Source: a virus
Lineage: Duplodnaviria; Caudoviricetes
IMG/VR virus record: IMGVR_UViG_3300008110_000118
Location: 1 to 54,171 of that record
Reading direction: 5' to 3' (one strand)
Length of the DNA: 54,171 nucleotides
Shown here one piece after another: positions 1-54,171 of this stretch. The position numbers were made by a program, and so were the translations under genes. Position 1 is the stretch's first letter. Every line of letters starts with the position of its first letter. The notes under the pieces are model-generated. The model saw nothing but the letters and a program-made list of their open reading frames with translations. It was not told the DNA's origin and searched no databases.

Positions 1-150
1 TTGAAGTCGTTTATCACCAGTAATCACCATATTCTCCCAATAAGAAATGGTGCAACCATCACACCCTGCATCAAGGTGAGTGTCTTCTACTGTATACCAA
101 AAACCTTCGTATTGTTGAATACGAACTTGATTGCTGATTTCAACAGTCAT
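1..150 (-). CDS. hypothetical early protein (partial, runs off the window)
   Basis: ATG at 150 with AAGGA RBS-like sequence upstream; open to the window edge (MTVEISNQVRIQQYEGFW...); lies directly downstream of the promoter element at 176-233. Confidence 0.65.
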   Translation of the reverse strand, partial: MTVEISNQVRIQQYEGFWYTVEDTHLDAGCDGCTISYWENMVITGDKRLQ

Positions 151-175
151 TTGGAGTTCCTTTGTGTATGAGGTT

Positions 176-233
176 ATTATACAACGAAACAGAGGGTGAT
201 GGAACCCTCTGTGTGCCAGTTCTTCAAGTGTCC
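176..233 (-). promoter_or_regulatory. early-type promoter element, copy 1 (palindrome + hairpin + TATAAT)
   Basis: Minus-strand TATAAT at 176-181; plus-strand GTGCCAGTT-cttc-AAGTGTCC at 213-233; perfect 8-bp stem CAGAGGGT/ACCCTCTG between them. Confidence 0.75.
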
Positions 234-454
234 TCAAAATCTCTGGGTTCTACATAAGAGTCTTCACAACCAGTATAAGCATACATTTTATTATTCATCT
301 TATACCAATCGTGATTGAGAGCATACCAGAAGGTCATACAATACCAATCATAAAATCCAAGTCCTTCATCATAAGAACCAAAGACATTAGTTTCTTCTGG
401 AACTCTCATCCAGATTTTCCAATAATCAAAGATTAGTTTAGTGAGTTTCATCAT
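224..454 (-). CDS. hypothetical protein
   Basis: 76-aa ORF, ATGA overlap with the upstream gene. Confidence 0.7.
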   Translation of the reverse strand: MMKLTKLIFDYWKIWMRVPEETNVFGSYDEGLGFYDWYCMTFWYALNHDWYKMNNKMYAYTGCEDSYVEPRDFEDT

Positions 455-1020
455 TCATCAATCCACACAAAACCCAAACAAGTTTTCATAAAGAACCTCA
501 CCAAACGATTAGGTTTATCAGGCATATAATACCTAAAATATCGTTGATTACCAATCGTATAATAACCTTTATGATTACTTCCCTGTTTGATTATAAAAGA
601 GGTTTCAGTATAAGGACTAGTATAAGCACTCAATCCAGTTGTTGTATAAGCAAGATTTAGTTTGAGTGGGAAGTTTCCATTTTTACGAGCATACTCAAAG
701 TTCTCAATAATCTTATCAAACTTATAGTCGTATCCGTTTTCAGTATATATTTTAGAATACTCAAATTGTCCCTTTGTTATTTTAATCAGTTTATCAATCT
801 TCTCATCCAGTTCTTGTTGGATTTCATCCAGAGTTTTAGGTTCTTCTTTACTCTCTTCTTCTTTTACCTGTTCGGCAGTAATCCATTCACTCCATTCTTT
901 CCAAAATTGGTCGGGAATACATCCAGGAGGAAGTTGATTTTTATACCGATACTGAAAATCTGGACGGCACATCAGTCCATTATCAACAACTCTCATTTCA
1001 ATCATTGTGATACTCTCCAA
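451..1020 (-). CDS. hypothetical protein
   Basis: 189-aa ORF in the co-oriented gene string; exact start uncertain. Confidence 0.7.
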   Translation of the reverse strand: MESITMIEMRVVDNGLMCRPDFQYRYKNQLPPGCIPDQFWKEWSEWITAEQVKEEESKEEPKTLDEIQQELDEKIDKLIKITKGQFEYSKIYTENGYDYKFDKIIENFEYARKNGNFPLKLNLAYTTTGLSAYTSPYTETSFIIKQGSNHKGYYTIGNQRYFRYYMPDKPNRLVRFFMKTCLGFVWIDE

Positions 1021-1102
1021 AGAAAAATAGAGACAGGAACCATAAAAACTGCTAGTTGGGCAACATCAATCCAAGTTTTTGGGTCAGACACACATTCACT
1101 CA

Positions 1103-1321
1103 TCAGTTTTCTCCACAATCACAATCAAAGTCAAGGTATTCTACCACAGGTTTCCTCAAATAGTTACAAAGGTGCCACTGTGCTTCTTCAAATGTAGAAT
1201 AATCACCATCCCTATATTCGTCTACAAATAGATTATACCAAAACAATCCAAATCTTTTGTGTTGTGGATAGTATCTGGTTGAGTGTCCGTCTGTTACTTT
1301 TTTGATGCGGTAGTTTTTCAT
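1103..1321 (-). CDS. hypothetical protein (YRI...PQHKRF family, paralog of 12249-12452)
   Basis: 72-aa ORF sharing YRI and PQHKRF..W.N motifs with 12249-12452. Confidence 0.7.
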   Translation of the reverse strand: MKNYRIKKVTDGHSTRYYPQHKRFGLFWYNLFVDEYRDGDYSTFEEAQWHLCNYLRKPVVEYLDFDCDCGEN

Positions 1322-1509
1322 AAATCATACGGCATTTGAGGATCTTTAGTCCAAACTTTAGAATACACTAACCATTTCTCTTGTTTATTATCCATCTCTG
1401 CTGTCCAGTGATACCCATTCTCATCCACAGCATCAAGGTAATGAATACCTTTGCGGTCATCAATCACACGAGTGACAGACACAAACTTTACTTTCTCAAC
1501 CATAATCAA
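1318..1509 (-). CDS. hypothetical protein
   Basis: ORF overlapping the next gene by 4 nt; start probably ATG at 1503. Confidence 0.65.
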   Translation of the reverse strand: MIMVEKVKFVSVTRVIDDRKGIHYLDAVDENGYHWTAEMDNKQEKWLVYSKVWTKDPQMPYDL

Positions 1510-1624
1510 TTACCGTTAATGATGTTCCAAAACTGTTTAGAATTAGCACCAGGAAGATGTGGTAGTTTTTTCTCCCAGTATCCTGTGATGTGATAATACC
1601 ATGATTTTAGCACATATGGGAGTT

Positions 1625-1945
1625 TCATACTTCACTCTCCCAGAAGTCCTTCCATTCTACCTTATACTCATCAGTCATCTCTTCAACCTCAAAACCACTC
1701 ACAATCAAATCAGGAAAACCATCTTTAACAATATAATCTGTCACATCATTTGCCAAGTATTCACCAAACTCTTCTGAACTTTTCAATTCATCAAATTCGT
1801 GTTTAGCAGGATTAAACTTCACACAGAAGGTGATTTTATATCCTTCAACACAATCCTTTGACTTACGCAATGTTTCTTTGCGTTCTTCAATTTGTTTTTC
1901 AAGTTGGTGAAGTTCTTTGTAGGAGAGTTTAGAGAGATCAGTCAT
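1625..1945 (-). CDS. hypothetical protein
   Basis: 106-aa ORF with N-terminal coiled coil, overlaps its neighbour. Confidence 0.7.
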   Translation of the reverse strand: MTDLSKLSYKELHQLEKQIEERKETLRKSKDCVEGYKITFCVKFNPAKHEFDELKSSEEFGEYLANDVTDYIVKDGFPDLIVSGFEVEEMTDEYKVEWKDFWESEV

Positions 1946-2216
1946 ACTTTGCCTCCACTTCCTTCACACGCAGTAGAAACCCATCATCACCAATATCGCC
2001 CGAATACAGATAATCAATATGTCTCATAATCTCTGCCATCTTACGCATTTTTGGTATCTGTGCTTCTAAGTAATCAACCACATCAGGATCATAGTCGTGC
2101 TTATAACCATATTCATTCACTTTATTATTATTCTCAATCGCTAATTCCAACTCATCAGCAAACTGTGCTACCTTATAGTAATCGTAACCGCAGTCACCAA
2201 AATGTCCGCCGCTCAT
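1938..2216 (-). CDS. hypothetical phage protein (MSGGHF-type N-terminus)
   Basis: 92-aa ORF, coupled to both neighbours. Confidence 0.7.
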   Translation of the reverse strand: MSGGHFGDCGYDYYKVAQFADELELAIENNNKVNEYGYKHDYDPDVVDYLEAQIPKMRKMAEIMRHIDYLYSGDIGDDGFLLRVKEVEAKYD

Positions 2217-2422
2217 TTGCCCTCCAGCTCATCAAGTTTCTCATTCATAATACCAGTCATATCAAGTGTGCGTGGATCAATACCAGCATCAGTACAATCC
2301 ATGATAAACTCCATAAATGCACCTAGAATGAGACAAGCACGGCGTTGGTCATGCTCTGTGATGGTAGTATGCGGCATAGCGACATACTTTACCACATGAT
2401 CGTAGAGTTCATCGTAAGTCAT
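2213..2422 (-). CDS. hypothetical protein
   Basis: 69-aa ORF with ATGA overlaps. Confidence 0.7.
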   Translation of the reverse strand: MTYDELYDHVVKYVAMPHTTITEHDQRRACLILGAFMEFIMDCTDAGIDPRTLDMTGIMNEKLDELEGK

Positions 2423-2592
2423 TCTTCTTCCTCACAAGGGAACATTGCATCGTACTCTTCATCCGTGAGAGTCAGATACTGAACATCAGCATCACGGTGA
2501 TCCTCAGCATACATCAGATGATAATGTGCAAAGGCAGCAGGATCAGTGCTACCATACTCAACAACACCATCAACAATACAAAGGTAATTCAT
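2419..2592 (-). CDS. small acidic hypothetical protein (57 aa, not in ORF track)
   Basis: Manual translation MNYLCIVDGVVEYGSTDPAAFAHYHLMYAEDHRDADVQYLTLTDEEYDAMFPCEEEE; ATGA overlap with 2213-2422. Confidence 0.6.
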   Translation of the reverse strand: MNYLCIVDGVVEYGSTDPAAFAHYHLMYAEDHRDADVQYLTLTDEEYDAMFPCEEEE

Positions 2593-2946
2593 CGGATGTA
2601 AAGATACTTTTTGTTTTCAATCATATGATCCAGAACCTGTGCAAGTTTCTGTTCATATGTGAGATTGTTGTGCTTCAAACACTCTGCATAAGCATCGTGG
2701 AGACGAGCATAAAGGTCATCCCAGTGAGTTTTGTCAATTGGTTTAATCATAATCAAACAGGGAAAACTTCAACGGAGCGAATGAGATTGGTGCGATCTTG
2801 TGCTAAGTAATCATCTGCAATTTTACCACAAGAAGAGCGGGATTGAATGATCTTCTCTTCAAACAGGTTCTCATCCTCATCAGGAACCCAATACTCAATC
2901 AGCATTCGGTAGGTCTTCATCAGTGATGTGCCTTGATTACCTCTGT

Positions 2947-3004
2947 ATTATACAGCAGAACACCACCCCTGTGAAGAGGTGGTGTGCCAGTTATTTAAGT
3001 GTCA
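2947..3004 (-). promoter_or_regulatory. early-type promoter element, copy 2
   Basis: TATAAT at 2947-2952; GTGCCAGTT-attt-AAGTGTCA at 2984-3004; stem ACACCACC/GGTGGTGT between them. Confidence 0.75.
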
Positions 3005-3382
3005 GTCCCAACTCACATTCTGAACCAGGAAACCAGGCATAACATAAGTCCAAGCACCAAGACCATCTGTACCACCAGTTCCACCAATTTTATACTCCCA
3101 TTTATACTCAAACTTATTGTGACTGTCCCAAGTCATATATCCTTTCTCTTTATCAAAACGTCCTTTGATTGTGAGAGAATGTTTATTAGAATAGATGTTA
3201 CGAGTCCTCAGTGCCCCACCTTTTTCACGAGTTTCGATTACTACACAGACATCAGGATAGGTTTGAATACCTTGTTCCAACAAACAAGGAGTTTCATAAC
3301 GAAATGGTCGATATGTTTGCTGTTGTGCAAATGCAGGAGCACCAGAAAGAATCAGAGCAAGAGCAATAAGTTTTTTAATCAT
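3002..3382 (-). CDS. hypothetical protein with signal peptide
   Basis: N-terminus MIKKLIALALILSGAPAFA is a classic Sec signal with AxA cleavage site. Confidence 0.75.
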   Translation of the reverse strand: MIKKLIALALILSGAPAFAQQQTYRPFRYETPCLLEQGIQTYPDVCVVIETREKGGALRTRNIYSNKHSLTIKGRFDKEKGYMTWDSHNKFEYKWEYKIGGTGGTDGLGAWTYVMPGFLVQNVSWD

Positions 3383-3385
3383 TGA

Positions 3386-3667
3386 TCAATCTTTGTCAGA
3401 GGTTTCGTCAAGTTGATAATCTGTATCTTCTCTATAATCCCATTTCCAAGTCCGTTCAATAAATCCAATATCAAAACCGAATTTATATGCCCAGAACAGA
3501 ATACTCAAAGTAGAACCAGTACCTGATTTGATTTGAATATAAGGCCAAGAAGGCCAATCATTCCAACTTACAGATGTTTGAAGCAAACTCCATCCTTTTA
3601 CATTAAGAACTTGAACATACCATTCGTGCCCAAAGTCTTCACGGTACTTAAAGTTAATAATACTCAT
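3386..3667 (-). CDS. hypothetical protein
   Basis: 93-aa Trp-rich ORF in the operon string. Confidence 0.7.
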   Translation of the reverse strand: MSIINFKYREDFGHEWYVQVLNVKGWSLLQTSVSWNDWPSWPYIQIKSGTGSTLSILFWAYKFGFDIGFIERTWKWDYREDTDYQLDETSDKD

Positions 3668-4224
3668 TTTGCTTTACCATGAATAGGACAATCACCATTA
3701 ACCCACTTACGTTCTTCAGGCATTTCTTCGTTATCCATTACAGGACACTTGCAACCTTTTTCAACTGCTTCAGAAGAACCAGGAACAAGACCTTTCCATT
3801 CATTATATGAAGTCATTGCATCCATTTCCTGATCAGTATATTGAGGATTATCAGGTTGTTCGTATCGTGAAAGTTTTGCCTTGAGATCATAGATCTCATC
3901 TTCCAACTTACGAAATTCCTTAGAATAATCTTCTGCAAGTTTAAGATCAAACTCATCTGCAATCTTACGCATATCTTCTTCACTGTGCATTTCATTGAAT
4001 GCAGTATAACAAGCACCTTTCATAATACCAACTTCATTATGACCGATTGCTCGCATAAAATTGGAGAAGAACTTGAAGAGTTGCATTGTGCTAAGATCTT
4101 CTGCAGGGATCTCCATTGTGATATGTTCTTCAGGAAGCATACTATCTTCATAACCTGAATAGTATTTGCTAGTGCTTTCCCACGCACCATCATATTGAAG
4201 TTTGATTTTAGCAGTGTAAGACAT
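3664..4224 (-). CDS. hypothetical protein with C-terminal Cys/His (Zn-binding-like) module
   Basis: 186 aa ending PGSSEAVEKGCKCPVMDN...DCPIHG. Confidence 0.7.
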   Translation of the reverse strand: MSYTAKIKLQYDGAWESTSKYYSGYEDSMLPEEHITMEIPAEDLSTMQLFKFFSNFMRAIGHNEVGIMKGACYTAFNEMHSEEDMRKIADEFDLKLAEDYSKEFRKLEDEIYDLKAKLSRYEQPDNPQYTDQEMDAMTSYNEWKGLVPGSSEAVEKGCKCPVMDNEEMPEERKWVNGDCPIHGKAK

Positions 4225-4244
4225 TTTTCTATCCGAACTTGTTT

Positions 4245-4301
4245 ATTATAAGACATCTATGAGAGAATTTGAACTTTCTTGTGCCACTTCGTCAACTGTC
4301 A
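4245..4301 (-). promoter_or_regulatory. early-type promoter element, copy 3
   Basis: TATAAT at 4245-4250; GTGCCACTT-cgtc-AACTGTCA at 4281-4301. Confidence 0.7.
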
Positions 4302-4643
4302 CACATTAAAATTAAAACTTTGTGTCCAAGGATGTTCCAGTTCTTCAACTGACCCCTTTCGGAACAAAGACTTGGTTTTTTCATCATAATAAAAGTTATC
4401 TGCGAATTCCGTTTCCAGATACTTAGTATACGAAGGAACTGGTTGAATTTCATATAAGGGAAGATAATTTATACTATAAGTATGTTTGGTAAATTCTTCC
4501 ACGTTATTGTAATATCCACAAAATCTTTTATTAAAGTTATCGTAATCTTCTCCAAATAAAGACTTATATGTTTCTACAATGTCTTTACCAAAAGTATTGA
4601 TAAGATATGATTCTGTAATATATTGATTACTCATCTGGATCAA
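4299..4643 (-). CDS. hypothetical protein, weakly ArdA-like
   Basis: FGEDYDNFNKRFCGYYNNVEEF resembles the F...Y.G.Y....EF pattern of ArdA-like proteins; start probably ATG at 4634. Confidence 0.45.
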   Translation of the reverse strand: MIQMSNQYITESYLINTFGKDIVETYKSLFGEDYDNFNKRFCGYYNNVEEFTKHTYSINYLPLYEIQPVPSYTKYLETEFADNFYYDEKTKSLFRKGSVEELEHPWTQSFNFNV

Positions 4644-4881
4644 GGTATCTAAAGTTTAATTCTTCAACAGAAATTATAACGTGTGGATAAAATTCTTTGA
4701 GATATTCCATTTCTTTTTCCGCATCACTATAATCATGATAGATTACTATCCGATCCAAATCCAAAATCTTTTGTTCGTTAAATGGAATAACAAGATAAAT
4801 TAGTTCTGTGCTAAAAAATGCACTATTTAACTTTTTTAATGGAAGAAATAGTGTTCTAAAAATTTTTTTAAACAATTTCAT
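4627..4881 (-). CDS. hypothetical protein
   Basis: 84-aa ORF coupled to def. Confidence 0.6.
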   Translation of the reverse strand: MKLFKKIFRTLFLPLKKLNSAFFSTELIYLVIPFNEQKILDLDRIVIYHDYSDAEKEMEYLKEFYPHVIISVEELNFRYLDPDE

Positions 4882-5309
4882 TGATCGGTAACAAATAATT
4901 TTCCAAAGAGATGATCTACTTCGTGTTGTATAATTCTAGCAGTTAATCCATCATACTTCAAGTGTTGATATCTTCCTTTAGTGTCTCTATATTTAACACG
5001 AATCCAAGAAGGTCTTAAAATATTTTCAAAAACTCCTGGAACACTTAAGCAACCTTCATTCATTAAAACAGTTTCTTTACTGAATTCAGTTATTTCTGGG
5101 TTGATCATTATTATAGGTGTTCCATTATTATCAACTATTATTATTTGCTTTAAAATTCCAACTTGAGGAGCAGCCAATCCAATTCCATTGTTTTCATACA
5201 TACAATCTACCATTCCCGCAAGTAGATTGCGAAGAGTGTCGTCAATATGTGCTACTCTTTTTGCCTTTTGTTTGAGAACTTTGTCTCCAATGGTTCTGAT
5301 GGTTAGCAT
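4878..5309 (-). CDS. def: peptide deformylase
   Basis: All three PDF motifs are present: GIGLAAPQVG, EGCLSVP, QHEVDHL; short C-terminus typical of phage PDFs; GGGGGAG RBS. Confidence 0.97.
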   Translation of the reverse strand: MLTIRTIGDKVLKQKAKRVAHIDDTLRNLLAGMVDCMYENNGIGLAAPQVGILKQIIIVDNNGTPIIMINPEITEFSKETVLMNEGCLSVPGVFENILRPSWIRVKYRDTKGRYQHLKYDGLTARIIQHEVDHLFGKLFVTDQ

Positions 5310-5324
5310 TAACTCCCCCCATTG

Positions 5325-5498
5325 CTATTCTTTTTTGCGATTCATAAGTTTAATGCAATCCCAACAATACGTGGAAAATCCATATTTAAAGTGTTTTACG
5401 ACTTCAAAATTGGATTCATTTAATTGCTTAGATTGTTCGCAACCTTGACAAATATATGTATCAGATTTTATCGCGTTTTTACCAATAAAGTTCAACAT
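5325..5498 (-). CDS. small Zn-finger-like protein (57 aa, not in ORF track)
   Basis: Manual translation MLNFIGKNAIKSDTYICQGCEQSKQLNESNFEVVKHFKYGFSTYCWDCIKLMNRKKE, with two CxxC motifs. Confidence 0.6.
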   Translation of the reverse strand: MLNFIGKNAIKSDTYICQGCEQSKQLNESNFEVVKHFKYGFSTYCWDCIKLMNRKKE

Positions 5499-5638
5499 AC
5501 TGTAATTTTTACGTCCTCAGCACCTTGATTTGTTACGTGTTTTTCCCAAAGAATAGCGCCTTCAAGATCCAAAAATACTGCTTTTTGTGTTGATTGGCCT
5601 TTCTTTTTGTTCTTGATGTATTCAACAGTGTATTTCAT
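5492..5638 (-). CDS. small hypothetical protein (48 aa, not in ORF track)
   Basis: Manual translation MKYTVEYIKNKKKGQSTQKAVFLDLEGAILWEKHVTNQGAEDVKITVC; fills the gap in the gene string. Confidence 0.55.
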   Translation of the reverse strand: MKYTVEYIKNKKKGQSTQKAVFLDLEGAILWEKHVTNQGAEDVKITVC

Positions 5639-5640
5639 AA

Positions 5641-5832
5641 TTACTTTTCGCTTTCTTTCAAAAGTTGAATTTTAGCATAATTGTTTCTATAAACAATAAT
5701 ACAAACATCTCTGTTCCTTTCTTCGGGAAATGACTTCACGCATAAGGTAACATATTCTTCACAAACAAATTTAATTATACCCTTGTGGGGACCGTAAGTT
5801 GCGTAAATACCCTCAGAAAAGACTTGTATCAT
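5641..5832 (-). CDS. hypothetical protein
   Basis: 63-aa ORF, ATGA overlap. Confidence 0.65.
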   Translation of the reverse strand: MIQVFSEGIYATYGPHKGIIKFVCEEYVTLCVKSFPEERNRDVCIIVYRNNYAKIQLLKESEK

Positions 5833-6287
5833 CCTTGCTCTACTTCATCAAAACCTTCTTTTGTACTTGGAATTTCAAACTCTTTAATCATTCGTTCAAT
5901 TACATCAGGAGGAATAACTTTTCCTTCTCTTTTAGTATTTCTAATTAGTGCTTCTTTTAATGAAACTCCAAACCACACTGCTTTTTTAGTGTAGTTCTTA
6001 GGGACCATTCCAAGTTTTTCCATCCGCATTTTAGCAGTTGTATTTGTTTGGTCCCAAATAATGTTTTTACCCTCTTTAATTGCATTACGAAGAACAATTA
6101 ACATTGCTCTCTGTGCAAGTTTTATGTTCTTTTGAAATACTGCGCTGTAAGATTTTTCTTGCTTTTTTGCGATTTCATCGAGGATGTCATCGCTAGAGAT
6201 TCTTACGTAGTCCTTATACTTTTTATCTTTTGAAAATGTGGATTTACCAGAAGTTGGGACACCACACAACATTATTAGTTCAGGCAT
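5829..6287 (-). CDS. P-loop kinase (AAA_33 / polynucleotide-kinase-like domain)
   Basis: Walker A GVPTSGKS near the N-terminus, ISSDD, IIWDQTN, lid R..R (IRNTKRE), P...EGF end. Confidence 0.85.
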   Translation of the reverse strand: MPELIMLCGVPTSGKSTFSKDKKYKDYVRISSDDILDEIAKKQEKSYSAVFQKNIKLAQRAMLIVLRNAIKEGKNIIWDQTNTTAKMRMEKLGMVPKNYTKKAVWFGVSLKEALIRNTKREGKVIPPDVIERMIKEFEIPSTKEGFDEVEQG

Positions 6288-6577
6288 CAGGATTTCTTTC
6301 TTTTTAATGCTTTTTTAGCACGTTTTTTAGCAGAATCTAATGCTGCTTTTGCTCCCAATTTAACAAGACCAACAATAAGAGAACCGTGGTGTTTGTTCTT
6401 AGTGCTTTTTCTTTGAGCACTCATTCTTTCTTGATAATCTGAACGAAGTTTTTCTTGCTTAGACTTAATTTCTTGTTGTTTTTCTATTGATCTTTGTTTG
6501 AAATCTTTTCCGGAACTTTCTTGTAGATTTAAAGTGAATATCTGTACGTTTTCAATAAAAAGTTTAAAAGATTTCAT
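6287..6577 (-). CDS. basic late protein, candidate internal head protein
   Basis: N-terminus MKSFKLFIE resembles the T4 capsid-targeting sequence; K/R-rich; late promoter just upstream. Confidence 0.55.
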   Translation of the reverse strand: MKSFKLFIENVQIFTLNLQESSGKDFKQRSIEKQQEIKSKQEKLRSDYQERMSAQRKSTKNKHHGSLIVGLVKLGAKAALDSAKKRAKKALKRKKS

Positions 6578-6595
6578 GTTAATATCTTTTTTAGA

Positions 6596-6602
6596 TATTT
6601 AT
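6596..6602 (-). promoter_or_regulatory. T4-type late promoter ATAAATA
   Basis: CATAAATA about 18 nt upstream of the ATG at 6577. Confidence 0.55.
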
Positions 6603-6784
6603 GAAATTGATTTATAATATGAGACAAAAATCCATTCTTGATCGAATGGTTCTTTCCCATCTAAAACAAATTCGGAAAACAATGCATCAGCATCATTAAT
6701 CATATTTTGTTGAACCAGTTCAGTCATCCTATCACACCAATGGACTTCAACATTTGCAAGAATTTCTTCTCTTGTGATGTACAT
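6599..6784 (-). CDS. hypothetical protein
   Basis: 61-aa ORF with AGGAG RBS. Confidence 0.65.
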   Translation of the reverse strand: MYITREEILANVEVHWCDRMTELVQQNMINDADALFSEFVLDGKEPFDQEWIFVSYYKSIS

Positions 6785-6964
6785 TTTGCTGTTCTCCTTG
6801 GTTGAATTAATTAGAGATCATCAAATTGATCTTGGAAATCTTTGAGAATTTTAATCTCCATTTGAAGACTAGCAATCATTCGTTCAAGTTCTTCAATTTT
6901 TTCTTGATGCTGTTGTTTGAGTTTAAACAACATATCATTGGAGTGTTTTACGTTTATTGTCATA

Positions 6965-7207
6965 TCAGGTTGTGAAACTTTCTACTACTTGAGAACTTTC
7001 TTCTTCTGCGAGAGCGAATACCCTTGCATTCAAAATATTTTCTTTTAGATCGCTGTAAAACTTTTCATAAAAGTTACCATCGTCTTCTGCAGAAATAAGA
7101 TCAAAACATTCTTCATCATCTTCTGCAATTACGTTCCAGATTCCACCATACTCACTGGAGGGAAAGGGAACGTAGTGATCAACAATGTAAAAAAACTTTT
7201 GTGCCAT
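6965..7207 (-). CDS. acidic hypothetical protein
   Basis: 80-aa ORF downstream of a sigma70 promoter; YIVDHYVPFPSSEYGG motif. Confidence 0.7.
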   Translation of the reverse strand: MAQKFFYIVDHYVPFPSSEYGGIWNVIAEDDEECFDLISAEDDGNFYEKFYSDLKENILNARVFALAEEESSQVVESFTT

Positions 7208-7230
7208 TTTTGTTTGTAAATTACCCCTTT

Positions 7231-7259
7231 AGTTTAGATGAATGCTTAATGTTTGTCAA
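7231..7259 (-). promoter_or_regulatory. sigma70-type promoter
   Basis: TTGACA-N17-TAAACT upstream of 6965-7207. Confidence 0.7.
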
Positions 7260-7606
7260 TTGCCTTTCAAATTCAATTTTCAAAGGCATCAGGTGAGAAA
7301 CGAAGAACTGTTCATATGGAAGTCCTTCGATTAGTTTTGATAGGTTATCAACTTGCATCAGAGCAAAGATGATTTTTTGTTCGTCAGTCATTTACGATTA
7401 AAAGGGAGATTCCGACTGTCAAAAGAATTCCTACAAGAATTCCAGCAGAAAATAGAATCATTTTGCGTACTTACAATTAGGATGTGGTTTAGGAAGTTCT
7501 GCACACGCTTTATCATATGCCTTGAACAATTCTGCATCACGTTTGATCATCATAACATTCCACATTAGAACGGCAATAAATGCAAAGAACCAATAATACG
7601 ATGTTT

Positions 7607-7849
7607 TCATTGCTGTTCGGTGGTTGGCATTACAAATTCGGCAACACGCTGCTCACCAGGAAGATCCTGCAGGCGATCGTACATCCGTTGAAACTGCACT
7701 CCCATCTGCATATAGTAAATAGAGAGTGCCCTGTTTTCTGCATCGTACAGAGCATCCTCCTTTTCTTGAAGAAGATCAATAAGGTCCAGCAGTTGTCCAG
7801 AGGTGAAAGTGATCGGTCCTTTCATCGGGTGGTTCCCTTGAGTACTCAC
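7607..7849 (-). CDS. hypothetical early protein
   Basis: ORF downstream of promoter copy 4; true start probably ATG at 7825 (MKGPITF). Confidence 0.65.
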   Translation of the reverse strand: MSTQGNHPMKGPITFTSGQLLDLIDLLQEKEDALYDAENRALSIYYMQMGVQFQRMYDRLQDLPGEQRVAEFVMPTTEQQ

Positions 7850-7851
7850 AT

Positions 7852-7909
7852 ATTATAGAGGCAGAACTGCCTCACTGCGGGTCCTCTGTGCCAGTTTGGA
7901 AGTTGGCAC
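7852..7909 (-). promoter_or_regulatory. early-type promoter element, copy 4 (overlaps MTase 3' end)
   Basis: TATAAT at 7852-7857; GTGCCAGTT-tgga-AGTTGGCAC at 7888-7909; stem GAGGCAG/CTGCCTC between them. Confidence 0.75.
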
Positions 7910-8425
7910 ATCCAGTTCCTCCATAATGATTTGTTTTGGTAGAAAGTTCCAGCAATAGTAACTACTGCTGAACGTGATCTTATCATTAGGACGACCATCA
8001 GGACTATGAAACTTCATCCGCTTATCAAACATCAGCAGTTGCAAATCCTTATCCTTAAACAACTGCTTGGGGGCACTATCATTCAACCAAGTGTTAGTCA
8101 TAATCAGAGCAAATGGTTTGTTGAAAGACAGTGCCCGCTCAAAGAACTTACGTTTGTTTGTGAATGGTGGATTAGAAATAATCACATCCCATTCAAAATC
8201 TGGAGTGTAAGTAAGGAAGTCTTGTCCAGTGGAAATATGAGTAGAAATAACAAGATTTTGTCTGCCAATTTGTTTAACAAACTCACTTTCTTTAGTATCA
8301 AATGGACACCAAACTTTTGCATCCTTAGGAATATACTTAAGAATTGGAGTTACACCGTAAAACGGAGTGTAACATTCGTCATTGTTACCCTCCGAGTACA
8401 TCAGTTTTCCACTATCAATCGTCAT
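7853..8425 (-). CDS. DNA amino-methyltransferase (probable N6-adenine, gamma-like order)
   Basis: DECYTP (motif X), VWCPFD (degenerate motif I), DFL, and catalytic motif IV ISNPPF. Confidence 0.8.
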   Translation of the reverse strand: MTIDSGKLMYSEGNNDECYTPFYGVTPILKYIPKDAKVWCPFDTKESEFVKQIGRQNLVISTHISTGQDFLTYTPDFEWDVIISNPPFTNKRKFFERALSFNKPFALIMTNTWLNDSAPKQLFKDKDLQLLMFDKRMKFHSPDGRPNDKITFSSSYYCWNFLPKQIIMEELDVPTSKLAQRTRSEAVLPL

Positions 8426-8919
8426 ACAATGCGAGTCCCGAACTGTTGGATTTCTTTCTTGGTCAGACTACCAGAAAGGCGGGGATCTTTGTGCTTACCG
8501 TGAATCTTACGTTCCCAATCTTTCTTGAGTTTGGGAAGAAGAATCATAAGCACATCATCACCAGTGAGTTTCCATACTTCTGCTACTTTACCACCATCAT
8601 ATCGAGCAATGTAGTGGTTAGAGTATTTACCAAGTTTCTCTTCAATTAAATAACGTTCCTGCTCTTCCCAAGTATCCTGAACACTAATACCATTATACGT
8701 CCCATTGATAGAATTGGCAATCGTAGATTTATACTCACATTCACCATCTTCATCCACAGCATCAGCACCAGAATAAGTTTCTGCTACTTTATGACCAAGG
8801 ATACCAGCAAGATGAATCTCACGGGAACGAGCATAAGAGAATGGATCTCCCCAACCTTGCTCCTCACAAAGTTGATACATCTGCTCAAATAGTTCTTGAA
8901 ACTTTTGTTCAGGAGTCAT
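8422..8919 (-). CDS. PD-(D/E)xK endonuclease, PvuII-like
   Basis: GADAVDEDGECEYKS matches the PvuII catalytic stretch GNDAVDNAGQEYELKS (recalled from memory); C-terminal WERK..HKD...GTRIV also aligns; similar length; ATGA-coupled to the MTase. Confidence 0.7.
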   Translation of the reverse strand: MTPEQKFQELFEQMYQLCEEQGWGDPFSYARSREIHLAGILGHKVAETYSGADAVDEDGECEYKSTIANSINGTYNGISVQDTWEEQERYLIEEKLGKYSNHYIARYDGGKVAEVWKLTGDDVLMILLPKLKKDWERKIHGKHKDPRLSGSLTKKEIQQFGTRIV

Positions 8920-8925
8920 AAATTT

Positions 8926-9405
8926 TTACTTAGTTTGTGTTTGTGTAGGTACATTTGGATTATCAAATCCTTTCTTAATATCTACTCCCTTTACAAATCC
9001 AACTCCACCAAGAATAAGAGCAAGTGCTAAAGTAATTGCTGCTTTAGTATGTCCAGTATCAGAATCGTTATCAGCATATTCTTCCACTGTTTGCCCTGTT
9101 GCCAATTGTCCGATCCAAGTGCCAAATGCTCCACCAATTCCCATCAAAATCCAAGGAGTGAAAGACATAAATGCCCATCCAGCAGCAATCAATCCAATAA
9201 GAGCAACAGTTCCTCCACCATCAAAACTGCCTGAAGAAGCAGAAGAATTGTTATTACTTACTTGTCGAAGATTAACAATTTGTTGAACATTGCCATGTTT
9301 GGCATAAATTTGCTGTGTTGCTCCTTGAAAAGTTGATGCTTCAACTTCTGTAGTAATCCTACCGACTTGAGAATTAACAAATACGTCTGCTTTCCAGGTT
9401 GCCAT
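8926..9405 (-). CDS. membrane protein
   Basis: Soluble N-terminal domain, Ser/Gly linker and three hydrophobic segments. Confidence 0.75.
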   Translation of the reverse strand: MATWKADVFVNSQVGRITTEVEASTFQGATQQIYAKHGNVQQIVNLRQVSNNNSSASSGSFDGGGTVALIGLIAAGWAFMSFTPWILMGIGGAFGTWIGQLATGQTVEEYADNDSDTGHTKAAITLALALILGGVGFVKGVDIKKGFDNPNVPTQTQTK

Positions 9406-9409
9406 AAAA

Positions 9410-9823
9410 TTACTTATTCATTTGGAGCGTAGGCACAGGCATACCACCTTCGGTAGGAACATAAATGGTCACATTACCATTCTTGCTACCATCTTCAAGA
9501 CCAGTGATATACAGGTATTGGAGATACTCACGGTTGTCTTTCAGACTGTCACCAATAATCTGGTTTGCCTTGGCAACACCAGTAGCACGGATGATCTCAG
9601 CATCAGCAAGTTGTTGAGCACTATCTTTCTTTGCTTGTGCCTCAAGAACTGCTACTTGACGAGTATATTCTGCTTTTTGAAGTTCTGCTTTACCAGCAAG
9701 AGACTGCTGCCACACATTGTATTGGGGACCACCAATAAAGATGAGACCACCAATCACAATGGCAGCACCAATCATTACGACAGCGGCAGGTTCAAGAAAT
9801 CCGTTTTGTTTAGTCATCAGCAA
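9410..9823 (-). CDS. membrane-anchored coiled-coil protein (SPFH-tail-like)
   Basis: N-terminal TM, then Ala/Glu/Gln coiled coil, ANQIIGDSL...YLQYL and IYVPTE; likely start ATG at 9817. Confidence 0.7.
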   Translation of the reverse strand: MLMTKQNGFLEPAAVVMIGAAIVIGGLIFIGGPQYNVWQQSLAGKAELQKAEYTRQVAVLEAQAKKDSAQQLADAEIIRATGVAKANQIIGDSLKDNREYLQYLYITGLEDGSKNGNVTIYVPTEGGMPVPTLQMNK

Positions 9824-9959
9824 TCCTCCATTTTAAGAAAATCTGGATCTTTTTCCAGAGTAGATTTAAGCAGTTCATTCATAGTACGACGGGCACGATA
9901 GTTTTGGATAATATCCATTACACAATACCCAAAGGCAAATCCTGCCATCATTTTGACAA

Positions 9960-10151
9960 TCATTTAGAGGAACCTCCAGAGTTGTAAGTAATCATATTAG
10001 CAAGAAGGATAATCAAAAAGTTCTGCCAGAATGTCAGTGAGATACTAAACCAAGACAGAATGATTCCAAGAATCCATGCTTGGAAGAATAGTCCCGCCGT
10101 AGAAAGAACAATTACACCAAAAGCAACACCAAGAGCAGTAGAAGTTTTCAT
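9960..10151 (-). CDS. small membrane protein
   Basis: 63 aa, almost entirely hydrophobic. Confidence 0.65.
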   Translation of the reverse strand: MKTSTALGVAFGVIVLSTAGLFFQAWILGIILSWFSISLTFWQNFLIILLANMITYNSGGSSK

Positions 10152-10154
10152 AAG

Positions 10155-10406
10155 TCAGTTATCAAAACGTTGTTTCCAAAGATCATAAGATCGATTTTTC
10201 ATTTGATCAAGAAGATCATAACGCTTGCGAATTTCAGAATTTTCTGGAAAATCATAAACACAGGGAATTGCAAGATCCATCCCATCAATGGCATGATTCA
10301 GAATAGAATTAAAGAGATCGTGCTCTTCAAAAGTAAATTCCATTATGACCGATTGTTGATCACAATAGTTTTCTTCAGTCAATTCAGTGGTTTCCATAGT
10401 AATCAA
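10155..10406 (-). CDS. hypothetical protein
   Basis: 83-aa ORF in the operon string. Confidence 0.65.
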   Translation of the reverse strand: MITMETTELTEENYCDQQSVIMEFTFEEHDLFNSILNHAIDGMDLAIPCVYDFPENSEIRKRYDLLDQMKNRSYDLWKQRFDN

Positions 10407-10819
10407 ACGGCAAGAGCAGCAGAAGGAATTTCGACCAGTTCGGGAAGTTTGCTGTCATCGAACTGATGCATATTGTAGCACACCCATTCACCGTTGCGAA
10501 AGATGTAAGCAAACTCTTCGCTGTTGTCTGGAAGCAGATACTCACACAGATCAGCATCAAGGCGAGGAGGACAGTCTTCACCACGCTGAGAATAGTATTC
10601 GGGACCATAAACGCCCTTCACAGCACTATCATCCCAGCGGGAATCAGTCCAGCAAGAGGACATATCACCACCATCAATCAGTTCAGCAGCTTTGGCACGA
10701 GTGTTGTAATGAGTGTTGAGAATACGACCCAACCACTCGGGATAACCATCCCAGTGGTGATACACAGAGAGCACAGAACCGTTCTTGAGTTCGATACCGA
10801 TGCGAGCGCGGGTTCCCAT
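10403..10819 (-). CDS. conserved phage hypothetical protein (T-R-x-x-I...Y-x-H-W-D-G-Y-P family)
   Basis: MGTRARIG...SVYHHWDGYPEWLG and EEFAYIF...W motifs; start reassigned to ATG at 10819 because 10843 lies at the promoter. Confidence 0.8.
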   Translation of the reverse strand: MGTRARIGIELKNGSVLSVYHHWDGYPEWLGRILNTHYNTRAKAAELIDGGDMSSCWTDSRWDDSAVKGVYGPEYYSQRGEDCPPRLDADLCEYLLPDNSEEFAYIFRNGEWVCYNMHQFDDSKLPELVEIPSAALAV

Positions 10820-10845
10820 TGGGGGCGTTGGTTGATTACCCACAT

Positions 10846-10903
10846 ATTATAAGGGGCATCCCAGCGAACCAGGATGCCCCTTGTGACACTACTTAAATTG
10901 TCC
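10846..10903 (-). promoter_or_regulatory. early-type promoter element, copy 5
   Basis: TATAAT at 10846-10851; GTGACACTA-ctta-AATTGTCC at 10883-10903; perfect 11-bp stem AAGGGGCATCC/GGATGCCCCTT between them. Confidence 0.75.
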
Positions 10904-10905
10904 CA

Positions 10906-11145
10906 TCACTCACTCAGAGAACTTCCTCTCCAGTTCTTAGGTGGTGGCGGATCGCATTTTCCTTCCAATGACCTAACCATCAATTCTGCAAATTTTTCCA
11001 TTTTTTCTGCAGAGACTGTCTGAGGAGCATAGCTAATCGCTTCTTTCAGAGCAACCAATTCATTCCATTCTTCTGTGCTGAGATCCGTTGTAGATGTTTT
11101 GGGAAGAGTCATAATTTTTTTGCGATGGTGTTCAAATAATACCAT
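10906..11145 (-). CDS. hypothetical protein
   Basis: ORF containing EWNELVALKEAISYAP; start may be ATG at 11112. Confidence 0.65.
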   Translation of the reverse strand: MVLFEHHRKKIMTLPKTSTTDLSTEEWNELVALKEAISYAPQTVSAEKMEKFAELMVRSLEGKCDPPPPKNWRGSSLSE

Positions 11146-11760
11146 TCATATACACTACTATCTAGAAACTTAATGTTTTCTTTGGGATCACGTAACAATA
11201 CTTAATGATCATTGATCTCCGCACTTATGTTTTGAATATCTTTTGCTTTTTTTAAAAGATAATTTAAGTTGAAAATTAGTTCATCAAAATTGTCCTCAGT
11301 TTTACCAAGTAAAGATTCTTGAATTCTTTGAAATGCCGCTATCGTTTGAATGGTTAAATTTTCAGACATTGGATTATTTGAATTTGTCTCATTATAGTTA
11401 GCAATTCAAAGTATGTAGCATTTCAAGATTACTTACATAAATCCATCCAATCCGAAAATTGAAGGTCCAAAAGAACCATCATCATTTTTATTTTTAAACA
11501 TATTTTCAATTTTATCAGACATTGCATCAAGTGCAATAATACTTTCGATATTCAATATTATTTTATGTCTATTTTCAATTTTTTCAAGGGTGGAAATCCC
11601 TACTTTCTCTACTTAATTCTTCAAGACTATTCATAATTTCGTAGAGACAATTTGAAGTCTCTATGTTTTCTTCCTCCAACTTTTTGATTCTTTCTTTTAA
11701 GGATTCAATTTCATCAAGAAGTGATGGAATATTTTGTAGTTCTTCTGAAAATGACATTAT

Positions 11761-12075
11761 TTATCCGACGACCCTCCAACATACAACAGCGTTGCCCTTG
11801 CGCGTAGAAGCAATATGAGAGAAAGCGCCATAAGAAAGATCAATGTCAGCATGAGAAAATGGACCACGATCATTTATTCTTACAATTACTTGTTTGAGAT
11901 TATTTTGATTAGTCACCCGTATGCGTGTACCCATAGGTAGATAAGGATGAGCTGCAGTCCAACGATAAGCATCAAACCGCTCACCGTTCGCAGTAATTTT
12001 CCCATGAAATCCGTCTCCAATCCCATAGTATGTAGCAATGCCACAAGTCAATCCAGCAATCAAAGTTTCAATCAT
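11761..12075 (-). CDS. rlpA: RlpA-like lytic transglycosylase (double-psi beta-barrel)
   Basis: ATYYG..FHGKITANGERFD...TAAH..LP.GT...VTN...VIVRINDRGPF..IDLS signature. Confidence 0.92.
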   Translation of the reverse strand: MIETLIAGLTCGIATYYGIGDGFHGKITANGERFDAYRWTAAHPYLPMGTRIRVTNQNNLKQVIVRINDRGPFSHADIDLSYGAFSHIASTRKGNAVVCWRVVG

Positions 12076-12105
12076 TAAGTTTCAAATCCACAGTAATTGA
12101 TTCAT

Positions 12106-12249
12106 TCATTCAAATACAGCGTTCACAGAAATAACTTTTGCATTAGGATTTCTTGCAATAGCAACTTCTTTTGCTTCTTTGTAATCTCTTGCATAGACCT
12201 CTTCATAGAAGGTTTTGCCAGCGACGTAGAGTTGAACTTTACATTTCAT
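12106..12249 (-). CDS. small hypothetical protein (47 aa, not in ORF track)
   Basis: MKCKVQLYVAGKTFYEEVYARDYKEAKEVAIARNPNAKVISVNAVFE; TAATG coupling with the upstream gene. Confidence 0.6.
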   Translation of the reverse strand: MKCKVQLYVAGKTFYEEVYARDYKEAKEVAIARNPNAKVISVNAVFE

Positions 12250-12452
12250 TATTTTATGAAGTGAATTTTTTCTTTGGGTTTGTTGAGTTGATTTTTAATG
12301 AACTTGGTTGCGGATTCTAATGAATAAAATTTTATGACTTTTGGAAATACTTCCATTTCCATAAAATTTAACCATACAAAAAACCTTTTGTGTTGAGGGA
12401 AAAAACATACTTCTCCCGTCATATCAGTTTTTTCTACAATTCGGTATCTCAT
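12249..12452 (-). CDS. hypothetical protein (paralog of 1103-1321)
   Basis: YRI...PQHKRFFVWLN. Confidence 0.65.
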   Translation of the reverse strand: MRYRIVEKTDMTGEVCFFPQHKRFFVWLNFMEMEVFPKVIKFYSLESATKFIKNQLNKPKEKIHFIK

Positions 12453-12682
12453 TGTATTTTGTCTGATGGAGGATAATAGAGTCTGTGTATGGGTCTATCA
12501 TACTCTTCATCATTCCAATGTCGGATGACTCCAGCAACAATGAAACAATTTGTAATGAGATATGTAAGAAAAATAAAAGTTCTGATTAGAGCAACGGTGT
12601 CGGATTCTTTATCGCATTTAGATGCTTTTTCTCCAAGTGACTTTGCCCACCACCTCCACATAGTTTTATTTTTCTTTGTCAT
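12449..12682 (-). CDS. small membrane protein
   Basis: WRWWAKSLGEKA...D.VALIRT followed by a TM helix. Confidence 0.7.
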   Translation of the reverse strand: MTKKNKTMWRWWAKSLGEKASKCDKESDTVALIRTFIFLTYLITNCFIVAGVIRHWNDEEYDRPIHRLYYPPSDKIQ

Positions 12683-12725
12683 TTGAGGTTTTTTAGAACA
12701 CCGTGGAAATTTGCGTGACCATGAT

Positions 12726-12755
12726 AGAATATCCCACCAATAACCAAAATGTCAA
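12726..12755 (-). promoter_or_regulatory. sigma70-type promoter
   Basis: TTGACA-N18-TATTCT upstream of 12449-12682. Confidence 0.55.
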
Positions 12756-12799
12756 GCAATATAAGAACAACTAATAGTATAATATGTGGTTTATAACTA

Positions 12800-13066
12800 T
12801 TACTCATCTTCAACTTTTCTTGGTTTGGTTTTTGTTACAGAATAAGACCCTTTCTTTATTTTATATCTATCTAAGTATTTTTTTAGATGTTCTTCGCAAA
12901 CAAAGTAACAAACTTTTGGTTCTTTTCCTTCTTTATAAGAAAGTGTAATTGGAAAAAATTCGTGGAAAGGAGGAGTTTCTAAAGATACTGGTTCCTCCTT
13001 TTGTTTTCTTCGACTTTGAGGTTTAACTTTGACTGGTTTTTTCTTTTTCACTATGAATTTCAGCAA
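12800..13066 (-). CDS. basic hypothetical protein
   Basis: 88 aa, FPITL...CYF..EEHL.KY..RY. Confidence 0.65.
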   Translation of the reverse strand: MLKFIVKKKKPVKVKPQSRRKQKEEPVSLETPPFHEFFPITLSYKEGKEPKVCYFVCEEHLKKYLDRYKIKKGSYSVTKTKPRKVEDE

Positions 13067-13138
13067 GAAGTTTCAAAAGTTCTGGCGTTTCTTCCCATTC
13101 CCAAATTGTACCGTCTTTTTGAGTATAAGTGCGAGTTG

Positions 13139-13351
13139 TCATAATTTTCCTCCAACAGTTCCTTCGTATGATTTAGATTCGGACCATCCTTCTTGAATGC
13201 CCTTAAGATAAAACCTTGTTGCTTTTACACATTCCTCTTCGTTCAATGAAGTAACGAGTTTCTTCCCATCTTTATCTTCAGAATGAAAAGTTTCCCATTT
13301 TGCTTTAATTACTTGAAAGCAATCATCATACCATTTAATTTCTTGACTCAT
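13139..13351 (-). CDS. hypothetical protein
   Basis: 70 aa ending YEGTVGGKL. Confidence 0.7.
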   Translation of the reverse strand: MSQEIKWYDDCFQVIKAKWETFHSEDKDGKKLVTSLNEEECVKATRFYLKGIQEGWSESKSYEGTVGGKL

Positions 13352-13614
13352 CTGTTTCTAAAACTTTCAAGGTATTCATTCATTTGTTCCACATACTGAC
13401 TATGGTAAATCTTCAATACTGGAGTGTATCTCAGATGATGATTGCCAGTATATAACCAATGCCTCATCAGTTCAATGTCTCCACCGAACATCACGTATAG
13501 GTTATCATAGAATCTCAGAAATTGCAAATTATTTTCAATTCCTTGGTAACCGACAGAAAGATCTTGAGATGCTTTTTTTACCGCGTCAAGAACTAATTGT
13601 TCATTTAATTTCAT
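13348..13614 (-). CDS. Xre/MbcA/ParS antitoxin C-terminal-like (DUF2384-like) protein
   Basis: LYVMFGGDIELMRHWLYTGNHHLRYTP matches the FG....A..WL..PN..L...P pattern of this domain. Confidence 0.55.
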   Translation of the reverse strand: MKLNEQLVLDAVKKASQDLSVGYQGIENNLQFLRFYDNLYVMFGGDIELMRHWLYTGNHHLRYTPVLKIYHSQYVEQMNEYLESFRNR

Positions 13615-13849
13615 TTTTCCTGCGAAATTCTTCTTCTAATTCTTTTGCAATTTTATCGTATTTTCTATTCATCATAAAATTACTAATAGGGTTCTTCGGA
13701 TGCAGTCTAATCATCCAAAAAACCCTTTCTGTGTTTAGTTTTATTATTTTTGTAAGAAGTACAATATAATCTGCTACGTTAGCATCAAGAACTATCATTA
13801 CACCAATGATAGAAAATATCAAAAATAAAAGGTAATGATAGTTATTCAT
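13601..13849 (-). CDS. membrane-anchored hypothetical protein
   Basis: N-terminal TM, D.NVA, HP.NP motifs. Confidence 0.7.
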   Translation of the reverse strand: MNNYHYLLFLIFSIIGVMIVLDANVADYIVLLTKIIKLNTERVFWMIRLHPKNPISNFMMNRKYDKIAKELEEEFRRKNEIK

Positions 13850-14032
13850 TTTATTTTACTATGATTTTAAATTTAATTATAGCGAAGTTTTAGATCATTT
13901 AAGTATTCAATAAGACATTCTTTAATTTCATCTAACTCCGCTTCACACATAGACTCTTTTGCTTGTTCTCTAATATCTCTGTGTTTAATGTGAAGGTCTT
14001 CAAGCATTAGATCTATTGCTTGAATAACTTTT

Positions 14033-14236
14033 TTATTTTTTTCTGTCATTTTTGTCTGGCAGTATTTTTACTGGACAGGATGGAACCGCTTTTTGTAACT
14101 CATACACTATTTCATTCTGTTGCTGCGGCGACAGAAGTGCAATTCTCCTAAGTTTTGTTACAATTCCAATTACTTGGTTGCAAGTTAATATAGTAACCAA
14201 AAATACTGGCTCCATTGTGGTTTCCAGAACCTGCAC
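14033..14236 (-). CDS. hypothetical protein
   Basis: ORF with two Cys; likely start ATG at 14215. Confidence 0.6.
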   Translation of the reverse strand: MQVLETTMEPVFLVTILTCNQVIGIVTKLRRIALLSPQQQNEIVYELQKAVPSCPVKILPDKNDRKK

Positions 14237-14452
14237 TTATTTAGACTGATTTTTGAATCCGCTGGAAGATTTGTTTTGTTTGGGGTCTTCTACTGTAATA
14301 TAATTTAAATAATTTGTTTTTCTTACATTAGAAAACCAGAAATCTCTAGCATCCTCATAACAGTCAAATTGCTTAGACTTACCATTACAAAGATAAACTT
14401 TGTAAATATGTCTATCGTAGGGATCGTATGAGGTTTGCTTAAAAATTTCCAT
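14237..14452 (-). CDS. hypothetical protein
   Basis: 71 aa, PYDRH.Y motif; TAATG coupling. Confidence 0.7.
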   Translation of the reverse strand: MEIFKQTSYDPYDRHIYKVYLCNGKSKQFDCYEDARDFWFSNVRKTNYLNYITVEDPKQNKSSSGFKNQSK

Positions 14453-15474
14453 TACAGTTTAATCCAACGATTGTTTTCTAAAGTCCAATTGGTAACATCT
14501 GCAATTCGTTCTTTGACAGACTTGGCAGGTTCCCAACCAAGTTCTTTCATTTTACTGCCATCAAGAGCATAACGAAGATCATGACCAGGACGAGAAGAGT
14601 GAAAATCGATCAATTGATACTTGAGATCCTTTCCTTGTGCTGCTGCAATGATCTGAGCGAGTTCAAGATTATTCAGTTCTTCTGAACCTACAATATTAAA
14701 CTTAGGACACTTTGCATCTCCCCAGGTAGGTTCAAATGTATCCTCATAATTCAAAAGGAACAGAATTGCGCTAGAAACATCTTCAGCGTGAATATAATGC
14801 CGAGATCCAGGAATTGTACAAGTTTTATCGCTATGAATTGTAATCGTTTCACCGTCACGGATCTTGCGAATGCACATAGGAATGTATTTCTCTGGATGCT
14901 GACGCTCACCAAACACATTCATTGTATGAGTAATATAAACGGGAAGACCGTAAGTATTCTCATATGCTACTGCTAGTTCTTCACCACCCGCTTTACTTGC
15001 GCTGTAGGGATTAGTTGAGTTGTAACGATCATTCTCTTTATATTTGATTCCATCTGGAGCAGGACCAAACACTTCATCTGTGCTGAAATAAACGAATCGC
15101 TCAAGATTAGTTTGAGTCCGAGCAAATTCAAGAATATTGCACGTTCCTACTACGTTGTCAAGAACAAACTCCATAGGATACTCGATACTACGATCAACGT
15201 GAGACCCAGCAGCGAGATGGAGAATGTAATCAACTTGACCAATTTCAGAACGTACCAGAGGATTGAGTTCTGCCTTAAGATCATGATGAACGACTTTTAC
15301 ACGTTTCCGAACTTCAGGATCAAATGAAACTATAAGATCGTGAAGACGATTAAGATTTCCGCTATAATCCAAACGATCCAGAGTTGTTATTTGCCAATCT
15401 GTATGATTGAGAAGATACCCAATCATATGATGAGCAATAAAACCTGCGCCGCCTGTAATAAGAACTTTTTTCAT
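14452..15474 (-). CDS. rmlB: dTDP-glucose 4,6-dehydratase-like NAD-dependent epimerase/dehydratase
   Basis: GGAGFIA Rossmann motif, HLAAGSHVDRSI, STDEVFG, YSASK, RPGHDLRY. Confidence 0.9.
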   Translation of the reverse strand: MKKVLITGGAGFIAHHMIGYLLNHTDWQITTLDRLDYSGNLNRLHDLIVSFDPEVRKRVKVVHHDLKAELNPLVRSEIGQVDYILHLAAGSHVDRSIEYPMEFVLDNVVGTCNILEFARTQTNLERFVYFSTDEVFGPAPDGIKYKENDRYNSTNPYSASKAGGEELAVAYENTYGLPVYITHTMNVFGERQHPEKYIPMCIRKIRDGETITIHSDKTCTIPGSRHYIHAEDVSSAILFLLNYEDTFEPTWGDAKCPKFNIVGSEELNNLELAQIIAAAQGKDLKYQLIDFHSSRPGHDLRYALDGSKMKELGWEPAKSVKERIADVTNWTLENNRWIKL

Positions 15475-15478
15475 AAGA

Positions 15479-15691
15479 TTAAATTTGATCTAAACTTTCG
15501 ATTTGTGAAACTGGTACTTCATAAGAATCAATTCTATACCAATGCTCTTCATTTCGCAATCCCAAGTATTCAATATCTTCGCACTTATTTTCACGAAGAA
15601 ATGCTTGAAGTTGCAAATGCATAAGTTCAGATGAACTCACAGAATTCATTTTTCGATCTTCCAATGTTCGTTTCCTTGCTTTTGAATCCAA
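15479..15691 (-). CDS. hypothetical protein
   Basis: LMHLQLQAFLRE...IEYLG..HWYRI; probable start ATG at 15649. Confidence 0.6.
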   Translation of the reverse strand: MDSKARKRTLEDRKMNSVSSSELMHLQLQAFLRENKCEDIEYLGLRNEEHWYRIDSYEVPVSQIESLDQI

Positions 15692-15858
15692 AAACAGTAT
15701 TGGCGATTGAGAGAAACAAGAAACAGTTTATCATCAGTTTCCTGTTCAACTTCACAAGAATGAAAATTATCCATAATGTTAATGAATCGATTCTTTGCTT
15801 TTGAACTCAGAGGAGTTACGCTAACAAATTTCTTTTTCATTTTTGTTTGAATTAACAT
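15646..15858 (-). CDS. hypothetical protein
   Basis: VTPLSSKAKNRF.N.M motif; probable start ATG at 15840, downstream of promoter copy 6. Confidence 0.7.
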   Translation of the reverse strand: MLIQTKMKKKFVSVTPLSSKAKNRFINIMDNFHSCEVEQETDDKLFLVSLNRQYCFWIQKQGNEHWKIEK

Positions 15859-15862
15859 AGGT

Positions 15863-15919
15863 AGTCTAATGGGTTTGGGAGATTACTTGACAAAGACTGT
15901 GCCAGTTCCACAGGTGGAT
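15863..15919 (-). promoter_or_regulatory. early-type promoter element, copy 6
   Basis: TAGACT -10 at 15863-15868; GTGCCAGTT-ccac-AGGTGGAT at 15899-15919, at the same spacing as the other copies. Confidence 0.65.
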
Positions 15920-16063
15920 TCCCTGTGCTTTTTAATAAATGCAGTTGCCTGACGAACTGTGCTTACATCAGTCAATTGCTCACCATTGTAGATGATAACA
16001 AGTCGCTTTCCCCAAGGAACAACAGCATAATTATCATTCGTAATAAATCCTTCTTTCATAATT

Positions 16064-17299
16064 TCACCTTTTAATTACTGAAACTGCGACATCACCTTTC
16101 TCAAAGATAACATCAACGACATTCTGCACTGCACGAGCAGTAGAACCAGAGTTCTTGTCAAACACAGGGCAGATCACGAGACCGAACGATTTAGTATAGG
16201 ATAGCAGGTTGCCAGGAGCAATAGCACCAGAGCGAATTCCTGCAGCATCGTTAGGGTGAAGACGAAGAGTACGTCCAACAGTCTGACCGATTCCGATCAC
16301 ATCCATAGAGCGCATAAAGATCACTGCCTCCAGAGCAGAAATATTGATACCCTCAGCAAGAATACTGTGGTGAAGAACCACAAACTTCTTGGAAGGATCT
16401 TTGCCCCAAGCATTCAGGACATCAAAGAATACCTCACGATTGACTTTGTTGCCATCAATAAATGCACCGTGCTTAGAAGTAATGTGCATCAGAGAGTAAC
16501 CTTGATCAGCAAGTTTCTGAGCAAACTGAGTCTCAGAAATCAGACCAATAATATGCTTAGTTGCCTTAGCGCAGATCAGAATCTTATTGACAGGATTCTC
16601 ATCAATACAATTCAGAAGATATTCGCAGTCACGGTCAGCAATGCTTTCGCCCTTGACAGATAGACGTTGCTGAGTTGCAACAACCCTAGGAGGAATAATG
16701 TAACCACCACGAACAAGTTCAGGAGCAGGAACTTTGGCAATGATAGGACCATAAACCTCAGTATCATTCATACCAGGTTTATGAATCACTGCAGAATACT
16801 TAGGAGTTGCAGTGAAGAAATAGCAACGCTTTGCTTCAAAAGCAAAGTGCTCAGTAGCAGGATAAAAGTTTTTCTTTACACTATTGTGTGCTTCATCGAA
16901 ATAGATTGTATCTACATCGATCTCTGCCTTAGCAAGTTTATCAAGAGAATTGTAGGTAGTGAAGATCAGTTTGTGACCTTCCATTGCCTCGTGCCAAGCA
17001 CGAATCTTAAGAGGATTGGTAGTAGAGAAATGATGAGTCTCACCACTATGAACGTGCATTACATCAGCATTGGTGATAAACTCCAGATACTCACTGGACA
17101 GTTGCTCAGCGAGAAGGATCCTAGGAGCAACCACAACGACCGTCTGAGGCGTCTCAGAGCGAAATACACGCATAGCATCACAAATACCCACAAGGGTCTT
17201 TCCGCCGCCTGTAGGGAACACACAGATGCCTTTCAGATACTTCAGGAGAGCATCCAGAGCAATTTGTTGGTGGGGGCGAAGTGAAATCATGTGTTTCAT
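16064..17299 (-). CDS. superfamily 2 DEAH helicase (ResIII/SNF-like)
   Basis: Q motif LRPHQ, Walker A PTGGGKT, DEAH, TAT, EGIN, QTVGRTLR. Confidence 0.92.
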   Translation of the reverse strand: MKHMISLRPHQQIALDALLKYLKGICVFPTGGGKTLVGICDAMRVFRSETPQTVVVVAPRILLAEQLSSEYLEFITNADVMHVHSGETHHFSTTNPLKIRAWHEAMEGHKLIFTTYNSLDKLAKAEIDVDTIYFDEAHNSVKKNFYPATEHFAFEAKRCYFFTATPKYSAVIHKPGMNDTEVYGPIIAKVPAPELVRGGYIIPPRVVATQQRLSVKGESIADRDCEYLLNCIDENPVNKILICAKATKHIIGLISETQFAQKLADQGYSLMHITSKHGAFIDGNKVNREVFFDVLNAWGKDPSKKFVVLHHSILAEGINISALEAVIFMRSMDVIGIGQTVGRTLRLHPNDAAGIRSGAIAPGNLLSYTKSFGLVICPVFDKNSGSTARAVQNVVDVIFEKGDVAVSVIKR

Positions 17300-17312
17300 T
17301 GATTACAGAGTA

Positions 17313-17370
17313 ATTATAGCAACAACAGAGACACCCTAGGAGTGGGCTTGTGCCAGTTCCTAAAGTGTCT
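17313..17370 (-). promoter_or_regulatory. early-type promoter element, copy 7
   Basis: TATAAT at 17313-17318; GTGCCAGTT-ccta-AAGTGTCT at 17350-17370. Confidence 0.75.
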
Positions 17371-17413
17371 TTAAGAGTTCTTGATATTAAATGTCTTGAA
17401 CCCGAGCAAAGCG

Positions 17414-17443
17414 ATTATACCCAGATTCTTATACTCTTGTCAA
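17414..17443 (-). promoter_or_regulatory. consensus sigma70 promoter
   Basis: TTGACA-N18-TATAAT. Confidence 0.7.
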
Positions 17444-17875
17444 ATACATCTCACAAAGAATTGATTCAACAAGATGTGCTTCTATTTCCCACGGTTCATT
17501 TTCATAGTCCAAGTGAGAACAATCAACACCTCTCCAGTATCTTTTTGGACCTTTATCTCTAAGGTCTCCACGAACGTGTTGGAATACATGTTGCAATTCG
17601 TGGAGTAATGTCTTAATATATTCTTCTCTACTCATCCGATTATGAATTTCAATTAAAAAACAACGAGGTCTATGGTCACAATCAGTGACTGAGCACCATC
17701 CATAAACACCCTCTCTTAAAAGTCCTCTATGTTGGACAACAATCTCAATCTTATGTCTTGGGATGAATTTTTTTACAAACCAAGTTACAACATCCTCGCA
17801 AAGAGTCTTGCTGTACTTGTATCCAGATGTCTCAAGAAAAAGCATAATTAAGAACAGCGTTGGTGAGACGAACAC
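17429..17875 (-). CDS. zincin-like metallopeptidase-domain protein
   Basis: HExxH (LLHELQHVFQ) plus downstream PWEIEA; probable start ATG at 17845. Confidence 0.75.
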   Translation of the reverse strand: MFVSPTLFLIMLFLETSGYKYSKTLCEDVVTWFVKKFIPRHKIEIVVQHRGLLREGVYGWCSVTDCDHRPRCFLIEIHNRMSREEYIKTLLHELQHVFQHVRGDLRDKGPKRYWRGVDCSHLDYENEPWEIEAHLVESILCEMYLTRV

Positions 17876-17961
17876 CCCAATTCATTAGAAGCATAAAACT
17901 TCCGATGAAAAGAAGTCTATCAATGTTGGAGTAACTCACGATTTTTCCTCAGGACTCCCTT

Positions 17962-18018
17962 AGTATAGGGCGGTAGGTCCCGATTGGAATCGTTTATGTG
18001 CCAGTTTGAGGATCGTCC
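17962..18018 (-). promoter_or_regulatory. early-type promoter element, copy 8 (marks the late/early boundary)
   Basis: TATACT at 17962-17967; GTGCCAGTT-tgag-GATCGTCC at 17998-18018. Confidence 0.65.
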
Positions 18019-18593
18019 TTTATTCTTCTTCTCATACCCAAATATTCTCGTTCATCATATAAATTATCTTTAAATTTTCCATTTGCATCTACATAATGTA
18101 AAAATGACTGCAAATACCAGTCCTGAGTAAATTTAGGTCTCCAGTGATATAATTCACATCCCTTGTATAAACATAAATCTCCCAAATTTAATTCTACTTT
18201 TATTGCATCACTTTTATCTTCGTTTCGACTAAAATAAATTGGATTTATTTCCTGATCTTTTGGGAATCCTAAAGCAAGAGTTGCTGATATTTCGCAAGAT
18301 GGTCTATCTCGATGAATTATTAGTTCATCGTGCTTTCCATAACATCTAGTATAGGTATAGGTGGGAAGTAAATGTATTCCAGATATTTTACTTAGAGTTT
18401 TTGTAGAACCATCTAGTATAGTATCCATTAAAGGATCACCATAAAATGCAAAACTAAACGGTGCTTGGGCATCCTTTTTTTCTTGACCTTCACCAGAACA
18501 TATTCTAGTATAGAAATAATGTTGTATAAATTTTACAAAATCTAGTTCTAAAAAATTTCTAACAATATAAAAACCCGATTCTTGAAATTCCAT
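17994..18593 (-). CDS. 2OG-Fe(II) oxygenase
   Basis: HxD (IHRDRPSCEISATL), distal H (LYHWR), FLHYV. Confidence 0.88.
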   Translation of the reverse strand: MEFQESGFYIVRNFLELDFVKFIQHYFYTRICSGEGQEKKDAQAPFSFAFYGDPLMDTILDGSTKTLSKISGIHLLPTYTYTRCYGKHDELIIHRDRPSCEISATLALGFPKDQEINPIYFSRNEDKSDAIKVELNLGDLCLYKGCELYHWRPKFTQDWYLQSFLHYVDANGKFKDNLYDEREYLGMRRRIKDDPQTGT

Positions 18594-18598
18594 AGTAA

Positions 18599-19267
18599 TT
18601 ATCTAAATGCGTTTCCATGAATCCATCCAACTAAAGTAAATCTTTCTCCTTTTGTTACTGGAGTTACTTCGTGTAAAGTGTAAGATGGAAAAAATATAGT
18701 ATGCCCTTTTTCTTTTTCTATGATATTATTTTCGTGTGAATTATGAAGAATTAATTCTCCTCCTTCATATTCAGAAGGATCTGATAATTGAACAACAATA
18801 CTAAGTTTTCTATTATGTGGAATTTTCCACTGGAGAGGATCTATATGTGCTTTATAGCACCCATTTTCCGTAGAATTATAATGAGTGAATTGAAGTCTTT
18901 CTATTTTGTTTAGATCAAATTCAAACCATCTTTCGTTGACCATTTTGATATGATCAGTCAATCTTTCATATATCCATGATGTATGTTGATTGATAGGAAT
19001 CCAAGAAACCATAGATCTTCTATGGTCTAAACAATCTTCACCATTTCCGCCAGTGGTTGCTCTTTCCATACACAAAGCTTGCCCTATCATTCTAATATGA
19101 TTTATTTCTAAATCATTAAAGATGTCATTTTTCCAAATCCATCCTGGATAATCTTTAGAATTCAAATACCAATAATCTGAATCTGATTTTTTTAAATCTT
19201 CAATTTCAAGTTTGCTATTTTTTAAGGAATCAAATGATTTATCTGACTCATAATATTTTGAGATCAT
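18599..19267 (-). CDS. 2OG-Fe(II) oxygenase, prolyl-4-hydroxylase/PKHD-type
   Basis: YKAHID, RKLSIVVQLSDPSEYEGGEL, FFPSYTLHEVTPVTKGERFTLVGW. Confidence 0.92.
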   Translation of the reverse strand: MISKYYESDKSFDSLKNSKLEIEDLKKSDSDYWYLNSKDYPGWIWKNDIFNDLEINHIRMIGQALCMERATTGGNGEDCLDHRRSMVSWIPINQHTSWIYERLTDHIKMVNERWFEFDLNKIERLQFTHYNSTENGCYKAHIDPLQWKIPHNRKLSIVVQLSDPSEYEGGELILHNSHENNIIEKEKGHTIFFPSYTLHEVTPVTKGERFTLVGWIHGNAFR

Positions 19268-19270
19268 ATT

Positions 19271-19858
19271 TCAAGAGTTTAACTGAGTTGATGGCCAATT
19301 TAAATTTAAATTAACATTAATAAGTTCTTCAAGAGTATTTGCAAGATTAATTCTCGTGCATAATTCTACTTCAATATCAAAACATTTCTGAATATACCAT
19401 TCCAAATAATCTGCAATTTTAATTAATTCTTCACCAGTAATAGTTCTATAAGTATCAACAAATTTCCAAGCAAAATTTTTATTTGGAAATTGTTTTGCAA
19501 GTTCTCTTTTCAAAAATAGTGCTAATCTAGTTCTTTCATCAGTTTGAATTCTATCATTATCTATAGTAATAAGAGTTACTTCTTTTTCCCATCTCTGAGT
19601 TGCAATTATCTTTTTAATTTTGCTCTTACTAAATTCTAACCATTGAGAATCATAATTATATTCTAGAATTTCTGGATTATTCAGACAAATCCAACCAAGA
19701 GTTTCATGTCCAGCCCAAGAAAGATCGGATAGTTCCTCATCATTATGGGCTGGTAATCCATGAATATTTCTCCAGTTTTCTGGAAGTGACTGGGCGTGAT
19801 CTATTATAGTTTTTGATTGTTTATCAACTAAAACATATAGATCATTCATTATTGCCAT
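19271..19858 (-). CDS. DUF4376-like tail fibre assembly/associated protein
   Basis: IATQRWEKE...IQTDERTR...WK....EL..I....IQKCFDIE C-terminal pattern; N-terminal LPENWRNIHGL. Confidence 0.65.
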   Translation of the reverse strand: MAIMNDLYVLVDKQSKTIIDHAQSLPENWRNIHGLPAHNDEELSDLSWAGHETLGWICLNNPEILEYNYDSQWLEFSKSKIKKIIATQRWEKEVTLITIDNDRIQTDERTRLALFLKRELAKQFPNKNFAWKFVDTYRTITGEELIKIADYLEWYIQKCFDIEVELCTRINLANTLEELINVNLNLNWPSTQLNS

Positions 19859-20315
19859 TTGATTGTTCCTCTGAATTATCGTTAGAAGGATAAGATGCTT
19901 CTTCTGGTTTTGATTCTTTTAACTGTTTTTTCTTATTGGAGCTACTAAGTCTTCTTCTTTTTGGTGCTTCTGCAATTTGCCAGGGAGCAGATCCTTTCCA
20001 AGAAACTGCATGTGGATCTTCAACATCAACATTCCAACCTCTCCAAGAAGCAAAATCAACTCTAGGTCTCATCGCAATTTGAAGACCAGCACCAGCAGCA
20101 AGTTGTTCAATTAATTCAACAACTTCAACAGGTTGCATTTGCGCCCAAACTGTTGCACCATCAGATCTCAAAATTAATTCACACACACCACCAAAAGCAG
20201 TTCCAACAGTTACAGATCTTGCACGATATTTGTTTTGAGCAATAGAAGCATATTCATGCTCCTCATACATTTCTTCAATTTTTTGTCTCAACTCAGACTT
20301 TGGTTTTGAAGGCAT
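19842..20315 (-). CDS. conserved hypothetical protein
   Basis: RARSVTVGTAFGGVCEL...QPVEVVELIEQLAA...RPRVDFASWRGW; ATG at 20315 with AAGGAG RBS. Confidence 0.75.
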   Translation of the reverse strand: MPSKPKSELRQKIEEMYEEHEYASIAQNKYRARSVTVGTAFGGVCELILRSDGATVWAQMQPVEVVELIEQLAAGAGLQIAMRPRVDFASWRGWNVDVEDPHAVSWKGSAPWQIAEAPKRRRLSSSNKKKQLKESKPEEASYPSNDNSEEQSNGNNE

Positions 20316-20346
20316 AAAAATCACTCCTTACAAAAAGTATTTTTAG

Positions 20347-20353
20347 TATTTAT
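20347..20353 (-). promoter_or_regulatory. T4-type late promoter ATAAATA
   Basis: TAATAAATA upstream of 19842-20315; would drive the DUF4376 and two oxygenase genes late. Confidence 0.6.
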
Positions 20354-20359
20354 TACAGT

Positions 20360-22624
20360 TTATTGACGCCAAGAAATTGTAATAAATCCCCCAGGTGGAA
20401 CTTGTATTGGATAATTTGTAAATGGTGTTACAACAACGTTCGTTGCAGTCGATTGATTTGCTTGAAATCCAGGATTTCCTGGATTAGAGGTTCCAGGATT
20501 GCCAGGTGCCCCAAAGTTACCTAATCCACCAAGATTTCCCGGATTTCCTGGAACACCTGGATTTCCAGCAGGACCTGGATTTCCTGGATTTCCTGGGATA
20601 CCTGCTCCTGCTGCAGTAGTTGGATTTCCTGGATTACCTGGAGACCCAGCATTACCATCTGCTCCCACTTGACCCGCACCTCCAGGGTTTCCTGGGTTTC
20701 CTGCGGGACCTACATTTCCCGGATTTCCTGCATTTCCTGGATTTCCTGGATTTGCACCAGATCCGGGATTTCCTGCAGTTCCTGAATTTCCTGGATTTGC
20801 ACCAAATCCATCAGATCCTGGATTTCCACTTCCGCCAGAATTACCAGATCCTCCAGAAGTACCAGCGCCACCACCGCCGCCACCACCACCGAATCTAGGA
20901 GTTCCTCCGGGAGTTGGAACTTGTGCTCCTGACCCACCGGCACCACCACTTCCTCCACCTTGACCGGATCCACCGTTACCTGCAGTTATCCCTGAACCTG
21001 GATTTCCTCCTGGATTTCCTCCTGAACCTGCATTTCCTGGTCCAACTCCTGGGACACCAGCGTTTCCGCCACCACCACCATTTCCACCGCCACCAGCATT
21101 TCCACCAGATCCATTAAAACCGCTATTTCCTGGATTTCCTGAATTTCCCGAACTTCCTCCAGATCCTGCTTGACCTGGATTTCCTGCATTTCCTGCGTTT
21201 CCTCTTACTCCATTATTTCCTGGATTTCCTGTTGTTCCAGCATTACCCCCACCTCCATTCTGTCCAATAGTTCCTCCCGCACCTCCAGCCCCACCAGTTC
21301 CGTTAGTTCCGGCATTTCCTGCATTTCCAGCTCCACCAGCATTTCCTCCAGTGCCAGCATTTCCTGGATTACCCGCATTTCCACCATTTCCACCGATACC
21401 TTGATTTCCTGGATTTCCTGCATTACCACCCAATCCATTTGTTCCTGGATTGCCTGGATTTGCAGTTCCCCCATTACCAAAAGCACCTCCAGGAAAAACC
21501 ACACCGAAAGCAATAGCAGCATCACCAACATTTCCCGAATTACCAAAAATTCCAGTATTTCCCGGATTTGCTCCAGTGCCAATATTTCCAGCAACTCCAG
21601 GATTTCCCAATCCTCCGAGATTTCCTGGATTACCTGGATTTCCCGGATTTCCATTAGGACCTGCGTTTCCTGGATTTCCTGCTATTCCTAGATTTCCTGG
21701 GTTTGCTCCTGTACCCGGATTTCCTGGAGTTCCTTGAGTTCCTGCTGCAGCTCCAGTTCCAGGATTTCCTGGATTCCCCACTTGTCCAGATCCTGCACCA
21801 AATCCATCGGATCCTGCAGACCCCAAAGTTCCTGTTCCCCCATCAGAACCTGGGTTTCCCGATCCACCAGAATTTCCTGCACCACCAGTACCAGCACCAC
21901 TTCCTGAACTTCCAGCACTTCCAGTGCCTCCAGCATTTCCGGCGTTTCCCGATCCAAAAGATCCACCAGTACCACCACTACCACCAGTTCCACCAGTTCC
22001 ATTATTTCCACCAGAACCAGGGCTTCCTGCTCTATCTGGACCTTGCTGAACGGGACGACGAGCACCTCCGCCGCCGCCGCCGCCGCCTCCACCTCCAGAA
22101 GATCCTGGATTTCCTGGATTTCCTGCAGATCCACCGGCACCGCCGGATCCATTAAATCCATCATTTCCAGGATTTCCAGCAGATCCACCGACACCATTAT
22201 TTCCCGGATTTCCTGCGTTTCCTGCATTTCCTCCTGCACCAGCGTTACCTGGATTTCCTATATTTCCACCAACTCCAGGATTTCCCGTAGCACCTTTATT
22301 TCCTGGATTTCCAGCATTACCTCCAGTTCCTACAATTCCAGCATTTCCTGGATTTCCCGCACCTCCTGCGCCGCCCGCATTTCCAGTATTTCCTTGATTT
22401 CCAGCATTTCCACCAGTTCCACCTTGACCTTGATTTCCCCTATTTCCCGCATTTCCTCCAGTTCCCTCAATTCCAGAGTTTCCTGGATTTCCTGGACCAC
22501 CATATCCAACAACTGTTACTTCAGTCGCTCTAACTGGAGCAGTCCAGGTTCCAGGAGTACTAAAAGTTGCCGTAAGAAGTTGTTTGGATGATGAGATTAA
22601 TGACTTTCTGGAAATTATTGACAT
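20360..22624 (-). CDS. Gly-X-Y (Gly-Asn-Pro) collagen-like / polyglycine-II protein built on a glycine-rich beta-domain scaffold
   Basis: About 45 uninterrupted G-X-Y triplets from residue 42, further G-X-Y arms and poly-Gly runs; non-repetitive parts [47 protein letters not shown]. Confidence 0.85.
20470..22500. repeat. degenerate 9-nt coding tandem repeat (plus-strand GGATTTCCT, minus-strand GGA AAT CCA)
   Basis: Dozens of ggatttcct/gcatttcct units encoding GNP/GNA. Confidence 0.8.
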
Positions 22625-22649
22625 CGGTGTATCTAGTGATTTTGATTAA

Positions 22650-23249
22650 TCAATCATAAAAAAACCAACCAGTAGCAATATATTTCGCTTTATCTCCATA
22701 AACAACATTACCTCTATGTGTATGAGTAAATCCAGCTGGCCAGATAATCATACAATTTTCTTTTGGTGGAATACGAAGTCTTTGATATATAAATTCAGTT
22801 TCGCCTGCACATCCTTCGTCAAGAGTATTTAGATACAATGAGAATGCCAAAGCTCTATTTTGCATTCCATCTCCACTTTGTTGCTCACAATGCCAAATAT
22901 GATATCCACCTCCAGGAGAAGTTTTTTGTAATTTTATAGTAGAAGATCTTAAATTTAAATCTCTTAAAATATCATATTCTCTCACATAATCATCAAAACA
23001 TTTTTGCAATCCATCCCAAAACATTCTTACCGTATTTTTCCCCCTATAATCTTGCAAAGAATGATTTGCTAAATTAATAAAATAAAATTCATCTTGTTTT
23101 TCTAATTTTTTTCTCCCTTCTGAATCCTGTCTATTACCAACGTGCCCACCTTCATGGAATAATTCAAATTGTTCTATAAGATGATTACAATATCCTATTG
23201 GATATACATCTTCATACATTCCAATAAAATTTGTGTATTTTGAGTCCAT
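22650..23249 (-). CDS. 2OG-Fe(II) oxygenase (HxE variant)
   Basis: GGGYHIWHCE, YLN...GETEF, WPAGFTHTHRGN, KYIATGW. Confidence 0.9.
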   Translation of the reverse strand: MDSKYTNFIGMYEDVYPIGYCNHLIEQFELFHEGGHVGNRQDSEGRKKLEKQDEFYFINLANHSLQDYRGKNTVRMFWDGLQKCFDDYVREYDILRDLNLRSSTIKLQKTSPGGGYHIWHCEQQSGDGMQNRALAFSLYLNTLDEGCAGETEFIYQRLRIPPKENCMIIWPAGFTHTHRGNVVYGDKAKYIATGWFFYD

Positions 23250-23272
23250 AGTAAAATATAATTAATTTTTAA

Positions 23273-24184
23273 TTAACTGAAATTGAACATTGCAATATTT
23301 CCATACCATGTTGTTCCATTATTGGGAGTTAAGAAAATCCAAACATCGCTTATATTTGCACCAGTAGATCTAGATGGTGGAATGTTATCTGGCCATTTTA
23401 CTGAAGCAGGCCAAGTTACAGAATAACCACCAACAGAATCATTTGTTAAAATTAAAGTAAATGATGCAGAACCAGTTGATACACCCGTCTGAATATTAAA
23501 CGTTGTATTTCCAACTAATGTTGCTGTTATCACATTTCCTTGAGATAATGAAATTGTAGTGATTCCACTTACATTACCTAGGGCATTTAAAGTTTCTGTA
23601 TAATTTCTAATTGTTACATCACTAATTGTTCTACCTGCACTGACTAATGATGTATTTCCTAAACTAATAGATCCAGTTACTAAATTAGCAGAAGTCAAAT
23701 TTCCAGTGATAGAAACTGTTCCACCAATAGATGTATTTCCACTTATGGATGAACTTCCACCTATAGATACATTTCCACCAATAGTAGAAAATCCAGAAAC
23801 ATAAGAGTTTCCAGATACCCAAAGTGCCTGATTTGCTACTGTTGTTCCAACACCAATATTTCTTGTCGTTACAATTCCAGTTGCTACAGATTCCCATTTA
23901 CTGAGTTTTAATTCTGGAATTACTCCAGTAAGACCAGCACCAGATCCATAATAAGTTATAATTCCAGATGTTGCACTTATACTATTAATACCAATTCTGA
24001 CATTACCGATTGTAGTAATGCCAGATATAATTGCAGATCCTTTTACTTGGACTTTTACCTGAGGAGATAATGTACCGATTCCGACGAATTGGGAGTCGGA
24101 TCCAGTTGCAAGCGTAATGTTTTGATTGACATCATCAACTTCTACAAAGTTACTAAATTGGGAAAATTCTCTGTTTATTGCCAT
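23273..24184 (-). CDS. short tail-fibre-like protein
   Basis: VGIGT repeats, beta-helix-like SIGG repeats, C-terminal WP..VKWP...P...DVW domain. Confidence 0.75.
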   Translation of the reverse strand: MAINREFSQFSNFVEVDDVNQNITLATGSDSQFVGIGTLSPQVKVQVKGSAIISGITTIGNVRIGINSISATSGIITYYGSGAGLTGVIPELKLSKWESVATGIVTTRNIGVGTTVANQALWVSGNSYVSGFSTIGGNVSIGGSSSISGNTSIGGTVSITGNLTSANLVTGSISLGNTSLVSAGRTISDVTIRNYTETLNALGNVSGITTISLSQGNVITATLVGNTTFNIQTGVSTGSASFTLILTNDSVGGYSVTWPASVKWPDNIPPSRSTGANISDVWIFLTPNNGTTWYGNIAMFNFS

Positions 24185-24199
24185 CGTTACACTTTCTAA

Positions 24200-24430
24200 T
24201 TATTTATTATAAACACCACGAGGGAATACTTGACCTTGTGAAGGTCTTCTTCCTGTCAGCCATCCTGGTCTCGTTTCTGTCACTTGAGAACCAAGATTTA
24301 TATTACCAACACTTACAGTTCCATTAGAAGGTTCAATTGTATAAGAACTTGTAGATTGAACTTGGAATGCTGCAGTTGATGCAAATCCAACAACTGCTGT
24401 TGTTAAATTGGGAATGCTATAATCTGCCAT
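24200..24430 (-). CDS. small virion-associated hypothetical protein
   Basis: 76 aa ending GWLTGRRPSQGQVFPRGVYNK; TAATG-coupled to 24430-25839. Confidence 0.7.
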   Translation of the reverse strand: MADYSIPNLTTAVVGFASTAAFQVQSTSSYTIEPSNGTVSVGNINLGSQVTETRPGWLTGRRPSQGQVFPRGVYNK

Positions 24431-25839
24431 TAGACTGTCCTCGCACAGAAGAGAATACCACGAGTTCTTGTAGTTTGATTGTAAGAACCAGTAATTACAG
24501 TATAAACTTCGGAACCACTGATGGTGATTGTGTCACCTTGTTGGATGTTTGCAGATGGAACTCCATAATCAAAATCAATTAATACAAAATCATCTGGAAG
24601 ATAATAAGGACAAGGTGCTATCTGAGCACTCAAAGGAATTCCTTTTATCACCGCATTATAAAAAGTATTAGAATTCAGTGTCTCGAAATTATTATACCCA
24701 CCAACAGATATTGCTGCATTTCTTGTATAGAATGTCATATCAGTTGAACTTTCTTGATTAAATTGAGAAGATTCATAAGTTGTATATTTTATTGCATTAG
24801 AACCACCATTACTATATCCCCATTCTGCTGATCTTCTTGTTTGACTGTCATTTGCCAAATAAGTATGGAATACAATTTTTGGTTGTGATGTGGCACTTGC
24901 TTGTGGAACAATTCTAGTAAATCCACCTAAGAATAGATAATCTAAATCCCAAATAGGTGTAGTGAAATTGTGAAAGAAAAATACTTCAAAACTATTATCA
25001 TCAATGTTAAGAGATGATAATGTTGGTTGTTTATATGCAAAAACGGCAAAGTTTGGATCTATTCCAGATCGATAGACATTTAAATCTAATTGGTATGAAT
25101 TAGATGATGCAATAGTAAGTCCCCCGTTAGCAAAATTTGGTCCAGAGGTTGTGGTATAATCAGTTGCAGCTCCAGATGGATCATACACAAACTCAAAACC
25201 ATAATTACCAGCAAATCTATTTGCATAAAGATTTCCTCGATCATTAGTATTTGTAGTATTCCACGGATGAAATGATGATCCTTGAGCTATAGAAATTGCT
25301 GTTGTTGATGCTTGAATTCCCCTATAAGTATCCCCAAACCTCTTATTTGATTGGATAGTGTGCCTCAAGACTCCCCAAGGAGCAGATATGCCTGCAGTTA
25401 CATCTTTATCGTAAAATGAACTTGTGGATCCATATTGAACTGGAGATGCTCCACCTGCAACTTGAACTGTAAGTCCAATTGCTACCGCACCATTACTAGA
25501 TCCACCAATATCAGCAGCAGATAAAGTTACATATTCTCCATTTGTGTATCCAACTCCAGGACGATTTACCCAAATATTTTGAATAATTCCAGCACCTCTA
25601 TAGATGTAAAAACTGGCTCCAGTTCCAATGCCAGTTGTAGTAGCAACAGGAACATCATAATAATATGTGTTCCCAACTCCAATAGTTCCACCACCACTAT
25701 ATGCACTGATACCAGTTACAATACCACTTACAGTATTTCCGTGCCATCCTAACCAAGTAAATGCTTCTTCAAGTTGAAGAATAACATCAGTTGCAGCATA
25801 TCCCGCTGCCTTAGAAATGGTCGTAGTTGTGATTGCCAT
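24430..25839 (-). CDS. virion structural protein
   Basis: 469 aa, G/S/T-rich, PGVGY beta repeat, in the tail-fibre block. Confidence 0.75.
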   Translation of the reverse strand: MAITTTTISKAAGYAATDVILQLEEAFTWLGWHGNTVSGIVTGISAYSGGGTIGVGNTYYYDVPVATTTGIGTGASFYIYRGAGIIQNIWVNRPGVGYTNGEYVTLSAADIGGSSNGAVAIGLTVQVAGGASPVQYGSTSSFYDKDVTAGISAPWGVLRHTIQSNKRFGDTYRGIQASTTAISIAQGSSFHPWNTTNTNDRGNLYANRFAGNYGFEFVYDPSGAATDYTTTSGPNFANGGLTIASSNSYQLDLNVYRSGIDPNFAVFAYKQPTLSSLNIDDNSFEVFFFHNFTTPIWDLDYLFLGGFTRIVPQASATSQPKIVFHTYLANDSQTRRSAEWGYSNGGSNAIKYTTYESSQFNQESSTDMTFYTRNAAISVGGYNNFETLNSNTFYNAVIKGIPLSAQIAPCPYYLPDDFVLIDFDYGVPSANIQQGDTITISGSEVYTVITGSYNQTTRTRGILFCARTV

Positions 25840-25846
25840 TTGTTAC

Positions 25847-28800
25847 TTATGCCTCCAGTTGAAGAATGGTTAGAGTTGCTGTGATTGCTTGTGTAGAACC
25901 AGAAAGATTTGTAATCGACGCATAAATTGTGGTATCAGCAGGATTATCAAGATTACCACCCATTACAAAAGGAGAAATAATTTGAGTTGTTGAGATTCCA
26001 GTAGTAATTACCTCAGCAATTACTCCACTTCCAGGTGCTGGATCAACTCCTTGCGATCTGGAAACATCAGCAGCACGAGATGCACTATCTGTATATAGTC
26101 TTAACCAACCTGCAGTGGAAAGACCAACTTTCATCAGAGCATAAGACTTAAATCCAGTAATATTGGTATTACCAATTCCATTATTTGCAATTGAGGTTGT
26201 CACACCAGTTACAACTGTTCTTGATTGCAGAGAACCACCAGATGCGGTGATTGTTGCAATACCAGCATTAAATGTAACATCAAGACCCGTTCCAAAATTA
26301 ACTGTTACTGCAGATCCAACGTTTGCATTATCATCTTTAACGACAATACCAGTTCCCGATGCGGTGACATTTAAAAGTTGAGAACCATCAATCGCAGGAA
26401 GTGATCCAGTTAATTGACCAGCAGGAATATTTGTCAGACCCGATGCAGAACCAGAGAACGATGATGCAGTGATAATTCCAGCAGAATTTGTATTTCCAGA
26501 AATACTTAATTGATTTGTAAAGGTAGTTCCAGTGACTGTTACACCAGTTCCAATGGTTTCAAATTTCTTGGAGTTATTATAGTAGAGTGCTACTGAACCA
26601 TTTTGATTTGCTTCAATTAATTGTTCATCATTTGCAGAATTATTAATTAATAATCTACTAGTTAAAATTCGTAGATCACCAGTGCTCTTTATAGTTTGTC
26701 CAGTAGCACCATTATAATATAATTCCAATTCGTCGGAATTTCCAATCTTGATAATTCCATTAGTTGCAACTTTTAAATTGCCAGTATTTAAATTAATGTT
26801 ATTAGTGAATGTAGAAACACCAGAAACATTTAATTGATTAAAAGTCGAAGTTCCAGAAGTATTAATACCAGGAATAGAAGCAGAAACAGTAGCAATTCCA
26901 GAAGCGAAGGAAACACTTATATTTGAACCGAAGTTAATTGTTCCTGCAGTTCCAACTGGAGTCGCATCATCTTGAATTACAACTCCACTACCACTACCAA
27001 CGACATTGATTAGTGCAGAACCATCAATTGCAGGTAATGTTCCAGTTAGTTGTGAAGCATTTAGAGTTCCATAGAAACTTGTAGCAGATACAACACCAGC
27101 AACTGTGAGTGCTTCTGTAACTACTGTAGTCTTAATGCCAACATTACCACTGGAGTTGATATATTGTCTGATATTTCCTTGACCATCAGCAATGACTACA
27201 TTGTTTGATGAAGTTCTGATGTCGAGGTTTCCAGAGTTTCCATCATAAGCACCAAGGATTACATTATAAGATCCTGTAGAAACTTTTTGTCCTGCTCTCT
27301 CACCAATACCAATGTTATATTGACCAGTGGTTGTATCATAGTAAGAAAGTTCTCCGATACCAATGTTTCTTCCTTGACCACCACTTAATGAGAAGAGAAC
27401 CTGATCGCCAATTGCAATATTTCTACCGCTTCCAGATCCAGCAGGTAAATTACCAAATCTTAGGTTTGATGAAGCATCTGCCTGAATTCTACCAGCAGAA
27501 ATAGTAGCAATACCACTTACATTTAGTGAAGAAGCATTTGCAGTTCCACCAGTAAGGTTAGTAGCATCAGTGATAGAACCAGTAATGTTTCCAACTACAT
27601 CACCATAAAATGCTGTAGCACTTACAATACCAGTGCTTCCATATATGGTAACACCAGTCCCAATTGTAGCAATACCAGAAACATTTAACTGATTTGTAAA
27701 GGTAGTTCCAGTGACTGTTACACCAGTTCCAATGGTTTCAAATTTTTGGTCTAATATTCCACTAGAACTTGCTGGATGATAAAGTTTTACTGATCCATTA
27801 TTAAATAATGCATAGTAGTCTCCACCAGTTTGAGTAAATGAGTGAGTTGGAGCCCTATGGTCATTGGTTCCCGTAGGGTGTGCATTATTAAAAATAACTT
27901 GACCACCATTAGAACGTGTTAAAGTAAAATATCTTGCTCCTCCACTATTACCAATCCAGAGTTTGATTGGTTCGTCTGATCCACTATACGATCCAGTATC
28001 AAAAAGAATTCCACCAGTGCCAGCATTTATTCTTCCGTTAAAAGTAGAAACACCAGAAACATTTAAAGTCTCAAGAGAAGTGTTTCCTGTAACTGTAAGA
28101 GCACTTGTTGGATTTGTGGTTCCTATACCGACATTAGAAAGAGTATGGATTCCTACTCCGGCAGTTCTCCAATAAGAATCTCCAACACCAGAACCTGAAA
28201 TATTTGTGAGTCCGCTACCATCTCCAACAAAAAATGCAGCGGTTACGATTCCAGAGAAACGAGAGTTTCCAACTACATGGAAATCAGTAACTGGATTAAA
28301 TGTATTGAAACCAACTCTACCAGAAGAATTTATATATTGTCTGATATTCCCTTGTCCATCAGCGAGGACAATATTATTTGATGAATTTCTAATATCTAAA
28401 TTATTTGAGTTTCCATCAAATCTACCTATAATAACATTATTATTTCCAGTTAAAAATCTTCCCGCTCTTTCTCCAATAGCAATATTGTTTGATCCACTTG
28501 TTAAGGACTCTAATGCATATTGACCAACACCAATATTTGTACTTCCACTAGTAAGTCCTGCTAATGGACCATCTCCAATAGCAATATTTGAATTTCCAGT
28601 TGTATTTGGTGCAGCGTTAAAACCAATCCTTATGTTCTCAAGACCAGTTCCAAATTGAAGTCTTCCAGAATTAATTGTTGTGATTCCAGTAATTGTTAAA
28701 CCACCACTGACTCCACTGAAAACTCTCAAAGTTCTTGTGGATGTCAGTCCAGAAACATTAACACTTCCAGCTTTTAATTCTCCACTTGATGGTTGATAGA

Positions 28801-29851
28801 GTAATTTGGATTTATCAACTAAAATTTGACCATCATCAGAAGAAAATGTTGGATAATAAGTAGTAGTTGTTGATATGGAATTCGTTACTGTTACACTACT
28901 TGCTGCACCAGTAAGACTTCCAGTAAATGATACTGCTGTAATTACTCCAACAGTAATTCCACTTTCGCTGATTACTGTTCCGGTCCCAATACCAATCGTA
29001 TTGTTTTGACCATTAAATGTTATTGATGATTCGCCAACAGTTAAAATTCCAGTTACTCGTGCATCACCTTGAACTCGAAGAATTTCGGATCCACTTAATG
29101 ATTGTGTTCCAATCGCTACGTTTCTAGAAGTGTGAATGCCAGTGGTTGAAATTGGATCCCAATAAGAAATCCCTCCAGAAGAAGGGTCAATATAAACAGT
29201 AACACCAACACCAAGTCCAACTGCTGTTACCGCAGCACCTACGAAGTTAATTGAAGTAATATTTTGTGCTGCTCCTACTGCAACACCTTCTTCTAAAACA
29301 GTAATACCTTGAATTGCATCAGTAGATCCAAGACCAATCGTAGCTTGACCTACAATATCGACGTTTTCTCCACCAAAACAAGGATTTAATAGTGAAACCG
29401 TAGCACCATCAACCGCAACATATTCAGAATCAGTTAATCTAATACCATTGATATATACATCTACAAGTCCAACAACATAAGTTGCTGAAAATGTAATCTG
29501 ACCAGGATTGGCAGTGAAATTGGAAGCAAACTTCTGTGAAATTGGAAGATCCGCCCAACCAAGACCATTTCCAGTAGATCTAATATATTGATTTATTTTT
29601 CCTAAAGTTCCACCGATAGAAATTGCAGCATTATCAAGAATTAATTCATTGGTAATTTCTGCATTATAGAAAGTGGAATTTTGTGCTACAGTTAAACTTG
29701 TAGCACCGATTCCACCAGCAACTTGGAATATGTTTGCTCCTTCAAATTGAGTGGTATTAATACCGACTTTACCTGAACCTGCCTGAGCCCAGATTAAAGT
29801 ACCACCAACTTCAAGACCATTTCTAACAATAAAATTCTTATCTACTGCCAT
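25847..29851 (-). CDS. long tail-fibre protein, modular
   Basis: 1334 aa; N-terminal KNFIVRNGLEV, VDVYINGIRL module, VGIGT repeats, NIAIG (YadA-head-like) repeats, internal duplications. Confidence 0.85.
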   Translation of the reverse strand: MAVDKNFIVRNGLEVGGTLIWAQAGSGKVGINTTQFEGANIFQVAGGIGATSLTVAQNSTFYNAEITNELILDNAAISIGGTLGKINQYIRSTGNGLGWADLPISQKFASNFTANPGQITFSATYVVGLVDVYINGIRLTDSEYVAVDGATVSLLNPCFGGENVDIVGQATIGLGSTDAIQGITVLEEGVAVGAAQNITSINFVGAAVTAVGLGVGVTVYIDPSSGGISYWDPISTTGIHTSRNVAIGTQSLSGSEILRVQGDARVTGILTVGESSITFNGQNNTIGIGTGTVISESGITVGVITAVSFTGSLTGAASSVTVTNSISTTTTYYPTFSSDDGQILVDKSKLLYQPSSGELKAGSVNVSGLTSTRTLRVFSGVSGGLTITGITTINSGRLQFGTGLENIRIGFNAAPNTTGNSNIAIGDGPLAGLTSGSTNIGVGQYALESLTSGSNNIAIGERAGRFLTGNNNVIIGRFDGNSNNLDIRNSSNNIVLADGQGNIRQYINSSGRVGFNTFNPVTDFHVVGNSRFSGIVTAAFFVGDGSGLTNISGSGVGDSYWRTAGVGIHTLSNVGIGTTNPTSALTVTGNTSLETLNVSGVSTFNGRINAGTGGILFDTGSYSGSDEPIKLWIGNSGGARYFTLTRSNGGQVIFNNAHPTGTNDHRAPTHSFTQTGGDYYALFNNGSVKLYHPASSSGILDQKFETIGTGVTVTGTTFTNQLNVSGIATIGTGVTIYGSTGIVSATAFYGDVVGNITGSITDATNLTGGTANASSLNVSGIATISAGRIQADASSNLRFGNLPAGSGSGRNIAIGDQVLFSLSGGQGRNIGIGELSYYDTTTGQYNIGIGERAGQKVSTGSYNVILGAYDGNSGNLDIRTSSNNVVIADGQGNIRQYINSSGNVGIKTTVVTEALTVAGVVSATSFYGTLNASQLTGTLPAIDGSALINVVGSGSGVVIQDDATPVGTAGTINFGSNISVSFASGIATVSASIPGINTSGTSTFNQLNVSGVSTFTNNINLNTGNLKVATNGIIKIGNSDELELYYNGATGQTIKSTGDLRILTSRLLINNSANDEQLIEANQNGSVALYYNNSKKFETIGTGVTVTGTTFTNQLSISGNTNSAGIITASSFSGSASGLTNIPAGQLTGSLPAIDGSQLLNVTASGTGIVVKDDNANVGSAVTVNFGTGLDVTFNAGIATITASGGSLQSRTVVTGVTTSIANNGIGNTNITGFKSYALMKVGLSTAGWLRLYTDSASRAADVSRSQGVDPAPGSGVIAEVITTGISTTQIISPFVMGGNLDNPADTTIYASITNLSGSTQAITATLTILQLEA
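26511..26566. repeat. 56-nt exact direct repeat, copy B
   Basis: tgatttgtaaaggtagttccagtgactgttacaccagttccaatggtttcaaattt, identical to 27690-27745. Confidence 0.9.
27690..27745. repeat. 56-nt exact direct repeat, copy A
   Basis: Identical to 26511-26566; encodes KFETIGTGVTVTGTTFTNQ. Confidence 0.9.
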
Positions 29852-29881
29852 TTGGGTTCACTCTCCCCCAGCGTTTTTTAT

Positions 29882-29888
29882 TATTTAT
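29882..29888 (-). promoter_or_regulatory. T4-type late promoter ATAAATA
   Basis: CATAAATA about 30 nt upstream of the tail-fibre ATG at 29851. Confidence 0.65.
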
Positions 29889-29896
29889 GAAACAAA

Positions 29897-32800
29897 TCAG
29901 TTAATTGTGTTTCCGCAGGTATCTTTGATAGATCCCTTATTTGTAGTAAGACTATTGCTAATATTATTAATCAATTGTTGAAGAGTTAAAGTAGTAGAGT
30001 TCTTATATTCATTCAACCAATATCTTAATTCAGTTATAGTAGGTGGTCTTCCAGATCTTGATACAAATGTTGATTTTATATTTGCCGAAACGTTATTCCA
30101 ACTATCTCCACCAATAATATTTGATGCAGAATATCCAATTCTTACTGCTCCATTACCACCGTTACCTCCTCTATTTCTTCTGGATCCTCCACCTCCTCCA
30201 CCACCATAATTACCACCATTTCCACCAGTTCGTTTTCCATCAACTCTAGCAACTCCAAATGCACCTATAGTTCCAGTTAATGATGCCCCGTTACCTCCAG
30301 AACCTCCACATACAGTACAAGTATCTAATTCTGCTGCATGACCAGCATTAGATCCATTCAATAATCCAGCTCCTCCACCATAACCACCTCTAGCGTGTGT
30401 ATCACTTTGCATTCTTTGACCATTTTCTCCATAATCTAATCCTCCAGATCCACCCGGACTGAAACTTCCACCAGTTCCTCCAGATGCTCTTATAGTTCCA
30501 CAAGCACTAGTTCCTCCTGTTTTTCCTAGATTATCCGAACTTGTAGTTCCTTGTGCTCCCAATCCTCCCTCACCAACAATAACTGTAACAGTTTCTCCTG
30601 GATTTACACCTAAAGTTCCAGATTTAATGCCACCACCGCCACCACCACCGCCACCTGAAGTTCCAGTGTTATCTAATGAAGTTCCACCACCTCCACCGCC
30701 TCCAATACATAAAACATTTAAACTCGTTACACCAGAAGGTACTATCCAACTAAAAGTTCCGGGAGTTGTAAAATCTACCACATTTGAAGATGATGTGGTG
30801 TTAGATTTCATTGAATTATTAATATTTGATCCACTCAAACTATTGAAATAATACTGCCCATCTTCTCCTAATGTACATATTGCATCTACACCAGTATCGA
30901 TAGGTAAATTTTGAACAGAATTCTGACATGCTTGAGTTGAAATTGTCACTGATGCTTCTGGTGAATCTCCACTTGGACCAACTCCTACAACAGTATATGT
31001 TGTTCTTTGAGTAACTCCTTCTATAACAACTTGACCAGATGGTTCCACTGCCCCAAAGTTTGATCGAACAAAATTTGCATTTTGAGTAGACCAAGATATA
31101 GCAACATTTCCTCCATAAGGAACAGTTGTTGGGCTTGCTGCAATTTGTGCTGTAGTAATAGTTTGAATAGGTATAGTAACTGAGGATGGTACAGAACCTC
31201 CATCTGGACCATATGCAGTTATGGTATAGATTTTACTTTGAGTTACTCCAGATAAAAGAATACTTCCAGTAGTTTGAGCAGAACCAACTCCAAAGTTTGA
31301 TGATACTGAAGTTGCATATTCGCTATCCCAAGATAATACTAAATCTCCCCCATATGGGACTTGAGCAACAGATGCTGAAAGTCTTATTACTGGAGTTTTA
31401 TCTGGTATTGTAGTAAGTGTCCATTGTGCAGCAGTCGAATTGCCATTAGCAGTTAAAATTGAAACTACAGTATTTCTTACTTCAGAATACTCACCAGATG
31501 TCATATAGACTTCTACTGTCGTTCCTATTCCAACTGGAATATTAGTTCCAGTTATACCATTTACAAAAAGATATGAGTTTGGATTTGATGTACTAACTCT
31601 CAAGTTGCAATCCGATTCAGCAGGACCAGAAACAACAAAACTTGTTTTTTGTAATGTGTTTCTTGGTAAATTATCTAAATTAGTAAAACTAAATGGATCA
31701 ACAATACAGAATCTAACGGCACTAGAAAGGAACCAATTATCGCTTATGGTTTCACTAAAAATTGAATTCAAGTTTCTATTATCGCTTCCTGTTACAGAAA
31801 AGGTAGTTTGAACTTCTCCATTAGATGCTGGAGAAGATCTTACCTGAAGTGTTATACGATCTCCATTTCTTACATTATAACTATCTGAAGAATAATCTCT
31901 TACAGCTTCTAAAACTGAACTTGAATTTAATCTTTGTACTCTAAATTTACCAGGACTAGTTATAGATGCAACTGCTTCATCTCCTGGAGTCATTCCAGTC
32001 AATTCTATAGTATTACTGAAATAATCTTTATCTCTATCAACGCTATTTAAGTCGTTAAATTTAAATCTATCTGGAATAGTATCTACAATAGGAATTCTTG
32101 TTGTTACCGAATAACTTGCAGAAACAGTAGAAGTCTTTCCTATAATTCTTAATGTACCAGTATTTGTAGCACTATATTCGCTAGTGCTCAAAACACTTAA
32201 TGTAATAATATCTCCATTAAAAACTGGAAAAGTAGTTGAAGAAATATCAGAGTAATTTTTTACTGTGGTTAACCCTATGCCTGATAATACTCTTTGTACT
32301 TTGAAAAATACTCCCCTTCCTTCTATAAGAGCGGTCATTTCAACATTATTATCTGCTCCACTCAAAGTTATAGAATTACTTTCATATGAAACATTTGGAG
32401 TAGCATTAATTACATTTGTAAAAGAAAATGGATTTACAGTAGTGTCTGCTTCTCTTGTTGTTATACTATAAGTAGTAGAATAAGTTCCAACTAAAACTTG
32501 AGTTGTTGATGTTCTACCATAAAGAGATGATGATACACCAACCATCTGGATAGTATCACCAGTTAATACTAATCCAGAATATACAGGAGAACCGCCATTA
32601 ATTCTAATTGATGATATTCCTGAATTAACGATTATTTGAGTTGGTACTGAAGGTTCTAACCCTCCCAACGTTACTATATTACTAGATGCTGCAGATCTTA
32701 TCTCTAAATTAGAAGAATTATTAAAAGTAAAAGGATCTGGAGTTGAATCTTTGGATCTAGTTACAATTCTCCATTCAGAAAATCTCTTACCAACTCTTAC

Positions 32801-33115
32801 ATTTGTAGAATACGTTTTAAAGAAATCTGCATCGGTTCCAGATGAAGTTTGAACCTGTACAGAAATATAATCATTATTTTTTATAAATTGAGGTAAAGTA
32901 GAAAAGGGACTTCCATTTACAGATAAAGAAAAACCCGTTCCTACAGTAACTTTTGCTCTATTATTAAGTCCAGTAATAGTTGTTATACCAGTTGTATATG
33001 CCAGTCCTGGTGTGGCGTTGCTAATATTAGTAAAAGAAAAATCATTAGGCCAATCATCCAAAGTTCCTCTCCAAGAGTACTCTGATGCACCCCCAACCGC
33101 GCCTAGAAGTGGCAT
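29897..33115 (-). CDS. virion structural protein with tandem Ig-like repeats and a C-terminal glycine-rich domain
   Basis: Repeated D..P.PF.F.....SN.I.L.G units, two L.AS...VPYGG...SW units, and a FTTPGTFSWIVPSGVT..VLCIGGGGGG...GAVRIGY domain. Confidence 0.8.
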   Translation of the reverse strand: MPLLGAVGGASEYSWRGTLDDWPNDFSFTNISNATPGLAYTTGITTITGLNNRAKVTVGTGFSLSVNGSPFSTLPQFIKNNDYISVQVQTSSGTDADFFKTYSTNVRVGKRFSEWRIVTRSKDSTPDPFTFNNSSNLEIRSAASSNIVTLGGLEPSVPTQIIVNSGISSIRINGGSPVYSGLVLTGDTIQMVGVSSSLYGRTSTTQVLVGTYSTTYSITTREADTTVNPFSFTNVINATPNVSYESNSITLSGADNNVEMTALIEGRGVFFKVQRVLSGIGLTTVKNYSDISSTTFPVFNGDIITLSVLSTSEYSATNTGTLRIIGKTSTVSASYSVTTRIPIVDTIPDRFKFNDLNSVDRDKDYFSNTIELTGMTPGDEAVASITSPGKFRVQRLNSSSVLEAVRDYSSDSYNVRNGDRITLQVRSSPASNGEVQTTFSVTGSDNRNLNSIFSETISDNWFLSSAVRFCIVDPFSFTNLDNLPRNTLQKTSFVVSGPAESDCNLRVSTSNPNSYLFVNGITGTNIPVGIGTTVEVYMTSGEYSEVRNTVVSILTANGNSTAAQWTLTTIPDKTPVIRLSASVAQVPYGGDLVLSWDSEYATSVSSNFGVGSAQTTGSILLSGVTQSKIYTITAYGPDGGSVPSSVTIPIQTITTAQIAASPTTVPYGGNVAISWSTQNANFVRSNFGAVEPSGQVVIEGVTQRTTYTVVGVGPSGDSPEASVTISTQACQNSVQNLPIDTGVDAICTLGEDGQYYFNSLSGSNINNSMKSNTTSSSNVVDFTTPGTFSWIVPSGVTSLNVLCIGGGGGGGTSLDNTGTSGGGGGGGGGIKSGTLGVNPGETVTVIVGEGGLGAQGTTSSDNLGKTGGTSACGTIRASGGTGGSFSPGGSGGLDYGENGQRMQSDTHARGGYGGGAGLLNGSNAGHAAELDTCTVCGGSGGNGASLTGTIGAFGVARVDGKRTGGNGGNYGGGGGGGSRRNRGGNGGNGAVRIGYSASNIIGGDSWNNVSANIKSTFVSRSGRPPTITELRYWLNEYKNSTTLTLQQLINNISNSLTTNKGSIKDTCGNTIN

Positions 33116-33129
33116 ATATTATATCCTCC

Positions 33130-36100
33130 TTATGCGTACTGAGACTGAGAATAGAGAACTGTAAATGTATTATTTGCAGTCTTTATGATAACGTAAGTAT
33201 ATACATCAATGCTATTTGCATTTCCTGACGTTATTTGTGATCCACCATAATATCTAGGGGTTACTGTTAAACCGTCAATTTGAACTGTGGAATTATAATA
33301 TGGAATAGGACCTTGTGAAGTCATAATAGCAACCGTCATAGAATCGCCAACTTCTAAGAAGCTATTGAGAGTCTGAGAAGGACCACCTCTAAAGTTTATA
33401 GTCCAGTTTCCTTGAGCATTAGATGTAAAGTAATAAACATTATTATCTCCAAGATCAATATTAGTAACGCCAGTAGTCAGAATTCCTGCACTAACTGTTG
33501 CTTTTTCAATAATCTCAAACAATCTAAGGGTTCCATTGACAGCCATAGAACCTTCAACATATAATCCATAACCCGCTTTTGCACTGGTAGTTCCAACGCC
33601 AATAGGAGTATTGGTATGAATACCAATAGCATCAGGTTGCCATCTGCTATCAACGTTAAATAAGAATCTTCCATCTCCACTAAAAGAACCGATGAAGTTT
33701 CCTGTAGCACTATTGACAACAATATCGGTAGTATTTGTTTGAGTGCTGATTAAACCAAACTTTTTCCATTGATTATCTGAAGTATAAGTCCAACCAAGGG
33801 TCCCACCAGATTCTGGAGTTGCATTATAAACAACATCACCAATATTTCCAGAAACAGAAGGAGTTGAAATTCCTACAGTATATTTTCTAGAAATTGTTGC
33901 ATCACCCTGAATAAACAGAGAATTTGCTTCAATACCTTTATCTGAAGTAGATGTAAGTTTATTGTTGAAGATTACCGGACCACCGAATGATGAAACGAGA
34001 TTTCCATCAGATCCACCTTCAACTTTGATTGATCTATCGACAGTAATTTCTGAAGATGATTGATAACTAAATCCAATTTGCTCAGCATTATTGGAAATTT
34101 CCTCACCAGTTACTGTTGGAATTGGAGAATCAAATACTTCAACTGTTCCATTTGAAGCGTTGGTTTTTGTATTTCCAACATAAAAGTCACCTTCACTGTT
34201 CATCCCAGTAAAGATTATGATACCACCATCAAACTTAAATGTTTGAGAGAGAAGTTCTTCCTGTGGAGAAAGAATTCTATCTTGTCTGTCTGGAAGTGCG
34301 GTAGAATAATTACCAGGACCAAATCCAAGGTATTCAAAAGTATGCCCAGATGCACGAATGATAGAGTTTCTACGAAGTTCAATAGGACGTGGTTTGATTC
34401 TTCTAACTATAGATCCCGTTAAATGAGTTTCTCTCGCAGTTCCAAATAATCCTCTGAATACTGAAACATTATTGCTAGTTACTGTAGATCTTACTCTAAA
34501 GATCTCACTATCAATTAAAAGATAATCTCCGATCTTAAGATCCAATAATGAAGTATCTAAAGTAATTGTAGTTGTTGTTACATTATTGATTGGTCCAAGT
34601 AAGTTGGAAGTTAAATTAGCATATTCTGCAACCAATCTTCCAGCAATATTTTCATTCTCATTAGTAGTTTTTCCACCATTAGGGGAGAATCCTGTTGGAT
34701 GAACATAAATTGTTCCAGTTGTTGCTGGAGAAGATGCCCCTACGCCAACATTAACAGAGAATGAAGTTAAACTATTAACTTTTTTAACTACAAATTCTCG
34801 ATTATATAAAGAACTATTTGCTCCACTAATTAAAGTCTTATTATCAACTTTTAATCCATGGTTTGATGATGTAACAAATGTTGCAATTCCACTTGTATTA
34901 TCATAAGTTAAAGAACTTACAGATAAAGTAGGACCAACAAGAGTTAGATTACCAGTTTTGGCATAGGTTAAACCAATACCAATGGTTTCCCTTGGACTAA
35001 TAGCAGTGATTGATTGAAGTTCAATCTGCTTATCTCTACCATTAGAAATTCCAGTGATTCTATAGTAGTTGTTATAACCATCGTAATCATCAAAATTAAT
35101 ATCGGTTATTCTAACAGTGTCTCCAACATTGCTGTAAATTCTGCTTACAGAAACTATGGCAGGAACGTGTCCAGTTGTTGTTGCGGTTCCAGTTAATGCA
35201 AAAGTATTTCCTACACCAGCAGCACTTCCTCCATCAATAATTTCTACACCAGTTACTGAACCATTAACTGCAGTAACTCTTGCTGTTGCATTTTTTCCAA
35301 AAGCGGGATTTGAAGAATCTAATTTTACGTTGAAAAATACTTCGGTTCCGATACCAGTTCCATAGTTTGAACCAGGATTGATAATAGAAACTTCAATGAT
35401 TCTATTGAGTCCATGATCGATAGATGTATAGACTGTATGAGCAGTTCCTGCACTATTGGAAAGAATATTTGTTATTCCAATTCCAATTTTAAAATCTTCA
35501 GTCCATCTTGAAATAGTTTCTCTGGTTAAACTCTTTTGTGGATCATTAATAACAACTTGTCCAACTGGTTCTGCTATTGCAAAAGATGAAGTTGGTTTTG
35601 GATCAGATACAATATTGTCTCTATTTAATTGTGGGTAGAGATATTGAACTGGTTGACTAAGTTGATAGTCTGAAAAAGGTGAAATTGTTGGACTAGATGA
35701 TGAATTGACAACGGTTAAATGATAAACTCCATCTTTTTGTCCTGGAACATACTTTTGAATTTCTTTTGACTTATAAACTTGATAATTAGCAAATAAGGTT
35801 TTCTTTTTGAATCTAGGAAGATTCTTGTTTCTTGTAAATGTGGAACTTGAGAATGTTCCTGGATTATTATCTAAATCATAACTAAAATGTTTAGAGCTGC
35901 TAATTCCAGTTACTGTAAATGTCCCATTAAATGAACTATTTGCAATTCCTGTGGGATTATTGCTACTTGCAATATTAATAATTTCAACTTGAGATCCAAT
36001 TTTTAATTCGTGTGGAACTTCTGTAATAACATTAGCAACATTATTTGCCCAACGAGCATCTGCAATAATTCTAAAGTTTCTTAATTCCGTTGAATTTGAA

Positions 36101-38595
36101 AGAGTAGATGTTGTATTGCTGTATTGATATGCAACTTCAGCATCAGTGAGACCAATTGTATTATTAGATTCTTGAATAATAAATCCTTCAATGGGGGGTC
36201 TAGCAGTTACAGGAGAATCTGATGGAATTACATATCTAAACTTATACAGAGAATCTTCAAGATTTCTATTATCTACTTTTCTTGTAATAAATGTTCTAGC
36301 AGTAGCATTTCCAAGTCCAGATGTTCCAAGGTTTTGAATTACTGGATAAATGCTATTGTTTGCTGTAGATGCGACACTTACATACCACTGATTTTGTGTA
36401 GAATCCCATTGAATAGGATGTGCAATATCTCCACTCTTTTTATCTGATACTCTACTTACAATTTTTAATACCCCACCTTTATTATTGATGGTTATTGGTT
36501 TATCATTTACTGCATCATTATATGTTTGCGCTAACTTAATCTGATTTCCGCTAGCAATACTAATTCCACTAGTGATTACATAATAAACCTGATTTGCAAT
36601 CAGTCCATCGGGAAGATGTCCATTTGATGAAATTACTCTAATAGATTCTCCATTGATAAAAGCGTGATTGCTTTTTAATGTGATAACATTATTACTAATA
36701 AAATTAATTCCAACAGATGTTCTACCAACTTCATATGATTTTTCTGCAGTTAATTCTTTAATAGATCCTGCAGTATTTGGCATCACAATTCTTGCCGAAT
36801 ACTGAGTTGTAACGCCACTATTGGTAACTAAAAGATTAAGATCATCATTTGATTTTGCACCAATTCTATATCCTTCAATTACGTGATTGGGTGGAATACT
36901 TTCATTAGTTTCATTATAAAGATAGAGTCTATATGTATTACCTACGCTTACAATTTTAGGTACATCTAAAGATAAGAATTCAAAATTAGAATCTTTTGGT
37001 TCGTATTGCTTTGGTGGAATAATGTGAGTGATATATCCAACATCATCTCTAGAAAATGCACTAGATCTATATCCAGAAGAAACTAAAGATCTTGCTCCAA
37101 AGTTTGAGTTGGAGTTAGTAATAGATAAATCGCCACCAGATTCTGCCAAGAAGTGTTGAGCATAACCAATAGCAAAGACGGAAACTACCTGAATAAAGGA
37201 ATCATTAGACGCTTTAATATGGTAGTTTTCATAGTTAGGTTTAAATCTTGCTCTAGAATCGGATTGAATATTTTCATTTCCAGATGCTGTTTTATCTCTA
37301 TATGTTCCACTAACGGGATCATATTTAACAAAAGCATTGGGATCTTTCTGAAGTCCAATACCAGTGTATTGTGCAACAACCATAGACTTAAATCCAGTTG
37401 CCTTAGATCCATCTGCGTGAAGACCACACATTCCATATACGGAACGGAGAGAACAGTTAAAGACGTATGGAGAAGCAGAAGTAACTGTATCAACAATAAT
37501 GCTAAAGGTTGCTCCAGTTACTGGTGGTAATGGATTTACTGGTGAGTTTTGTAAATTATATTGAATAACATTATCACCTAATTTTTCTGAGATTACATAT
37601 TGACCATCATATCCTTTTGCACCAACGCCTTGAATCTTGATTGGAGTATCTACATCTGCACCATCAAGAGGTTGCGCTAAAGTTACTGTAACCGTAGTAG
37701 ATGAAGTTGATCCATCTCCAGCACGAATGCTTGTAATTCCTACAACATCTCCTGCAGAACCAACTATTCTATATTCGTCTACTTTTGGTTCAATATCAAG
37801 AGCAGTAGAAAGAAATTCTGGAGTAATAGCACGACCACTAGATTGTCCATAAACTCTACCAACCTTCTCATAGTAAAAATCTAAATCAGTTTTAGTTGAA
37901 CTAAAGGTTTGGAAATCATCATTGATAGATATTGGATTTACGCCATCCGCATATTCAAAAACTGTTAATTTGCTATGTGAGAAATTGGGAACAAATGTGT
38001 TAATTGTATAGTCTTTAAAGCAGAGTGTATTTGGATCCGCATCAAAAATACTAAACTGCCAAAGATAACAAGAACCAGTTAAACGGAAAATTGCAGATCT
38101 TTCAATGTTGGGATTTTCTGGATCTGGAACATACTTTGGTCTAATCTTAGTCTTACGGAGATCAAGACCAACAATAGATGTTCCTCTTGGAACTATAACT
38201 CCACCGTGAATACTATTAATTTTATAGAGAATATTATCGTCTGAATCTAAATTAAAGTTTGCTGTTAGATCAAATGGTGGCATATTATTAGATTGCTCGC
38301 CGCTTCTCAATCTAAAATTATTTTGACCATCTGGAATCCAACCTGGACGATTATCTACAATATGCTCACCAGGATAGAGCAAAATTGTAGTTCTTCCAAA
38401 TCTATCGTTATTTTTTCCTTTCTGATATGAAAATCTTGCTGCTTCAATAAGTGCTCTTTGAATAGTTTTGAAAGGTCTTGTCAGGGAGTTGCCCTGATTT
38501 TCAACACTATCCGTAGAATCAATGCTTGAAGGATCGACGTAAAGTATTTCTCCTTTTACGTTCTTCAAAAAGTTTTCGAGTCTGCTAAGCCCCAT
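33130..38595 (-). CDS. large cyanophage virion structural / tail-fibre-like protein
   Basis: 1821 aa; N-terminus MGLSRLENFLKN..ILYVDP..D..D..NQGNSLTRPFKTIQRALIEAARFSY is typical of cyanomyovirus structural proteins; IRASGHTFEYLGFGPGNYSTALP motif. Confidence 0.88.
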   Translation of the reverse strand: MGLSRLENFLKNVKGEILYVDPSSIDSTDSVENQGNSLTRPFKTIQRALIEAARFSYQKGKNNDRFGRTTILLYPGEHIVDNRPGWIPDGQNNFRLRSGEQSNNMPPFDLTANFNLDSDDNILYKINSIHGGVIVPRGTSIVGLDLRKTKIRPKYVPDPENPNIERSAIFRLTGSCYLWQFSIFDADPNTLCFKDYTINTFVPNFSHSKLTVFEYADGVNPISINDDFQTFSSTKTDLDFYYEKVGRVYGQSSGRAITPEFLSTALDIEPKVDEYRIVGSAGDVVGITSIRAGDGSTSSTTVTVTLAQPLDGADVDTPIKIQGVGAKGYDGQYVISEKLGDNVIQYNLQNSPVNPLPPVTGATFSIIVDTVTSASPYVFNCSLRSVYGMCGLHADGSKATGFKSMVVAQYTGIGLQKDPNAFVKYDPVSGTYRDKTASGNENIQSDSRARFKPNYENYHIKASNDSFIQVVSVFAIGYAQHFLAESGGDLSITNSNSNFGARSLVSSGYRSSAFSRDDVGYITHIIPPKQYEPKDSNFEFLSLDVPKIVSVGNTYRLYLYNETNESIPPNHVIEGYRIGAKSNDDLNLLVTNSGVTTQYSARIVMPNTAGSIKELTAEKSYEVGRTSVGINFISNNVITLKSNHAFINGESIRVISSNGHLPDGLIANQVYYVITSGISIASGNQIKLAQTYNDAVNDKPITINNKGGVLKIVSRVSDKKSGDIAHPIQWDSTQNQWYVSVASTANNSIYPVIQNLGTSGLGNATARTFITRKVDNRNLEDSLYKFRYVIPSDSPVTARPPIEGFIIQESNNTIGLTDAEVAYQYSNTTSTLSNSTELRNFRIIADARWANNVANVITEVPHELKIGSQVEIINIASSNNPTGIANSSFNGTFTVTGISSSKHFSYDLDNNPGTFSSSTFTRNKNLPRFKKKTLFANYQVYKSKEIQKYVPGQKDGVYHLTVVNSSSSPTISPFSDYQLSQPVQYLYPQLNRDNIVSDPKPTSSFAIAEPVGQVVINDPQKSLTRETISRWTEDFKIGIGITNILSNSAGTAHTVYTSIDHGLNRIIEVSIINPGSNYGTGIGTEVFFNVKLDSSNPAFGKNATARVTAVNGSVTGVEIIDGGSAAGVGNTFALTGTATTTGHVPAIVSVSRIYSNVGDTVRITDINFDDYDGYNNYYRITGISNGRDKQIELQSITAISPRETIGIGLTYAKTGNLTLVGPTLSVSSLTYDNTSGIATFVTSSNHGLKVDNKTLISGANSSLYNREFVVKKVNSLTSFSVNVGVGASSPATTGTIYVHPTGFSPNGGKTTNENENIAGRLVAEYANLTSNLLGPINNVTTTTITLDTSLLDLKIGDYLLIDSEIFRVRSTVTSNNVSVFRGLFGTARETHLTGSIVRRIKPRPIELRRNSIIRASGHTFEYLGFGPGNYSTALPDRQDRILSPQEELLSQTFKFDGGIIIFTGMNSEGDFYVGNTKTNASNGTVEVFDSPIPTVTGEEISNNAEQIGFSYQSSSEITVDRSIKVEGGSDGNLVSSFGGPVIFNNKLTSTSDKGIEANSLFIQGDATISRKYTVGISTPSVSGNIGDVVYNATPESGGTLGWTYTSDNQWKKFGLISTQTNTTDIVVNSATGNFIGSFSGDGRFLFNVDSRWQPDAIGIHTNTPIGVGTTSAKAGYGLYVEGSMAVNGTLRLFEIIEKATVSAGILTTGVTNIDLGDNNVYYFTSNAQGNWTINFRGGPSQTLNSFLEVGDSMTVAIMTSQGPIPYYNSTVQIDGLTVTPRYYGGSQITSGNANSIDVYTYVIIKTANNTFTVLYSQSQYA

Positions 38596-38626
38596 TTTCT
38601 AGTCTATATGAAGTTCCGTTATAGAT

Positions 38627-38633
38627 TATTTAT
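38627..38633 (-). promoter_or_regulatory. T4-type late promoter ATAAATA
   Basis: GAATAAATA upstream of the ATG at 38595, right after a terminator. Confidence 0.65.
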
Positions 38634-38635
38634 TC

Positions 38636-38666
38636 ACAAGAAAACCCCCAATTTCTTGGGGGTTCT
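38636..38666 (-). terminator. intrinsic terminator
   Basis: AACCCCCAA-GAAA-TTGGGGGTT stem with GNRA loop, followed by TTCTT. Confidence 0.8.
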
Positions 38667-38708
38667 CAAGTCACACTTTTTGGGTCACTGTAACGATTCA
38701 GTATCGTC
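38636..38708 (-). ncRNA. candidate ~70-nt small RNA
   Basis: Own sigma70 promoter; predicted +1 falls at the base of hairpin GACGAU-ACUGA-AUCGUU; single-stranded linker; then terminator. Confidence 0.4.
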
Positions 38709-39326
38709 TTTATTATTATACCACTTTTGTTCTTCCCAAGTCAAGCGTTTTTGTAATTCTTTATCAAATATCATTAGATATCTGTGTTTTCTACTACGAT
38801 CTTTCCATTCACCTTCTTCGCCTTTCATTTTTCCACGAGAGTGTTTAGTTCCGTCTGAATAATAGAAATCTTTTTTTCGATCCGTGAGACCGTAGTACTT
38901 AAAGTTGCAAGCGCGATAAATTGTACCAGAATGGTGATCTGAATCAGCATAAGAAAGGATTGCTTTAACTTCAGTATCTTTCCGAAATTGTCTAATCGCC
39001 TTTGACACAAACCAAGAAGTGATGTTATATTCTCGTGACTGCGTACTAGGTTCGATGCAAAGTCTTGAAAGTTCAAAGAGTCCTTGTTGTTCGTTTCGTT
39101 CAAGTCCAAATGCTCCTTTTGCAATTTCAGGTACAGGTAGTCCAGTAAAAATACAAACTCCTTGAAGACCACCAATATTCAAAGGAGAGAACTCATTTTT
39201 CTTGAAGAGTCCGTAGTTATAACCCGACTTAAAACTCTTTGAAATATCTTTGAGATAATGATAATGCAGTAAAAGTTCTTCTGCTTGCTTTTTGGAAACC
39301 TTATCTAGATAGAAGTCAGACTTCAT
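38685..39326 (-). CDS. Mom-like (GNAT-fold) DNA modification protein
   Basis: HY..., ELSRL, SWFVSKAI, ILSYAD..H.GTIYRACNF.Y.G motifs of the Mu Mom family. Confidence 0.8.
   Translation of the reverse strand: MKSDFYLDKVSKKQAEELLLHYHYLKDISKSFKSGYNYGLFKKNEFSPLNIGGLQGVCIFTGLPVPEIAKGAFGLERNEQQGLFELSRLCIEPSTQSREYNITSWFVSKAIRQFRKDTEVKAILSYADSDHHSGTIYRACNFKYYGLTDRKKDFYYSDGTKHSRGKMKGEEGEWKDRSRKHRYLMIFDKELQKRLTWEEQKWYNNKDDTESLQ
38715..38744 (-). promoter_or_regulatory. sigma70 promoter inside the mom-like 3' end
   Basis: TTGACT-N18-TATAAT, with TG extended -10 (TGG-TATAAT). Confidence 0.65.
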
Positions 39327-39496
39327 TCAGGTTGCTTACATTCTAGCATATATTCTACAGTATTTGCCACGTCATTCATAGCATCACGAAGAAATGGTCT
39401 TTGACCAGATTCTTGTTTAACAATAGGTCTGCTATCATCAGTAAGAACCCAACGCCACTGCTTCATATCTTTACAATACCAGAGATTAATTTTCAT
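39323..39496 (-). CDS. small hypothetical protein
   Basis: MKINLWYCKDMKQWRWVLTD...QESGQ; start reassigned from 39607 to 39496. Confidence 0.6.
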   Translation of the reverse strand: MKINLWYCKDMKQWRWVLTDDSRPIVKQESGQRPFLRDAMNDVANTVEYMLECKQPE

Positions 39497-39661
39497 GTTT
39501 GAAATACTCCAATCTAATCCAGTTGATGAGGGCATTGATTTCCATCCGCTCTTGCTCAGAACATTCGAGAGCATCTTTAACTCTAGCATAACAGGTAAGT
39601 GCATCAATGGTGAGTTGTCTATCTTTTTGAGAAATAAGTGACATTAGAGTTATACGACTCA

Positions 39662-39734
39662 TGGAGAATAGGAGACTCGAACTCCTGACATCCTGCTTGC
39701 AAAGCAGGCGCACTACCAACTGTGCTAATTCCCC
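39662..39734 (-). tRNA. tRNA-Ala(TGC)
   Basis: Cloverleaf GGGGAATTAGCACAGTTGGTAGTGCGCCTGCTTTGCAAGCAGG...GTTCGAGTC...TTCTCCA; G3:U70 identity pair. Confidence 0.95.
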
Positions 39735-39788
39735 AAGGTGAGTCGGATATGATGATCCCGACTCTTATGATAGACATTGCCTATCAAG

Positions 39789-39861
39789 AGCCCCCGACAA
39801 GACTTGAACTTGCGACAACCGCTTTACAAAAGCGGTGCTCTACCATCTGAGCTACAAGGGC
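39789..39861 (-). tRNA. tRNA-Thr(TGT)
   Basis: GCCCTTGTAGCTCAGATGGTAGAGCACCGCTTTTGTAAAGCGG...GTTCAAGTC...GGGGGCT. Confidence 0.95.
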
Positions 39862-39862
39862 A

Positions 39863-40132
39863 TTAATCTACAGGTAACATTTCCGGATTTTCCAGTTCAA
39901 CTTCGAATAACATTGGATGACATAACTCATCAATTAAGTAAAATGAAGACTTATATAAGTCCTCAGGTTCAAAGCGTCTTTCGTTATCTGCTAATTCAAT
40001 TAATTCCAGATCATACATTAAACTATCTGGAACATCATCAAAAGTAAAGGGAACTTGATTTATGAAATACATCAGAACAATTTGAGTTCCGCGATTATAC
40101 CAAACGTATCTGGTATCTATTCTGTATTTCAT
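39863..40132 (-). CDS. conserved hypothetical protein
   Basis: 89 aa, IVLMYFINQVPFTFDD...YLIDELCHP; CTAAATA late-promoter-like site at 40155-40161. Confidence 0.7.
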   Translation of the reverse strand: MKYRIDTRYVWYNRGTQIVLMYFINQVPFTFDDVPDSLMYDLELIELADNERRFEPEDLYKSSFYLIDELCHPMLFEVELENPEMLPVD

Positions 40133-40180
40133 AGAATAGTCCTTTACTTTTGTTTATTTAGAGAGTATTCGGTTCTCTAG

Positions 40181-40264
40181 TAGGGCGAGGGGGACTTGAA
40201 CCCCCACGGGATTACTCCCAACAGATTTTAAGTCTGGTGTGTCTACCACTTCCACCACCGCCCC
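40181..40264 (-). tRNA. tRNA-Leu(TAA)
   Basis: GGGGCGGTGGTGGAAGTGGTAGACACACCAGACTTAAAATCTG, long variable arm, GTTCAAGTC; no encoded CCA. Confidence 0.95.
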
Positions 40265-40271
40265 AAAAAAC

Positions 40272-40478
40272 TTACGCTTTGTAAGTAATAGGATTATACT
40301 TCAGATACTCAAAGAATGTCAACTTCATTTCTTTGTGTGACATTCCACAATGTTTTGCTGCTTTGGGGAGATTCCATTTTGCTGTAAAGAGTGCTTCATT
40401 TGCTTCTTTTACATTTTCTGGAGTCGTTTTAACTGGAACTTCTTTAAGATCTTTAAGACTTAGTTTTAAAAAATTCAT
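40272..40478 (-). CDS. small helix-turn-helix-like hypothetical protein
   Basis: VKTTPENVKEANEALF...NLPKAAKHCGMS..EMKLTF. Confidence 0.7.
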   Translation of the reverse strand: MNFLKLSLKDLKEVPVKTTPENVKEANEALFTAKWNLPKAAKHCGMSHKEMKLTFFEYLKYNPITYKA

Positions 40479-40506
40479 TTTTTATTTGGCGACCTTTTTG
40501 GAGGAT

Positions 40507-40536
40507 TTTTTGGCGGAAAATTTTTCCCGCCAAAAA
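40507..40536. terminator. inverted repeat / bidirectional terminator-like hairpin
   Basis: TTTTTGGCGG...CCGCCAAAAA. Confidence 0.55.
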
Positions 40537-40558
40537 TGGAATTAAAAGTTGATTTTTG

Positions 40559-40741
40559 TCAGAGAGGAGTTACATAATGAAGAGTCTCTTCATCAAGTTG
40601 ATCCCGAACAACATCAAGAACATTCATAAACTGTTGGATAGTTTCACATTCTACTACTTTTTCAGAACCTTCGCTTGAATAAAGATTGAAAGTTTTAGTA
40701 ATAGGATTGACAACGCACCGTGTCAAATACTCATCATTCAT
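40559..40741 (-). CDS. conserved hypothetical protein
   Basis: 60 aa, LTRCVV...F.LYS.EG..K.V.C....QFMNVL. Confidence 0.7.
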   Translation of the reverse strand: MNDEYLTRCVVNPITKTFNLYSSEGSEKVVECETIQQFMNVLDVVRDQLDEETLHYVTPL

Positions 40742-40772
40742 TTGTTTGGGGTTCTCCCTCGATTACTTAAGT

Positions 40773-40801
40773 AATATACCAGGCGTCGGGTCACTTGTCA
40801 A
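40773..40801 (-). promoter_or_regulatory. sigma70 promoter (drives small ORFs and tRNAs)
   Basis: TTGACA-N17-TATATT. Confidence 0.7.
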
Positions 40802-41117
40802 GGGGGGAGACGATGGGAATTTTTGGAAGATCGATCCTTTCCCCAAAGACGAGATAATAACAGTCTATAGGCATACCATTACCCTGTAAATGAATAAGAT
40901 TTCTCTCTGTTCTTTTTACAATCAGATTTTGATTTGCACCAATCGGAGTCAAATGTACAGAAATAGTGTTTAAATCTACGAGTTCTAACCATTCTTCTGG
41001 TAACTTAATTATTTTTGTGTTATGTGCTCTTCCTTGAACAAACAAAAGATTTTGTTGAGCATAAGGAGGTTCGTAATTAAGAACGTAGTTATCTTCAGTG
41101 GGATGTTTAATTTTCAT
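40791..41117 (-). CDS. stand-alone copy of the C-terminal domain of 42547-43584
   Basis: I.HPT, I.LPE.W..LVD..T..V.LTPIG..Q.L.V, I.C.Y.V.GER shared by both proteins. Confidence 0.75.
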   Translation of the reverse strand: MKIKHPTEDNYVLNYEPPYAQQNLLFVQGRAHNTKIIKLPEEWLELVDLNTISVHLTPIGANQNLIVKRTERNLIHLQGNGMPIDCYYLVFGERIDLPKIPIVSPLDK

Positions 41118-42514
41118 TCTAGTATATTAGTAATGGTGGAAATTCCAAGATAAGATAAAGTTTCATCAATATTAATTAGATCAATATTATTATTGGCAAG
41201 TTCTTGCCTAGAATTCCATATTGAAAGTTGAATTGATTCTCTTTCCCTTCTTAATGCGTTTGCTGCTGAGATCTTCAGATTTAAATTATTAATATCGTTA
41301 TTGAAACTAGTTTGAACTCCAGATAAAGCAGATAATGCAGATGTTATTTGGGCATCTTGCGCTGTACATGTTGATCCCAAAGTAGTAGTTATACCACTTA
41401 GTTGAGCGACAGTAACAGTTGTCGTAAATCCTAAAGGTGCTCTAACAGTTGTTGCAGTTCCACTATAAGCAACTGGATAATATGCAAATCCAACTTTGTA
41501 ATATGCAACTCCAGGTCCAACATCAGGTTCTAATGTTATAGGAATTTCTGGTTCATCAGGATCCCCCAGATCTTCAAGATCCGGATACCAAGTTTGTGCA
41601 TATGGATATCCACCATTATTTGAATATGCTATTGATACACCAACTCCAATAGTTTGCGTATCCAATACCCCAATTGTTTGTGGTGATGATGGATTTTTCG
41701 TGCTTAAATCTTCATATGTCGCTAAGTCATATTGAAATTGATCAGTCGATTTAAGAACAGTGAATGTTACAAAAGATCCATCAGATTCTGGTGCTGTTGC
41801 GCTTCCAGTTGCAACAGTATCTAAAGTAATCGCAGTAACTAAAGTAGTTGTTCCAATACCGATACTAGAAACGGGAGTTGTAGTTGTTTGATATATGTCA
41901 ACTATATTTGACGAGGATGGTAAAACTCCAGATTTTGAAGATTGAACAAATTGACCAGATTTAATTGAAACAGTAGAAGATGATCCAACTGGAGAAAGAA
42001 CAGTTAAAATTGATGATCCAACACCAATAGTTCCAATGAAACTTGTTACAAAAGTATCTTCAATATCCTTAGTTACAGGAATATCATAATACTTTACTCC
42101 GTAATAATTTTGAGTGGTAAAACCAAATGTATCATCAGAAAAATAAGTAGTAAATCCAGTACCATTGAATACTGTAATAGTTCCCGAATTTGTAATATTT
42201 GAATACCCAAACTCAGATAATTGAGTTACTCTAATTGTATAAGATCCCGTTGTTCCTATTCCAACAACTCTCCAAAACATGTCAGTCCTACAACCAACAT
42301 TAACTCGGTTTTGGTAAGAATCTTTTGCAGTATTAATACTAGAGTTTATAGATTCAAAAGAATTAAAAATATCTAAATCTATTTTTCGTATAGATTCATC
42401 ATATGGAATTTTAGATCCATCTAATTCAATAATTTTTTCTAGTATTTCATTTATATCTTCTTTTTGACTTTCTTTCTTTTCAGTTAAAGAATTTATTATA
42501 TCAGTATAAGACAT
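41114..42514 (-). CDS. virion structural protein (coiled-coil ends, beta-rich core)
   Basis: 466 aa, S/T/G-rich; ATAAATA late promoter at 42533-42539. Confidence 0.75.
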   Translation of the reverse strand: MSYTDIINSLTEKKESQKEDINEILEKIIELDGSKIPYDESIRKIDLDIFNSFESINSSINTAKDSYQNRVNVGCRTDMFWRVVGIGTTGSYTIRVTQLSEFGYSNITNSGTITVFNGTGFTTYFSDDTFGFTTQNYYGVKYYDIPVTKDIEDTFVTSFIGTIGVGSSILTVLSPVGSSSTVSIKSGQFVQSSKSGVLPSSSNIVDIYQTTTTPVSSIGIGTTTLVTAITLDTVATGSATAPESDGSFVTFTVLKSTDQFQYDLATYEDLSTKNPSSPQTIGVLDTQTIGVGVSIAYSNNGGYPYAQTWYPDLEDLGDPDEPEIPITLEPDVGPGVAYYKVGFAYYPVAYSGTATTVRAPLGFTTTVTVAQLSGITTTLGSTCTAQDAQITSALSALSGVQTSFNNDINNLNLKISAANALRRERESIQLSIWNSRQELANNNIDLINIDETLSYLGISTITNILE

Positions 42515-42546
42515 GATTTATATTTTTTGAAGTATTTATTTTAAAA

Positions 42547-43584
42547 TCAGACAACATTTATTGCATATTCACTATTATCACCTGGATAATCTTTTGGAGA
42601 TGATCCAAAGTATTCTGTAATATTTTTCTCTACGTCTTTTCTTTCTCCATAGACAACATAATGACAATTAATTACAGATGCGGAATTATTCTTTACAATT
42701 ATCTTTCTTCCCCATTGAATATCTTCCACATATAATTCTTGATATTGCCCAATAGGAGTTAAAGTTACTCCAACAGTTTCTATATCAACTAAGTTTGTCC
42801 AATATTCAGGTAATTCTATAATATTACCACCCTTTAATTTTCCTCTGAAATAAACTTCTGCAGATGGTCCTTCTAAACAAATATATCTAAGTCTATGATT
42901 TTCTTTTGTTGGATGAGGAATATCAAATGATTTTTTAGAAGCAATTTTTGCTTTTAACAATACAATAGTTGGACTGCTAATTGGACCTGCAACACTTAAC
43001 TTTCCGCCTATAGATACTTTTCCAGCAACTGCAAGTTTTCCATTAATATTCTCGCTTCCGTTTCTTGTACCTTTACCGTTGAAAACTGATTTTCCAGTCT
43101 GCGTTAATGCACCAACAATTTTTACTGGTCCAATAAAAGTTATTTTTCCTGTCCAAGTTAAGTTTCCAAGTCCAGTTGTATTTGGAGATATAATACTTAT
43201 TTGAGTTGAATTAATAATCTTAATAAGTAGGGAATTGATTGTAATTCCAACCATCCCTGCTCCAGGATCCCCTAACAAAATATCCAATGGAGTTGGGGGT
43301 CCAGCACCAAGTGTAGTGACTTTTAAAATGGATGGAACAGTAGGAAAAGGAGCAGTTTTGTTTGTAGATCTGCCGAGCATCATTGTTGCCATCGGTGCTC
43401 GTGGTGTTGGATAACTCAAAGGAGTTCCAACTAAAGCAGGACCTTCAATCCAGGCAGTTCCATTGATAGGCGGAAGAATACCTCCTCCTAAACAGATCGG
43501 AGATATTGGATCTGGAATTCCTCCAGGTATGTTTTGAGCGACATGAAGTTGTCCGCCTACGTGCAGTTCCGTTACTCTTCCCAT
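42547..43584 (-). CDS. baseplate spike-associated beta-helix protein with C-terminal KSFDIPHP domain
   Basis: Hexapeptide-like G....G repeats followed by SFDIPHPTKENHRLRYICLEGP...YFRG. Confidence 0.7.
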   Translation of the reverse strand: MGRVTELHVGGQLHVAQNIPGGIPDPISPICLGGGILPPINGTAWIEGPALVGTPLSYPTPRAPMATMMLGRSTNKTAPFPTVPSILKVTTLGAGPPTPLDILLGDPGAGMVGITINSLLIKIINSTQISIISPNTTGLGNLTWTGKITFIGPVKIVGALTQTGKSVFNGKGTRNGSENINGKLAVAGKVSIGGKLSVAGPISSPTIVLLKAKIASKKSFDIPHPTKENHRLRYICLEGPSAEVYFRGKLKGGNIIELPEYWTNLVDIETVGVTLTPIGQYQELYVEDIQWGRKIIVKNNSASVINCHYVVYGERKDVEKNITEYFGSSPKDYPGDNSEYAINVV

Positions 43585-43585
43585 T

Positions 43586-44188
43586 TTATCCGACTATATC
43601 TTTTACTAATTTAATAATTCCTTCTAAAGTTTCTTTCAATGTTTGAGATCCTGGTGGTGGAATATCGATAACTGCTGGACTTTGCTCATTGAAATTTCCA
43701 GTAACTTTAACTTCATCTCTACTTGCAATATTTACTTTCTTTTCTCCAGTTATGTTTGCTTCAACGGAAGCAGTTGCTGTAATTGTGGGAGTCTTAATTT
43801 CTACAGAAGTATTAGATAGGATATTAATATATCCAGTTTTATTATCTGGACCACTTGCAATCATATCTATACTTTGAGCAAACATCCTAATTCTTCCGTT
43901 AGGTGCTCCAATAATAATATCGCCATTATCTGCATGTAATACAAATGCAGTATCATTAACTGGTTTATCACCACATCTAATTTGATATACACCTGGACAA
44001 CGATTCACGGTTCCACCTTTAAGTTTTCCACTATTCAAAAACGCCATGTATTGAGATTTAGATAATGTTGGATCAACATTTCTAATAATTGCAGCACATT
44101 TAATTCCATTTAGGAATACTTCCCCAAATGCAAGTTCAGCGTCACATGTTGTTTTTCTCCAATAATTTGGGGTATTACTCTTAGCCAT
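43586..44188 (-). CDS. gp5 C-terminal-like (spike beta-helix) protein
   Basis: ADNGDIIIGAPNGRIRMFAQSIDMIA beta-strand repeats; directly follows the gp5-like gene. Confidence 0.6.
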   Translation of the reverse strand: MAKSNTPNYWRKTTCDAELAFGEVFLNGIKCAAIIRNVDPTLSKSQYMAFLNSGKLKGGTVNRCPGVYQIRCGDKPVNDTAFVLHADNGDIIIGAPNGRIRMFAQSIDMIASGPDNKTGYINILSNTSVEIKTPTITATASVEANITGEKKVNIASRDEVKVTGNFNEQSPAVIDIPPPGSQTLKETLEGIIKLVKDIVG

Positions 44189-46451
44189 TTGGTGCTACTC
44201 CTACACAATCTCTTACTGAAATAACTTTTAAATTGCGGCGAACTCTTCTGATTTCATCCAAAGCGGTTCCCTTAATTACTTTAAATACTGGAATTAATTC
44301 TGCGTTAAATCCACTATCACTAATTATAACAAGTCTTGGTCTTTCCGTAAATCCAAATCCACCATCAATTACATCAACATAATCTAGTCTTCCATTATTG
44401 TTAAATACTGGTTTTAGTATTGCACCTTCACCGTTTCCACCACCTTCAATTGTAATTTTATCATTTGGATTATAATTAAATCCAGGATCTGCAACTTCCA
44501 CTCTATCTATAGTTAATGTTACTGGATATGTATCACTGCCAGAAACTTGATCTGGAATTTTTGGTTCTGGAGGACATCCACCTGCGGTTATTTTTTCATT
44601 AACTATAGATGTATATGGTAATCTACCTGGTATTTCTACACGATCTCCAATTCTAACATCAATTATTGAACCTGGATCATATGGTGAATCCCAAGTTCCA
44701 TCTTCTCTTTGGACAATTGTTTGGCATCTATCGGCCCATACTCTTCCACTTCCACCTTTATCTCCATTAAAAATAGGAAGATAACCAAATCCAGGATCAG
44801 TAATTACAACTTCTGTTACTCCAGTCGTTGTTTCATCTGTTCCAGTACCGGTTCCAATGTCAGTTGTGCCAATTCCAGTTTTTACGGGACCAATAACTAC
44901 TGTTCCCACTGCACGATTTCCCTTTCCACAGGAATCTTCAAATGAAACAAAAGGTGCTTTGGTATAACCAGATCCTGGAGTAATTATATCTACACCTAAA
45001 ATATCTCCAGTCGCACTAATGATTGGATTTCCAGAAGCACCAGAACCGCCACCGCCCCAGAAAGAAACATTTGGTGGTCCGCAAAGAATAGGTCCAACAT
45101 TACATCCTGATTTAGCACTAGCAAGTGCCCCACTGAAATCTAAATTGAAGTTAAAACTACCTGGATTGACAGCACCTTTAAAGGTATTTGCTAATCCAAG
45201 TGCAGACTGTATGATTGAATTTACATCTAAATTTAATTGTGGTCCACTAGGAGCACCATCAAGAAGATTCCATTCTTCTGTTGTGGGGCACTTTTGATCT
45301 ACCTTACAAGTCAAGAAATCTAGGAGATTTGTAATAGTATCTAAAATTAAATTAATAAAATTGATTGCTCCACCAATTATACTAGAAAGAGATGATAATA
45401 TAGAATTAATTGCTCCTGTCAATTGACCCAGAAGTTGCCCTAAAATATTGGTTAAAAATGATTCTAATGCACAAAGAGGAGCATTAATGTAACGATCTAT
45501 AATCTTTCTCAGAAAATCTGCAATCATATTAACAAGATTATCAATAATTCTATTAAACAAACATGCAATCAAATCTAATGCAGTTTGTTTCGCTTCATTA
45601 AATTGAAATCTTTGATGTAGTTGCAACTTTCTCCCAGCAAGATTCAATACAACATTAACTTTTTTCATTATTTGTTCACGCAAATAATTGATCAACCACT
45701 TAACTCCAGATGCTATGGATTGTGCAGCAGCATTTACTCTTGATTGAACTTCATTAACAAAATTTTGACTGGTAGATAAAAAAGAATCTTTCCCCGTTAG
45801 ATCGCTTTTTAACTTCTGAATATCTTTAATTAACTTTGTAATTGGTTCATTCATTGCCGAAGTATCAATCGGCTTACATGGTGTAGGAAATTTGATTTTA
45901 TCTTCTTGGAGGACACGTTCATCTTCCTTTGTGGAGGGATATTTATCTCCGCTACACATTATCCCACCACCTTTCAGTTCCATTACTGTATATGGAACTT
46001 TAACCTCAGGAACTCCTTTATAATGAACTAATTGCGATTCAACTTTTTGTGGAATGATTGGAGTGTCATCTGTGGGTTTTGTTCCATCTGGACACTGCTT
46101 ATTCGGAAGGACAGAAATAATTTGATATAGATCATTCATTTCTCCAGGCAAATCCCATACTCTTACCCAAACAAAAGTATAAGGTAAGAGAACTCCTCTC
46201 TCTACTTGAACTTGTCCTCCAGAAGATCCATTACTAATAAGATCTTCTGCCCAAGGAAGATCTTTATCTGGAACTTTTGATGGAGGATGAAGTTCTGGGA
46301 TTCTTATTTTATATAAGAATCCAGGAGCATTTCTTTCATCATCTTTAGCGATTGAACAAGATGGTTTTCCAGTTCCTTCTTCCAGATAAGCCGTAAGAGG
46401 GGCAATCTGTGCAATGTAATACTTTAATTCACCCGCTAAGAGAGTACTCAT
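44181..46451 (-). CDS. baseplate hub gp5-like protein (OB-fold N-terminus, no lysozyme domain seen)
   Basis: YKIRIPELHP...DKDLPWA gp5-OB motif, helical middle with Cys pairs, repeated V.I..PG.GY units. Confidence 0.7.
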   Translation of the reverse strand: MSTLLAGELKYYIAQIAPLTAYLEEGTGKPSCSIAKDDERNAPGFLYKIRIPELHPPSKVPDKDLPWAEDLISNGSSGGQVQVERGVLLPYTFVWVRVWDLPGEMNDLYQIISVLPNKQCPDGTKPTDDTPIIPQKVESQLVHYKGVPEVKVPYTVMELKGGGIMCSGDKYPSTKEDERVLQEDKIKFPTPCKPIDTSAMNEPITKLIKDIQKLKSDLTGKDSFLSTSQNFVNEVQSRVNAAAQSIASGVKWLINYLREQIMKKVNVVLNLAGRKLQLHQRFQFNEAKQTALDLIACLFNRIIDNLVNMIADFLRKIIDRYINAPLCALESFLTNILGQLLGQLTGAINSILSSLSSIIGGAINFINLILDTITNLLDFLTCKVDQKCPTTEEWNLLDGAPSGPQLNLDVNSIIQSALGLANTFKGAVNPGSFNFNLDFSGALASAKSGCNVGPILCGPPNVSFWGGGGSGASGNPIISATGDILGVDIITPGSGYTKAPFVSFEDSCGKGNRAVGTVVIGPVKTGIGTTDIGTGTGTDETTTGVTEVVITDPGFGYLPIFNGDKGGSGRVWADRCQTIVQREDGTWDSPYDPGSIIDVRIGDRVEIPGRLPYTSIVNEKITAGGCPPEPKIPDQVSGSDTYPVTLTIDRVEVADPGFNYNPNDKITIEGGGNGEGAILKPVFNNNGRLDYVDVIDGGFGFTERPRLVIISDSGFNAELIPVFKVIKGTALDEIRRVRRNLKVISVRDCVGVAPNG

Positions 46452-46666
46452 CAGTCTTCGTAAATCCTACATTCAAGTGCGTCTGGATGTGCGTCACAAT
46501 AGAGTTCTAACCCTGTTGGATCGTGATCATCTTCTGGATGATTTTTTTGATACTTTTCTAGATCGTCGAGTTCCCCTTCTAAATGTCTTCTTCTTTGGGA
46601 ACTTACGTTTGGATCGTCAAGTTCATTTTTATCATCATTAATGTGCTGTGATAGTGTCCTATCCAT
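46451..46666 (-). CDS. cp12: CP12 Calvin-cycle regulatory protein (auxiliary metabolic gene)
   Basis: C-terminal LELYCDAHPDALECRIYED; lacks the N-terminal Cys pair; ATG at 46666 with GGGG RBS. Confidence 0.93.
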   Translation of the reverse strand: MDRTLSQHINDDKNELDDPNVSSQRRRHLEGELDDLEKYQKNHPEDDHDPTGLELYCDAHPDALECRIYED

Positions 46667-46697
46667 TTGGAACACCCCTAATATAATAGTTGTTAAT

Positions 46698-46704
46698 TAT
46701 TTAT
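46698..46704 (-). promoter_or_regulatory. T4-type late promoter ATAAATA
   Basis: CAATAAATA upstream of cp12. Confidence 0.55.
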
Positions 46705-46712
46705 TGTTGTTT

Positions 46713-47984
46713 TCAAACAACTCTACCGTCAGAATCTCTCACAAGACTCATCTTTGTATATGTATTACTTGGAATAAAAAGATGACATAATCCAGAAACC
46801 ATATACTTACCTCCAGTTTTTTTGCTAACTTCCGTATTCTTTTTAACTGAATTTTCCCTAAAGTCACAAAACACAATATCACCCGCACTAACTCCTAGAT
46901 CACCGTCCGTAGTAACAACAATTTCTTTTAAAATCATCTGATTTAATCTAGCAGATTGGTTGATAACATCATCAACTATAATATTTTCTTTTTGGATAGA
47001 TTTAAATTGCGATTTTACACTATCTCCTGGAGAAAATCTCTGTGCAATATCTACATTAGTTGTGTTTATTCTTGTAATTTTTCCACTATAATCTGGAAAC
47101 TTTGGTAAACTTGTTCCAGCGATTGTTATTCCAGATGGTTTCCCCTCATATGTTTTGGTTGTTTTTGTATCATACTTCATTGTTAATGGATTCCATTTCT
47201 TCATTCTAGATCCATATGCTCCACTTCTTAATTGTTTCTCTAAATCGACAGACTTAGATAAATTATCTTCATGTATTTTTCCATCATAACCTGGTGGTAA
47301 ATACGGAGTATTATTTTTAATAAATTTACTAACAGGATCTGCAGCAAATAAACAATCTACCGATTTAAATTTATATCCTTTTGATGTATGGAAAAATAAG
47401 TACCCTGATGTTTCTCCTTTTTTTCCATTTTCAGTTGGAACAGAATATCTGCATAAATTTGTACATATTTCAAAAGGTTCTTTAAATTTCCCATGAAAAG
47501 ATTTAGTGTTTATAGTTTCATCTACATCAATTTCAAATGACGTTTTCAAAGATTCTTTAAGTATCTTACTTACGCTATCTGATATTTTTCCACTGTAAAA
47601 TGGAATGACACTAACATCTTCTGTAATATTATCGAGAAAATCTTTTGATACAATAAAAAGTTCTATGGCTACTTGCAATTCATTTTCTTGAGAACTCCAA
47701 CTTTGAATTCTTAAATTTTTATCAAATGATAAAGTTTTTTCATCATGGGTTACCGAAAAACTTACTTTTTCGTCTCCTTGCAATTTAAGATATTCTACAG
47801 ATCCGACATCTCCTCCAGATTGTCCTCCATCCATATACAAAGCGTGAATTCTAACAGTATTGTCTAATATACACTCACGGTACTCTACTTGAACTAACGA
47901 TCCTTTACCCAACAAACTTACTGTTGAACCATCGTTTGAAATAATATCAAATTTTGTTATTTTTGCTGCTTGGTTGCTTGCCAT
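46713..47984 (-). CDS. baseplate hub / tail protein (gp27-like)
   Basis: 423 aa; SGYLFFHTSKGYKFKSVD.L, GDLGVSAGD, GGKYMVSGLCH, T.MSLVRDS.G motifs; sits just upstream of gp5-like. Confidence 0.6.
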   Translation of the reverse strand: MASNQAAKITKFDIISNDGSTVSLLGKGSLVQVEYRECILDNTVRIHALYMDGGQSGGDVGSVEYLKLQGDEKVSFSVTHDEKTLSFDKNLRIQSWSSQENELQVAIELFIVSKDFLDNITEDVSVIPFYSGKISDSVSKILKESLKTSFEIDVDETINTKSFHGKFKEPFEICTNLCRYSVPTENGKKGETSGYLFFHTSKGYKFKSVDCLFAADPVSKFIKNNTPYLPPGYDGKIHEDNLSKSVDLEKQLRSGAYGSRMKKWNPLTMKYDTKTTKTYEGKPSGITIAGTSLPKFPDYSGKITRINTTNVDIAQRFSPGDSVKSQFKSIQKENIIVDDVINQSARLNQMILKEIVVTTDGDLGVSAGDIVFCDFRENSVKKNTEVSKKTGGKYMVSGLCHLFIPSNTYTKMSLVRDSDGRVV

Positions 47985-47995
47985 TATTTTACTAG

Positions 47996-50900
47996 TTAAG
48001 CAATACCGTATGGAACCGGAACTTGTCTATTTATTATAACTCTTTGTATGACTAAATTATCTGTATATTTTCCACTAACTTGTGCGATAGATTGACTTAA
48101 TGAAGAGGTTGGTAATGAAGCATTTGCTCCAGGACCAGCTGGATTCCATAATACCCACTTTCCTTTTTTCCATTCGTAATAATTTCCATCTGCTGCTTTC
48201 TTTTTTTCTCCTTCTTGAGATCCTCTACCAAGTCCAAATCCTTGGAGTTCTCTAAAACTGGTGTTTTGTGTATCAGTTACTTTTAGTTCTTGATTCATTC
48301 CAAAAAGACCACCAGCAAGTTTTACAAACTTTCCATCTTTATAGACTACACCCTGATTTTTAGTTACTGGTGATACCGCAGTTTCATAATTTTCTTTAGC
48401 CTTTTCTCTTGCTAAAGGAGAGGATATTTTGTTTTTAGCACCAGTTACATATGAAGTTGGATTTTGTAATTTATTATTTTTATATACCTCAAAATGTAAA
48501 TGAGTTTGTTCTGTCCCACCTCTATAATACCTGTACAACCTTCCTATCTGTTCTCCACCATATACAGTATCTCCCACACGAATCGCTCCGGGAGTTACAT
48601 GTAAATATCGAGTTACTATACCTCCACCGTGATCTATTTCAATTGATCCTCCAGGATAAAGATTTCCATTTTCAACTTTAATTACTTTTCCAGTAGCCCA
48701 AGCAACGATAGGAGCCCTACTATCTTTTAATCTATGTTCAGTAAGATCTACACCTTGATGAGATCTCCCTCCTCTATTTGCTCCATAATTTTGATTTTGA
48801 GATGGGTCTCCGATACTTGTAGCTCCAGGTAATGGTAGAAATGTTTGCCCACTAACTTTACCTGTAAATGGTTCAGAATCTTGTTGAGTTACAGTACCTC
48901 TAACAATACTCTGATTAATCATTGCTGCTGTTAATTGTCCTTTTTTGAATTTACCTATGTTTGCTCCACCTGGTTCAAATCCAAATACGTGTTCATAACG
49001 ATTTACTTCAGTTGTGTCATCTAAATGATCTACACTTTTTTCGTAATCTACATTTCTAAAATTATCTCTAGGGCCTACAAAATCTCTTGCTTTTTGTTGA
49101 ATTCCAGTATTCAATAGTGCCGCAGCAACTCTGTCTACAATATTTCCACTGTAATTTTTATGCTTTTTTGCGAACTCAATAGCAGATTCTCTAGAATTTA
49201 TTTTATTCCATTCTGCTGCATTTCCATATGTTCTAACAGGTTGAAATTGACCTGGCTCAAGAATAACTTTTCTGATGCTTTTTGGCCATCCTGGTAATGC
49301 AACTCTATTATAAATTGCCTGGGCAACATCAGCAGCTCCCTGATAACCACCGTCAGGTTTTCCATTCTCAAAAAGTGCAGCAGTAGTCAATAACCAAAAA
49401 TCTGGACTATCGGATGAAACTTGTATATTTGATGGTCCAACATCTGGAGTTATACCTCCATCATCTTGATCTTTAACTCTAAATTCTCTATTTAAATTTT
49501 GAAGTACATCACTAAAAGATGAATTTATAGAAGAGATTAGTTTTTGTGAGATTTCATTGCCAACTTTCTTTCCAATATCTAAATTATCCAGTTTTAAATT
49601 TCTAGATGCAGGTATAGTCCCACCTTCCGCTCTTGTTAATATACTTGAAACATCTGTAAATAATTTTGAAATTTCACTATTAACAGAAGTTTGAATAACT
49701 GATCCAAACATATTTCCAATATCTACAGATAAATTTTTATCTGGTTTTTGTCCAAGAGTCATGTCAATACCAGCACCAAACATCGCTGCAGGAAGTCCAT
49801 TAAGAACATTATCATTCTTTTTTACTGCTCTAGATGCCCTCTTCAATAATCTTACAGGATTTCTCTTTTTCCTTCTAGATCCTTTTCCATAAATATCTTC
49901 AATTTTTTGCTTTCCTCCAACATCCTTTCCAACAATAGTCCTTTGTGGAGATATTTTATTTGGTTTTTTGACTCTCGTTACTTTTATACTCCTCCTAGGG
50001 GAAGTTCCAATTCTTTTTCCTCCTCTGGTAATACTTCCACCTTTTGCTTTTGCTTGAGTTTTTTTATTATTTCCTGCTACTAAAGTATCATATAATGCAC
50101 CGCCAACAATATCTCCAAGGATACCACCTAAAATAGTTCCAGCGAGTGGAATAGGAATAAAAGTTCCCAATGCAGAACCGATTGTAGCGCCAACTGCTTT
50201 TGCTGCTGCTCTTCCTGGTTTTTCGCCAGACCATAAAGCAAATAAGAAATCTACTAATCCACCAATAATTGGAATTCTACCTAAAGCTTTTCCAGCAATT
50301 TTAACTCCTGCTTTTCCAAGAGTTTTTGTTGCAAATCTTTGAGGAAGTTTTCCAAGACCTCTCTTAAATAAAGACCCCTTTTTTGCAGTTCTTGCTGCTA
50401 ACGACTCTGCTCCAGGTCTAATAGTAATTCCTTTTTTGAATCCTTTCTTTACTGCTGCCTCAGCTTGCTGAGGAGTTTTACCATTATTCAGGGCGTTTTC
50501 ATATATTTTTCTTGCATTAGGACCATATTGTTTTTGTATATTTCTGATTCTTGCGTTTCTAGTTCTATCTGCTGCTGTTGGTTTTCCTCCTCCACCATAC
50601 TGCCCTGGTGTTCCAGGTTTTCCGGGTTTTCCAGGTTTATCACTTCCACCCCCACCAATACTAGAACCCGCCATTGCGGCAATCAAAGCAAGATTTATAA
50701 ATGTATTAAAGTGTTTTGAAAAATCGTCAAATACTTTTTGAGCGTTTTCTCCACCTATTTGTTTTGTTAAATCTCTAACTTTGTCATATGCATTATATCC
50801 CCAATCAATAAAATCGACTACACCTTTTAAAATATTTCCAGCAAAATTCTCAACGAAATCTATAACTGGAAGTATTCTTTTAGAAAATTCTATTAATTTT

Positions 50901-51334
50901 GGAAATAAATCCGAAAATAATCTTCCTAAAATTGTCCAGAATAAAAACTTTTTAATTCTATCAATAAAACTTAAGTTAGGTAATGATGCTATTCCAGACG
51001 CTACATTTTTATTTGTTGATTTCTTTTCTAATTTTGATTCTCTTCTTTTTCTGGATTCTTTTTCTTGACCCTTTCTTTTATTATCTTGCTCTTTCTTTTG
51101 GAATAATGAACTTTTTGATAATACCCCTTGTATTTTTGAAATTATATTCTTTATTCCTAAAAGAGAATCCGAAGATATTCCACCAGAACCATCTCTCTTT
51201 AAATCATCAGATGTAGATTTTACATTCTTCTTTACACGGATATTACTCGAAGGTATCAAAACCTTCTTATTCTTCATTCTCGAAGAGAATGCTTTAGATG
51301 GAGGTAATAACTTTTTGGAATTTATTGTTGCCAT
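47996..51334 (-). CDS. large virion protein with SleB-like cell-wall hydrolase and M23 peptidase domains
   Basis: ALFE...VAQAIYNRV..PGWPKSI..VI..PGQFQPV (Hydrolase_2); HQGVD, TRYLH, HLHFEV (M23). Confidence 0.85.
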   Translation of the reverse strand: MATINSKKLLPPSKAFSSRMKNKKVLIPSSNIRVKKNVKSTSDDLKRDGSGGISSDSLLGIKNIISKIQGVLSKSSLFQKKEQDNKRKGQEKESRKRRESKLEKKSTNKNVASGIASLPNLSFIDRIKKFLFWTILGRLFSDLFPKLIEFSKRILPVIDFVENFAGNILKGVVDFIDWGYNAYDKVRDLTKQIGGENAQKVFDDFSKHFNTFINLALIAAMAGSSIGGGGSDKPGKPGKPGTPGQYGGGGKPTAADRTRNARIRNIQKQYGPNARKIYENALNNGKTPQQAEAAVKKGFKKGITIRPGAESLAARTAKKGSLFKRGLGKLPQRFATKTLGKAGVKIAGKALGRIPIIGGLVDFLFALWSGEKPGRAAAKAVGATIGSALGTFIPIPLAGTILGGILGDIVGGALYDTLVAGNNKKTQAKAKGGSITRGGKRIGTSPRRSIKVTRVKKPNKISPQRTIVGKDVGGKQKIEDIYGKGSRRKKRNPVRLLKRASRAVKKNDNVLNGLPAAMFGAGIDMTLGQKPDKNLSVDIGNMFGSVIQTSVNSEISKLFTDVSSILTRAEGGTIPASRNLKLDNLDIGKKVGNEISQKLISSINSSFSDVLQNLNREFRVKDQDDGGITPDVGPSNIQVSSDSPDFWLLTTAALFENGKPDGGYQGAADVAQAIYNRVALPGWPKSIRKVILEPGQFQPVRTYGNAAEWNKINSRESAIEFAKKHKNYSGNIVDRVAAALLNTGIQQKARDFVGPRDNFRNVDYEKSVDHLDDTTEVNRYEHVFGFEPGGANIGKFKKGQLTAAMINQSIVRGTVTQQDSEPFTGKVSGQTFLPLPGATSIGDPSQNQNYGANRGGRSHQGVDLTEHRLKDSRAPIVAWATGKVIKVENGNLYPGGSIEIDHGGGIVTRYLHVTPGAIRVGDTVYGGEQIGRLYRYYRGGTEQTHLHFEVYKNNKLQNPTSYVTGAKNKISSPLAREKAKENYETAVSPVTKNQGVVYKDGKFVKLAGGLFGMNQELKVTDTQNTSFRELQGFGLGRGSQEGEKKKAADGNYYEWKKGKWVLWNPAGPGANASLPTSSLSQSIAQVSGKYTDNLVIQRVIINRQVPVPYGIA

Positions 51335-51335
51335 A

Positions 51336-54083
51336 TTATGCTATCCCTAAAGAAATTCTTGCTTTTTTTCTGGTTTCAATAGCACTTCTAGACATATCTA
51401 AAACTTCAAATGATGGAACGCTACTAGATTCTCTTACTGATGGTTTGGTTTTATTAGATTTATTCAATGGAATATCATGAACAATATCTGGCAACATTGT
51501 AACTCTTTGTCCAGGTGGTAAAGCTCGACTTTGAGGGCCAAGTCTAATTTGATTTAAAGTATCACTATATGTTCTCTGTAAAGATTCCGGAGATTTTACT
51601 GGTTGATTGTAATAACTTTTACCCTCTAAAGTTGGAAATGATGCCCATTCTGGAGCAATCATATTCATTGCAGATCGTGACAATCCACCTTTTCTGAGAG
51701 ATTGTAATGTTACACCTCTCATTTTCATTAATGCCCAAGCACCTTTATCTTGATTATCTGGGGTCATCAAGTCTGTTGGTTTCAACACTCTCATATTCAT
51801 AAGTTGTTGAAGAGTCCAAGGCATAAATTGATATGCTCCAGAAGCAGCAGATCTAACTTTTCCGCTACTATCCTTACCAAATCCTACTGCTCCTCCACCA
51901 AATCTTTTTGGAAGTCTGTCAGTATTCTGCATACTGATGACTTCTTTAACTGTCATTTGACGAATTGGTGCAGACCCAAATCCAAATAATGTATCGTATG
52001 AATTTTTAGTTTTTGCTGTTCCCTCGGCAACTCTGATAGTTCTTAACGCCGCTTGAACTTCAGGGAGTTTAAATTCAGGTAAAGGAAGAGATGGTTTTGG
52101 TGATGATGTAGAAGATGCTGGTCTAGCACCTGGAGTAATACCTCTTAATAAATTACCAACATTAGATAATGCATTTTGAACTCCACCAATAATTCCGCCA
52201 TTCTTAAATCCTTCAATATTTCCAGATACATTTATATTCTGTGGATTTACAAATTTAGTTCCATTTGGAACATAAGATGCTGGATGAACTCCAGTGTCTG
52301 CAGCAATTTGTGATTGTTGTTCTGGAGTTAATACAAGTTCTCCTGGAGATACAGCAACTCCACCTCCAGCAACGTTAGGAAGATATTGAGTATCTTGACC
52401 AGCACCAGATATTTTTGTTCCTGTTTTTCTATCTACAAGTCCGCTGAATATTTTTGCTCCACTGCTTGCTCCTTGAGTAAGTCCATAAGGAGTTGTTGGA
52501 CCCATATCTCCAACTCCACCAACTCCTTGAAGTCCTATTCCTCTTCCAGTTTGTGCTCTTGCTTTATTTTCTGCTTGAACTCCCGCCGCTTTTCTCTGAC
52601 CCGTTACTTCGTTTCCAAGGGCACCAGCTCCAGCCATTGCAGCAGGGAACCAAACAAATGGATTTGCAACAAAAGAAAGTAAAGGATTTTTTCCTTTAGG
52701 TCCTCCTGGCATTTTATTCATTTTAATAATGTTCCTAAGTTTAGGAATCAATCCAAGAAGTTTTGGAATAAATCTAGCAACAACTCCAATGAATGATCTT
52801 ACGAACAATCCAAATGGAGTTGCAAAAAGAACAAATGCTGCAAGTAAAGTAGGCCACCAATCTCTTAAAAATCTTTTTATTGAATCTACTTTCTTCTTAT
52901 TTTTTGGATCACTAAACCAATCTAACAATCTACCAACTGCTCTACCAAGCAAAGTAAAAGTTATAAATTTAATGATTCTATCAAGAATACCCTGAACTGG
53001 AGTAAATATCTTTTTTACCGTGCTTGAAAGTTTTTGTATAGAAGTTTCTAATGTACTTTCTTTTTCTTCCCTTCCTTTTCTTTCTTTCGATTTTCTTTCC
53101 ACTTCAGAGTTTTTTACTGATTGCTTATATTGATTTGAAAGTACAGAAAGAATTTTCTTTAATGAATCAATAATATTAAGTGAAGTTTTATTTGCTGTAT
53201 TATCAGTCTCTATTTTTGTATCTTCTTTTGGTTGCTTCTGTGGAATTACTGCAGTTCCAACTAGAAAAAACTTTTCTTTTGATACTTTTACAGGACCAGT
53301 TGCTCCAATATTTTCAGAAGTTATTTTTCTCTTTTTTACTTTAAATCTTCCTACTTTTCCCTTTACTCTTTTATATTCTCCAACCAATATTTCATCTTCT
53401 TCACTAGCAAGTTTTTTGCCCATCATTCTAGATTCAATCATTCTCGCTTTTAAGAGAGACTGATACGTTCCATAGTCTAAGTCAAAAATATCATCGATTC
53501 CAAGAAGTCTTAAAATTCTTTCATCAATATTTTCATTTACAGAATCTTCCTCTCTAGTTCCTTCATATATGGATAAAGCATTAGAAGATTTTTTAGGTGG
53601 CGGAGGAGGAGTTTTTGCTCCGGCACCAACAGAAACTTTTTGCTGCTTTGGTTTCTTTACCGATTCTTGATTTTGTTTTTCTTTTTGTCTTTCTTTTTGT
53701 AATAAAGTTAATCTTATTTCTATCTCTTCTTCTACATCTGCAATTACTTTCTTTACTCGATTATAGAATTTTATAACCGCTTCACAACCTTCTTCTAATT
53801 GCTTATAGAGTTCTGGATCGTGTTTAAAAGAAGGAAATTTCTTTGCCTGAGTATAATTTTTTACAGATAATCCAATAAATCTTAAATGACCGAATGCAGT
53901 ATCATACTTTGATGAAACTAAAAGTCCATATTCACTAAGAAATTCTTTGTCCTCACCATAAAACTTAACAAGACTGTCACTTACATTTTTAGATTTTTGA
54001 TACGAAAATCCAGGAGGAACTATTTTCCATATTTCCTCCTGGATCTTTTCTTTTTTGTAAGCAATCAGATCTTTTGAATCCAT
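51336..54083 (-). CDS. large virion protein with lambda-type (GH104-like) muramidase domain
   Basis: AALRTIRVAEGT...YDTLFG, SAASGAYQF...T, P.NQDK.A, EWASFP...Y.QP; N-terminal coiled coil and hydrophobic segments. Confidence 0.85.
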   Translation of the reverse strand: MDSKDLIAYKKEKIQEEIWKIVPPGFSYQKSKNVSDSLVKFYGEDKEFLSEYGLLVSSKYDTAFGHLRFIGLSVKNYTQAKKFPSFKHDPELYKQLEEGCEAVIKFYNRVKKVIADVEEEIEIRLTLLQKERQKEKQNQESVKKPKQQKVSVGAGAKTPPPPPKKSSNALSIYEGTREEDSVNENIDERILRLLGIDDIFDLDYGTYQSLLKARMIESRMMGKKLASEEDEILVGEYKRVKGKVGRFKVKKRKITSENIGATGPVKVSKEKFFLVGTAVIPQKQPKEDTKIETDNTANKTSLNIIDSLKKILSVLSNQYKQSVKNSEVERKSKERKGREEKESTLETSIQKLSSTVKKIFTPVQGILDRIIKFITFTLLGRAVGRLLDWFSDPKNKKKVDSIKRFLRDWWPTLLAAFVLFATPFGLFVRSFIGVVARFIPKLLGLIPKLRNIIKMNKMPGGPKGKNPLLSFVANPFVWFPAAMAGAGALGNEVTGQRKAAGVQAENKARAQTGRGIGLQGVGGVGDMGPTTPYGLTQGASSGAKIFSGLVDRKTGTKISGAGQDTQYLPNVAGGGVAVSPGELVLTPEQQSQIAADTGVHPASYVPNGTKFVNPQNINVSGNIEGFKNGGIIGGVQNALSNVGNLLRGITPGARPASSTSSPKPSLPLPEFKLPEVQAALRTIRVAEGTAKTKNSYDTLFGFGSAPIRQMTVKEVISMQNTDRLPKRFGGGAVGFGKDSSGKVRSAASGAYQFMPWTLQQLMNMRVLKPTDLMTPDNQDKGAWALMKMRGVTLQSLRKGGLSRSAMNMIAPEWASFPTLEGKSYYNQPVKSPESLQRTYSDTLNQIRLGPQSRALPPGQRVTMLPDIVHDIPLNKSNKTKPSVRESSSVPSFEVLDMSRSAIETRKKARISLGIA

Positions 54084-54171
54084 TTATCCGCCATTTTGTT
54101 GCTGCTTCATTTTCTCTTCTTCAAGGTGATTCTTGAGTAAAGTTACATAAATGTCTCTTTCCCAAGGCATC
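54084..54171 (-). CDS. baseplate hub assembly catalyst gp51-like (3' end only)
   Basis: Translates MPWERDIYVTLLKNHLEEEKMKQQQNGG*, the PWER.IY..LL...E motif of T4-like gp51. Confidence 0.8.
   Translation of the reverse strand, partial: MPWERDIYVTLLKNHLEEEKMKQQQNGG

Follow-up and report, generated by a model that had tools for sequence, protein, structure and literature searches.

The P4H of B. anthracis hydroxylates (Pro-Pro-Gly)n peptides and favours the Y position (PMC8968730, citing Schnicker and Dey 2016). Bacterial collagens are described in the same source as having most often Pro in X and predominantly Thr in Y (PMC8968730). In mimivirus, L230 is reported to be a lysyl hydroxylase/glucosyltransferase, which is accompanied by further glycosyltransferases (PMC8968730; PMC9546862). 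Predicted operons have also been described in which 2OG dioxygenases occur with collagen-like or phage tail-collar proteins as their proposed substrates (PMC2938197). In phage P-SSM2, collagen-like repeats were noted in 2005, and that paper nowhere mentions 'oxygenase' or '2OG' (PMC1079782). No published phage case of a cassette such as the one described here was found; giant-virus and predicted bacterial analogues exist.

The cassette was found in an uncultured lake phage, from which a stretch of 54,171 nucleotides (IMG/VR record IMGVR_UViG_3300008110_000118; hereafter the window) was analysed. It consists of a Gly-Asn-Pro collagen-like fibre gene, three genes for hydroxylase-type enzymes and two putative helper genes. 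All six share the minus strand, where they close the tail-fibre block, with genes for tail-fibre proteins upstream, and are thus transcribed from 23249 to 17994. Coordinates and strand match the gene order of the original prediction (oxygenase, G-X-Y protein, hypothetical protein, DUF4376 protein, oxygenase, oxygenase; all co-oriented). The priming for glycosylation proposed with it is without support, as no glycosyltransferase is present among the six genes. There are also no metabolic partner genes in the cassette. The features in order of transcription are:

24201..24207, minus strand: ATAAATA heptamer, late-promoter-like, a candidate site 16 nt before the g303 start codon
23273..24184, minus strand: g303, fibre protein of 303 aa (phrog_7760 and phrog_9017, 'tail fiber protein')
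22650..23249, minus strand: ox1, 2OG/Fe(II) oxygenase of collagen-P4H type, 199 aa (H120-x-E122, H178, K189)
20360..22624, minus strand: col754, Gly-Asn-Pro collagen-like fibre protein of 754 aa (Pfam Collagen)
20347..20353, minus strand: ATAAATA heptamer, a candidate site 22-31 nt before the hyp160 start (GTG 20324 or ATG 20315)
19842..20324, minus strand: hyp160, conserved protein of 160 aa (core of ~115 aa and variable charged tail)
19271..19858, minus strand: DUF4376 protein of tail-fibre-assembly (Tfa) type (PF14301; phrog_10508, 'tail fiber protein')
18599..19267, minus strand: ox2, P4H/PKHD-type 2OG/Fe(II) oxygenase, 222 aa (H141-x-D143, H199, R209)
17994..18593, minus strand: ox3, oxygenase with a predicted PHD-like DSBH fold, 199 aa (IHRDRPSCE; H94-x-D96, H150, R152)

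The neighbourhood statistics of G-X-Y and 2OG oxygenase genes, suggested earlier as a check, were obtained by a scan of viral contigs anchored on hyp160, chosen as a non-oxygenase. Of the 226 stretches confirmed in this way, 80 were retained, and these fell into 53 clusters (90% identity). Directly upstream of hyp160, 52 of the 53 clusters have a Gly-X-Y gene, and hyp160 is the most specific partner of that gene. Where at least 2.5 kb was visible on each side (30 clusters), ox1 was always found, at least two oxygenases occurred in 27 and all three in 24. Oxygenase ORFs numbered 82 in 150 kb near cassettes versus 5 in 226 kb farther off. Two gene orders predominate, order A (ox1-GXY-hyp160-DUF-ox2-ox3, 15 times) and order B (ox2-ox1-ox3-GXY-hyp160-DUF, 8 times), with further variants besides. 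The cassette occurs in two types of phage, namely a complete T4-like record of 207.7 kb with Gp23, in which PF13640 is found only in the two cassette copies, and records of 56-66 kb with no Gp23 match, which are 88-100% complete. The latter include complete genomes of 60-66 kb, where the cassette oxygenases are the only PF13640 genes and lie inside the fibre module. In ten records (988 kb), 16 of 18 PF13640 matches fell within the ~16-kb loci around hyp160. The cassette is therefore real, conserved and horizontally mobile, and very probably represents a single functional unit. Since the cassettes are all homologous to one another, their 53 clusters do not count as independent events; only the pair of gene orders, the occurrence in two types of phage, and P-SSM2 remain as independent support.

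The original prediction of three different 2OG-Fe(II) hydroxylases was borne out at the level of enzyme class, all three being catalytically intact oxygenases of prolyl-hydroxylase type and mutually unrelated. PF13640 matches ox1 with 37 bits (cut-off 27) and ox2 with 63 bits. The H120-x-E122...H178...K189 residues of ox1 are invariant among 44 relatives, and a profile of these matched the P4Hs of B. anthracis (3itq/5hv0, E 6e-14) and PBCV-1 (5c5t, 2e-9) in the PDB, with further matches to Chlamydomonas P4H and LH3. The ox2 profile matched a PKHD hydroxylase (3dkq, 2.5e-16) and, over its full length, the B. anthracis P4H (2e-10), as well as PiuC, Chlamydomonas P4H and P3H1; its NCBIfam matches, 'Fe2+-dependent dioxygenase' and PKHD-type hydroxylase YbiX, were below cut-off (best 76.7 bits, cut-off 143). 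By sequence, ox3 had no match in Pfam or the PDB. Its AF2 model (pLDDT 89.3) was matched by Foldseek to PHD2 (4bqy, E 3e-8, TM 0.69) and also to P. putida PPHD (4j25/4iw3) and PiuC (9qn0). Judged by sequence profile for ox1 and ox2 and by predicted structure for ox3, the enzymes resemble protein prolyl hydroxylases, and their metal triad and basic residue are kept in the cassette copies (ox1 52/52, ox2 56/56, ox3 50-51/52). Among enzymes of solved structure, those closest to ox2 and ox3 (PiuC, PKHD hydroxylases, PPHD, PHD2) do not act on collagen. In the ox1 tree, one clade of 15 rows (SH-aLRT 100) has a Gly-X-Y gene at most 3 kb away in 14, the fifteenth having only 47 nt of flank visible. 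Outside that clade (identity at most 43%) such a neighbour is found in 4 of 61 rows and is lacking in 57; the S-CAM8 relative, for example, lies inside a replication module. In the L009 record, the oxygenases occur together with a tryptophan halogenase.

G-N-P had been named as the dominant triplet of the collagen-like protein, with Pro in Y and Asn in X, and the counts for col754 agree. The protein is composed of 38% Gly, 15% Asn and 9% Pro and contains 198 in-register Gly-X-Y triplets, arranged in runs of 49 and 46 triplets and 13 shorter runs. A non-repeat N-terminus (~41 aa) precedes them, and a conserved domain of ~40 aa forms the C-terminus, with residues 720-754 being 56-100% conserved among relatives. 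The commonest triplet is GNP (38 times) followed by GNA (25 times), with Pro occurring 46 times in Y versus 3 times in X, and Asn 91 times in X versus 10 times in Y. Across the 52 cassette proteins (2950 triplets), GNP is again the top triplet and Pro fills 16.2% of Y versus 2.0% of X positions, exceeding its frequency in X in 49 of the 52. The earlier suggestion of Asn hydroxylation is not supported, as none of the three enzymes has a link to Asn. The preference for Asn in X can be read more simply in chemical terms, as avoidance of Asn in Y, where it would create deamidation-prone Asn-Gly. In col754, Gly occupies X in 14% and Y in 22% of cases, and family-wide it takes up 25-27% of both positions, which blurs the register in many Gly-X-Y proteins of order B cassettes; many of these cassettes have a short Gly-X-Y part of 20-50 triplets within proteins of ~330 aa. 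Charged residues are scarce in col754 (21/754, 3 of them Lys), and Pfam Collagen matches it with 38.3 bits (cut-off 27.2).

Dedicated assembly chaperones of tail fibers include the Tfa type of lambda, P2 and Mu and gp38 of T4. Like these, the DUF4376 gene comes after a fibre gene, and it has matches among the PHROG 'tail fiber assembly' families; the difference is that hyp160 is inserted between fibre and chaperone genes. The DUF4376 model matches the product of 19271-19858 with 34.4 bits (cut-off 25), a short orthologue in L162 matches phrog_4912, 8746 and 4628 ('tail fiber assembly'), and the gene comes after hyp160 in all cassettes listed. The proposal that the two middle genes encode assembly chaperones thus fits the DUF4376 protein; for hyp160 it is a guess, because this protein has no recognisable fold. 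Its AF2 model (pLDDT 61.7) has no structural match, and hyp160 has no match in Pfam, PHROG or NCBIfam and, by tblastn, none among 50,697 phage records; by this search, the cassette is absent from cultured phages. Upstream of every assessable cassette (33 of 33), a fibre gene terminates in a g303-type C-terminal domain (~residues 185-303), the ORF with this domain lying no more than 3.5 kb ahead of the Gly-X-Y gene; this fibre is thus a constant member.

Late-promoter sites, also reported for this region, could be upheld only in part. Two ATAAATA heptamers lie 16-31 nt before the g303 and hyp160 starts, and the coding strand carries 10 of the 11 ATAAATA sites of the window. The heptamer is, however, rarer than chance (11 found versus 22 expected), and the window has no copy of the T4 octamer TATAAATA (0 versus 5.2 expected). 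No ATAAATA immediately precedes ox1 or the Gly-X-Y gene, each of which is separated from the preceding gene by 23-25 nt.

Our overall reading, for which we see an even chance, is that of a fibre cassette whose oxygenase or oxygenases hydroxylate Y-position Pro of the Gly-X-Y protein. The cassette genes would be expressed late, along with the fibre genes, and at least one oxygenase, with ox1 as the best candidate, would hydroxylate Y-position Pro (X-Pro-Gly context) in the collagen-like chains before or during their trimerisation. We infer this residue and the effect on stability; the modification may stabilise a putative triple helix or alter its surface, with the DUF4376 protein and hyp160 aiding assembly. 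The enzymes probably act on some protein of the cassette, and whether that protein is the Gly-X-Y protein is finely balanced. The phage analogue of collagen maturation originally proposed is partly supported by the conserved cassette, the intact enzymes and the Pro bias. However, the g303-type fibre is as constant as the Gly-X-Y gene, so linkage cannot single out the collagen-like protein as substrate.

It is accordingly conceivable, if unlikely, that the oxygenases mature another virion part of the cassette, either the g303-type fibre or the assembly factors, with the Gly-X-Y protein a co-travelling fibre segment. In order A the g303-type gene ends directly before ox1. In S-RSM4 an ox1-like gene (39% identity) lies after a virion structural gene and before a 'tail assembly chaperone'; the 14.6-kb stretch around it holds no collagen-like gene (two Gly-rich runs of only 6-7 triplets). 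In S-SCSM1 oxygenases are interleaved with fibre genes, with no Gly-X-Y gene past the filter in 25.8 kb. Such a role would leave the Y-position Pro bias unexplained, and among PDB entries ox1 is closest to P4Hs acting on X-Pro-Gly or Pro-rich repeats. In order B, moreover, the enzymes all abut the Gly-X-Y gene, ~0.7-1.5 kb from the g303-type gene, and the P-SSM2 oxygenase is paired with collagen-like fibers having no BLAST similarity to g303. We consider it decidedly unlikely that the oxygenases are auxiliary or takeover genes whose products have their targets outside the virion, be it host proteins (translation factors, for example), nucleic acids or small molecules. Of the relatives of ox2 and ox3 named above, PiuC, the PKHD hydroxylases and PPHD, which was solved in complex with EF-Tu, would fit such a role, as would the halogenase in L009; cyanophage dioxygenase arrays have been interpreted as secondary-metabolite enzymes (PMC2938197), and the role of viral P4H was still termed cryptic in 2022 (PMC9301287). 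Adjacency to fibre genes would then be explained by inherited synteny and shared late expression only. Yet the oxygenases stay beside the Gly-X-Y, hyp160 and DUF4376 genes through rearrangement in two phage types, the complete 208-kb and 60-66-kb genomes hold PF13640 genes only there, in the fibre module, and metabolic partners are missing.

A further doubt concerns structure only and is compatible with every other reading. Polyglycine-II-type bundles, built of short strands, are found in T-even gp38-type adhesins, and col754 could have such a glycine-rich architecture or be largely disordered, in which case the comparison with collagen maturation would break down even for a modified protein. 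This is rather improbable. The low Pro content with almost none in X, the frequent Gly in X and Y, the few charged residues and the modest Pfam Collagen score (38 bits versus 566 for a true viral collagen in L006) all point in that direction. Against it, Gly strictly occupies every third position over runs of 147 and 138 residues, far longer than the strands of such bundles, Pfam Collagen exceeds its cut-off, and the gene is in a fibre-gene position followed by a Tfa-type gene. The cassette supplies a concrete, testable candidate target for the many phage oxygenases of unknown role.

When compared with known systems, an analogous arrangement in a cultured phage is that of P-SSM2 (PSSM2_027 to PSSM2_031), where the collagen-like fibers PSSM2_027 and PSSM2_028 precede two small genes, after which comes an oxygenase of ox1 type with the annotation piuC. 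A 174-aa 'tail fiber protein' gene takes the DUF4376 position, with no match to the DUF4376 HMM. Unlike the cassette, P-SSM2 has one oxygenase, no hyp160 homologue and collagen of the classical Pro-rich type (GPT, GPA, GPP), and its 9 PF13640 matches in 252 kb put the probability of chance adjacency at ~0.1-0.15. The operons of Iyer, Abhiman, de Souza and Aravind (2010) follow the same logic of dioxygenases neighbouring their proposed substrates, which are fibre-like or contain glycine-rich tripeptide repeats; as described there they are bacterial, involve beta-hydroxylase and PhyH families and include sulfotransferases (PMC2938197). Mimivirus likewise is described as a virus with collagen-like proteins and 2OG oxygenases modifying them (PMC8968730; PMC9546862). 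Its target is Lys, rare in col754, with hydroxylation coupled to glycosylation, whereas the cassette has P4H/PHD-type enzymes, no glycosyltransferase and a prokaryotic host. Animal collagen maturation (C-P4H alpha2-beta2, P3H, lysyl hydroxylases) resembles the cassette in the X-Pro-Gly context (Pro in Y), in having more than one distinct 2OG oxygenase for a single fibre and in its dedicated folding helpers, but the cassette enzymes (199-222 aa) have neither a peptide-substrate-binding domain nor a PDI subunit, and X is filled by Asn rather than Pro in col754. Also comparable to ox1 and ox2 are the P4Hs of PBCV-1 (5c5t) and B. anthracis (3itq, 5hv0), single-domain 2OG/Fe(II) enzymes of ~200-230 aa. 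In the PDB they gave the best matches to the ox1 profile, and the ox2 profile matched them over the full length. Sequence identity to these is low and ox1 has HxE in place of HxD, and here three unrelated enzymes are fixed in a single cassette beside a defined candidate substrate.

All six genes of the cassette lie where the original prediction had placed them and in the same order, either separated by 3–35 nt or overlapping. They are given here in order of transcription, together with the fibre gene upstream and a separate group of genes elsewhere in the window.

23273–24184, minus strand, g303, a 303-aa fibre protein, directly upstream of ox1
22650–23249, minus strand, ox1, oxygenase, first in transcription order
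20360–22624, minus strand, col754, the 754-aa Gly-X-Y protein, second
19842–20324, minus strand, hyp160, hypothetical protein, third
19271–19858, minus strand, DUF4376 protein, fourth
18599–19267, minus strand, ox2, oxygenase, fifth
17994–18593, minus strand, ox3, oxygenase, last in transcription order
38685–39326 and 39661–40264, minus strand, Mom-like homologue and three tRNA genes, between the fibre and baseplate blocks

The window, a 54-kb piece of a record from an uncultured virus, is approximately 24% complete as judged by CheckV, and almost all of its genes are coded on the minus strand. The virus is distantly related to the T4-like cyanomyoviruses: the helicase has at best 58% identity to Synechococcus phages S-SCSM1 and S-SKS1, one tail protein has approximately 32% identity to its best match, and PHROG tail families are matched by large proteins of the fibre and baseplate. 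Near-identical DNA is present in freshwater and lake metagenomes from 11 studies, and although its genes are cyanomyovirus-like this is therefore a widespread phage of lakes, not of the sea. For the region 17900–24300, 91–100% of sampled words were found in 18 freshwater or lake metagenome runs.

A number of neighbouring genes were also recorded. Directly after ox3 (17429–17875, minus strand) is the gene of a 148-aa protein that carries an HExxH-like motif and has weak Peptidase_M78/IrrE-like matches and a strong match to phrog_10499. It trails the cassette, directly or within approximately 3 kb, in six divergent loci with the gene order of the window, termed type A (L014, L015, L016, L023, L025 and L026), and could belong to the cassette as well, possibly as a protease that processes the fibre. 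At a distance of 2.5 kb downstream there is a dTDP-glucose 4,6-dehydratase-like gene (14452–15474, minus strand; TIGR01181, E 5e-77, below that model's cut-off), which is conserved in the close relatives L004 and L007 and has no glycosyltransferase beside it. The Mom-like DNA-modification homologue (phrog_1384, E 8e-36) adjoins tRNA genes for Ala-TGC, Thr-TGT and Leu-TAA.

The Gly-X-Y protein col754 is composed of 38% Gly, 15% Asn and 9% Pro, with only 21 charged residues. Its strict Gly-every-third runs comprise 49 and 46 triplets as well as 13 shorter ones, 198 triplets in total, in which GNP (n = 38) and GNA (n = 25) are the most frequent. Pro is found 46 times in Y against three in X, and Asn 91 times in X against 10 in Y. 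The repeats are preceded by a non-repeat N-terminus and followed by a C-terminal domain of approximately 40 aa that is conserved in relatives. The Pfam Collagen profile (PF01391) scores 38.3 bits against a cut-off of 27.2 (E 1.1e-9), with the NCBIfam Scl models far under their cut-offs, and the long repeats together with the above-cut-off profile score argue for a collagen-like protein. When residues 611–754 were folded as a homotrimer (three copies, without alignment), the prediction scored 0.02, a value that was weighed neither for nor against a triple helix.

The minimal substrate context of collagen P4H is X-Pro-Gly, that is, Pro in Y followed by Gly. Across 52 Gly-X-Y proteins of the family (2950 triplets), Pro accounts for 16.2% of Y positions versus 2.0% of X and Asn for 29.6% of X versus 4.9% of Y; GNP is the commonest triplet, and Pro is more frequent in Y than in X in 49 of these proteins. 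Bacterial collagens are described, in a section of PMC8968730, as having Pro as the most frequent residue in X and mainly Thr in Y. Gly occupies a quarter of the X and Y positions family-wide, and many Gly-X-Y proteins from cassettes with the alternative order ox2-ox1-ox3-GXY-hyp160-DUF (type B) possess only 20–50 triplets and several Cys. The Asn bias had been taken to suggest hydroxylation of Asn, an idea that found no support. Asn-Gly is prone to deamidation, and since Asn in Y would create this pair, general chemistry offers a simpler explanation in which Asn is kept out of Y.

Near-identity and protein searches of 50,697 phage records with the cassette region gave no matches, and relatives of col754 were likewise absent from these records, although the BLAST low-complexity filter may hide some. 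L006, a giant-virus contig of 380 kb that encodes a classical collagen, was similar to col754 in the repeats alone and was set aside. In an 88%-identical relative (L005/L103, 2201–4392) two overlapping frames of 551 and 190 aa take the place of a single Gly-X-Y gene, and in L007 the protein is 761 aa; the repeat region seems to differ in length or frame between strains. Joints inside the repeat region from one DNA run were not trusted as evidence of length variation, their sides being only 20–21 letters.

The three oxygenases show no mutual relatedness detectable by BLAST. The first, ox1, matches PF13640 (2OG-FeII_Oxy_3) with 37 bits against a cut-off of 27, and H120, E122, H178 and K189 are invariant in an alignment of 44 relatives. 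The profile built from these relatives matches the P4H of Bacillus anthracis (E 6e-14) and of chlorovirus PBCV-1 (2e-9), followed by Chlamydomonas P4H and the collagen lysyl hydroxylase LH3; by these matches ox1 is the most collagen-P4H-like of the three. A higher PF13640 score was obtained for ox2 (63.3 bits, cut-off 27), accompanied by sub-cut-off NCBIfam matches to 'Fe2+-dependent dioxygenase' and the PKHD-type hydroxylase YbiX (best 76.7 bits versus 143). Its profile, with invariant H141, D143, H199 and R209, matches the PKHD hydroxylase 3dkq, PiuC, algal P4H, P3H1 and P4H-TM, and aligns over the full length of B. anthracis P4H (2e-10).

No Pfam family, including PF13640, was matched by ox3, nor was any significant match found by sequence and profile searches of the PDB or by hhalign against ox2, and it was therefore placed by predicted fold only. 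Its AlphaFold model (pLDDT 89.3) is a double-stranded beta-helix, a check that covered the ox3 model, the class of ox1 and ox2 being taken from profiles. Foldseek related the model to PHD2 (TM 0.69) and also to Pseudomonas PPHD and PiuC (TM about 0.6–0.7); H94, D96, H150 and R152 are invariant, the first three being the presumed metal triad and R152 the putative basic 2OG-binding residue. The PHROG name of this family, 'ferrochelatase', was taken to be a misnomer. The metal triad and basic residue are intact in 52/52 ox1, 56/56 ox2 and 50–51/52 ox3 cassette copies. All three enzymes are thus prolyl-hydroxylase-like, judging from profiles for ox1 and ox2 and from the predicted model for ox3.

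Some variant copies were noted. The ox2 orthologue of L014 (11006–11671) and an ox3-like gene of L046 (2733–3278) each contain one in-frame stop, which may reflect a pseudogene or an assembly error. In L162, a phage of the 56–66-kb type, ox2 (4667–5755) carries an N-terminal extension of approximately 170 aa that matches no family, giving 362 aa in all.

Between col754 and ox2 are two smaller genes. The product of hyp160 has no match to Pfam, PHROG or NCBIfam families and no relatives by protein search in the 50,697 phage records. Its AF2 model is moderate (pLDDT 61.7, about 85 over residues 10–80), and fold searches gave a best VIA Z of 4.0, no BFVD match with E of 0.001 or better and no usable match in the ESM Atlas. 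The DUF4376 protein matches PF14301 (34.4 bits versus 25) and the PHROG tail-fibre family phrog_10508, and its short orthologue in L162 matches phrog_4912, 8746, 4628, 4697 and 188, which are PHROG tail-fibre-assembly or assembly-chaperone families. Its gene follows hyp160 in all listed cassettes; the family match and this position after a fibre gene point to a putative Tfa-like protein.

Linkage of the oxygenases and the Gly-X-Y gene was examined from two anchors, ox1 and hyp160, the latter not being an oxygenase. The ox1-anchored scan returned 79 viral loci. In the ox1 tree (76 rows) the window's enzyme falls within a 15-row clade (SH-aLRT 100), of which 14 rows have a Gly-X-Y gene within 3 kb, the fifteenth having only 47 nt of flank; such a gene accompanies only 4 of the other 61 rows. 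The Gly-X-Y link therefore belongs to one ox1 subfamily and not to ox1-like enzymes generally. In S-RSM4 a 39%-identical ox1 relative comes after a structural gene, and the stretch fetched contains no collagen-like gene; in S-CAM8 a relative lies within the replication module.

From the hyp160 alignment scan 226 stretches were confirmed and 80 kept, and these cassettes, annotated with HMMs from our own alignments, formed 53 clusters at 90% hyp160 identity. A Gly-X-Y gene is directly upstream of hyp160 in 52 of them, and the exception begins 10 nt from a contig end. For oxygenase counts and gene orders, the 30 clusters with at least 2.5 kb visible on each side were used: ox1 is present in all 30, at least two oxygenases in 27 and all three in 24. 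Oxygenase ORFs numbered 82 in 150 kb near the cassettes versus five in 226 kb further out.

Gene orders among the 30 two-flank clusters (GXY, Gly-X-Y gene; DUF, DUF4376 gene)
ox1-GXY-hyp160-DUF-ox2-ox3: 15 of 30
ox2-ox1-ox3-GXY-hyp160-DUF: 8 of 30
ox1-GXY-hyp160-DUF: 4 of 30
ox2-ox1-GXY-hyp160-DUF: 2 of 30
ox2-ox1-ox3-GXY-hyp160-DUF-ox2: 1 of 30

All cassettes are homologous, so these cluster counts are not independent events. One 62.6-kb contig (L015, 8714–16164) has two cassettes in tandem with the oxygenases divided between them, the first consisting of a g303-like gene, GXY, hyp160, DUF, ox2' and ox3', and the second of a g303-like gene, ox1, GXY, hyp160 and DUF.

Across ten whole records (988 kb, three of them near-duplicates), 16 of the 18 matches to PF13640, which is blind to ox3, lie inside loci of approximately 16 kb around hyp160. 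In a complete 207.7-kb genome with Gp23 the only PF13640 matches are its two cassette copies, and in records of 56, 59.7 and 65.7 kb (88–100% complete) there are one or two, in every case within the cassette. Given this concentration, the cassette enzymes do not represent a chance draw from a large set of oxygenases. The search that found Gp23 in the 207.7-kb record gave no match in the 56–66-kb records, in which an endolysin and other structural genes follow the cassette; two kinds of phage therefore carry it. A single relative was found in the genomes of 185,579 prokaryotic species (bacterial and archaeal), an 11.6-kb contig with a type-B cassette. Its assignment to a Verrucomicrobiales MAG by binning is not enough to name a host. 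The predicted genomic co-occurrence was thus borne out in two gene orders and two phage types, and a collagen-like candidate substrate and hydroxylase-type enzymes are jointly encoded and conserved.

Late-promoter sites had also been proposed for this region. The T4 late-promoter octamer TATAAATA is absent from the window. Candidate sites have the motif ATAAATA, which is depleted in the window (11 found versus 22 expected), but with 10 of the 11 on the coding strand.

6596, 11758, 20347, 24201, 29882, 38627, 42533, 45940, 46698 and 48028, minus strand, ATAAATA
49889, plus strand, ATAAATA

By our reading, six of the sites are 16–43 nt before structural-gene starts, including those of g303 and hyp160. 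ATAAATA looks like a variant late-promoter core, and the sites would fit two predicted late transcription units, g303-ox1-col754 and hyp160-DUF-ox2-ox3. In two lake RNA libraries from a single study, contigs map to ox3, ox2, the DUF4376 gene, hyp160 and col754, with one crossing the ox1/col754 junction (22438–22740); DNA carry-over is possible, and these contigs show no transcript ends and were not counted as proof of transcription. They leave most of ox1, and g303, uncovered, and no inference was drawn from those parts.

It is proposed that at least one of the oxygenases hydroxylates Y-position Pro of col754, the rival substrate being the g303-type fibre. An upstream fibre ORF with the g303-type C-terminal domain was found within 3.5 kb in 33/33 assessable cassettes, and since it is as constant as the Gly-X-Y gene, neighbourhood alone cannot choose between the two. 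The collagen reading is weakened by the short, Gly-filled repeats of many type-B proteins and by the fact that, among solved structures, the closest to ox2 and ox3 are not collagen enzymes. Animal C-P4H has a peptide-substrate-binding domain or a PDI partner, whereas the cassette enzymes (199–222 aa, with the catalytic domain alone recognised) have neither. A hydroxylase is coupled to a glycosyltransferase in Mimivirus and LH3, unlike in the cassette; no glycosyltransferase families were found in the six genes or the scanned flanking genes, where the only sugar-related gene seen was the dTDP-glucose 4,6-dehydratase-like one, and the suggestion that hydroxylation primes the fibre for glycosylation is therefore unsupported. 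Of the mechanism originally put forward, modification of a fibre by hydroxylation stands as the best-supported reading, with the chances of the Gly-X-Y protein being the specific substrate evenly balanced.

The cassette itself is confirmed as real, conserved, mobile and enzyme-intact. It gives the P4H-type oxygenases of aquatic phages a defined, clonable candidate substrate and predicts clearly that Pro in the Y position of the GNP repeats should show +16 Da, with approximately 50 natural variants available for comparison. The furthest-reaching version of the hydroxylation reading, which we consider improbable, is that tailed phages make truly hydroxylated collagen. Each of the three unrelated hydroxylases would modify the Gly-Asn-Pro fibre in its own way, with 4-hydroxyproline, hydroxylation at a second proline position and hydroxy-asparagine as examples. 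The supply of oxygen, iron and 2-oxoglutarate in the infected cell would then govern fibre stability or receptor binding and, through these, infectivity. The cassette would pass among phage groups that are not related to each other, complete with all that is needed to produce and finish a fibre. Hydroxylation of the Gly-X-Y protein, if confirmed, would give bacterial viruses their first hydroxylated collagen, adding phages to the animals and giant viruses in which collagen maturation occurs and tying virion quality to the oxygen, iron and carbon-nitrogen state of the host. Small P4H enzymes and a bacterial-type collagen that suits them would also become available for making hydroxylated recombinant collagens.

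Genes for 2OG oxygenases of the prolyl-hydroxylase type rank with the most common 'auxiliary' genes in aquatic phages, and Sullivan et al. in 2010 reportedly described many of unknown substrate in cyanophages. Among Creative Commons PMC papers and bioRxiv preprints, no report was found of hydroxylated fibre proteins or of a collagen-hydroxylase link in tailed phages, and none was found on PiuC with 2-oxoglutarate and hydroxylase; viral use of P4H is called still cryptic in a passage of a 2022 survey (PMC9301287). Phage fibres of the collagen-like kind are not new, orf028 of P-SSM2 having been noted in 2005 in part of PMC1079782. In P-SSM2, two collagen-like fibre genes and two small genes are followed by an ox1-type oxygenase annotated piuC, an arrangement analogous to the cassette, in which adjacency alone is weak because this phage has 9 PF13640 matches in 252 kb. 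A 46.9-kb IMG/VR contig (L009, 4111–9567) encodes a 386-aa Gly-X-Y protein and then three oxygenases within 6 kb, along with a tryptophan halogenase (PF04820, E 5e-94). This set resembles the cyanophage dioxygenase/halogenase arrays of Iyer et al. (2010; PMC2938197), which one section of that paper treats as secondary-metabolite enzymes; another predicts that, in bacteria, collagen-like or tail-collar proteins are modified by the dioxygenases encoded with them. According to sections of PMC8968730 and PMC9546862, the collagen of giant viruses is hydroxylated and glycosylated by the viruses themselves, and the cassette is akin both to such known virus-encoded collagen modification and to the predicted bacterial dioxygenase-collagen operons.
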